NCBI GenBank assembly: GCA_020137815.1
Contig: CM035359.1
Span: 4,774,001-4,838,000, forward strand
Direction: 5' to 3'
DNA: 64,000 bases
From: Hormiphora californensis
Taxonomy: Eukaryota > Animalia > Ctenophora
How positions within the stretch are numbered: position 1 is the stretch's first letter; each line of letters starts with the position of its first letter. This document shows, piece after piece, positions 1-64,000 of this stretch. The notes below the pieces were generated by a model that searched no databases, had not been told where the DNA came from, and saw nothing but the letters and a program-made list of their open reading frames with translations. The translations under genes were made by a program, and so were the position numbers.

Positions 1-90
1 CCTGCCTGATTTTTGGTGGCTTCGTTTGACGCGCTTCGCGCGGCTGGTAGTGGAGGGGTGACTGCAGTGCCTCACCAAGCCTGATCTTCG

Positions 91-176
91 AATCAGAACG
101 GGGGTCCCCCACCAGACAATTGTATGATGACTATAGTCATCATACAATTGTCTGGTGGGGGACCCCCGTTCTGATT
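91..176. repeat. Perfect 86-bp palindrome with no loop
   Basis: AATCAGAACGGGGGTCCCCCACCAGACAATTGTATGATGACTA is followed directly by its reverse complement; the centre lies in CTATAG at 131-136. Confidence 0.9.
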
Positions 177-558
177 ATAGTGACTACTCAGTCTCAACAA
201 AGTTGTAAAGATGTTAGTCAAGGGAGAGAGGTGTCCTCAGCTACTGTCGAATACTGCTGAATAGAATTACAGTGCTCACCTTTAGAATCTTTCTCTTGAC
301 ACAGCCATCCGGTCCACCTTCAGATTTTTGGGAGGTGTAATTAGTAACATTAGTCTGGTGCAACCTGTCGATAATTAGCTGTTAATTTGCTGTTAATTAT
401 AATGGTAGTGAATAGGAAAGAGCATGTTCTATTGTTACTTGTGACCTGTATGGCGGCGCCATACCCCATTTGATTCTCAATCGACAGTGCGCTCAGATGG
501 GTCGCGGCGCCAGACAGCTTGTGACCTGTCTGTCTATAGTTCTAAGCTAGATTCTGAG

Positions 559-10136
<9,578 letters not shown>

Positions 10137-10207
10137 ATTTTATGACGTTATACTAAAAATAGGGTGATGACACAATTATTCGCGATTCAAATTACAACAG
10201 AAAATTA

Positions 10208-10744
10208 TAGTCTAGAGACGATAGCATCAGTGAGGGTAGGGGATTTCAACATGTACCCGCTTATGTGATAGTGGTATTCGAGTAAAAAAGTTGTCACGTT
10301 CATTAATTGTGCTAATTATTCCATTGAGCTGGCAATATTCGAAATTACGAATGCGACCATCTACGGATTCCATTTTTCACCAGCCGGTAGAGGATGGTTA
10401 GTTGAGTATGCATACCCATTTTTGCCAAATCGGACGCTCCATTGAGAAGCTAGAGCTACAGCTGTTTTTAATCTTTTACTTTGGCTGGCACAACACGAGG
10501 GCCGATTATCAAAAAAGGTCGGAGTTCGAGGTCGGAGTTGGTCGCATTCGATGGGGCCCGATATGAGTTGGTATAAACTGTGTAGGGGTAGATCTATAAT
10601 TCCCCTCGATTCCCCGAACCGTTCAGAAAATATTTAACTTTTCCCGCCAAAATATTTTCCCGTCTAAACGGAAGTACCCCTATCACATAAATTACAGATA
10701 CAGCTTGAAACTAATTCCCCTCACTGACACTATCTTCCCTACTA
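10208..10744. mobile_element. Diverged TIR element just upstream of the GPCR start codon
   Basis: Imperfect inverted arms of about 80 bp (GATAG..TCAGTGAGGG...TTATGTGATAG versus CTATCACATAA...CCCTCACTGA..CTATC). Boundaries approximate. Confidence 0.5.
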
Positions 10745-10993
10745 TTAGAGAATAGTATAGGGACTATAATACAAAGTGACTCTCTAGACGATCATAGAGA
10801 AATAGTGAGAATCCACACTTCTGGGACGGTTGAGTCAAATGGGCAATCAAGAGAGAGAAAAAAGGAGACAGAGCTTTTAGCAATATCAATTTGTGTCCCA
10901 TTTGTCTCTATCACCTCGTTTGCTCTTTTACTTTGCATTTTTCTCCCTCAATCTCCCCCTCTACCCCACTTTTTCTTGCTTTCTTTCTCTACC

Positions 10994-11071
<78 letters not shown>

Positions 11072-11826
11072 CTCTCTCTCTCTCCCTTCTCTCTCCACAT
11101 CCCTTTCTCTGCTCTCTCTCTCTCTCCCTTCCTCTCCCTCTCTCCCTCTCTCTCTCTCTCTCTCTCACCCTCTCTCTCACACACTTTTTCCCATTCTCTC
11201 TCTTCCTCCCTCTCTCTATCTCTCCCCCCCACGTCGCCCCCACCGCTTCTCTCTCTCTCGATCTCAGTGCCTCCCCCCTCCTGCTCCTCTCAGTCTCTCC
11301 TCTCTCCCCCCTCTCTCTCCCCCTCTCTCTCATTACAATAATGGATATCAATAGCCACACCAGCACCACGTGGCTGATTGATGACCCCCCCCACCCCCCC
11401 CCCCCCCCCCAGACGCAGTGCACCACCCAAAAACACATTTTATCAATCTCTGTACAAAGTGAACCATAGACCATAGATAATCAATCTACAAAGTTGCACT
11501 CATAATACTTTATTGTATAGGGTGAACCGGGGTAATTTGCTTAACTTTTTCACTAGATCGGTTCCGGGTTCTCATCCCCGTGTAAAAAAGATGTGTATAG
11601 GCCAACATATTACACAAGATGACTTTCACTATGCTGGAAATTTGTAAGGGTCAGCACACACCAAAGTTAAAATTGAAATTAAAATTTGTAACTTTTTCAG
11701 AGTAAATTTAAACATTTCCATTACATGTCTATAGTTAACTTCTCGTGTTACATGGCAATCATACATGTAGGCCACCGGTAATACCCTTGCTTGAGGCACA
11801 CCCCTCTTATTATAGTCTTATAATAG

Positions 11827-12052
11827 GTGTCTTCAGAAACTCTATGACAGTGTCTTCAGTGTCTTCAGAAACTCTATGACAGTGTCTTCAGAAACTCTAT
11901 GACAGTGTCTTCAGAAACTCTATGACAGTGTCTTCAGAAACTCTATGACAGTGTCTTCAGTGTCTTCAGAAACTCTATGACAGTGTCTTCAGAAACTCTA
12001 TGACAGTGTCTTCAGAAACTCTATGACAGTGTCTTCAGAAACTCTATGACAG
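11827..12052. repeat. 23-bp tandem repeat
   Basis: About 9 copies of GTGTCTTCAGAAACTCTATGACA plus two truncated units. Confidence 0.95.
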
Positions 12053-12550
12053 GTGGAGACTGGAGGAATGACAGCTAATTTCGCAAGAATGCATGCAAAT
12101 AGTTGACGTTTTCGCCGCCATTAAAACCCTTAAAGTTGACAGATTCTGAATGATTGGTTGGTGACGCAGCCACCCCTACACTAGGCGTGTGCAGCGCAGC
12201 TAAACGAAGCCTTCGAAGGGGATGTCATCACCAAAATGATTGGAAAACTGCAAACCTTAATAATCAATGATAACTAAAAGTTCGCAGTTTGCAGTTTTAA
12301 AAAAGCTCTCAAATGATAACTGTTGGCAGATTCTGAATGATTATTAAAGTTTGCAGTTGCAGGGTTTTCAAAAAGCTCTCAAATGAAGAAATAACATTTT
12401 AGATCAAGCCCAAGCTGTAGCCCATCAATATCAGATTATATATTCTAGATATGATGATGCATACAATATCGTAGATTGAATACTCCATACTCATGACATA
12501 GTTTGTGAATGAGAACGTGAATTTGATAGTGAAAGAAATATTTTGAGATA

Positions 12551-12737
12551 CAGTCGGACCCCGATTTAGGGGCCCCCGATTTAGGGGCCCCCGATTTAGT
12601 GGCACCCCGATTTAGGGACATGATTTTTTTTCCCTGATATAGGAAATTAACCTTATTTGACCCCGATTTAGTGGACACCCCGATTTAGTGGACAAGAGCC
12701 TTTCCCCCGAGGGTGTCCCTAAATCGGGGTCCGACTG
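12551..12737. mobile_element. MITE with TA TSD (Tc1/mariner/pogo-type), family A
   Basis: TA|CAGTCGGACCCCGATTTAG ... CTAAATCGGGGTCCGACTG|TA with internal CCCCGATTTAG repeats. Confidence 0.85.
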
Positions 12738-13000
12738 TATAAGAATCATAGATCGAGCAACTTAATTTAAATTAACACAAAATGTATACCCATATAATAC
12801 ATTTTGTATATTCAACAGCAACTGAATTTTATATTTCAAAAAAAGTAAGAATACTCGACTCTATACTATGTATACCAACTTTCTCATTTTGGCCCGAAAA
12901 TATCTCAACAACCCACTTTTTTATTTACCAAATAAAAAAATCCCTACAGTGTTTCACTACACATAAATATCTACATATCTCTCTGAAATCTGAATACGTA

Positions 13001-13065
13001 CAGTCGGACTCCGATTTACCAGGAGGTTTTTCCCCCGAGTATCCCGTTAAATCGGGGTCCGACTG
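13001..13065. mobile_element. Short MITE, family A
   Basis: TA|CAGTCGGACTCCGATTTA ... TAAATCGGGGTCCGACTG|TA. Confidence 0.8.
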
Positions 13066-13334
13066 TAACTTCAAATATAGTTATTGTCTATAATATACTC
13101 GATTGAATTGTTCCCTGGGGTCACTGGGGTCGATCGAATTCATACTCTATTATAATTTAAAAGATCTCTGTCTGCATCGAGTACACTTGGCCGATCGAAT
13201 TACAGGCGATTCAAAACTGGAATTAAGGGTCATCACGGTGCATCGGTTTAGTTAGATTCCATAATATGCTAGCTCGCATTTCCACCAATTAAGTCCACCA
13301 CAGCATCACTTTTAGATCTGTCATCTTCGCTCCT

Positions 13335-13900
13335 TCAATAGATCCCCGTTCTCATTCGACACCCAGTCTTCATAATTTCTGATGCTTTCTCTTTCATCTC
13401 CTGCAGCTTCTTCTTTTCACTGAGAATATTATCGTTAGTGAAATATCTAACGGCCAAAAAGTTCGGAATGACCAATCCAACTTTTTCTGGCTAAAAACTG
13501 AGTTAGAAGTCTGCAGCTTATACCTGTGAAGATTGATAACCGTCCTAAGAAGATCGTTAGTACTGGCTGTCCCTCCTAGTCGTTGTACCGCTATGTCCGC
13601 TAGTTTTCGGTCGTACCCCAACTTTGTGGCATAGGCAACAAACCTGCGAGTAAATATAAGATTGTTGTTAGAATTCATTGATTGCACCTCCTTCATGATG
13701 AGAATAGTCAAATGTCCTCTATTGAATGGTGTTAGCAAAGATAATAACTCTCCATACCGGCATACCGCGGTGGTCCACACATTTTTCGTGCCAATCAAAT
13801 TCGACCTTATCGAGCAAACTTACGATCTTCCATTGTCGTTATTGTTGTTCTTAGAGTTGCTGGAGAACCCGCTCCTGTGACAGAATGAACTTGAATTCAT
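13335..13900 (-). CDS. Small 3-exon protein (118 aa) with a Regnase/ZC3H12-type N-terminal UBA-like domain
   Basis: Exons 13824-13900, 13524-13718 and 13335-13419 join in frame (357 nt; GTAAGT donor, GCTAAC branch site). FVAYATKLGYDRKLADIAVQRLGGTASTNDLLRTVI resembles, from memory, Regnase-1 FFRKLGYS...LQKLGVQADTNTVLGEL. Confidence 0.6.
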
Positions 13901-13994
13901 TTCATATAACTTAATCTGAAGAAGGATATAACTTAATCTAAAGAAGGATACATATTCGATTATTGTTTATTAAATTAATAATCATAAAATCATA

Positions 13995-14790
13995 GGGAGG
14001 AGACATACTGAAGTTCGGAAATGTGAAATCAACCATTTTTCCCCGCCCGGGTGAAGGCCGAAGGCCTTCACCTGGATGCCTTTTGCAAAAAGGCATAGGG
14101 GGTTTAGAAATCTAAACGGATATAGTGACTATGTGTAGCAAGTCAGCTCTCTTGTCCCGTTCCAGGTTGCGAGGGGCAACATGTAGCAACTAGAGCCGCG
14201 CACACAACAACAACCTGCTCCTTCATAAACCAATTCATTGACACGTTTTCAGGAAATGTGTGGCGCGCAATTCCGCAATGTGGCGCGCAATTTAGAGTTA
14301 CTAAAACACAATGATTTGTTCCATACTGTTTGGGTGATGTATAAATCATCCGAAAGTCTGTCCCGCCTTCGTGTTACTGTTAGAAATGAAACGTTGGCGG
14401 GGAAACATAGCATTATGAAACATAATGCATTTATTCTTGTTGACTGAGAAATCATTTGCAAGAGGCTTATTTTTTCACTAGTACATCTCTCGAGGTGTCC
14501 TTTATCCATAATGAGTAAATTCCGGTAAATTTAACCGATTTTTGGCATGTTTGGTAAATTGGGACAAATGTGACCGGATTAGCCAAAAATGCCAAAATGG
14601 TGAAATTGACTCATTATGGATAAAGGGAACCTCGAGAGATGTACATACCAATAAAAAATTAGTCTCATGGAAATGATTTCTCAATCGAAAATGGTTGATT
14701 CCATATTTCCGCGTAACTACGAACTTCGAACTTCATTGTTTGTGTTGAGATCTCAATGTGTGTGTGACGAACTTCAACATGTCTCCTCCC
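13995..14790. mobile_element. Non-autonomous TIR element
   Basis: TIRs GGGAGGAGACATACTGAAGTTCG and CGAACTTCAACATGTCTCCTCCC, with ATA on both flanks. Confidence 0.65.
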
Positions 14791-15461
14791 ATATAAAAGA
14801 TAAGGGTTACTGAATACATTTAAACATATTATATCGGCAATGGATACAAGTTGTTGGGCAGGAAATGGGAAACAGGCCGATAGTGCACTAAAGGAGGAAA
14901 TGATGTGCTTCTAACACAAACTTAAAAATGGTTATGTATAATTAACCGACTCAATTTATTCGCAACGAGCATATTATAACGTTAGAAAGAAAGTTATATT
15001 TATTCATTTTATATTGAGAAAGGCAGGGCAGCCTTCTTTATAGTGCAGCGCAACAAAGGGGTGGACTAGGCGTGGCGGGAGGGCTACTGGCACACCCAAT
15101 CATCCCCATTTGATTAAATATTTAATTTTAAACTGAAGAAAATGCAGGGGATGATTGGCTGTCACCCATCGTAATGATGATCTGCAATAGATATTAGATG
15201 TCAAATGGCTAAAGGGTATATTATAGCGTGACCTAGCGTTTGCACAATACGAAATGTTAATCTATAGAGTGATTCGCAGCCCCACCCGCAAATTTGTACC
15301 GCGACCGTACTCCATTCTCATTCTGTAAGGGAAGCCATTTAAGTCATGTTTACATTTATCATTCATAATTTATATATTCGACCCTCGACTTCATTTTCGC
15401 GGTATTATAGCCCTAATATAATAACATGTCATTATCTTTTTTCTCTTCCTATCTCATCCCC

Positions 15462-15530
<69 letters not shown>

Positions 15531-15889
15531 CCTATCTCTCTTCTCTTCCTATTTCTCAGAAAAGTATCGGCTGCACGTGCCGGAATCGAATAGCGGGTAG
15601 AAAAAGGACGCCCTCCAATACCTCCAGTATTTATACACCCCAGCTGTATGTGATGCGTTATCTTACCAAACAACCCCGCAGCTTCAAGCATGTCACCTCA
15701 TTGCACTTTGCAGAACGTCTACGTTCAACCATTCACGCAGCTGTGTTTTAGCTTTGTGTAAAAATATGAGCACGTGCCGTTCCTAATTTGATTCTGGAAC
15801 CTGAAGATAGGCAGCACATGGTCTGAGCAGCACAGGAGAAGGCCTTATATTGTATAAGATTAGATTAATATACAGGAAGCAATATGAAG

Positions 15890-16007
15890 GACACTTGGGA
15901 ATATGTCACAGGGCAGTTTTGGTTCCGGCTAAAGTTCGAAAGAACAGCAGCTGTTCTTAGCTGCTAAGCTTACAAGAAGGATGAATGAATTGTCATGTGA
16001 ATATATA
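15890..16007. repeat. Local 70-90 bp repeat unit; the family continues at 26630-26940 and 28243-28415
   Basis: GCAGTTTTGGTTCCGGCTAAA...GAAAGAACAGC...AAGCTTACAAGAAG...TGTGAATAT recurs on both sides of the LTR element. Confidence 0.8.
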
Positions 16008-16479
16008 TGTACGGTCAGCACCCTATCTCAGATCCCTAGCCCCCGATTCCAAGCATTATGCATTCATTCATATATATTCAACCTGTGGTGCCACTGTTCG
16101 TGCCCCCTGGGACCGCCACCCTGTCTGCCTACCCTTAGTTACAGAGGGGCGGTAACTGGATGGAGGTCCCAGGGCGGGCTAAGTGCATTTACAGCCACAG
16201 GTGGTATTGTGCTCTAGTTCCCCTCTATTTCACGCCTCATCATTCATTGCACCACGTAGTGCAGACTCCTTGACAACCCAGGCAGGGCACGTGACCATTG
16301 AGATGACCAATGAGAACGCAGGATTGTGTTTTGTATGAGAGAGAACCGGGCTCGCAGGAGTCGAGAGCGATCCAAGTTAGTAGGCAGTCTATTCGAACCA
16401 CCTAAAACTTCGTTGTTAACAGTAACTCCTGAAAACCCCCTTCACCACCCCTTCTAATATCACCGAAGGTCACCCTACA
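16008..16479 (+). repeat. 5' LTR (472 bp)
   Basis: TGTACGGTCAGC...CACCCTACA, matching 26158-26629 with no mismatch seen. Confidence 0.97.
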
Positions 16480-16481
16480 TT

Positions 16482-16498
16482 TGGTGGCCACGCAGGGG
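16482..16498 (+). promoter_or_regulatory. Primer-binding site (possibly tRNA-Ile)
   Basis: TGGTGGCCACGCAGGGG starts 2 nt after the LTR. Its reverse complement ends GGCC-A-CCA, like the acceptor end of eukaryotic tRNA-Ile(AAU); the tRNA identity is inference. Confidence 0.8.
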
Positions 16499-16666
16499 CA
16501 TTCTACTACTTCGACTCCTGCCGCACCTCTCCTCATTCGAATTCTCAGACGTGTGTTAAGTGTTTGAGAATTTTTTCAGACAACTTGAGCCTAGGAACTC
16601 CTTAGACGTGTGCCTAGGAACCTTACCTACGAGAGCCCAGACATTTCTTTGACGTGTGTCTCAGAA

Positions 16667-17782
16667 ATGGCAGACCAAAAGTTGGAGAAGATACTCGCTG
16701 GACTGGACCCCGAGGACCGAAAAGCCGTGGAGAAAAGAATGAAGGCTGTCTCCAACAACCCGGGTCCCAGCAATGTTCGAGAGCTCTTAACCGTATCCAG
16801 AAAGCCACCCATTTTCAATCCCGAGACCATGGAGATAGACCGATTCATACGGTCTTTTGAGAGCTACGTACATAGCCTCGATTTGCCTGACCAGGAAATG
16901 CAAAACTCCTTCCGGTCATACTTGTCCGAAGATATGGTTGCACGTATAGATCAAGCGGCCGACCCTGAAGAAGAGGACATGTCTTGGGCTGATTTCAAGA
17001 TATTGGTGACCGATACCCTCATTACCATCAAACGGGAGAGAGGAATGCTTGCTAGGCTATCGCTGAAAACCGCTGCCCAGGAGGCCGGGGAGACCCTCAC
17101 CGAGTTCGGCGACCGGATCTCGAAACTTGGATGGCTTGCCTACCCGAAGTCTGAAGACAGAATCCTGAGAGAAGAACGACTGAAGGATGCACTGTCTAAC
17201 GGAGCTTCCAAAGATCAGGTCCGTATCTGGTTAGCCCAACATGCCGAATCGCTGAGCTACCAAGAACTGATGAGCGGAGCGGTACAGCTCGATGTGGCCC
17301 TTAGAACTTCACAGCAGAGAAACAACAACCCTGAAGTGAGTGTATTCCCTGCCCAGACTAGTTTCCCCAGGCCCCCTGGTCCCTCTCAAATTCATCCGAG
17401 TCCCTACAATTACCCAAGCGACCCTGGCAACTGGGCACAAGGTGCTGCTATGCGGAATCCTAGATTCAACGATTACTCTGCTAGCAACCCCAGACTGTGT
17501 TGGGAGTGCAATCAGCCCGGCCACATTCAGAGATTCTGTCCTAATGTGAGTGCTCAAGTACCTTCCTCTTCTAACTATCGGAGAGGACCCCGGCCCCACA
17601 GGAACTACAACAACCAGTATCACCAGTCTAACCGCCAGCAATACAATCCCAGAGGAAATCAAAACTTTGCGGGACATCAAAACGGATTGGGATTCACTCG
17701 ATACGGAGACACTTACAATCCCAGACCATCGTCCTCTTTCGTGCCTCACTCCACTAACCCCTTTCATCAGACAAAAAACTAG
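16667..17782 (+). CDS. gag: Gag with one CCHC zinc knuckle
   Basis: First ATG at 16667 (MADQKLEK); capsid-like Q..GETL.EF motif; knuckle CWECNQPGHIQRFC; Asn/Gln/Arg-rich tail. Confidence 0.92.
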   Translation: MADQKLEKILAGLDPEDRKAVEKRMKAVSNNPGPSNVRELLTVSRKPPIFNPETMEIDRFIRSFESYVHSLDLPDQEMQNSFRSYLSEDMVARIDQAADPEEEDMSWADFKILVTDTLITIKRERGMLARLSLKTAAQEAGETLTEFGDRISKLGWLAYPKSEDRILREERLKDALSNGASKDQVRIWLAQHAESLSYQELMSGAVQLDVALRTSQQRNNNPEVSVFPAQTSFPRPPGPSQIHPSPYNYPSDPGNWAQGAAMRNPRFNDYSASNPRLCWECNQPGHIQRFCPNVSAQVPSSSNYRRGPRPHRNYNNQYHQSNRQQYNPRGNQNFAGHQNGLGFTRYGDTYNPRPSSSFVPHSTNPFHQTKN

Positions 17783-17807
17783 TTCGTCCCTCCCAACCGG
17801 GGAGGGA
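17773..17807 (+). promoter_or_regulatory. -1 ribosomal frameshift signal
   Basis: A AAA AAC heptamer (17773-17779) directly before the gag TAG, a 7-nt spacer, then stem-loop TCCCTCCC-AACCG-GGGAGGGA. The pol frame is -1 and stays open from here to the protease. Confidence 0.88.
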
Positions 17808-20800
17808 AGACAGTGCAGCATTCGAGTCACCGGCAACCGAAGTACTGAGACTGCTAAAACCAATCATCCAGGGGAAAGAACGATCACCGGTTATAAACTG
17901 CGTCCCGGAAACATCGGATATAAAAGCGTGCGGTGGCTGCTCTTTCGTGACTGCACGTGTCAAGGGAAAAGATGGGGAGTTTCTCGCCTTAGTAGATACA
18001 GGGGCGTGTGCCACCTTAGTATCTTCTCGGGTAATTCAACACCTCAACTTTGAGACTAGGACGGAGCCCCTTGTACTCGACCTGATAGGTGTGGGAGGTC
18101 AGAGATTGGGAGCTAAAGGACTCATTAGAGACTTGAACCTCACTCTGGATGAGCTCACATTACCAACAAAAATGGTGGTGGCCGATATTGCTGAGGATAT
18201 GATTCTTGGTCAAGACTTCCTTGAGCGCCATGGATTCCTCGTGGACTTTAAGGAGAGACATTTAAAGAATGCTGCGGTGTGTATTGACATGGTTACCGGA
18301 CCAGATCGACCAAATATTTACACTGTACAGGTCTCGGAGGACCAACATGTAACTGCGGAAGGATATCTCTCGTGTACCGTCTTAGATGAGAATGGGATAC
18401 CTCCACTGGATGCAGTCTACAGTCTCAAATTTGCAGAAGTTTTGGAAGTACTACACTCTGATACTGACCCGTTAGGACTCTGGCCAGTGGAAGGAGGTAC
18501 TATCCATCTGCCCGTAACTATAGAGGATCCTGAGGTAACGTTGACTTTTCCTTCGGGATTGGTTGTTGGTTCTATTTCCCCACTGCCGCTTGCTTTGAAT
18601 CAGATGACTTTAGAACCACCAAACACTTTCACCGGAGACTTTGATCCGGAAAGAATTGCCCGCATCTGGAAAGACCTTGACCTGATGAACCACGATGAAC
18701 TTTCCAAGGACCAGAAGAAGCTAATGGAGGATCTGGTCTCCCAGTTTGCTGACGTGTTCGCCCTTGATAGGACCGAAATAGGTTGTACAGATCTGGTTGA
18801 GCATGAAATCCATCTGAACACCTCCTCCCCAATTCGAACTCCGTACAGGCGTGTGCCTTTACATCTGAGATCGGAATGTATTGCTGAGCTCGAACACCTC
18901 TTGCAGTGTGGCATCCTGGAACATAGTGAGTCTGACTATAATTCTCCTACCATGATAGTAAAAAAGGGGGATAGGGTAAGGTTGATTCTTGATTTCAGAG
19001 CTATCAACAAGATCACCACCCGGTCTTATTGTACCCTGCCCGCTATGAATACTATGACAGCAGGTTGTTCGGGCTGCTCCTGGTTCTCTTCGCTTGACCT
19101 GAAGGAGGGTTTCTTACAAGTCCCTCTAAAAGTTGAGCACAGAAAGTTTACTGCTTTTGCCGTACCAGGAGTGGGTCATTTCCAATTCACTCGAATGGCT
19201 CTTGGGCTCTGCGGGGCACCTGGGACGTTCCAGTGCCTTCTTGATCGTATCTTCGCGGGAGTGCCTCCCTCAGTAGCTTCTACCTTTATTGACGACATCC
19301 TCTCACCTGCGAAGACTGTGGGGGAAATGATCGAGAATCTGAAGGTGATCTTCGGGAGATTGAAGATCTCCAAACTCCGTCTCAGTCCCAAAAAGTGCAA
19401 GCTCTTCAAACGGAAGATTAAATACTGCGGCGTCTTGCTATCAAAAGAGGGAATAGAGGCAGACTCTGAAAAGATTCGAGCGGTGACCGAAATGCCCCTC
19501 CCTAACTCCTTCAAAGAAGCACGCTGTATTCTAGGAAGTTATTCTTGGTTCCGCCAGCACATCCCTGATTTCGCATTGCATGCTCGAGGTCTCATTGACT
19601 GTCTAAAGGGAGAAAAATTCATCCTTACATCTGAAGCTAGAGAAAGCATCTCGCAGCTCAACAAAGCTCTCACCCGGCCTCCGGTTCTGACATTTGCCGA
19701 TCCTGATAAAGAGATGATAGTTTATACTGATGCTTCGCTAATTGGCATCGGTGGTTGTATCGGTCACAACTTGGAAGGTAATTTCCACCCTGTCTCGTAT
19801 AGCTCCCGAATACTCACTGAGAGAGAGCAACGCTGGCCTTCCTTCAAGAGGGAGCTGTTCTCCCTGTACTACCATATCACCCAAAGATGGAGATACTTTT
19901 TAGTTGGGGCTAAGTTCCAAGCCTATGTGGATATGAAGGCCATCACTCTGGACGGTTTTATGAAACACGCTACCCAAGCCATTATTCTCCGGTGGCTGAT
20001 GGAACTCTCGTGCTTTGACTTTAAACTGGAATTCAAAGCTGGCAAGCTTATGGAGGTACCTGACTGTCTTTCCAGGCTTCCTGTCTCTTCAGATGAGCTC
20101 TTTGAATGGTGGACTGGACCTACTGGTGATCTGGAACGCCCCGTCCCCTGGAACCCGACTGATGATCCTCCGGATGATACAGATCGAGAAGTGGCCTGTA
20201 TGACTGCCGACGTGGCGCTAGAAAGATCGGATCCGGGCGTGCGCCTGTTTCCTGATTCCTCACCTGTTGGTAGTTTTGAAAACCCGATTCCTGGTTATTT
20301 CAGCACTGAACTACTTAACGCTCAGCAAAGAGATGACAACATCAAGTTGGTAATTACGTGGCTAGTGGAGGACATTAAACCACCAGTCTCTACTGAACTC
20401 ACTCCTGATTTGTACTGGTACTGGTGCTACTACAACCACTTGACGGTGAACGGCAAGGGCTTGTTGTGCTACAAGTACCACCGCCGTAACTCACAGAAGT
20501 TTGCAGAGCTCGTGATCCTGCCCCCCGAACTGATAGAATGCAGTATTAAAGCTCACCATGACCTGGATAGTAGTGGCCACCTAGGACCAAAGAAAACTGT
20601 TGAGAGAATGAAGGAGAAATACTACTTCCGAGGTCTATCAGACAAGGTCAAATACTACTGTGACACTTGCGAAACCTGCTTCATAAATAATCGGCCCTAC
20701 CTGAAAAAACCGGCAGCCCCTCTTCGCTTGTGGGTAAACAACAGGCCAAACCAGTGTGTAGCCATCGATCTGGTTGGGCCCATACGAGGACCGTGTCACT

Positions 20801-21963
20801 ACAAATGGATATTCACCTTGGTGGACAAGTTCACTCGCTTCCTTGGAGCTGTTCCCCTCGTTAATGCCCAAGCACCAAAAATAGCTCGAGCTATAGCTGA
20901 TGAATGGATTTTTAAATATGGAGCACCGGAAACCATGATGTCGGACCAAGGTGGGAATCTCTCCTCCGCAGTCGTAGTAAAAGAGCTCTATAACATCATG
21001 GGGATAAAGAAACTACGCACCACAGCTTATCATCCCGCTGGTAATGGGCAGGTAGAAGCGTATAATAAACATCTTGTGGTGATCTTACGAAAGTTGATTC
21101 AAAAGTCACCAAAAGAATGGCCATCAAAACTACAACCGGCGGTGTTCGCACTCAATTCCTCGATCAATATCAGCACAAAGTTTTCTCCAGCTAGACTTTG
21201 GTTCGGAAGGGATCTCAGAATCCCAGCTGATCTGTGCCTCGGGACTACCTCAACCCAGTTCTACAAATCCAGAGAACATCTGGCTTCCGCCCAATACACT
21301 GATCTGCAAGAGACCTTTGAACTGGCCCAGGCTAACAGCATCTCATCGGGATTCCGAAACAAGCATGTTTTCGACCGCAAAAAGGGCTTCCACGTGGAAT
21401 ATAAGGAAGGGGATAGAATACTGGTCCACAAACCTTTGCCTCCCACTGTGACTGAGTTTAGGAAGTTCAAAAATGGGTACACGGGACCCTGGAAAATCCT
21501 CAAAGTTCTCTCGGAATGGACATACCTGGTCCAGCATGAAAGGTACCCGGGTAAGGAACTGGTGGTTCATTTCAACACTATGAAATTAATTCGAGACGAC
21601 CTAAGATTTACTAAAGATGGGCCGCTGATCGAAGATGATGACTCTGACTCTGAGGAGGAAATGATTTCCCACTGCTCCTCCGAACCAGTTCCTGGTGACC
21701 CCGCTCCAGATACTAGGAAGGGACGTGAACCCGATTATCAATTACTAGATACAACGGAAGGGCGTGTGCCCAACTCCGTTCCTGATATCTCTGCCGGGCG
21801 TGTGCCTGAAAACCTAGGCCAAGCAGCTATGGAAGGGTGTGTGCCTAGTGACCTGGTCGTGGAGGAAAACATCGTACCCACGAGTTCTGAGGTACTCAGC
21901 GATGACGGCAAGGGAGCTACTGTGAAACGAGACTACAATCTGAGGAAACGTCCTACCGGTTAG
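17773..21963 (+). CDS. pol: Pol polyprotein (protease, RT, RNase H, integrase), expressed as a Gag-Pol fusion
   Basis: LVDTGA protease; RT motifs LDFR, LDLKEGF and FIDD; RNase H YTDAS; integrase HH...C..C, IDLVG, SDQG, NGQVE and GPW. Confidence 0.96.
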   Translation, partial: KKLVRPSQPGREDSAAFESPATEVLRLLKPIIQGKERSPVINCVPETSDIKACGGCSFVTARVKGKDGEFLALVDTGACATLVSSRVIQHLNFETRTEPLVLDLIGVGGQRLGAKGLIRDLNLTLDELTLPTKMVVADIAEDMILGQDFLERHGFLVDFKERHLKNAAVCIDMVTGPDRPNIYTVQVSEDQHVTAEGYLSCTVLDENGIPPLDAVYSLKFAEVLEVLHSDTDPLGLWPVEGGTIHLPVTIEDPEVTLTFPSGLVVGSISPLPLALNQMTLEPPNTFTGDFDPERIARIWKDLDLMNHDELSKDQKKLMEDLVSQFADVFALDRTEIGCTDLVEHEIHLNTSSPIRTPYRRVPLHLRSECIAELEHLLQCGILEHSESDYNSPTMIVKKGDRVRLILDFRAINKITTRSYCTLPAMNTMTAGCSGCSWFSSLDLKEGFLQVPLKVEHRKFTAFAVPGVGHFQFTRMALGLCGAPGTFQCLLDRIFAGVPPSVASTFIDDILSPAKTVGEMIENLKVIFGRLKISKLRLSPKKCKLFKRKIKYCGVLLSKEGIEADSEKIRAVTEMPLPNSFKEARCILGSYSWFRQHIPDFALHARGLIDCLKGEKFILTSEARESISQLNKALTRPPVLTFADPDKEMIVYTDASLIGIGGCIGHNLEGNFHPVSYSSRILTEREQRWPSFKRELFSLYYHITQRWRYFLVGAKFQAYVDMKAITLDGFMKHATQAIILRWLMELSCFDFKLEFKAGKLMEVPDCLSRLPVSSDELFEWWTGPTGDLERPVPWNPTDDPPDDTDREVACMTADVALERSDPGVRLFPDSSPVGSFENPIPGYFSTELLNAQQRDDNIKLVITWLVEDIKPPVSTELTPDLYWYWCYYNHLTVNGKGLLCYKYHRRNSQKFAELVILPPELIECSIKAHHDLDSSGHLGPKKTVERMKEKYYFRGLSDKVKYYCDTCETCFINNRPYLKKPAAPLRLWVNNRPNQCVAIDLVGPIRGPCHYKWIFTLVDKFTRFLGAVPLVNAQAPKIARAIADEWIFKYGAPETMMSDQGGNLSSAVVVKELYNIMGIKKLRTTAYHPAGNGQVEAYNKHLVVILRKLIQKSPKEWPSKLQPAVFALNSSINISTKFSPARLWFGRDLRIPADLCLGTTSTQFYKSREHLASAQYTDLQETFELAQANSISSGFRNKHVFDRKKGFHVEYKEGDRILVHKPLPPTVTEFRKFKNGYTGPWKILKVLSEWTYLVQHERYPGKELVVHFNTMKLIRDDLRFTKDGPLIEDDDSDSEEEMISHCSSEPVPGDPAPDTRKGREPDYQLLDTTEGRVPNSVPDISAGRVPENLGQAAMEGCVPSDLVVEENIVPTSSEVLSDDGKGATVKRDYNLRKRPTG

Positions 21964-23088
21964 AGTATCCTATCTACCAAATACGTGAGTTGTAATCGCC
22001 TAGTACTAATATGAACTGTGAATGACAGCTGAATACTCTCCTTTTTACACTAGAGCGATTAGTAATGAACAGTTATAATGGGATTAGTAAAGAACAGTTA
22101 TCATATGAAGTATGCATATGAAAGCGACAGTATATTCTAACTATGTCAAGATATATAATATTTAATGTGCTAAGTACACATATCCGTGTAGCGAATATTC
22201 TAACCCCGTGCATGATGTTATCTTAAACGTGCTGTTTCCCTGCCTGGAGTTGCCCTACTCTGCCCTGCCTATCTCCCCTCATCTCTCCCCTCATCTCACC
22301 CCTCATCACATCTGTAGGTATATTAAGATCGCAACTGTAGTGTTTGATATGTAAAGCTATAATTATTTCATTATTCGGATCATACTTTAGTCCGGCATAC
22401 TACCACCCCCAATCAGCGCTGAATTTCGTAGTATCTGGACAGTATGATTTCGATGCCTGCAGGCCCTATAATATATATACTGTAGCTTTAGAAGTGTGGA
22501 AGAACAAGACATGAAATGTGAAATGAGACAGAGAAATGTGAATTGTGAACCGATATGAATTGAAATGAGTGAAAGAGAAGTGAAATGGATCGAAGTCTCG
22601 CAATACGTGTGAGATTATGAGAGAGTATTGATTGTGAAAGAGGATTTGAATTGTTTAGTGCATTGAAAGTGTAAGTTACCACAGAGAGTGTGTGCACTTT
22701 GTTAATAAGTTGCGATATACCTACAGATCACATACATATTTTATCAAGCGTGAGGGAATTATCACAGTTCAGGGGTTTCATATTACTTTAGTAACGTCAT
22801 AATGTCATATACGTGCCCGAGCCAATCTTTTCATGTTTAACAATGTCATGATTCTAGGGGTCTACGCTGATACGAGCTTTTCAATAGACGCATTAATAGA
22901 TATGTAAGCACTAGAGATATTACCTTATTGATGAGCATACAGTATACAGCTCGCACTGCCCGCTTCACTTTACACTTCCAGACCAAAAACCCTGTCACGA
23001 CCCTCTCGCCTACAGCCCAAGACTAGATACTCCTTCCTCCCGTCTTCTCGCCCGACGCTAATTAAACTCTTGCATCATTTAGTCAGAT

Positions 23089-25203
23089 ATGGCTTCGCAT
23101 CTCGCTATGGTTATCATGCTCCTACTCATGTCGGAGTGCACAGGGATTGACAAAGATCCGGACTACTCCAATTACCTAGGACAATACCAGACAGACATGG
23201 GGATAGTCACTAAAGAAGAAATTGGTCTAGCTTTTGTTCCTGGGAAACTTCTGGGCACCAGCTCAGTTCCCATTCTCCAGAGCGTGTTCGTCTCACTGAA
23301 ACTCCCTACTCTTCCGGCCAGACCTTGCAAAACTAACTGTAACCCAAATGTGGAGGAGATAGAAAATTGGATACCTCCATTCAATACAGGCGAATGGATA
23401 ACTGGAATACTGCCTAGCCAGGAGGATATTCTTCGCACCTCGCACAAAGATCAGGTATCACAATGTCTAGCAGACTGCTTGACGGTGAACAAATGTGTAC
23501 AGTTCTCCTACAGACTCAAAGGTGGAACTTGTCATCTTCAGGACCGTGTAACCTACTACAACGCGAACTCCACCTCGGACTTCTACACGGCCAGAATGGA
23601 AAGCCTGCTTACATCGGTGAACAAGACAAGGGACCTAGCCTGCGGTCGACAAGAAAATCCCTTGTACCGATTACTAAGTTCCAGTGTGGACCTTACCCGA
23701 AGACGTTATAGGGACCTGTTCGTTTCGAAATTTCAGGACATTAAGAAAGCATATGACACGGGTCATGCCAACCTCAACAAGAGATCTACTTTCGGGCGTG
23801 CGCCTGAGAAGAGATCTCTTGACGGGATCTTGGCAAACCTGCCCATAGTAGGATATCTCTACCGTATCCTCCGAGCCCCAGAAGATGCCAGTAAACTGAA
23901 AAACCACGTTCAAAACCTAGAAACCTCCTTCCAGAACTTCGTAGAAGACACCATCTCCAGCTTCAAATCCATCAAGACGTATGAAAACAACGTCCTCAAG
24001 GTGTTTGACGCAGAAGTTAGAGAGATCTACAAACATCTAGCCGGCGTCCAATGTGACCTAATGACTGTGGCTACTATCTTTGCTCGTTCTGAAGCAGAGA
24101 AGGTATTTGAACAGAAACTTGCGACCCTTTTTACCGGACCAAGCCAGGGGCGTCTCAACGCTAGGGTAAGCAGCACCCTTACACTCCAAGACCTAACCAA
24201 AATTGTTCAACAAAACTCCGAGTTTCGAGGCACAATCTACCGAGAGAACCCGGAAATCCTATTTAGGGTTGGAGAAATCCTGTTCCTCAACGTCAAGGAG
24301 ACACCCTCAGACATGGTCTTCCACTTTGTACTATTTGCCCCATCCATTGCCAAACGCAGCCTCTACCAAACATACACGCCTGTACAGGTACCTATCTTTG
24401 TTAATGGGTCCTGTTTCAACATGAGGGTACCGGAGATGTTGGTCATGGACAAAGAACAGCTGCACGAGGTCCAGACAAAGCAATGTACGGAGTATGACGA
24501 CATCATAATATGCAGCGAAAACTTTGAAGATAGATTCTCTGCACTGAAAAGGCCGTACGGTTGTGCAGATCAAAACAGCCTTCACACGTGCAAATCGGAC
24601 CCAGTCTCCTGCGAGAGCGCCCTCCAGTACACTAAGGCAGGTGCTCTAGTTTTCTCCAGAAACGAAATATTGGGGATGAAATTGCAACAAATGAGCACCA
24701 TGGAGACAATCAGCACGCCTGATAAGAAAACTTACTTCTTTAAATGGGCTGACTTCAAACTAATCCAAGCTGATAAACAAATCATGTATGGAACTGCTGA
24801 GAACCATAAACAATCGAACATCACTTGGAACACCCCAGAGACAACGAAGGCCCTGGACCAATGGATGAGGACAACGAAAATTGAATACGACCGACAAAAC
24901 ATTTCCAAGCTCCACGAGGAATTGCAGCAGTCCAAAACGCTCCTTGCGGACAATTACGGACCGGGCTATATTGGAAGCATTTCCAAGAATAGTCTTTTGG
25001 AGATCTTGACCTGGTTGGCGATTTCGGTGGCGTGTGCCACCGGACTCATCGGTCTGACATTCGCAGTACGGAACTTCAAAGGCACCGGTCCCGGACCCGA
25101 AACCAGACGCAAGGAGGAATCGCTGCCTCTAACAACCGCGGTGGAACCCAGCGCCACAAGAAAAAGCATCGTCTCTCTAACTGCAAGCAGCGACAGTAAC
25201 TAG
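23089..25203 (+). CDS. env: Env-like class I fusion glycoprotein (F-type) with PAN/apple-like insert, 704 aa
   Basis: Signal peptide; CxxxCxxxxxCxxFxY...CxL; KR|ST and KR|SL sites; hydrophobic SLDGILANLPIVGYLYRIL followed by a heptad helix; Cys-rich block; pre-TM helix ISKLHEELQQSKTLL; TM at 24994-25068; several N-glycosylation sequons. Confidence 0.85.
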   Translation: MASHLAMVIMLLLMSECTGIDKDPDYSNYLGQYQTDMGIVTKEEIGLAFVPGKLLGTSSVPILQSVFVSLKLPTLPARPCKTNCNPNVEEIENWIPPFNTGEWITGILPSQEDILRTSHKDQVSQCLADCLTVNKCVQFSYRLKGGTCHLQDRVTYYNANSTSDFYTARMESLLTSVNKTRDLACGRQENPLYRLLSSSVDLTRRRYRDLFVSKFQDIKKAYDTGHANLNKRSTFGRAPEKRSLDGILANLPIVGYLYRILRAPEDASKLKNHVQNLETSFQNFVEDTISSFKSIKTYENNVLKVFDAEVREIYKHLAGVQCDLMTVATIFARSEAEKVFEQKLATLFTGPSQGRLNARVSSTLTLQDLTKIVQQNSEFRGTIYRENPEILFRVGEILFLNVKETPSDMVFHFVLFAPSIAKRSLYQTYTPVQVPIFVNGSCFNMRVPEMLVMDKEQLHEVQTKQCTEYDDIIICSENFEDRFSALKRPYGCADQNSLHTCKSDPVSCESALQYTKAGALVFSRNEILGMKLQQMSTMETISTPDKKTYFFKWADFKLIQADKQIMYGTAENHKQSNITWNTPETTKALDQWMRTTKIEYDRQNISKLHEELQQSKTLLADNYGPGYIGSISKNSLLEILTWLAISVACATGLIGLTFAVRNFKGTGPGPETRRKEESLPLTTAVEPSATRKSIVSLTASSDSN

Positions 25204-25346
25204 AGTATCACATTAACTGGGCCTTCCGAATGTTCGAGGGGAGAGCCTAAATAAAGTAGATTCAAATATCAATTAACCATCTGTTTGAGCCCATTTCCAG
25301 TTGCCCTAGTTTCTAGTTACCCTCTGCACTCATCGTCCCACTTGAT

Positions 25347-25919
25347 ATGAAGTCTTCAGCCTCTACCTCAGCTGTGACTGGCGTGTGCCAGACACAGCTG
25401 AAATCTGTGATCGTAGTGCCAAAACCGTCCATCACGGTCAGAAGAATCCCGATGGTGAAAATAAACGGCGAAAACTCCCCTGCGTGCACAGAGTGCTTCA
25501 TAAAGGAGAGGTACAAACAGCCCAGCTACAATGACCGAGGACCTCTCACATCATTAGAAACAGTGGATCTCTTAAATAAGGTGGCAATGGTGGCGTCTGA
25601 GTGGAGGGAGAACCACTGCAAGGACAAGCTCAACCGAGCAGTAGCACAACTAGATACAAAAAAGACCCTAGAGGAAATGAGAAAAAGAGAGAAAAGGGCT
25701 AGAGAAGACGGGGAGACACCAGGAACGAAAAGTTGGAGAAACAAAGTCAACAAAGGGATTATTAGGGCGGTAGTTGAAATCAAGGAAGCAAGCAGGAGGC
25801 CTGAAACCTCGGAAATCTGTACAACCATCAAGGTGGGACTGGGAGTACTACACTCACTTCATTTCCTCCAGTGGGGAGAGCCGCTGCCGGACTTTGTAAA
25901 ACATTTCTGTGAGAACTGA
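25347..25919 (+). CDS. ORF4 of the LTR element, unknown basic 190-aa protein
   Basis: Non-repetitive sense-strand ORF between env and the PPT; CTEC, HC and RKREKRAR motifs; the frame opens immediately after acceptor-like TTTCTAG at 25316. Confidence 0.7.
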   Translation: MKSSASTSAVTGVCQTQLKSVIVVPKPSITVRRIPMVKINGENSPACTECFIKERYKQPSYNDRGPLTSLETVDLLNKVAMVASEWRENHCKDKLNRAVAQLDTKKTLEEMRKREKRAREDGETPGTKSWRNKVNKGIIRAVVEIKEASRRPETSEICTTIKVGLGVLHSLHFLQWGEPLPDFVKHFCEN

Positions 25920-26144
25920 AAATAATGCATCTTATTTATTTTAACCACCCGTTTGGGTGCATCACCGCTATATTTTAATTTTCCAGAGAGACTATACTTA
26001 AGACTCTAAAGACATAATTATATTACCAGTGTTGATGAATTTTGAAGGACCACTGTAAGCTGAAATTGGTGAAAAATTTGATTTGTTTAGCGTATATCAG
26101 ACTCTTCACTTGAACCGGGAGTGGGGGATCTAGGGCTGCCGTAC

Positions 26145-26157
26145 AGCGGGGGGTGGA
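26145..26157 (+). promoter_or_regulatory. Polypurine tract
   Basis: AGCGGGGGGTGGA abuts the 3' LTR. Confidence 0.8.
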
Positions 26158-26629
26158 TGTACGGTCAGCACCCTATCTCAGATCCCTAGCCCCCGATTCC
26201 AAGCATTATGCATTCATTCATATATATTCAACCTGTGGTGCCACTGTTCGTGCCCCCTGGGACCGCCACCCTGTCTGCCTACCCTTAGTTACAGAGGGGC
26301 GGTAACTGGATGGAGGTCCCAGGGCGGGCTAAGTGCATTTACAGCCACAGGTGGTATTGTGCTCTAGTTCCCCTCTATTTCACGCCTCATCATTCATTGC
26401 ACCACGTAGTGCAGACTCCTTGACAACCCAGGCAGGGCACGTGACCATTGAGATGACCAATGAGAACGCAGGATTGTGTTTTGTATGAGAGAGAACCGGG
26501 CTCGCAGGAGTCGAGAGCGATCCAAGTTAGTAGGCAGTCTATTCGAACCACCTAAAACTTCGTTGTTAACAGTAACTCCTGAAAACCCCCTTCACCACCC
26601 CTTCTAATATCACCGAAGGTCACCCTACA
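26158..26629 (+). repeat. 3' LTR (472 bp)
   Basis: Matches the 5' LTR at an offset of 10150 nt. Confidence 0.97.
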
Positions 26630-26944
26630 TATATGTGTGATAAGCAGTTTTGGTTCCGGCTAAAATACGAAAGAACAGCTAAGCTTAGGTACAAGAAGAA
26701 TGAATGAATGGCCTTGTGAATGTAATATATATGAGCAGTTTTGGTTCTGGCTAAAATACGAAAGAACAGCTTACAGCTTCGAAAAAGTACCGGTACTGTG
26801 CGTTGAGGAATGTATATTGTATACACGTCTTTTGATACAAACTTACCCGAGTAATTTGGAAAAGTACCCGAGTTCTTACATACCAGAGATCTTTTTGTAA
26901 GTTGGTCCATGAGCTTACAAGAAGAATTAGGGAATGGCTTGGTA

Positions 26945-28230
26945 ACATCTGGCGCGACCCCCGCACACAGGTGTCGGGTCCGCCCCCTGAAAAAAGGGTC
27001 GTGCCTTTCAAGGCTTTTTGCACGCGATCCACTGGACCGATTTACATCCCGCTTGTCGCAAAAGACTGCAAATTGATCCTAGTTTACTGGAAAATACCCG
27101 AGAAGTTTGTCTGTCAACAGGAATTGGGTCAAAATTGACACTGAAGTCAAATCTATAATCTAGCTTCCGAGCCTTTTTGCACCACTCCCAGACGGTTTAG
27201 AATGAATCTGATGGTATCAGAAGATAGGTCGAGACCTTGTACTGGAAAATACCCGGCATCAAATCCTGATGCTAATTGCATCAACATATCTCCCAATATC
27301 TAGGGTTGCGACTGGCTATTTGAAACAGTTTTTCACTTTTTTCTCTTGTCTGCCCACAAATCAAGTCGAACCCAAATTTTTTTGACCTTGTGTTACAGAG
27401 ACAGTCCCTGGGTAGTTTTTTGGGTGGTTGGAGATGTCTCATTTTGTCTTCCGGGGTCAGGGTCACGTGATATCTATCCAAATTTGGTGGTTCAATTTAC
27501 CCGCCTCGGTCTGCTAATTTGAAACACCCGTATCTCCCTCAATTTCTCCACGAAACCAAAATTTTTGACATGAATAGTTAGAAAAGGGTTGTGCAGAGCC
27601 ATTCCATGTCTGAAATCTGAATTTTGTTGAACGTGCTTGGTGCAATAACCTTTTCCAAAAACTGTTTCAAATTAGCAGGAAAACAGTTTTTGCCTCATAT
27701 TCGGCCAACTTTTGGCGGAAATGACTCAAATCATAGTTTATATCCTGCCTCATGCTCATATTGAACAACAAAAATTTCGAAAATCCAATCGGAGAAAAGT
27801 GTTTCAAATAGCCCTCCTCAGTGTTTCAAGTTACCAGACTCTCTTCACTGTGCTACAGCACACACACGACACCAATCAGAGAGCAAATAACGCGCATTTG
27901 TTTCAAATAACCAGAGCACGTGTTTCAAGTTATCAGACACTGTTTCAAGTTAGCAGGCGTTTCAAATTGCCAGTCGCTACCCTACTAAACCGCATGGGCG
28001 TAGTGCAGAAATTCTCGGAAGCCATTATAGGTTTGACTTCAGTGTCAATGATCCAATTCCTGTTGACAGACAAACTTCTCGGGTATTTTCCAGTATATTA
28101 TGATCAATTTGTAGTCTTTTGCGACAAGCCGGATGCAAATCGGTCCAGTGAATCGCGTGCAACATCCCTTGAAAGAAACGACCCTTTTTAGGGCGGAGCC
28201 GTCACCTGTGTGCGGGGTCGCACACGGTGT
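26945..28230. mobile_element. Non-autonomous element with long (about 230 bp) imperfect TIRs
   Basis: GCGACCCCCGCACACAGGTG...TACTGGAAAATACCCGAGAAGTTTGTCTGTCAACAGGAATTGG is mirrored at 28020-28230. Confidence 0.75.
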
Positions 28231-28417
28231 CTATTTCACCAAGGGAATGGCCTTGTGAATATTATATATGTGTGATAAGCACGACACTTGGGTCACAGGA
28301 CAGGTTTGGTTCCTGGTTCCAGCTAAAGTTCGAAAGAACAGCTAAGCTTACAAGAAGAATTAGTGAATGGCCTTGTGAATATGTGTGATAAGCAGTTTTG
28401 GTTCCGGCTAAAATATA

Positions 28418-29156
28418 AGGGTGTCCCATAAATATTGTCCCTCGGTGATTTTTTTTTCTTCAAGAAACTGATGATTTGAAAGAAAAACGGTCCTACGGTA
28501 TTCCTAGCATCCTTGGCTCTTTTCCCATAGGTTGGGGATGTGTCAAGGTAGTATAGTTCAGGAAGTATTGGAAATCTTTACACACGATGTCTTACTACGA
28601 TCTTTAAAATTTCGATCATGAAATTTTTCTTTCTCCTTAAATCGAATCATGTGCTAAAATGAGGATATGGCCAGCCCAGTTCACCTGCTGGGGAATCAGG
28701 GGGCATCCTCTGGGAGCTCCAGTGACCTTTAACTTTTGGATAGACCCATTTATAATTGATTATTTTTAGGGCTATCGCTCCTTAAACAGATTTCACTCAA
28801 ACGGCCGCTTGAGACATTTTTGACAGAAAACAATGACCGTGAGAAGTTGTCATAGGGATGTCTGAGCATCATTCCGATGCCTGTGACTCACCACACTACC
28901 TCGCAAGGGATCAGAGATGACCTTCCTGAGGCTAAATGGTACCGAGATGATTTAGGCCAGGTACAAAGATCGTTTCAAGACTGGCTTACTAAATTCATCT
29001 CTAGACACCCTTCTGTATGGGCACGTAGAAACCCTGACCTATAGGAATGGAGCCAAGGATGTCAGAATTAATATCGTAGGACCGTTCGCGTTTCTTTTCT
29101 TTCAAATGATCAGTTTCTCGAAAAACCACCGAGGGACAATATTTATGGACATCAGG
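28418..29156. mobile_element. Non-autonomous Tc1/mariner-like element with about 115-bp TIRs and TA flanks
   Basis: TA|AGGGTGTCCCATAAATATTGTCCCTCGG ... CCGAGGGACAATATTTATGGACATCAGG|TA. Confidence 0.7.
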
Positions 29157-31135
29157 TACGCATAATATATGCACGTTTGAAATAAGGTCAAAAAGATCAG
29201 TGATGCGACTTGAAATTTGGAAGTTCTCCCTAACCTCAAAATTTCAAGTCTATCTTATCAAGAACTGGAGAGTGGAGATATGTACGTTTGAAATAAGAGG
29301 AAATAAGAGTGGAGCAAAGTAATATTTGACAGTCATCAGGCTCTTTTTAAGGAAATTTTTAACCCTAAGAAAACGTGATAAGTATGAGGAAACTTTATAC
29401 TTCCCTTGGCCTTCGGCTATCAGTGACTTTTAAGTTTTAAAATTTTAATTATGTTATGTATCAGTATCATATGGCATACATACTAATTTGGCTTGCGCCC
29501 CACGTAGCGTGACGTGCCCAACATACTAATAAAAACTAGCGTAGTCCCATTGCGTAATTTGATTTTTTCAGCTCAGGAAGGTTGCAATCCCCCTTCCGCC
29601 AGGATACATGATAGTCTAGTCGACAATTCAAAAGCATTCAAAAGCATTTCTGTTTAAGAGTCAAATGTAATTGTATTATTATTTGTGAATGCTCTGATCA
29701 CCGCGGTTCTTTGCACACATTCTGCATTCAGTACGTTGTCCTCATTTGAAAGAAATGATAATAGGAGCGTGAGGTCAATGCTCTGACAGGATAGAGCTTT
29801 CCTGGTCCCTGCCGAAGGACTACCACCATCATGTGTAACACACAGCTCCTCCTGGACATAATCATCATAATGATATTGGAAATGCAACATTATGGAAAAC
29901 GGTGAAAAATAAAAACTTTGAAAAGAATTTAGAGAATTTTCTGGCAGAATTGAGCTGTGCAAAAGCTTCAATTGTATGTTTCTGAGAAACTGAAATTATA
30001 TAAATCCGTTTCCAGTAAATCTTTGATCTTTGGGTGTGAGGTGAAGTGACGTATCTCAGGTTCCTATGACATCCCTAGCGAAAAAGCGAAAAATCTTTGA
30101 TCTCAAGAATGACTCCTAGACGTATTTTTGTGCAGGGAAGAAATTAGAAATTAATTTACTGCAGGTTAGGAATAAAATAAAAACGGACGCCCATTCTTGA
30201 GAAGAAGAAAATTGTCCGTTTGAAACGGATTTTGAAGATCTTTGGTGCAACGTGTTATAAATATGGAACAACTTTTAATGGCATTTCCAATGGTCTGCAA
30301 TGCCATGAATAATCGATCACGATAGGGTTTCTTGCTCCCTGCACTGCTTGATGTATAAAGTAATTATCGTGTTTTGAGAAAGCAATACAATAAAAAACAA
30401 GCTCCACCCTTTTGAGTAAGGGGTGGACAACGTTTTATTGGGTTGGGCCAGGCGAGGTGTTACTGACATCGAATAGTTCTTTCATATACAATTTTCCGAT
30501 GATGCCCCGCCCGCGAAATAAATGTAACGGAGGGTTAGAGCATAACAAGAGTATTGAGCAATTTTATCTCTTTTTTTTCTCTTGAAAAGTTTCACTAAAA
30601 TAATAACGTAATTGGTGCTATTATATGTTATTGCCCGGGAACGCATGCCCTGATATCATGGTGTCAATATGTAACTAGTGTCTGGTCCCTGATCGTTATC
30701 CAAAAGGTGGTATTGTATCAACATTTTAGAATTATTGGAGAATTGGAGATGTATCGAGGGTAAAAGAACCTCATTTTTAATGTCCCATAGGCCATATAAA
30801 CTCTATAGTATTAATGGAGTAGATATTATTTGGTTATAATCATTACAATATGGCAATTGGCCGATTGGAAGATAAGACGAAATCATTACATTTTAACTGA
30901 ATTATATTTTACCCTCACTCAATTCACTCGAATAATAAACAAACATTTGCTATTACAATGGAGTCACAATTCATTAAACATAATAATAAAAACACAGGTC
31001 ATAACAAAATTTCTAGTTACTGTCGATACGTCAAGATCATATCTCTCTTTCTCTCTCTCCCTTCTCTCCGGTTTAGGCCAACCCTCAGATGCATTTTTTC
31101 CCAGACGAACAATTATTGTAACCATCTTTGAAGGT

Positions 31136-31504
31136 TTAGAAGGGAAGTTTCTCTCTGAACCCATCCAAGAATCCACCCTCCTGAAAATGTTTCATTTATA
31201 AATTGAGTAAGGGGTGAAAATATAATTCGTGAAATTATTTGTTGAGTTGTTACTCAACAAGAAAATATAAGATTTGTGTATACAATATAGAAAGTAGTAA
31301 AAACTCGGAAGCTTCTAGTTGAATTTTAGCGGAAAACAGCCGTACTGAACTGGACTTCAGTACGACGACTACTTACTGGAAGAAAACTGATTCAGTTATT
31401 TTCAGTAAACAGCCGTATTGTTCTCGAAACTCTAGTGTTATCGCTGTTTTCTCCATCTTACAATTCCTACAATCAAACATCCAAACCTTAGCAGCACGCA
31501 AGCA

Positions 31505-31595
<91 letters not shown>

Positions 31596-31767
31596 TTTCT
31601 CCCTTACTTTCTCAGTATCACTCACTCTCGCGTTTGCAACATTGTTATCAATCACCTGTTAAAACTGGAAAAACTCCAGTACTAACTCCAGTACTAACCT
31701 ACCTTATTTACAGCACATTCTTTCTATCTTTCTCTCGACTCTCACACTCTCTCTCAGCACGCAAGCA

Positions 31768-31862
<95 letters not shown>

Positions 31863-33367
31863 TCTTTCTCTTTGCAACATTGTTATCAATCACCTGTTAA
31901 AACTGGAAGAACTCCAGTAAGTACCCCGAGTACTCCAGTACACCAGATCTCTCAGTTCTCAAATTTGAGAACTGGTCAAGCGCGCGATGATTTCGAGTTC
32001 AGTCCAGTAAATAGCCGTACTGGTGCGCGAACTCCAGTATTTTTCTCAGTAAGTAGCCGTCGAACTGGAGTTTAGTTCAGTACGGCTGTTTTCCGCTTAT
32101 ACCAGGCTTCATCGGCTAACAAAGAGATTTTTCAAAATCTAGGAAAAATGCTTCAATATTTCATATCCAGCTAAATGCTTCAATGTTTCATATCCAGCTA
32201 AATGCTCCAATGTTTCCTGATGCTCAATGTTTCCCTATGCTAAATGTTTCCCGATGCTAAATGAAACTGATTGTGAGTATTCACCTCATGATGAGGGCTA
32301 CCACCACTCCTTGCGGGTGAGGGCGTCTTCATTTTCGGACTTCCACCTCCACCGAGACTCGGCTGTTTATTAATTATTGATTTAATAAATTAAATAATTA
32401 ATTACAATGACTTCGACTTTTGATTAATGTAATTATAGAAGATGAAATTTTTTTAGCCTTTACTTTATCGAGTCTGGGTGAGAGAGTGGAAGTCCGAAGC
32501 ATGTTTGAGTAATTGGTGATTAGTTTCAGCGAATATAGAGATCAGTTGCAAGAGTGCTATGCGGTTTGTTCCAAGCTCTCACTCAGACCCCATTAGTAAG
32601 TTCATCGGTTATCTTATAATTTTACTATTATGATTTTCATGTTTCAACTCACCATTTCCGTTGGCATCTAAAACACAATTGTTTAAATTAGAAAATATGT
32701 AGTTTATTAATGTGATCTGAGCGAGGCTTTGAACAAAGATTGTTTGAAACAAATTGAATGGCTTCTTGTACTGCAGAGAACTGTCTCTTTGAGGCCAATG
32801 CTCTGACCGCGGTTCTCGAATGTATGGTCAGGCCAATTCTCTGACAGACAGAGAATCAGGAACCGACCGAATCAGGAAATACTGGTCCCTGATTGGCTGA
32901 TAGCCAGTCACGTGACCTAAATAACGAGTTCTGATTGGTTGTTTACTTGTTTCGGTCGGTTCCTGCAGAGAATGGCTTTTTGAGAAATATGTTTTGCTTT
33001 CAAGTTACCTCAATCTCTATTTCCACCGGATCCTTGGGGAAACAGCAGGGACAGCACGCTTTAATCTTCAACAAACATTTCTAAAGATCATGTGGTTAAT
33101 TGGTTGTTTGGCGGCGCCAGACCCCAATTTAATTCTCAGATGGGGTCGCGGCGCTAGACAAGCTTCATAAATTAGACAAACAGAAATGTATGTAGGGCTA
33201 GATGTATGTATACTATCTGGTGGTGCCAGACCACCTTTTAATTTGCAATCAGACACTTGCCGCCAGACAGTACTCACGAGCAGAATAATACTAACAAATA
33301 ACTAAACAGCTCTTACCATGTACCAGGGGACCATATCCGCAAGGTCGTCCATATCAAAGTTATCCAT
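31136..33367 (-). CDS. Putative 3-exon microprotein gene (57 aa)
   Basis: Phase-0 exons 33317-33367 (ATG...|GTAAGA), 32285-32362 (CAG|...|GTGAAT) and 31136-31180 (TTTTCAG|...TAA) give MDNFDMDDLADMVPWYMPSLGGGGSPKMKTPSPARSGGSPHHEEGGFLDGFREKLPF. Confidence 0.45.
31329..32096. mobile_element. PIF/Harbinger-type MITE carrying an internally duplicated (CT)n block
   Basis: TIRs GCGGAAAACAGCCGTACTGAACT and AGTTCAGTACGGCTGTTTTCCGC, TTA TSD. Confidence 0.8.
32857..32965. mobile_element. hAT-type MITE (109 bp)
   Basis: TIRs CAGGAACCGACCGAA and TTCGGTCGGTTCCTG; exact 8-bp TSD CAGAGAAT. Confidence 0.9.
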
Positions 33368-35987
33368 GGTCGTGTGTGATAAAATCTAACTTTTTAGAAA
33401 AAGTTTTTTTTAAAGGAACGTTTTCTACACAAATATGAATACTAAAAAAATAAAATGAATAATTAAACAACTCTCTCTATTGAATCAAGATATCCATTAC
33501 AAGAGTCCACAATATATATTCGCAGGCAACGGTCAAAATATGGAGCAGGCTGCAGTAGGGGTATGTTTTTTGAGTTCAATCAACAATGAATGCAATCATT
33601 GAGGAACAAGACTTTTCCACGGTCTTTGGAGTCAATTAAAACCAGTTGAATTGAACGAGAAATCCGGGCGTACTACGACGGGTCAGATAAGAAGTGAGCT
33701 TACTGAGTCACTATGTTTACAGATAGATAGACCTCGCTTAGATAGAGAGAGAGAGACAGGCACGGACGGTCGGTGTGAATTGTGTAAACTCACCATAATG
33801 TTCTCATCTCTCTATTTCTGTATTTCTTTCTAAGTATCTTTCCCTCTCTCACTGATATCTACATCTTTCTCCCTAGATATCAATCTATCCTAGTCTTCGT
33901 ATATAAAACACCGAATTGAAACTATCTTTGGCTTACACGTTTGAGTCCCATGGCTAGGCTGTCAGGCCAATGCTCTGACCGCTGTTTTCACGCAGAAAGA
34001 AATGAGAATAGGGCCATGGTAATGAAATTACCCCTCCACGTTATAATAGCTCATGGATTATTATATGCAATATGATAACAGAGTCCAGACCTGAGGCCAA
34101 TGGATTTGTTAGTAAAATGTATATTATATCAGGAAGCTGATAATGGGCTCGTTATACGGGCCCTACTATTATAGTCCCTGGAAAATGACTAAGGCGGTTC
34201 AAGCTGTGTCCGTCGCGCAATTTTTCCTGCTATTTTTGCAAATTTTGTCCGCCTAATGTGTCCCAACATCTAAAACCAACCCAGCCGCACACAGTGGAAG
34301 AATGGGATCACTTGTAACTCGCGTTTCCTGTTTACTATGCTCCTGAAACTACCGGTAACGCCCATAACGAACCGCCTTTGATATGACGCAATGGGTTGTT
34401 TTGTTCAAACCCTTCATTTATATGGTCAATAAAAGCAATCAATGTGCTCAATGGACTTTCCCATTTGATATTAATTGTTAAGTTAAAGTGGTAATTATCC
34501 TCTGGTTAAGACTATTACATTTTCCAAATGTATTTTGAAAGCCTAAAGGCTGAAAAAGTAAAACAGCAGCATATATAGATAATGATTGTCAAAGTCAAAT
34601 AGGTATTTTTCGAGGGGAGAGCACTCCCGTAACTAATCCTTGTTACTAAGAAATCCCAGCTTGAAGCAAAACGCTCCGAATAATGTGCTAAAATTTAGTT
34701 CTCGCAAACGTAGCCTTCCGCAGAGAACATTTTTGAATATATTCTGGCCCTACCTTCAGCTGCCTCTTTTATAGAAATGTCATACAGTATAACACATATA
34801 ATATGCTTGTACAGTAGAAAAATAATTACCCTTTGGTAGACAAAAACAAGAAAAGTAAAAGAGGAAAAGCTGTTAAAATATATTGGATAAATTGATTGGG
34901 CTATCACCTTTAATAGTACCAATTTAATAGTACACTCTTTAATAGTACACTCTTTAAAAACCAAACACCCATAAAGAGGTTTCCAATGTTTTGGAATAGT
35001 TCGTTAAAATATTTTTATGTACTTCTAAATGTTTTTTAAGGTTCACTCTGTTTACTAATCTCACCAATTATTTGGATACACTCTGCAGGAATTGTCATGG
35101 TTTGGTCTTCTTAGTAACCCCCTTACACGGCCGCTTGTAGTGGGAATACGGTAATGGAAAACGGAGACACTGTATGAAGGCGCGCAACCGTGGCCAATCG
35201 GCGCATTAGTACGTGCTGACAAAAAGTACTTTTAACAGATTGTTGACAAAAGCCCTTGCGTGTTACGCAAATTTTGACTGCAAGCAGCACTGTAAGTACT
35301 CATCAACTTGTAACCCTTTACCCAACAAATCAACTTAGTTTAGTAAAACTTGCCCTTTACTAAGTAATTGGGATTTAGCTTCTCCAATCCCGGAATAACA
35401 TTTACTCTAGTATCATACTACTTACTAAGCAAATTGTGTAACGGAGGTCACCTAGCAACTACACTTGCACGTGCAATTATTAGAGGGACCTGGAGACCTC
35501 TCTCTCCCGGTTGCAGTTGAGTACCAGGGGGAAATTCAATTCTGCACGTGCATTCTTTTACTTCTGTCCTGATGTCTAGCTCTTCCACCCCAAGCGCTAT
35601 TCGGCAACGTTTATCTAGGTCAAGGAGAACTGCTGCTGTCAGGGAGCAGACTAGAGAATATAATGACAGATTACGCGAACGTGTTCAAGCGAGCCAATCA
35701 ACGATTACGGATAGCTTTACCCAACGTCGCCCAAGGGTGATTACTCCAGTCAAATATAGAAATCTCCGAATCGGCTACATAGCGGCCAAGTTTTCATGTG
35801 ATGAGTTTCTGGAACAGCAATGCACCTCCATGACATTGATCTCTTAAATTCGCTCCTTGACATTGTCAGGAAGCCCAGAGAGTACAACAACATGGGTAGG
35901 GAGAAAGTGAGAGATAGGCTAGGAACGGATGGTGCATGCAATGTGATGTCAGCGTTCCCTTATCCAGCTACCATTTTCCCGAAATTA

Positions 35988-36013
35988 GCCCGTAGGGCGA
36001 ACGGGCCTACTAG
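35988..36013 (+). mobile_element. Helitron-like 3' terminus
   Basis: GC-rich hairpin GCCCGT-AGGGCGA-ACGGGC followed by CTAG and then T. The 5' end was not located. Confidence 0.45.
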
Positions 36014-36074
36014 TTATATATACACAAATTTAAGAGTATAATATTCATTATAACCTATCAACCCTTCACCCAAT

Positions 36075-39033
<2,959 letters not shown>

Positions 39034-39519
39034 GTTTCTAAAATGGAGACGAGTTATATATTATATAGCGACTGAGTGAGAAATGTTCAACGCACAAATT
39101 GAGGTAAATAGACAATTATTGTCAAATGAGTTCATTTAATACAATTATTTCGCACCCCATAATCTCACATAATTATGGAGAAAAAAAACGTGGTTCAACG
39201 ATATCAGATAGGATATATATGTTCTCAAGTGAGCAACTAGGGCCTTGGAATGTATCAACTGGCCATAGAATTGTGTGCTTTCGCATCTAAGAAATTCTCT
39301 CTCTTGCCTTCTCTCTCTCTATATATATATCTATCTCTCGCCCTTTCTCGCCCTCATTAGACGGGCGTCTTGGAGCCTTATATGCATATTTTGCGTATAT
39401 ATAATTGTTCCCCTTCTTCATGTGCTATGTTAAAGTGGAACTTATTCTATAACAACCCCAGAATTCCTCTGACACTCCATCTTCTTTTTTACTGGGATAT
39501 AAAGGTGAAAGAAGTAGTA

Positions 39520-39685
39520 CAGTCGGACCCCGATTTAGTGGCATCCTCGGGGGGAAAAATCCTGCCACTAAATCGGGGTGCCACTAAATCGGGGTCAAAT
39601 AATGTTAATTTCCTATATCGGGGGAAATCCTGCCGCTAAATCGGGGTGCCACTAAATCGGGGGCCCCTAAATCGGGGTCCGACTG
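39520..39685. mobile_element. MITE, family A
   Basis: TA|CAGTCGGACCCCGATTTAG ... CTAAATCGGGGTCCGACTG|TA. Confidence 0.85.
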
Positions 39686-40737
39686 TATTCAATAGTTGTA
39701 TTCGATATGGTACCCGGCTTAGTTTCCCAGTTTACAGATACTGTTCGTAGTTAGATAATAGAAGCGAATATAATACTGGCGCCTTATATGAGCAAAGCAC
39801 GGGGGATGTTAAGTTACAGGTCGGTGAACGCGAGTCACTCCTAAAATTAGGGTTATCCTAACGCTGGAAGCTATACGAAAAGTATCGACAGTATAGTGGA
39901 CAGCGGATCTAAATTGAACAGCAGCTTCGAGTATCTTCAAGCGATTGAAGTACCAAAGAGGTAATTTCCCAGATTTCACGAAACGCAGTGTGTCAATTGT
40001 CAAATGTCAATTGTGGCCAGGAAATATGTTAATGAATCAGCAAATATGAGTATTGGTCGGGTCATATCGCGACTCGCGTCATAGGTATTATATGCAACTA
40101 TGGCGTTATAACCCCTCCCAGATTACACGTCATTGCATGACAGTGGAACTTACTAAATAAACATCTTACGAACAAAAAGAAGTTTCTTTCTCTCTGATTT
40201 CCCTCAGTAATTGGGATCAAAGCTTGCTTGGATAATGTCCCTTCAGCACTTTTCAACATTACATTATATGCAATATGCAAATATATTTAGGGGTTGTGAG
40301 CTGATACCAACTAAGACTCAGCATAGAACAAGAATAATTGCGGTATAATGCCATACCGCCTGATTTCCCCGCCAACCATGTGATCTGGCATGTGCCAGTT
40401 GCCACACCTGCTTCTAATCGGGCACTGATACGTGAGCCGGTATAGGTGATGGTTGCCTGAGCTATGTGATATCCTAGTAATAATGATAAGTCGCAGTTCC
40501 GATCACAAATGCAGAACAATGTTCATTGCACAATGACATAGGGCGCGATGACAAATCTATGAACAATTGTAATTGCAAGTGCAACATAAAGGCGCCGCGC
40601 ACATGCGCGCGAACTTCCTGTATTGCTCAGTCAGTAAGTGACAGCATTCCGCACTGGATAGTTGCCAACAGCAACTCAGGAGGTTACGTTACAGGATTTA
40701 AGCGTGACACTTCACTAGTATGTAAAATAAAATTGTC

Positions 40738-40812
40738 GAATTCTAAACCCCTATGCCTTTTTACAAAAGGCATCCGGGTGAATGCCTTCGGCATTCACCG
40801 GGCGGGGAAAAA
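40738..40812. repeat. Twin-hairpin dispersed repeat (inverted copy at 14038-14110)
   Basis: ATGCCTTTTTACAAAAGGCAT and CCGGGTGAATGCCTTCGGCATTCACCGG hairpins; reverse complement of the copy at 14.0 kb. Confidence 0.75.
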
Positions 40813-41402
40813 ATTTTTATTTTCCTACAGTCATAACGCAACTAAAACGTAGAGCTAAGGGAAAACGCATGGTATCAAAATGAACCTTAGACGATTCCAA
40901 TCAAGCTCCTATAAATTTCAAATCATTTGACCCATTTGTTAATGACACGTGATCCCCTCAAAAATGTTGGTTGAATTTCGTCTTTAGACAGTCATAAGAC
41001 ACCTTAAACATTAAGCTAGGACAAAAACTCGGGTACCAAAATGACAGCCAGACAATTTCCTACGACTCACAATGTGATCCGAGCAACTTTGCATTTGTGC
41101 ATTTTTCAAAACGTGAACCCCGGTCGGATTTCATGAACATGTATTTTTAACTTTAAGACGATATATCAGACGATTGGCATACGACTTGGAACGTCAATCT
41201 TGCAACCAAAATGTTCGCCTGAAAATTCTCTAAAATACTGTTTTTTTTAACGAGTCGTGCACCGAATCGACGCTCGATGCATTCAAGGAAACAGTTTTTA
41301 AAGATATTACAGAATCTACGTGATAATCATTTATCAGATGCATACGATGTGCAGGAACACATACATCGAATAATAGCTCAATATATCTATTAGTTTCACA
41401 AT

Positions 41403-41526
<124 letters not shown>

Positions 41527-41652
41527 ATCAAGCAACACTACTACCGATCTGCACACAGGAAAATTAAAAGCTTGTGTGTAGCACGGTAGACAGTATTCGA
41601 CAAATAGGCCAAATAGTGATACTACTCTGATGAGTACTTCTCAGCAAATAGG

Positions 41653-41739
<87 letters not shown>

Positions 41740-44597
41740 GGAGAGAGGGAGAGAGGGAGAGTGAGAGAAAAGCAAAACAGCCACTAAACAGCAATCAAGG
41801 CTCTAAAGGTTACCTACTCAGTCTTGTTTCCCTACTCCACTTCTTTACCACAAGATTACTAAGGTCAATTAGGCTCGAGCAGCTTCCAAGTTGTCGCTAA
41901 ACCAAAACTACCCATCTTAAATGTAAAATAATACCACATCTGGTGTACAACAGCTGTCTAATTCCAACATCCCTCGCTTTAAAGAGTTTTGAGTGAATCT
42001 CAGTGTTGAAAACTCACATAAGTAATGATCTTATAGGTGGCTACAAAAAGGCTACACAGTAAAAACATGATCCTTAGCTCAAACGAAAAGATTCGGAGAG
42101 GGATGAGAGTCGGTGTGAGCATTAGGTCCTCTATATAAACAAAGCATAGATGAAGAGATAGATTGGGAGACAGAGAGAGGGAGACAGAGAGAGGGAGACA
42201 GATACAGAGACAGAGACAGAGACAGAGACAGAGACAGAGACAGAGACAGAGACAGAGACAGAGACAGAGACAGAGACAGAGACAGAAGGGGAGGTTGAAC
42301 AAGAGAGAAAATGAATAAAAAACTCAGAGAAGGGATTGAAAGAGGGTAAAAGAAGAACTGGAATTTAGCCAGAGATTTCGGTATGTTTACAGAAATGTGG
42401 AACAACAAAAGAGAAGTCTACGAACAGTAGAAATGACCATTCTTTGTCCGATTTCCTCTATGCAGTCGTTATTATGTGTTTCCATGCCCCTTTTCTGTGT
42501 AATAATAAGGCCTCGTAGCCGCATTATATTAGTCCCCACTCTTAACTCTTTTGACGTTTTACGGTTCTCTTGGCCCTAATTATGTCGCTAATTTCAACCC
42601 CTTTCTTGTTCCGTAACATTGTTTTAAAACTAAATGGACCAGCATCTCCCAACTGCTCAGATAGACCCATTCATTGCAAACATTATCTTTCAGACATTGT
42701 CTCCGCTCTCAGAATTCCATTTCTTAGTCAATAAAACTCTACATCTACCGAGCTTCGATAAACCATATATAAGGCTAACATATAAGATATATATTCAAGA
42801 TATATTGGCAAGCGTCCAATAGAATTAACAAAAGAAATGGCAGAATTCCTGAGAGGGTATGATAGAAAACATTCCTTGCCGGTTGGTATTGAAGCCTTAG
42901 AGATTGTTCGACGCCTTCGGCCTTGCGTTCATCATAGGTGAAAAGACTATGGGGTACGTAATAAACAGCTGCATCTGGTCGAACAAATATTTGTTATCAG
43001 GGGAAAAGTATCAAGAAAAAACAATTTCCTACAATTTAAAAACTAGAAGGAACTAGAAGGACTTCTCAAGAGATATTAGGTCATTCGGTAAATATCTGGA
43101 CAGGTATGTTTGTGAGAGAACGGAGCTAGATAGAGCCAAGCGACCTGTTCCAGCGTCTTCCTTGGACATTTTTAGGTTGGACTAGGATGGTGGGAACCTT
43201 CGCCTGCTGGCAGTATTGCCTCACGAGCAATATGTTTCAATGCTACTCTAGCTGCCGCTTTATGCTAACTTTTAACTCAATTTCGGACCAATATGACCGT
43301 ACTTCCGGATAATTCGGAAAGTTTTTAACCCTATATATTGCTTATTAAATGCCTTGAGATACTCCATAAACCTTCCTGAAATTTTTGGATAAAATTTCTA
43401 GCATGGGGAAGCGATTTTCGCTAGATTTGGTAAAGCTGGATTTTAAATTTTTTTACAAATGTTGAAAAAAGCCGCCATGAGCCAGGTATCCATTGACCGA
43501 TCGTAATAAAACTAACATAGGACCTAGAAAATTGTATAAGCTAACATTTAACGTTGGATTCAAGTCATTTAGACGTTTAGAACGTACAAAAACGGCCATG
43601 AAGTGTGCAAAGCGCAATTTTGGCAAAAATCAAATTTTTAAGGATGAAGATGGAATCTAAACGCTTCAATTATGGTTGCCATCATATTCAGGCTTAAAAA
43701 GTGATCTAGGAACACTGGTCAAACCGATCATCTGTCCCCAATAGAGAAAATGCCATGACATATTCAATCATCCGTAGTCCACATTTTTTCTTGCTAAGCG
43801 GCGCTAGGTACATTAAACCATTGGTGGGGCAATACGGCCCAGGCGAAGGTTCCCACCATCCAGTCCAACCTAAAAATGCCAAAAGGAAACGTGGCCAAAG
43901 GTCGTTGGTTATTGGTTCCTTTTTCTCTCCAATATCCGTCCAGAATTTACCGAAGACCAATACTATGTAGAAAAACCAAATTTTTTTCGTCAAAAGATGC
44001 AAAAGCCACTGGTAACACAATTAAAAACAACTCGTTTATTTTTTGGGAAAATTTATCGAAATTAAAAAAATAACATTGCCCACAGGCACAAAAAAAAATC
44101 GGCACACCCTTTTTCTCGGGGTTACAACTGTAAATACACACTCTATGGGGGAAACTATCATCACAGGAATTTTGGAAATTTTAAACCTAAAAACCGGAAT
44201 AAAAAATAAATGATAAAATGTTCATAAAACACGGGGACCGGGTGTGCCCCTCTGGGGTTAAAACCCTTTTTTGTTTAACATGGTTGAGCCAATGGCATCA
44301 TTATGATTGAATGAACGTTTGAATGAACGATTTGATGAAAAACAGCTTTGAGATGATTTTTGCGTTCGACATTAACACTCATGAGGTTCTACCCTACAAA
44401 AGATGATAAAGTTCTACCTCGTTAACAAAATTACTAAAGCGTTTATCTATAAACGATCTTTAAACGATCGTTAACGCGTTGATCAATCGATTAGTCACTG
44501 TTTAAATATACGACGCGGATTACGGGGCCCCGAAAAAAATGCCCTGATAGATCGCCTGAATAGATAGTGGTGAAAGTGTGTTGAAACGTAATGCACA

Positions 44598-44665
44598 GAT
44601 CAATCTATTCGGGCGATCTATTCGGGCGATCTATTCGGGCGATCTATTCGGGCGATCTATTCGAG
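44598..44665. repeat. 13-bp tandem repeat inside a small inverted-repeat element (about 44515-44681)
   Basis: GATCTATTCGGGC repeated about 4 times, bounded by ACGCGGATTA and TAATCCGCGT. Confidence 0.7.
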
Positions 44666-45500
44666 CCCCTTTAATCCGCGTGAAAAGTTTCAATTTGCAT
44701 TTTAGAATAAAGCCAACTAACCAAAAATACCCCCATTTTGCCCCAAAATAAAAATTTCGAAAAAAGGGATAATGGGGGGGGGAAAAAACATAATTTCCAA
44801 AAATTCGAACTCTTTACTTTGATTCTCTCTCCCTCTTCTCTCTCCCTTCCCTCTTAAACCCTTTCTCTAATCCTCCTCCGTCCCAAAAATCTCCCCTTTA
44901 ATAATTTTTTTGTATTTCTTGGGCCCCTATAAAACTGGGTGAATTTAAAGGACATTTTGGGGGTAAAAATCCCGGTAATTCTTTGGGGTTCGCACTCAAA
45001 GTGAAAAAAAATTTTTATTAAGTAGCCTGGGCGGGACCCCCCCCCCGTCGCATCGAATGGGGCCGGGTTTTGGCGCCCATAAACCCCACCCTTAATTTAA
45101 TCAAATAAAATTCCCCCTTTTTAAAACAGTAACTATTTCATCATTTTTAAACTAAAGGGGAAAATTCTTAAAACAAAAAGGAAACCATCATATTATATTC
45201 CATTTCTTGAGATGTGGAATGGGGGGCATAAAATGGGGCCACCAGACAATATAAAAAAGGGGGCAAAAAAAATTTCCCATTTTCCAATATTCCCCCATTG
45301 CCAAGGGGGGAATATAAAAAAGGCCTTATAAGTGAGGGGTTAAATAAAAAAGATAAAAACCAGAAATAAAAAGGGTAAAAAAGGGGGGGGGGGCCCAACC
45401 AATATAAAAAGTTCCCAAAATCCATAAAAAATTCAAGGGGTAAAAAAGAAACCTTAATAAAGAAATAAAAAACAAAAAAGATCCTTATTTTTGCCCCTTT

Positions 45501-45531
<31 letters not shown>

Positions 45532-45929
45532 TGGGGGTTAATAAATAAATAAAGGGGAAAGGACAGATAAAAATAGTTTGGGGGAAATAAGGGGGGACAT
45601 TCACGTGAAACCAGGGGAAAAGACCGTGTTACTACACAACCCTATAAAAGGAAAGTAAGTGGCAACTTGCCAGGGATATTAAGAGGTATTTGGGGGTCCA
45701 AGGATTATAAAGTACCTAATTAAAGGATAGTAAACCCCCTTCGCCCCCACGGGCGATTTCGGGGAAATGGTATTGGTGCTGGAATGGGGGAAAACTACTC
45801 ATCAGTCTAACTAATGACATGCACTTCCCATCTTTGTAAAAAGGGACCTTTAAAAGGGGTCAGGCGGGATCTGCGAGTTTCTGGTTTCAACGTCCCCAAA
45901 GATGATCCGGCGATCAAATTTTTATAAAA

Positions 45930-48900
45930 GAACCCCTTTTAAAAATTAAAGGGGGGCCCCCAAAAAAGGGGAAAAACCCAAATTTAAAATTCCCCAAAAA
46001 TTTTGGGGGGGGGTTTTTTAAAATTTTTAAAAAAAAATTTTTTTTAAAAAGGGGGGGAAAAAAAAAAAGGGGTTAAAAAGGGGGGGGGGGGGGGGGTTTT
46101 AAAAAAATTGGGGCCCCAAAAAAAAATTTTAAAAAAAGGGGGGTTTTTAACCCCCTTTTTTTTAAAAAAAAAAAAATTTTAAAAATTCCCTTTTTTTTTT
46201 TTTTTTTTGGGGGGGGGGGAAAAAGGGGGGGGGGCCCCCGGGGGGGGGGGGGGGGGGTTTGGGGGGGGGTTTTTTAAAAAAAAAAAAAAAAATAAAAAAA
46301 AGGGGGGGGGGGGGGGAAAAAAAACCCCGGGGGGGTTAACCTGGGGGAAAAAAAAAAAAGGAAAGGGAAAAAAAGGGGGGAAAAAAAAAGGAAAGGGCGG
46401 GGGAAAAATTTTTTAAAAAAAAAAGGGGGGGTTTTTTTTAAAGGAAAAATTTAATTTAAAAAATTTTTTGGGGGGGGGTTTAAAAAAAGGTTTTTTGGGG
46501 GGAAAAAAAAAAGGGTTTTTCCCCCCCCCAAAAAAAAATTTTAAACTTAAAAAAATTTAAAAAATTTTTTTGGGGTTTTTTTCCCGGGGTTTAAAGATTA
46601 CCCTTTTAAAAAAAAAAAAATTAAGGGGGGGGAAAAAACCCTTTTTTGGGGGGGGGGGGGGGGGTTTTTTTAAAAATTAAGGGGTTTTGGGGGGGTTTTT
46701 TTTTGGGGGGGGTTTTTTGGGGGGTTTTTTCCCCCCCTTTTGGAAAAAAGGGGGAAAAGGGGGGGTTTTTTGGGGGTTTTTTTTTGGGGGCCCCCCCAAA
46801 AAAATTTTTTTAAAAAAAAAAAAATTTAAAAAAAACGGGGGGTTTAAAAAAAAATTTCCCGGGGGGAAAAAAACCCTTTCCCCCTCCCCCCCCCCTTTTT
46901 TTTTCCCCCCTTTTTTTTTCCCCCTTTCCCCCCTTGTTTTTTTAAAAAAAAATTTTTTTCCCCCCCCTTTTTTAAAATTTTTAAAAATTTTTTAAAAAAA
47001 ATTGAAACCCCTTTAAAAAGGGTTAAGGGGTTTGGGAAAAAAAATTTTTTAAAAGGGGGGGGGGGGCCCCCCCCCGGGGTTTTTAAAAAAAAAAATTCGG
47101 GGGGAAAAAAGGAAAAAAGGGGAAAGGGGGGAAAAAACCCCCCAAAAAAGTCAAATTTTTTTTTAAAAAGGGGGTTTTTTTGGGTTTTAAAAAAAAAACC
47201 CTTTTTTTTAAAAAAAAAAGGGGAAAAAAAAAATTTTTAAACCCCCCGGCCAAAAAAAGGGGGAAAAAAAAAAGGGAAAAAAAAAAAAAGGGGGGGGGGG
47301 GGAAAAAAAAAAAAAAAAAAGGGATGGGGAAAAAAAAGGGGGGGGAACAAAAAAAAAAGGGAAAAGGGGGGGGGGGGGCCGGGGGTTTTTTAAAACAATT
47401 TTAAAAAAAAAAAAAGGGGAAAAAAAAAAAAAAGAAAAGGGGGAAAAAAAGGGGCCCCCAAAAAAATTTTTTTTTCCCCAAAATTTTTTTTTTTTTTTCC
47501 CCCGGGGGGGAAAGGGGGGGGGGTTTTTTTTTCCCTTTTTAAAAAAACCCCAAAAAAAAAAAAAAGGGGGAAAAAAAGGGGCCCCCCCTGGGAAAAAAGG
47601 GGGGGAAAACCCCCCCCCTTTCCCAAAAAATTTTTTTGGGGGGGGAAATTTGGGGGGGGGCCCCCAAAAAAAAAAAATTTCCCCTTTTTGGGGGAAAAAT
47701 TTGGGGGGGGAAAGGGGGTTTTGGGGGGGAAAAAAATTAAAAATTTAAAAAATTAAGCAAATCCCCTTTTAAAAAAGGGGGGGGGGGGGAAAAAGGGGAA
47801 TTTTTTTAAAAAAAGGGGGGTTGGGGGGGGGAAATTTTTTAAAAAAAATTTTTTTTTTTTTTTTTTTTTATTTGGGGCTTTTAACCCCAAAAATTTTTTC
47901 CCCGGGTTTTTTTTTAGGGGGAAATTTTCCCCCAAAAAACCCCCCCAACCCCCAAACCCAAAAAAAAAATTTTTTTTAAAAAAAAACCCTTTTTTTGGGG
48001 TTTTTGAAAAAAAAATTGGCCCAAAAAAAAGGGGGGGAAAAAATTTAAAAAACCCGGGGGGCCCCGGGGGGGGAAAAAAAAGGGCCCCCCCTTTTTTCCC
48101 CCCCCCCCCCAAAAATCCCGGGTTTTTTTGGTTAAAAGGGGGTTGGGTTTTTGGAAAAGGAAAAAATTTTTTTTTTAAAAAAGGGGCCCCCCCCCCCCTT
48201 TTTTTTTTTTTTTTTTTTCCCCCGGGGGGGGGAAGGGGGGTTTGGGGTTGGGGGGGGAAAGGGGGGGAAAAAAGGGGTTTTAAAAAAAAATTAAAAAAAA
48301 AAAATTTTAAAAAAAAAAAACCCAAAAAAAAACCCCCGGGGGGAAAAAGGTCGGAATAAAAGGGAAAAAAAACCCAAACCTATTGGGGCCCCTGGGAAAA
48401 AAAAAATTTTCCCCCTTTTTTTTACCCCCCCCCCCCCCCTTTTTTAAAAAACCTTTGGGGCCCGGGGGGGGGCCCCCCAAAAGGGGGGAAAAAAAAAGGG
48501 GGGTTTTGGGGGGTTTAAAAAAAACCAAAAAAAAAAGGGTTTTTTTTTAAAAAAAAGGGGGCCCCCAAAAAGGGGGGGGGTTTTCCGGTCCCAAAACCCC
48601 TTTTTTTTTTTTTTCCCCCCAAAAAAAAAAGGGGGGGGTTTTTTTGGGATTTAAAAAGAAACCCCCCCCCCCCCCCCGGGGGGGCCCCCCTTTTTTTCCC
48701 CAAAACCCAAAAATTTTTTTTCCCCTTTTTAAAAAAAACCCCAAAAAAATTTTTTTTTCCCCCTTTTCCCCCAAAAAAAGGAAACCCCCTTTAAAAAGGC
48801 CCCCCCTTTTTCCCCCTTTTTCCCCCGGGGGTTTTTGGGGGGTTTGGGTTTTTTTTTTGGGGGGGCCCCCAATTTTTTTCCCCCCCGGGGGTTTCCCCAA

Positions 48901-49160
48901 AAATTTTTTTTTTATTAAAAAAAACAAAAAACCCCCCCCCCGGGGGGGTTTTTGGGGGGAAAAAAAAATTTTTAAAAGGGGGGGGGAAAAAAAAAAAAAA
49001 CCCCCCCCCCCCCAAAAAAAAACCCCCCCCCCCCCCAAAAAACCCCCCCAAAAAACCCCCCAAAAAAAAACCAAAAAACCCCCCCCCCCAAAAATCCCCC
49101 CCTTTTTTCCCCCCATTTTTTCCCCCCCCCTTTTTTTTTTTCCCCCCCCCTTTTTTTTTG
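45930..49160. other. Homopolymer-run region, probably a sequencing or consensus artefact
   Basis: Almost entirely A/T/G/C runs with no periodic unit, grading into partly normal sequence on both flanks. Confidence 0.8.
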
Positions 49161-50144
49161 GGTTTCTCACTATAAAAAACCTCGAAAAACCAAAAATCAA
49201 TTTTCTATTCACACAATATGCCCCGAATACTCAGTGCCAAAGAAGAAAGCGGGCCCCAGTTTTTTCAACAGGGGAGTGGCGGGGGGAAAAGATGCCCTTT
49301 TTTAAAAAGGGGGGGGCACCCAACCGAGGGGGAAAAAAAGAGGGGGCGCCCCCCGCCAGACAAAAAGGCCCGCGACCAAAAAAAGCCCCGTTTTCAAGCA
49401 AAAAGCGGGCATTCCCTTTCTCCCCAAAGACCTATAAACATCCCCTTTCTTGGGGGGGCCTTAGAAATTACACTACTGTTTAGGGTGAAATTTTGGAAAA
49501 GTCGTTATTTATGAGCGGGAGGTATTGTGCCAAACCCCAGTACAAAAATATTTCCCCCCGTAGCGATATAGGGGCCGGCGGGGGCCCAAAAAACACATGA
49601 TAGTAAAACCGTGATATTTTTCAAACCCAAAAAAGAGTATTCCAAATATTTCTGAACAAAAGAAAGATGGAAGGCTAGTCAGGTTTGGTGTGTTCCGAAC
49701 ACTGGAAATATATACTGCATTCCAATCTCAGGGTAGCCTTTTTTTGAAAGGAATAGGGGGGAGAAAAGAGAGAGGTCGGAGAAGAAAGAAGAGAGGAGAG
49801 AGAGAAGGGGGAGAGGAAGAGGGAGAGAGGGAGAGAAGAGGGAGTGAGGAAGTGTCTCATGCGTTGAAAAATTTCCATATTTTTAAAAGCTTAGCCGGCA
49901 TATTTCTAGGCTACGTGTGTAGGATCGCTGGGTGGATAGGGTTGTAGGCCCGGGAGAGGGAAACAAAGAATTTAGGTAGTAAGAAGAAACAAGAAAGGGA
50001 AGAGATAGATGTAAAGTTCCAAACAAAAGAAAGAAAGACCAAGTTTGGATCTACGGGTCCAGGGTCACTAAACAGAGTTGTTGAGTAAGTACAAAGAGTA
50101 TAATAGAGGCTCGAAGATCTCATTTTCCCGTGGTAATAAGGCAA

Positions 50145-50442
50145 TAGGGATCCCTAAAAAAGTTCAGTATTTACACAGCGTTTACACAGTCTTTACACAG
50201 TCGTTACACCCAGAGCGGCGTGTGCTGCGTTTTGCGGCTTTTTCTAAGAAAATATTTGGATTGTGTGCTGCACAATTGAGGTAAATTGAGCGCTGCGGCG
50301 AAAAAGTTTCCGAAAACGCTGCAAATCGACGTGCGAAAGACGCAGTCTTTACACCCAGAGCGGCGCGGGCGCTCTGGGTGTAACGACTGTGTAAAGACTG
50401 TGTAAACGCTGTGTAAATACTGAACTTTTTTAAGGATCCCTA
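50145..50442. mobile_element. MITE with about 70-bp TIRs
   Basis: TAGGGATCC..AAAAAAGTTCAGTATTTACACAGCGTTTACACAGTCTTTACACAGTCGTTACACCCAGAGCG is mirrored at the right end. Confidence 0.85.
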
Positions 50443-50957
50443 TAGAGGCTCGAAGATCTCATTTTCCCGTGGTATATACAAGCGAGGTTAGGAAATCTGC
50501 AGATAAAAGAACATACATATTTCTATTAGGCTTGGCTGCATAAACCCGAAGTGTGAGTGTTACACACAAGCTAACACAACTACTACCTCATCACTCCTTC
50601 TATCTCCCTCTCTCTCACTCCTTCTATCTCTCACTCTCTATCTTCATTTATCTCTCACTCCCTCTATCTCCCTCTCCCTCTCTCACTCCCTCTCTCACTC
50701 CCTATCTTCATTTATCTCTCCTATACTTGTCTCTTTCTATCTCCCGCGCATAATAGCTGTGGATAGGTGCCTAATCATTTTCCAATTACACGACACTTAG
50801 TTTTATGCCCAATGTCTCCCTTTCTCTCATTCCATCCTCTCTCTATCTCTCTATCACTATATCTTTTTCTCTCTGTCGTAAGTCATCTCTCTCCCTAAGA
50901 CACACCCCTGTAGTAACACGAAGAAATGCAGTCGTTAATTGACCGCCAAGACGAGTA

Positions 50958-51048
<91 letters not shown>

Positions 51049-51306
51049 CTCGTGCGACCTGTTAGCGCCCCCTAAGGGTAGGTGAGTGTCGCTAAATTAG
51101 GCGTGTATATATCATGAGGTGGTTAAGAATTGAGGAGCCTAAATTTAGATCTGTGGACAATTGTATTGGAGATGGCGGGAGTTTAGATCAGTGTGGGACG
51201 TGCAGTGCCTTTCTCGACCCTCTATACAAAACATGTCTTGAAGAAGAGAATCCTATAGAGGATTATCCTCTAAACCATGCCACGTGGTACACTACACTGA
51301 TAGTTA

Positions 51307-51547
51307 CAGGGAAACATGTGTACACGAGATCTTATAAGAATTCATTGTTTATTCATATCAACCTCATTTTATTGGTATATCACTTATGTATCTAATATCT
51401 ATTCATCGTGTCGGTACCACATGCACAGCCGGTTATTTAAACTGCCAAACACAACACTACAACAGCCATCACGACCACGTACAGTTACTGTTGATATGAA
51501 TAAACAATGAATTCTTATAAGATCTCGTGTACATGTATGTGTCCCTG
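51307..51547. mobile_element. MITE with TA TSD
   Basis: TA|CAGGGA...TGTACACGAGATCTTATAAGAATTCATTGTTTATTCATATCAAC is mirrored, ending TCCCTG|TA. Confidence 0.85.
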
Positions 51548-52373
51548 TATTGTTCTTTCTCATAATATATTGCTACTACTGCAGTAGCAATATATTATGA
51601 TTTATGGTCCAACTTGAAATTGGCGCTTGAGATGTTTTTCCAGACCAACGATAACAAAGCCCAAAGGTTGGCAATATGAAAAGGTCTGCTACAAAATGGA
51701 GCAAAGACTACTGGCGTGGTAAAAGGGGTGTTAAAACTTGGCAAGGAGATCACTAGAAAATTCCGTCACTGATGAATGTTCTTGAATGTCCCGCAATAGT
51801 AAAATATTTTACTGTGGGCGACGGTGAATGACAACTTCCCCGTTTCGCCCTGCGTCAATTCGTCCCGTTAAGTTTTTTGCAAGAGTTTTTACAAGGCAAA
51901 AGCTGTCAGATCACCTTTCTGTTCAATTCAAACCCTTGAAGTTCAATGCAGGAAGTGCAGCTTATGAATAGAAAAAATAGAACAGCGGATCGACCTATTA
52001 AACATCAAATGGAATGATCTAAATTGTGTCATGGGATTTTTTAAGATTGAATGGGGCTATACATGAATTGTCTAGTGTCCACCAGACACACTATATGACC
52101 TAAGATTTTCAAAATTCTTAGCCTCTGGTGTGATATTTATTTTCGACTACAGTATTCTTTATTCAATATGGAGATTTGAGTTTCAGATTGCTTGTATATA
52201 AATAGTTATAGTAGACAGTGATAACTATACTAAACCAGGCAGATTTAAAAAATGGGGAGGACTTGGAAGAAGTTCGATATTATATATATATCCACTTCGA
52301 TTATGTATAACCGAAGTGTCTTGAAAGTTTCGAGAAATTATAATCGATATATTATAGGTATATATACATTGTA

Positions 52374-53258
52374 ACGTGTTGGGCAAAAAAAATGTCCCCC
52401 CTAGACTAGCATAGTTCCAGATATCGTAGAGCTCTAAAATTTTACACAGTTACTCTATGGGACAAATAAATAAGTTCCACAAAATTTCAGACTTTCAGCT
52501 CAAAGTTCATTTTTTTGATCAGAATGAACATTGTTATTCATTCCAAAAAACATGATTTTTCGGTCCAAAAGCCAAGCAATTGTCTTTGGCTCTCGATTTT
52601 CTTTCAAATGCGACCAAGAAAAGCCAAAACGGACAATCACAAGGCACACCGTGGTCATGTTTCTGACAGTTAATCAGGTCATGTGATCCCCACCGAATCG
52701 TATAATTTATTCAGAATTGCTAATCAGGCTTAATGGTGGAGAATCACATATCACAGCTGCTAATGAGGGATGACGATGACTATTGGTCATGAGATCCGAA
52801 GCTCATTAACAAGTGGCCTCTTTACCCAAGTGCTCCCGAATCACATGTCGCTTTTTCGATACACATCCACATAGCGACGTGATACGTGATTCTCCCCCAC
52901 TTCGCTGATTAGCAACCGATTCGATGGGGATCACATGACCGTGAATAACTGTCAGAAACATGACCACGGATGTTGTTGCATTTGTGGTGGGTCGTTTTGG
53001 CTTTTCTTGGTCGCTTGAAAGAAAATCGATAGCAAAGACAATTGCTTGGCGCTTTCTTGGACCCGAAAAAATCATGTTTTTGGAATATGAAATAACACTG
53101 TTTCATTGTGATCAAAAAATGAACTTTGAGCTGAAATGAAAAGTCTGAAATTGGGGGACCTTATTTATTGTCCCATTAGGAGAACTGTTGTAAATTTAGA
53201 GCTCTACGATATCTGGAACTATGCTAGTCTAGGGGGGACATTTTTTTGCCCAACACGT
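52374..53258. mobile_element. Foldback-type element with arms longer than 300 bp, TA TSD
   Basis: TA|ACGTGTTGGGCAAAAAAAATGTCCCCCCTAGACTAGCATAG ... CTATGCTAGTCTAGGGGGGACATTTTTTTGCCCAACACGT|TA; the arms stay alignable for more than 300 bp with small indels. Confidence 0.85.
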
Positions 53259-53407
53259 TATATCCCATCACACGCGGGATAGAGCAAAATTATACAATCT
53301 ATATGATTAAAATAGATATCAAAACGAAGTGCATACGACAAACAGACCCCTCCTCTTGCAAGGCTTGATTCGATACAGGTGTGTAACTAAATTTTCAAAG
53401 AGTTGGT

Positions 53408-53497
<90 letters not shown>

Positions 53498-54722
53498 AGA
53501 GAGAAAAGAGAAAGATAGAGAGACAGATAGGTTGTTGTTGAGGGTGTGGGGTTGTAACTGATGTTTGTGACTCCCCAGGGAGCATACCTGAGATGATTTG
53601 AATATTTACAGTAGATTAGTCGTTATTTACTTTGGTGACCTGTTTCCGTATCATATGGTCCTAATAAGATTGGTACTGCCAAACCTGTATATGGTCTATG
53701 TAATGATCAATGTTTTACCAAAATCTTGACCTTCGGTCCGGTGTGACTGTGAGCGCCGACGCGACAGAGTCTGTCACAGACCATGGCCTGGACATGCCAA
53801 AATGATAAGATTCGTCTGATGAATAATATCAAGCTAGATAGAAGATTCTCTAGACTTTTATATTATGCCTTCTCCTCCTCAGATCCTCTTCTCTCTGTCT
53901 GATCATGGTGGGTGGGCGACTACTCGTCACCCGACCTCATAATAATTCACCTGGCTGAAAGATGTGGCAGGGGGGGTATTAGTAGGTATTCCCCTACACA
54001 TTAGGGAAACTCTCCCGGACGTCATTCTAGTACCACTGTTATTGGTGGATCTTTTCTTCACTCTTGTCACCTTTCCCGACATCGGGCCATTTACTCCCGG
54101 CCTCCACACCGTTCATATCGCCCTCCTTCCGCCCACGAACTAAACCGATCCCATTCGCACTCTGCAGCCCCCCTTTCTTGACTCTCTTCGGATACCCTCG
54201 CCTAACATTTTTTCGTTCGCTAGCTCATACTGAGTCGCTACCTGCCCAAGGCAATTCACCTCCCTCTATCGTTGTATAAGCCTTTACCGGGGGGGGAGGA
54301 GAGCACCTTGCTCCGTACGGCTGTATCGGGTTGCGGGTGTGTGGTGTGTATGCTCGTACTGTTTCTCGGAACGTTCTGTCGTTCTGACTAAAATTATTTG
54401 AAACGGATATGACACAGTCTGATATATATCTCCTGAGAGATCTCTCTATAGATATATCTATAGATTGCTAGAGATCGAGCAGAGAGAGAGAGAAGGAGAG
54501 AGAGAGAGCGAGAGAGGAGAGAGAGAGAGGAGGAGAGATAGAGAGAGATAGAGAGAGAGAGAGAGCTAGAGAGACGAGAGAGAGCTCTCTCTATCTTCTC
54601 TCTTCCTACTGCTCCTCTTCTCTCTCTCTTCTATCTCTCTCTCACTATGTCTCTCTCTCTCTCATATCTATCTCACTAATCTCTCTCTCTCTAACTATCT
54701 ATCTCTCTGCCTTGTTCTCTCT

Positions 54723-54779
<57 letters not shown>

Positions 54780-55395
54780 TGACCCATTCACCATAGCTAA
54801 TATGCCACTGCTATATTGTCTATTTTCTGTCTGTGTGGTTTTCTATCCCCCTGGAATCTTTGTATCGCTATCATGGTGAAGGATCTTCATCCCGCAAACG
54901 GTAATTGTACTGTAAAAGCAAAAGATAATATTAATATGTAGAGTAAAAGTGTAAAAATGGTTATTTTTGCAGTGCATTTATTTTTATTTTGGGATTGAAA
55001 AACCATGAAATTTTTGACAGTGAAACTTTTTTGGGAGATTAGTTTTTAAGTTTTAAGTTTAAAAACTAATCTCCCAAAAAGATAAAATTGATAAAGTTTG
55101 GGAATTATTTGAACAGAGTTAGGGAAGAGAGAGATACGCGAAATTCTCACAGTTAAATTATGTCAAAAATCGATGATATGGACGCAAAAATTTTCAACCG
55201 GTTATTTGAATATCAACTTTTACAGTCTGACCGGCCAGGCCAGTTATATGAATATTCATGGGTTGGAGGCGTTCGCGGATATGGTGGGCGAGAGGGTATA
55301 ACACCCTCCCCACCCCCCCCCCCACACCCCCCCCCCTTTGTGTGTCCTCCCCAGTTTCCACCCCAGTTTCCACCACAATCTATCCTTTCCTGCAG

Positions 55396-56326
55396 ATGTG
55401 CCAGTACACGAGGAGGAGGGGGAACAGGATCAGAACTATCCCACCTCTGCTCCACCCCCTGAAACCGTGGCTGCAACAGTCACCGTTCCTCACCCTGATG
55501 CTGTGAAACCATCGGTATGTGATCAGCTCCAATCGATTGGATGATTGCAATCATCACTAGTTAACTACTGAATGCGTTCATTTTTACCCGTGAAACCATC
55601 AGTATAATGTGCTAGAAAGATTCTTAGTGAGATCCTTAGTTTAACTTTATAAGAGAGCAAAATCTGACAGTGGCACGAAAGGTATTAAAGTAGTTTTATA
55701 GTCAAACTTAACTGTGAGGGAAATGAAGGATATGATTAAGAAATACGGAAGAAGGAAGTAAGAATATAACTACATAGTTGGCGGAGAATTCGAATTACAG
55801 AGTTTCTGTGCGGAATAACCCAAAGGATGGTTATTAACCATTCCAATGGTTAGAATTAGATACCGTGAGACAAAATTTCGAAACCAGAAATTACTGTCAA
55901 TGACAGTCTGTCATTATATGTTTCTTGGTTGCCCATCACAATTCCATTTCCTGGCTTCAGCTGTTGAACTTGCCCACCACAACCCTTTTCCCCCTCACTC
56001 AAGCATATCTAGCATATCCAGCATATCATATGGTTATAAGACTCCCTAAAAGTAAATGAGTCTTATAATCACGGTTGAAAAAAGTCAAAGTTTGGATCAT
56101 ATAAGACTGTCCTCTCTGCACAGTGCACACTGTGCATTGGCAATCAGAGCCTGACAAGTCAAAGTTTATTGCGATTAGACAGCGGATAATATATGAAAAT
56201 TGTCTTATCTCTGTTTTCTAGGACGGAGTCGTATCTCCGAAGGACTGGGAAGCCATAAAGACACTGACGGCCTTTAAAAGTATCCCAAGGAGAAGAAACA
56301 CACTTTGCCGATCGTTATATTTACCG
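55396..56326 (+). CDS. Two candidate exons (55396-55514, 56222-56326) of an unidentified gene
   Basis: TCCTTTCCTGCAG|...|GTATGT and TGTTTTCTAG|...|GTACGT are phase compatible; the first exon is acidic and Pro/Thr-rich. Confidence 0.35.
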
Positions 56327-57449
56327 GTACGTGTCAGCTTTAGAAAATACGAATTCTGTGGAAAATGTGAGTGCTGTGGAAAATGTATGGAAATGACACC
56401 TTTGAAAAATTCCCAAATTCCAAAATAATTAGATTCAACCGGGGCCCCAAAAAAAAAAGAGACCCCTAAAAAATTAAACTGGGAAAAAGTGTGGGGAAAT
56501 TAAAATTTGAAATAAGTTAAGGGGGTTTTTGTATAAACTCCAAGCGATCCCCTAAAACACCATAATAATACTGTGTGAAAGTGATAATTTCTAACACCCC
56601 ACCTCATCATTCCTCATCAGCGGAGTGGTGCAGGCCCTGTCATCAATGACTTTGTTGCCAGCGTGATTTAGAGTTCCCGGAGGGTCCCCTTTACAAGGGA
56701 AACATTGAAGTACCCCTTGTCTTCCCGATTTTACAAAAACAAGAACCCAATGTTTCTTACTCAACAACCCCACGGGGGTAATAATCGGAAAAAAAGGTTA
56801 ATCCCTTTCCATCGGAACTATAGTTGGAGCAAAAATTGAAAAACCCTTTTTTAAAACGGTATTAAAAAACTTTTACGAGGGACTTCTAGTAACATGTCTG
56901 AAAAGGGTGTTGTTCTTCTTTTTCTTCTCCTTCTCTTTTCTCCCTCTCTCTCTCTCTCTCCCTCTCCCCCTCTCTCTCTCCCTCTCTCTCTCCCTCTCTC
57001 TCTCTCCCTCTGTCTCGACACTGTCAAAGTGCTACATGGAATAGTTTCATGTCATATTAAGGCTACTGAGGCTGATGCTTGCAGTGAAAACTCACCCCTC
57101 CCTCTACAATCTCCGGCTCCCTCCCATAACCTCCCCACCCACCCCCCCCCTCCCCCCTTACCCTCCCCTCCCTCACATCCCTCTACTCCTCCCCTCTTCC
57201 ACTGCTGCACCCCTTCCCCATCCACGGTTCCCCTCCCTCTCTCCCCCTCCCTCAGTATTAAAAAATATCGGCCGATATTGGTCGACCCCCCATCAGAATC
57301 ACTGATTACTATTAACAAACTAACATGCATTTAAATTAGTGTGTCAAATACAAATTGCTACCTACAAAAACACAAATAATAATTGTATTTGTTCACAGTG
57401 TGTGGCTCACACCGCGCCCCGTGTTGTTGAGATAACTTGTGACTTATTT

Positions 57450-57931
57450 TCACACTTGAGAGTTTCGCCTTGGCGCAGTGCTTATTGATCTCCGAATTGG
57501 TAACCCAAAATACCGATCACTGCACGCAGTACTAGTGCTAAACAGCTCCGTCGCTGCTCCACTTCGAGCCACATGATGTGTCAAATTTAATCGATCTCTA
57601 GGCAACGATTCGGAGAAGTTTTTAGTGGTTATGATGACCTGACTGCCCGAGCATCTTTCCTCCGATTTACTCCTAAAAAAGGGTCCTCGATTGATATTTG
57701 CCTGCCGTGTGAAATGGTCATTTCGGTGTCGGTGATGATGGTGTAGATGGTTCAGATGGAAATGATGCGTTGCAGCCTCCGGTATTATCGGTTGGGATTC
57801 TTGTTGCCGCTGTTCAGCTGCCACGTTGATGTTGATGGATGAGATGTTGTTAGTACTGAGTCCCTCTTCGCTGTTGTTGTAGTTGAAGGAGTAGAGGGAG
57901 CGAGATCGGGCACGGGTACTATGGACACAGC
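57450..57931 (-). CDS. Candidate terminal exon encoding a disordered His/Ser-rich tail ending NSQV
   Basis: Acceptor CTTCTCTCCCAATTCAG followed by a 160-codon open frame; class I PDZ-ligand-like C-terminus; upstream exons not identified. Confidence 0.5.
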
Positions 57932-60413
57932 CTGAATTGGGAGAGAAGGATCAGGGTTTGGTGCTGTTTTGGTGCTGTTTTGAGATGGGAAGGGAGTCTA
58001 CTAAACTCAGTTTAGCAGACCTATACAACTTGTGGGAGGGGAGTATAGATAGGGAAAGGAGTTTGGTAACGAAGTTACCCCCTCCCTTGCCGGTGCGCGA
58101 AGCGGGCTAAACGAAGGCCGCGAAGAATTAAGTCGCAATATTCGCTTAGCCAAACCAAATAGGGATGCTTTTTTGGCAGGTGAGAAGAACTTCGCTTTTT
58201 GCAACCTTCTTGCAGCCTTTTGTTATTAGCGAAGTTCTACTCACCTACCCAGTGTTTCATTACTAGATGAGTGGGCCACGGACCCCATCTGGACGCATTG
58301 TCGCCGACAATGTCGGGGTATGGCGCCACCAGACCTGTATGGCGGCGCCATACCCCCATTTGCGCTCAGACGGGGTCGGCGGCGCCAAACAGCACCAGAC
58401 AGAAATTTAACTAACCCATTTCGTTATATCGGAATTGTGGTGCCAGCCGTCACATTGGAGTGTGGTATCATATCTACAAGGTACAGCTGTTCACACGTGC
58501 TGGTAGCAAACAGTACGAGGATATCAAACTAAAACAATCAACTAAACTGCTACATACTAGAACTACAATCAACAACTGCAGGGCAATGGTGTAAAAGATG
58601 GATAGTACTGAGATTAGAAATTAGCTACTGTCAAAATGCTACAAACATGCCAACCGAACAATGTCCAAGGAAGACGCTGGAACAAACTATGTGTTTCTAT
58701 CGTATACCATTGTCCCACAGCAACCGATTCGCAATCAATGTTTGATTTGCCAAGTTAGACTGCCATATAAAATCAAAACAAAGCAATGTTTGATGACCTA
58801 GTAATATAAAGAATTTAATCGAGAACAGTTGCCGATCATGGGATCATGCCGTTTCACAAAGTAACTAAAGAGGTAGAAAGAAATGCATCCACCACCTGCG
58901 TTACTTGATATAGAAAATTATTGAAAAAAAAGTAATGAGGGAGTGAATATATGTAATAAATATATGATTAATATATCATTAATTTATTGAATAATATTTA
59001 TATGAAATATATATTACTATATATATTCTTATCAGAAATAGAGTGGAAAGCATCTATAGAGAAGAGATCAGAGAGAGAAGAGAAGAAACCAGAAGACGAG
59101 AAGAGATAAAGCAAAAGATAAGAGAGTACCGAGAAGAGAGAGATATACTGAGATCCTATATTATATAGACTAGATCATTATCTCCCCTCTCTCCTCTCTT
59201 CTCTCTCTCTCTCTCTCTCTCTCATTTTTCCCCCACTGCTGATTGGAGAAGGAAACCGCCTCCCCTCCACTCTTCATCCAAATAGGGATAAAAAATGCTA
59301 TGTAGTGTGTTTTAATTTTTAAAGAGAGAGAGAGAACGCGAGGAGATACCGAGACGAAAACACAAAGATAGAAACACGAGGGCGACCTGACCCCAGAGCA
59401 CGCGACGGCGGGAAAACCGAAGCCTGAGGACGAGCTGCCTGGACCGGAGACCGCATCAGAGGAGAGACTGGAGAAGCACGCCCGCCAAGCACGCTCACCG
59501 AAGACCGACAAGAACACAGCGAGAGACGACTGCGAGACCCAAACGACACACCCCGAGACCACCCGCGACCGCACAGCCAAACGCACCCCAAATCTATGAA
59601 CCAGTAGAGCACTCAAGAGCAAGATTTCAGAGGAGAACGTAGACGCCCCGAGACCTCTCGGAGCAGATCATTACCACTCAACGAAGAAAGAGCCCGTCGA
59701 GATCCGAAGAACCGGAGCACGCACCCTTCGCGATATGTCACGACGGGCCACAACGAACAGAACAGACCGGAGCTAGGCCGGACGAAGAGCAGCACCATGA
59801 TACACCGCCACCGACACGGAGAGTCTGTGACAGAACCGGCGCGCTAGACTCGCAGGACGGCGGAACGCCCAGTCCACGCACCCCCCGAGAGATACGCCAG
59901 AGACGTGACGACAGTGAGGCGCTCGGGAGTAACCTCTCTCGAGAGACCCCTAGCTCGAACGAAGCCACTCGACCCGAAGAGGGACGAGACGAAATAGAGA
60001 CGCCCCACCGCAAGCGCGAAGAAGAGACGAGCCGCGGACAGACGACAACAACGCTAGACGAACGCACCGAGACCGATGCAGCGGGAGAGGAAGAACCGAA
60101 GAGGTGCAGAAGACAGAACTGACTAGGAAAGAGCACTTGAGAACGGACGAGACCGATAACGAGGAGCGCGGGGTGAGGGAACGACAGTCCTCACCCCACG
60201 GACCGGATGCGACGAGGGGGACAGAGGAGACGACAGCGACTGTACCGAAGCGAAGAGAGGGTGACGTAGACTGGTGAGCCCAAGACTAGGGAGGACTGAG
60301 AAAGAGGGGCAAAAGAGACACAAGGAAAGAGCACACGACGCAGAGACGAGGAGCAGAGAGAGATTGAGAGGATGAGGAGAGACGAGCGAGAGCGCAGTGA
60401 TGAGGGAGAGGAG

Positions 60414-60484
<71 letters not shown>

Positions 60485-61060
60485 CAGAGAGAGAGACAGA
60501 TCAGAGAGAGAGACAGATCAGAGAGACAGAGAGAGATAAGCTACTATAGAGCACTGCTAGAAAAACAATTTCTATCAGTGTGATCGGAGTGGGGACCTCT
60601 AAACTTGTCTCGCGTGGGTTCAGGCATTCAGGAAAATGACGTTGATTCAGGTGTTCAAATCAAATTGCTAATAAAACAAACGTTTCGACACAACGTGTCC
60701 TCATCAGTGTTAAGCTATTAGTGCTCAATATATAGCTATCTCTCCCTCCCATATCATGATAATGGCCGACAGCCAACCCTTATTAGGAACTCGCCCCTCG
60801 CCACGTGTCCCGATCGATGGCACATTTTAACTAGATAGTACTTCTAAACTAGTTTTGAGACCAGTTTTTGAGTTAGAAAGTATGACGCATATAACCACCA
60901 CGTCGCGATTCTCCAGACTCACAAGACGCAGAGCTATAATTTACGAGTGACGTATAATTAATTCCGGTTGCGTTAGTCTCGAAAGCTAGGAGTAGGATTC
61001 AGAAAAACTCTGTGCCTTATTTGGTCCCTTATTTGGTCCTAACATAACATGTCAACTATC

Positions 61061-62772
61061 CAGCTAATCAGACCTCCCTCCCTTCCCAGTTTATCAGACC
61101 TCCCTCCCTCCCCAGTTTATCAGACCTCCCTCCCTTCCCAGTTATCAGACCTCCCTCCCCACTCCCCAGCTAATCAGACCTCCCTCCCCAGCTAATCACA
61201 AGAAAGAAATAAAAAGCATAAGAAGAAATAAAGAATAGAAAAAAAGCATATAAAAAATCAATAAAAAAAGCTAATCAGACATCCTCCAGCTAATCAGACC
61301 CCTCCCTCCCAGCTAATAAGACCTCCCTCCCCAGCAATCAGACCTCCCGTCCCCAGCTAATCAGACCTCCCTCCACAGCCAATCACACCTTCCATCCCCA
61401 GATAATCAGACCTCCCTCCCTCCCCAGCTAATCAGACCTCCCTACCTCCCCAAAAAGCTAATCAGAACCTCCCTCCATCTCAGTGAATTTTCCCAGACCT
61501 CACTCCCACTCCCCAGTTTATAAGACCCTTCCTCCCAGTCTTATCAGACCTCCCTCCCCAGCTAATCAGACTCCCTCCCCAGCTAATCACACCTCCCTCC
61601 CAGGTAATCAGACCTCCCTCCCAAGCTAAATCACACCTCCCTCCCCAGATAATCGACCTCCCTCCCTCCCCAGCTAATCAGACCCCTCCCTACCTCCCCA
61701 GCTAAGCAGACATCCCTCCATCTTCCGTTATCAGACCTCCCTGCCCTTCCCCAGTATCAGACCACCTTCCTCCAGCTAATCAGACCCTCCTCCCCAGATA
61801 ATCAGACCTCCCTCCCCACAGCTAATCAGACCTCCCTCCCCCAGAGCTAATCAGACCACTCCTCCCCTTTGCCGATAAGGACCTCCCTCCCCAGGCTAAT
61901 CAGACCTCCCTCCCCAGTGCTAATCACGAGCAGACATACCCGCTAATCAGACCTCCCTCCCCAGCCCACTAATCAGAACTCCCTCCCCAGCAATAAGACC
62001 TCCTCCAGACTAATCAGGACCTCCCTCCCCAGTGGCAGCTAATCAGACATCCCTCCCCAGGCAAAACAAGAAGAGAAAAACACAAAGAACCACCCCCTCC
62101 TCCGCCCCTCTCGCCCCGACCTCCCCCCCACCACCTCCTCCACCCTCTCCATCCCTTACAGCAAAAACCGAGCAAAAAGACACACAGAAAAAACAAAGAG
62201 ACCGAAAGACAAGAAAGAAAAGGAGTAAAAGAACCAAATAAAAGAGGAATAAGAAATAATAAATAAAAAAGATAATCAGACATCCCTCAATACCCAGCTA
62301 ATCAAAACCTCCCTCCCGCTAATCACACCTCCCTCCCTCCCAGCTATCACACCCGCCCTCCCCCCAGCTAATTCAGACCTCCTCCCCAGCTAATCACCAC
62401 CCTCCCTCCCCAGCTCCTAATCAGAACCCTACCTCCCCAAGCTAATCAGCTCCCTCCCTCCCCAGCTAATCACACCTCCCTCCCCGCTAATCACACCTCC
62501 ATCCCTCCCCAGCTAATATAAGACCTCCCTCCCCAAGTAATCAGACCTCCCTCCCCAGCTATCAGACCTCCCCTCCCCCAGCTAACTCAGACTCCCTCCC
62601 CTCCCCCCAGCGAATTCACCACCTCCCTCCCAAGCTAATCGACCTCCCTCCCTCCCCAGCTAATCAGACCCTCCTCCCTCCCCAGCTTAAGCAGACCCCT
62701 CCCCAGATAACAGACCTCCCTCCCTCCCCAGGCTAATCAACCTACCTCCCAGCTAATCAGACCTCCCTCCCC
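61061..62772. repeat. About 23-bp C-rich minisatellite (noisy)
   Basis: Unit CAGCTAATCAGACCTCCCTCCCC repeated dozens of times with indels and two A-rich interruptions. Confidence 0.9.
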
Positions 62773-63119
62773 GATTGATGTCGATGAGAACTGGAGACGG
62801 CCAACCACATACAGTATCGCCGTGTTCCCACTGTCAGAGTGTACTGCAATGAGAAGAAATTACACCGGCCCCCGCGGGGAAAAAATGGGCATCAGTTTGC
62901 GTGTACTGCTCCGTTTTTCACGGGACTTGAACGAGGGTGACGGCAAGAGTCTCACCTATTACATGGTATCCTTACATTGTGTATTAAATCTAAAATGACT
63001 GAGCAGCATGCTTGTTAATGAACCTTGACGTGTTTGCTTGTCTCGCAAGCGCGCTCGCGACTAGCAAACACGACATGCAGTTCACACCCTGCAATAGCTA
63101 TCTCTCCCTCCCATTAGCA

Positions 63120-63588
63120 TAGGGTAAACCGGGGCAAAATGGTTAACTTTTTACTAAATCGGTTCTCACTCCCATTTAAAAAAAGATACAATGAAAAAAA
63201 TTATATAGGATTAAAGTTCATTATTTTATCTTTCAAATAAGATAAATTTCAACTCTAAGGACCATCATTTACTTAACTAAATAACTAATTTAAAAATTTT
63301 GGTCGGAAAAAATGGTACCGGGGCAATTCGGATAACACCAATAGGATTGCTTTATTTCGTCACGTGGGAGTCACGTGAACGTCCTCACAACACCAGAAGA
63401 AGATTCCCGCCTGGTGTTGTTAGAGGTGGGGGCAATTCGAACAATGTAATCTACACGCAATCTACACGCTGGTCGTTCTTGTTCGAATTGCCCCGGTATC
63501 ACGCGTGATCACGTGGTACAAAGAACTGCACATCATTGGCCCGAGTGTTAACCAAATTGCCCCTGTTCGAATTGCCCCGGTTGTTCTA
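63120..63588. mobile_element. Probable non-autonomous TIR element; its left end is shared with 11518-11570
   Basis: TAGGGT(A/G)AACCGGGG...TTAACTTTTT...ATCGGTT occurs at both sites; internal GGGGCAATTCG / CGAATTGCCCC inverted motifs. Confidence 0.5.
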
Positions 63589-64000
63589 GTAGAGTCGATA
63601 ACTACATCGACCTCTCCCAATTGTTCCAGTTTTTGTCACATCTGTTTGGAGCCTCGACACGACCTCTAAACAGGTGTTACTTTTTCACAAACTGTTTTCA
63701 TCTTGGTGTAATCAGCAGTTGAAATGTTGCTGATCATAACAAAAACCTGACTAAATTTTTTCAACTTGGGGTAAAACCATGGGTGTCAAAAGTTAGCTCT
63801 AGGTCCCCTGAGTAACCATCCGGAGACTCCAAGAGATATTTCAAGCCGTTCTCCTGTAATCATTAATCCCGGTAGAGCACATATTTGAGTATGGACGTAC
63901 GTGCAATTGCCTACAACCTCAACTTTAATGTATAACGTTAATGTGCGTCTCTCTCTTTTCTCCCCCTTGAGAAAGAGTTATCTCGCGCGGCGCAACCGCA

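What the first reader, a model, noticed from the sequence alone, without database searches (positions are those of the whole stretch)
16008..26629. Intact, very recent env-bearing Ty3/gypsy element with four ORFs: a candidate infectious retrovirus-like agent in a probable ctenophore
Seen: LTRs identical by eye, TATA TSD, PBS, PPT, frameshift signal and four unbroken ORFs. Known: insect errantiviruses (gypsy, ZAM) are Ty3/gypsy elements whose baculovirus-F-related Env allows cell-to-cell infection. Inference: this is an active analogue with a more complex genome (env plus an accessory ORF), in what looks like an early-branching animal. I cannot say whether this family has already been catalogued.
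Basis: partly seen in the sequence, partly recalled or inferred. Interest (0 to 1): 0.92.

Follow-up and report, generated by a model that had tools for sequence, protein, structure and literature searches.

The report
Comb-jelly retrotransposon with adhesin-bearing envelope
This is an intact, recently inserted retrovirus-like jumping gene in a comb jelly, of a kind already catalogued, but its predicted membrane-fusion protein carries an extra adhesion-type (PAN/apple) domain that likely binds target cells, and it has a fourth, likely protein-coding gene with no relative found.

Summary
Observation confirmed. The element has two identical 472-nt LTRs, a TATA target duplication, PBS, PPT, a -1 frameshift signal and four unbroken ORFs. 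The host is a pleurobrachiid-like ctenophore: a flanking arylsulfatase is 89% identical to a Pleurobrachia bachei protein. ORF3 folds as a paramyxo/pneumovirus F-type fusogen (pLDDT 82.7; Z 12.6 to prefusion RSV F). All 6 env differences to a second sample's copy are synonymous. The headline is published: Chary and Hayashi (eLife 2026, PMC13524379) list 9 ctenophore env-carrying Ty3/gypsy elements, 6 with F-type env. Two things I did not find in print. First, a PAN/apple domain inserted in F2 (Z 9.1, rmsd 2.2 to lectin SML-2), marking a subgroup of related envs (41 of 66 have the long insert). Second, ORF4, a basic 190-aa orphan with coding-like codon use. Particles, infection and present activity are not shown, and the env lacks a canonical furin motif. 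Verdict: new variant of a known kind, interest 0.5.

The parts
16004..16007 (.). target-site duplication TATA (left)
   Evidence: sequence
16008..16479 (+). 5' LTR, 472 nt, TG...CA
16482..16499 (+). primer-binding site, complementary to a tRNA 3' end (CCA); tRNA type not determined
   Evidence: no identical PBS among the rows of the eLife table
16667..17782 (+). gag, 371 aa, CCHC zinc knuckle at aa 277-293
   Evidence: zf-CCHC E 0.0031, below Pfam cut-off
17773..17807 (+). predicted -1 frameshift signal: A_AAA_AAC, 7-nt spacer, 8-bp hairpin
17758..21963 (+). pol: protease, RT, RNase H, integrase with GPY/F end
23058..23086 (+). candidate branch point and splice acceptor ahead of env (inferred)
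   Evidence: sequence; no spliced contig seen
23089..25203 (+). env, 704 aa, F-type class I fusogen: signal peptide, F2 with PAN insert, dibasic sites, F1, membrane anchor, tail
23362..23616 (+). PAN/apple domain inside env F2 (aa about 92-176)
23809..23874 (+). dibasic KR (aa 241-242) and candidate amphipathic fusion peptide (aa 243-262)
   Evidence: inferred from position
24991..25071 (+). env transmembrane helix (aa about 635-661)
25347..25919 (+). ORF4, 190 aa, basic (pI 9.4, net +10), no hydrophobic anchor, orphan
26145..26157 (+). polypurine tract
26158..26629 (+). 3' LTR, identical to 5' LTR
26630..26633 (.). target-site duplication TATA (right)

Best explanation
This is an intact, very recently inserted Ty3/gypsy LTR retrotransposon of a ctenophore whose env is predicted to fold as an F-type class I fusion protein with a PAN/apple domain inserted in F2, and it likely spreads between cells of its own host, with the PAN domain likely serving as the attachment module. 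Steps. (1) Shown in sequence: LTRs, TSD, PBS, PPT, four open frames, catalytic motifs. (2) Inferred from known Ty3/gypsy biology: LTR-driven RNA, Gag-Pol by -1 frameshift, tRNA-primed reverse transcription, integration with a 4-bp duplication. (3) Predicted: Env is made from a spliced RNA, cut at a dibasic site, and fuses membranes as paramyxovirus F does (about 0.7). (4) Inferred: paramyxoviruses use a separate attachment protein (own knowledge); this element has none, and the PAN domain, a fold used for glycan and protein binding in parasite adhesins and plasma proteins, would supply it (about 0.5). (5) Inferred: particles move from somatic to germ cells as Drosophila gypsy does (about 0.5). 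(6) ORF4 likely codes (about 0.75); my best guess is a soluble basic RNA- or nucleus-associated regulator like CERV or Rev (about 0.3).
For: Anatomy. Pol order PR-RT-RH-IN and best solved relative Ty3 Gag-Pol, E 1e-56. Env profile hits hPIV3 F at E 5.6e-13; model pLDDT 82.7, pTM 0.67; Foldseek RSV F E 1.8e-13; VIA Z 12.6 over 377 residues, rmsd 6.4. PAN: Pfam PAN_1 in 9 of 14 aligned envs; profile hits MIC4 E 3e-4 and SML-2 E 0.004; model aa 92-176 aligns to SML-2 (Z 9.1, rmsd 2.2, 76 aa), kallikrein apple (Z 8.0) and MIC4-A5 (Z 7.9); four PAN-type cysteines invariant or nearly so in 14 rows. Selection: against run X5, env 6 synonymous and 0 non-synonymous differences (all 10 differences on that contig were listed; expected synonymous share 0.22; p 2e-4 to 2e-3), pol 15 of 21 listed synonymous. 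Closest env relatives with names are from P. bachei and Mnemiopsis leidyi.
Against: No particles, no fusion assay, no germline data. The env has dibasic KR sites but no canonical R-X-K/R-R motif, which 9 of 13 aligned relatives have, and the segment after it is only mildly hydrophobic (mean 0.84). Few near-identical copies are apparent in the source sample: the internal region lies in long contigs with 0 differences. RNA support is four pieces of 151-244 nt on pol end, env and ORF4 in one metatranscriptome, where DNA is not excluded, with no splice joint. A copy lacking env and ORF4 exists in metagenome runs X6/X7, so the family may move without them. A shared fold shows no ligand. The selection test rests on 6 sites, and X5 contigs may merge copies. 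gag differences were 2 synonymous, 3 non-synonymous.
Confidence: 0.7

Rival explanations
1. The element moves only inside germ cells like an ordinary retrotransposon; env and ORF4 are passengers not yet decayed because the copy is young.
For: Non-canonical cleavage motif; an env- and ORF4-less joined form in X6/X7; intact frames alone do not prove function, as PMC13524379 notes for mobilisation.
Against: 6 of 6 env differences between two samples are synonymous; the env architecture is kept at about 30% identity across ctenophore genera.
Confidence: 0.15
2. The element is a true horizontally transmitted virus that passes between individual ctenophores in seawater, with PAN setting host range.
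For: Single very young insertion with a complex genome; a 0.3-1.1% diverged copy in a second sample that may lack this insertion site.
Against: PMC13524379 finds env and pol trees tracking hosts, read as mainly vertical descent; no relative found in IMG/VR or JGI metagenome scans, which reach close relatives only.
Confidence: 0.1
3. The PAN domain is structural (stabilises the prefusion trimer or shields it from proteases or host defences) and does not bind a receptor.
For: 25 of 66 related envs lack the insert and keep the F core; PAN sequence identity to lectins is only 11-16%.
Against: The closest folds are adhesins and binding modules; the insert is kept in a whole subgroup.
Confidence: 0.3
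4. LTR identity or the element's integrity is an assembly artefact.
For: The window holds about 4.5 kb of homopolymer noise at 45000-49500; no record spans the element.
Against: Independent short-read contigs match with 0 differences over kilobases and carry the left junction; the LTR differs from the deeper majority LTR type.
Confidence: 0.04

Closest known systems
Ctenophore F-type 'ancient errantiviruses' of Chary and Hayashi 2026 (PMC13524379: Bfor_1, Bova_3, Hcal_2, Mlei_1, Pbac_1, Pbac_2)
   Same: Ty3/gypsy gag-pol-env with F-type env, intact frames, LTRs, low copy number (1-2), same phylum.
   Different: The paper describes four conserved F domains; my term searches of its main text found no PAN/apple domain or accessory ORF. 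Three of the six F-type rows have another PBS; the other three list none, so this element may be one of them. Figures and the GitHub sequences could not be seen.
Drosophila errantiviruses gypsy and ZAM
   Same: Three-ORF core with F-type env; soma-to-germline infection is the model for how it would work (passages).
   Different: Infection is shown there, not here; fold matches rank lispivirus and paramyxovirus proteins above baculovirus F; extra PAN domain and ORF4.
Bdelloid rotifer LTR elements with paramyxovirus-like env or other ORF3s (PMC5408684, abstract and term search)
   Same: F-like env and captured extra ORFs in non-insect Ty3/gypsy elements.
   Different: There the extra ORF is an ORF3 with enzyme homology; no hit for ORF4, PAN or apple in its text. 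ORF4 here has no enzyme match.
C. elegans Cer1 CERV (PMC10309623, abstract only)
   Same: An LTR retrotransposon with an accessory protein from a spliced RNA, needed for genomic RNA export: a precedent for ORF4.
   Different: No homology tested or shown; analogy only.
PAN/apple adhesins: Sarcocystis SML-2, Toxoplasma MIC4; plasma kallikrein and HGF PAN domains
   Same: Same fold as env aa 92-176; MIC4 binds host galactose (abstract start).
   Different: Here the domain sits inside a viral-type fusogen; ligand unknown.

Membership tests
Ty3/gypsy (Metaviridae) | LTRs TG...CA with short TSD, PBS, PPT | tested here: met
Ty3/gypsy (Metaviridae) | pol order PR-RT-RNase H-IN with catalytic motifs | tested here: met
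   (D-D-x36-E, one residue off the usual 35)
Ty3/gypsy (Metaviridae) | RT groups with Ty3/gypsy rather than Retroviridae, BEL or copia | tested here: inconclusive
   best solved match Ty3 E 1e-56 against foamy virus 5e-27; no tree against GyDB, which is not held
Errantivirus in the operational sense of PMC13524379 | uninterrupted gag, pol and env | tested here: met
Errantivirus in the operational sense of PMC13524379 | F-type env: signal peptide, F fold, membrane anchor | tested here: met
Errantivirus in the operational sense of PMC13524379 | furin site and hydrophobic fusion peptide (reported as conserved) | tested here: inconclusive
   dibasic KR at the aligned place but no R-X-K/R-R; peptide amphipathic
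Errantivirus in the operational sense of PMC13524379 | several near-identical copies per genome (most, not all, members) | tested here: inconclusive
   no genome held; contigs suggest few copies, depth is no copy number
'Ancient errantivirus' group | POL tree position; RNase H plus mini domain in the bridge | not tested
Infectious endogenous retrovirus (gypsy/ZAM-like) | enveloped particles and Env-dependent entry into germ cells | not testable with these tools
   needs bench work
PAN/apple domain | cysteine pattern and fold | tested here: met
   Pfam score 18.4 is under the 21.4 cut-off for this protein
PAN/apple domain | ligand binding | not testable with these tools
   fold only
Retroviridae | retroviral-type RT and SU/TM env | tested here: not met

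The most novel reading that the evidence does not exclude
A lineage of retrovirus-like elements in one of the earliest-branching animal phyla has built a one-piece attach-and-fuse envelope by inserting a PAN/apple lectin-type domain into a paramyxovirus-like F protein, and carries an accessory regulator gene: an infectious complex retrovirus analogue that evolved apart from vertebrate retroviruses.
Probability: 0.3. Interest if true: 0.8.

Novelty: new variant of a known kind. Interest (0 to 1): 0.5.

Why it matters
How F-type retrotransposon envelopes find their target cell is open: PMC13524379 says the transmission mechanism is unknown outside Drosophila. A discrete, well-predicted PAN domain in Env gives a candidate receptor-binding module that can be tested alone. 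It also shows a class I F fusogen taking up a cellular-type adhesion fold. ORF4 would extend accessory genes to ctenophore elements. The existence of env-bearing gypsy elements in ctenophores is not new.

Tried and rejected
No host genome is held, so copies and solo LTRs could not be mapped. Word-indexed search with env found nothing; the full HMMER scan found 192 relatives. Single-sequence fold of env was useless (pLDDT 34). ORF4: no hit in the 5.8-billion search (36 candidates), Pfam, JGI metagenome scan, 291 fetched proteins; NCBIfam chorismate mutase E 0.043 and PDB lectin E 0.25 rejected as chance. ORF4 was not run in the full HMMER scan or folded (caps spent on env), and the ESM Atlas did not complete, so 'orphan' is provisional. 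Pol in IMG/VR and env in JGI metagenomes: no locus, so ORF4 could not be sought in sister elements. Rfam: 0 matches. No AATAAA in the LTR. Earlier scan notes: nothing. Gaps in cover in X5 (part of integrase) and X6 prove nothing. tRNA type of the PBS not determined. Literature searches for PAN with LTR retrotransposon and envelope, and PAN with fusion glycoprotein and virus, gave 0 papers; searches gave no paper on it; subscription journals are not covered. The env tree is the quick method, midpoint-rooted; one origin of the insert is not ruled out but not shown.

Full report
Observation. The element runs from 16008 to 26629. Its LTRs are 472 of 472 nt identical, start TG and end CA, and are flanked by TATA. 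Zero differences put the 95% upper bound of LTR divergence at 0.63%; I give no age in years, having no ctenophore rate. It interrupts a dispersed host repeat whose other copies in the window are uninterrupted.

Pol. Pfam gives aspartyl protease, RT, RNase H, integrase zinc finger, core and C-terminal domain in Ty3/gypsy order. The best solved relative is Ty3 Gag-Pol (E 1e-56), well above foamy virus (5e-27). The expected catalytic motifs are present, with D-D-x36-E in integrase (motif roles from my own knowledge). I built no tree against GyDB, which is not held.

Host. The intronless arylsulfatase frame at 2363-4855 is 89% identical over 429 columns to a Pleurobrachia bachei protein and about 49% to a cluster holding a Mnemiopsis leidyi protein. 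The two named clusters among the closest env relatives are P. bachei and M. leidyi (10 clusters looked up, 7 without names, 1 named only 'hypothetical protein'; 10 more, none named). The host is thus a ctenophore, likely a pleurobrachiid. Small shares of the element occur in marine metagenomes.

Env. HMMER over 1.84 billion proteins found 192 relatives at E up to 0.001 and listed 150. I aligned 120 of the 150 with the query. The profile matches hPIV3 F at E 5.6e-13, and the 60 rows shown are all paramyxo- or pneumovirus F. The model has pLDDT 82.7 and pTM 0.67. Foldseek gives RSV F at E 1.8e-13 with low TM-scores of about 0.3, and lispivirus glycoproteins first among viral models, baculovirus F from rank 18. 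VIA-align gives prefusion RSV F at Z 12.6, 377 residues, rmsd 6.4. Against function: there are two dibasic KR sites but no R-X-K/R-R, which 9 of 13 aligned relatives have, and the following segment is amphipathic rather than strongly hydrophobic.

The PAN insert. Residues about 92-176 form a confident separate domain (block pLDDT 80-97). It aligns to Sarcocystis lectin SML-2 (Z 9.1, rmsd 2.2, 76 residues), chain 4a5t_S (Z 8.7), plasma kallikrein (Z 8.0), MIC4-A5 (Z 7.9) and HGF N-domain (Z 7.5). Sequence agrees: PAN_1 in 9 of 14 aligned envs, and the 14-row profile hits MIC4 and SML-2. Of the 150 relatives, 66 were long enough to show both the N-terminus and the core; 84 were left out. They fall in two groups: 41 with 187-265 residues and mostly 7-11 cysteines before the core, and 25 with 102-149 residues and mostly one cysteine. 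A profile of the insert hits 35 of the 41 (13 were in its training set; 22 of the other 28) and 0 of the 25. A quick tree on the F1 core alone (55 rows; short cores dropped) needs 2 changes of this label against 16 in shuffles; one origin is not ruled out and not shown. Most of these proteins have no known host, so the insert may reach beyond ctenophores.

Selection and copies. Run X5, a second sample of the same organism label, holds contigs of 3304 nt with 36 differences and 3800 nt with 11. All 10 differences between 22500 and 26139 were listed: 6 in env, all synonymous; 1 in ORF4, synonymous; 3 non-coding. With an expected synonymous share of 0.22 this gives p 2e-4 (2e-3 if 0.35 is assumed). 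In pol 15 of 21 listed differences are synonymous, from a table cut to 40 of 230 rows; in gag 2 of 5. This is slim but direct support that env is under purifying selection. In runs X1/X2 the internal region lies in long contigs with no difference, suggesting few diverged copies. In X5 the right flank contig begins at 26629 with 7 letters that do not match the LTR, which fits an empty site but also a paralogous repeat. One oligo-dT metatranscriptome holds short pieces of env and ORF4; DNA is not excluded and no splice joint appears.

ORF4. It is 190 aa, basic, without a membrane anchor. Its length and codon use exceed chance. A candidate acceptor lies at 25299-25300 (sequence; inferred). My guess is a CERV- or Rev-like regulator, by analogy only (PMC10309623, abstract).

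What is known. Chary and Hayashi 2026 (PMC13524379) report 1512 intact env-carrying Ty3/gypsy elements, with F-type and gB-type env, including ctenophores. I read the abstract, the first parts of sections 5, 6 and 9, sections 7 and 22, term passages, and rows of supplements 1 and 5. Nine ctenophore elements are listed, six F-type. Three of those have another PBS; for three none is given, so this element may already be in the set. Figures, their supplements and the GitHub sequences were not visible and may show the insert. Term searches of the main text found no PAN, apple or accessory ORF. PMC5408684 (abstract, term search) gives precedent for F-like env and extra ORFs in rotifers. Searches for PAN with retrotransposon envelopes or fusion glycoproteins returned 0 papers.

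Verdict. A real, intact, young F-type errantivirus in a ctenophore: a known kind. The PAN/apple-bearing envelope and the orphan ORF4 make it a variant worth a closer look. It likely works like Drosophila gypsy, but particles, entry and present activity are untested. Interest 0.5.

Noticed in passing
window 22738-26016 (runs X6, X7): A marine metagenome contig joins 22738 to 26016, dropping env and ORF4 together; loose ends in the second run of that sample fit the same join. Likely an env-less derivative of the family.
   Followed up: partly
window 26110-26629 (runs X2, X5, X8): Related LTRs with several differences are far deeper than the internal region (hundreds to thousands against 33-64) and some carry a different sequence upstream of the PPT: possibly a non-autonomous or sister family sharing the LTR. 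Depth is no copy number.
   Followed up: partly
window 26954-28221: Inverted arms of about 247 nt, 86% alike, around about 780 nt, with very high depth in the reads: likely a high-copy foldback or MITE-like element beside the insertion.
   Followed up: no
window 2363-4855: Intronless arylsulfatase G-like gene with a 26-copy 21-nt tandem repeat giving a Ser/Thr/Asp-rich stalk and a hydrophobic end.
   Followed up: partly
window 45000-49500: About 4.5 kb of homopolymer noise, likely a base-calling or assembly artefact.
   Followed up: partly
P0133 (Mnemiopsis leidyi): This env relative has two accessions with the same sequence on one contig, fitting a recent duplication of a PAN-bearing element.
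   Followed up: no
window 16548-16662: The leader repeats a short GACGTGTG motif three times; possible splice-donor or packaging signal.
   Followed up: no
window 61060-62773: Degenerate tandem array of 23-25-nt units.
   Followed up: no
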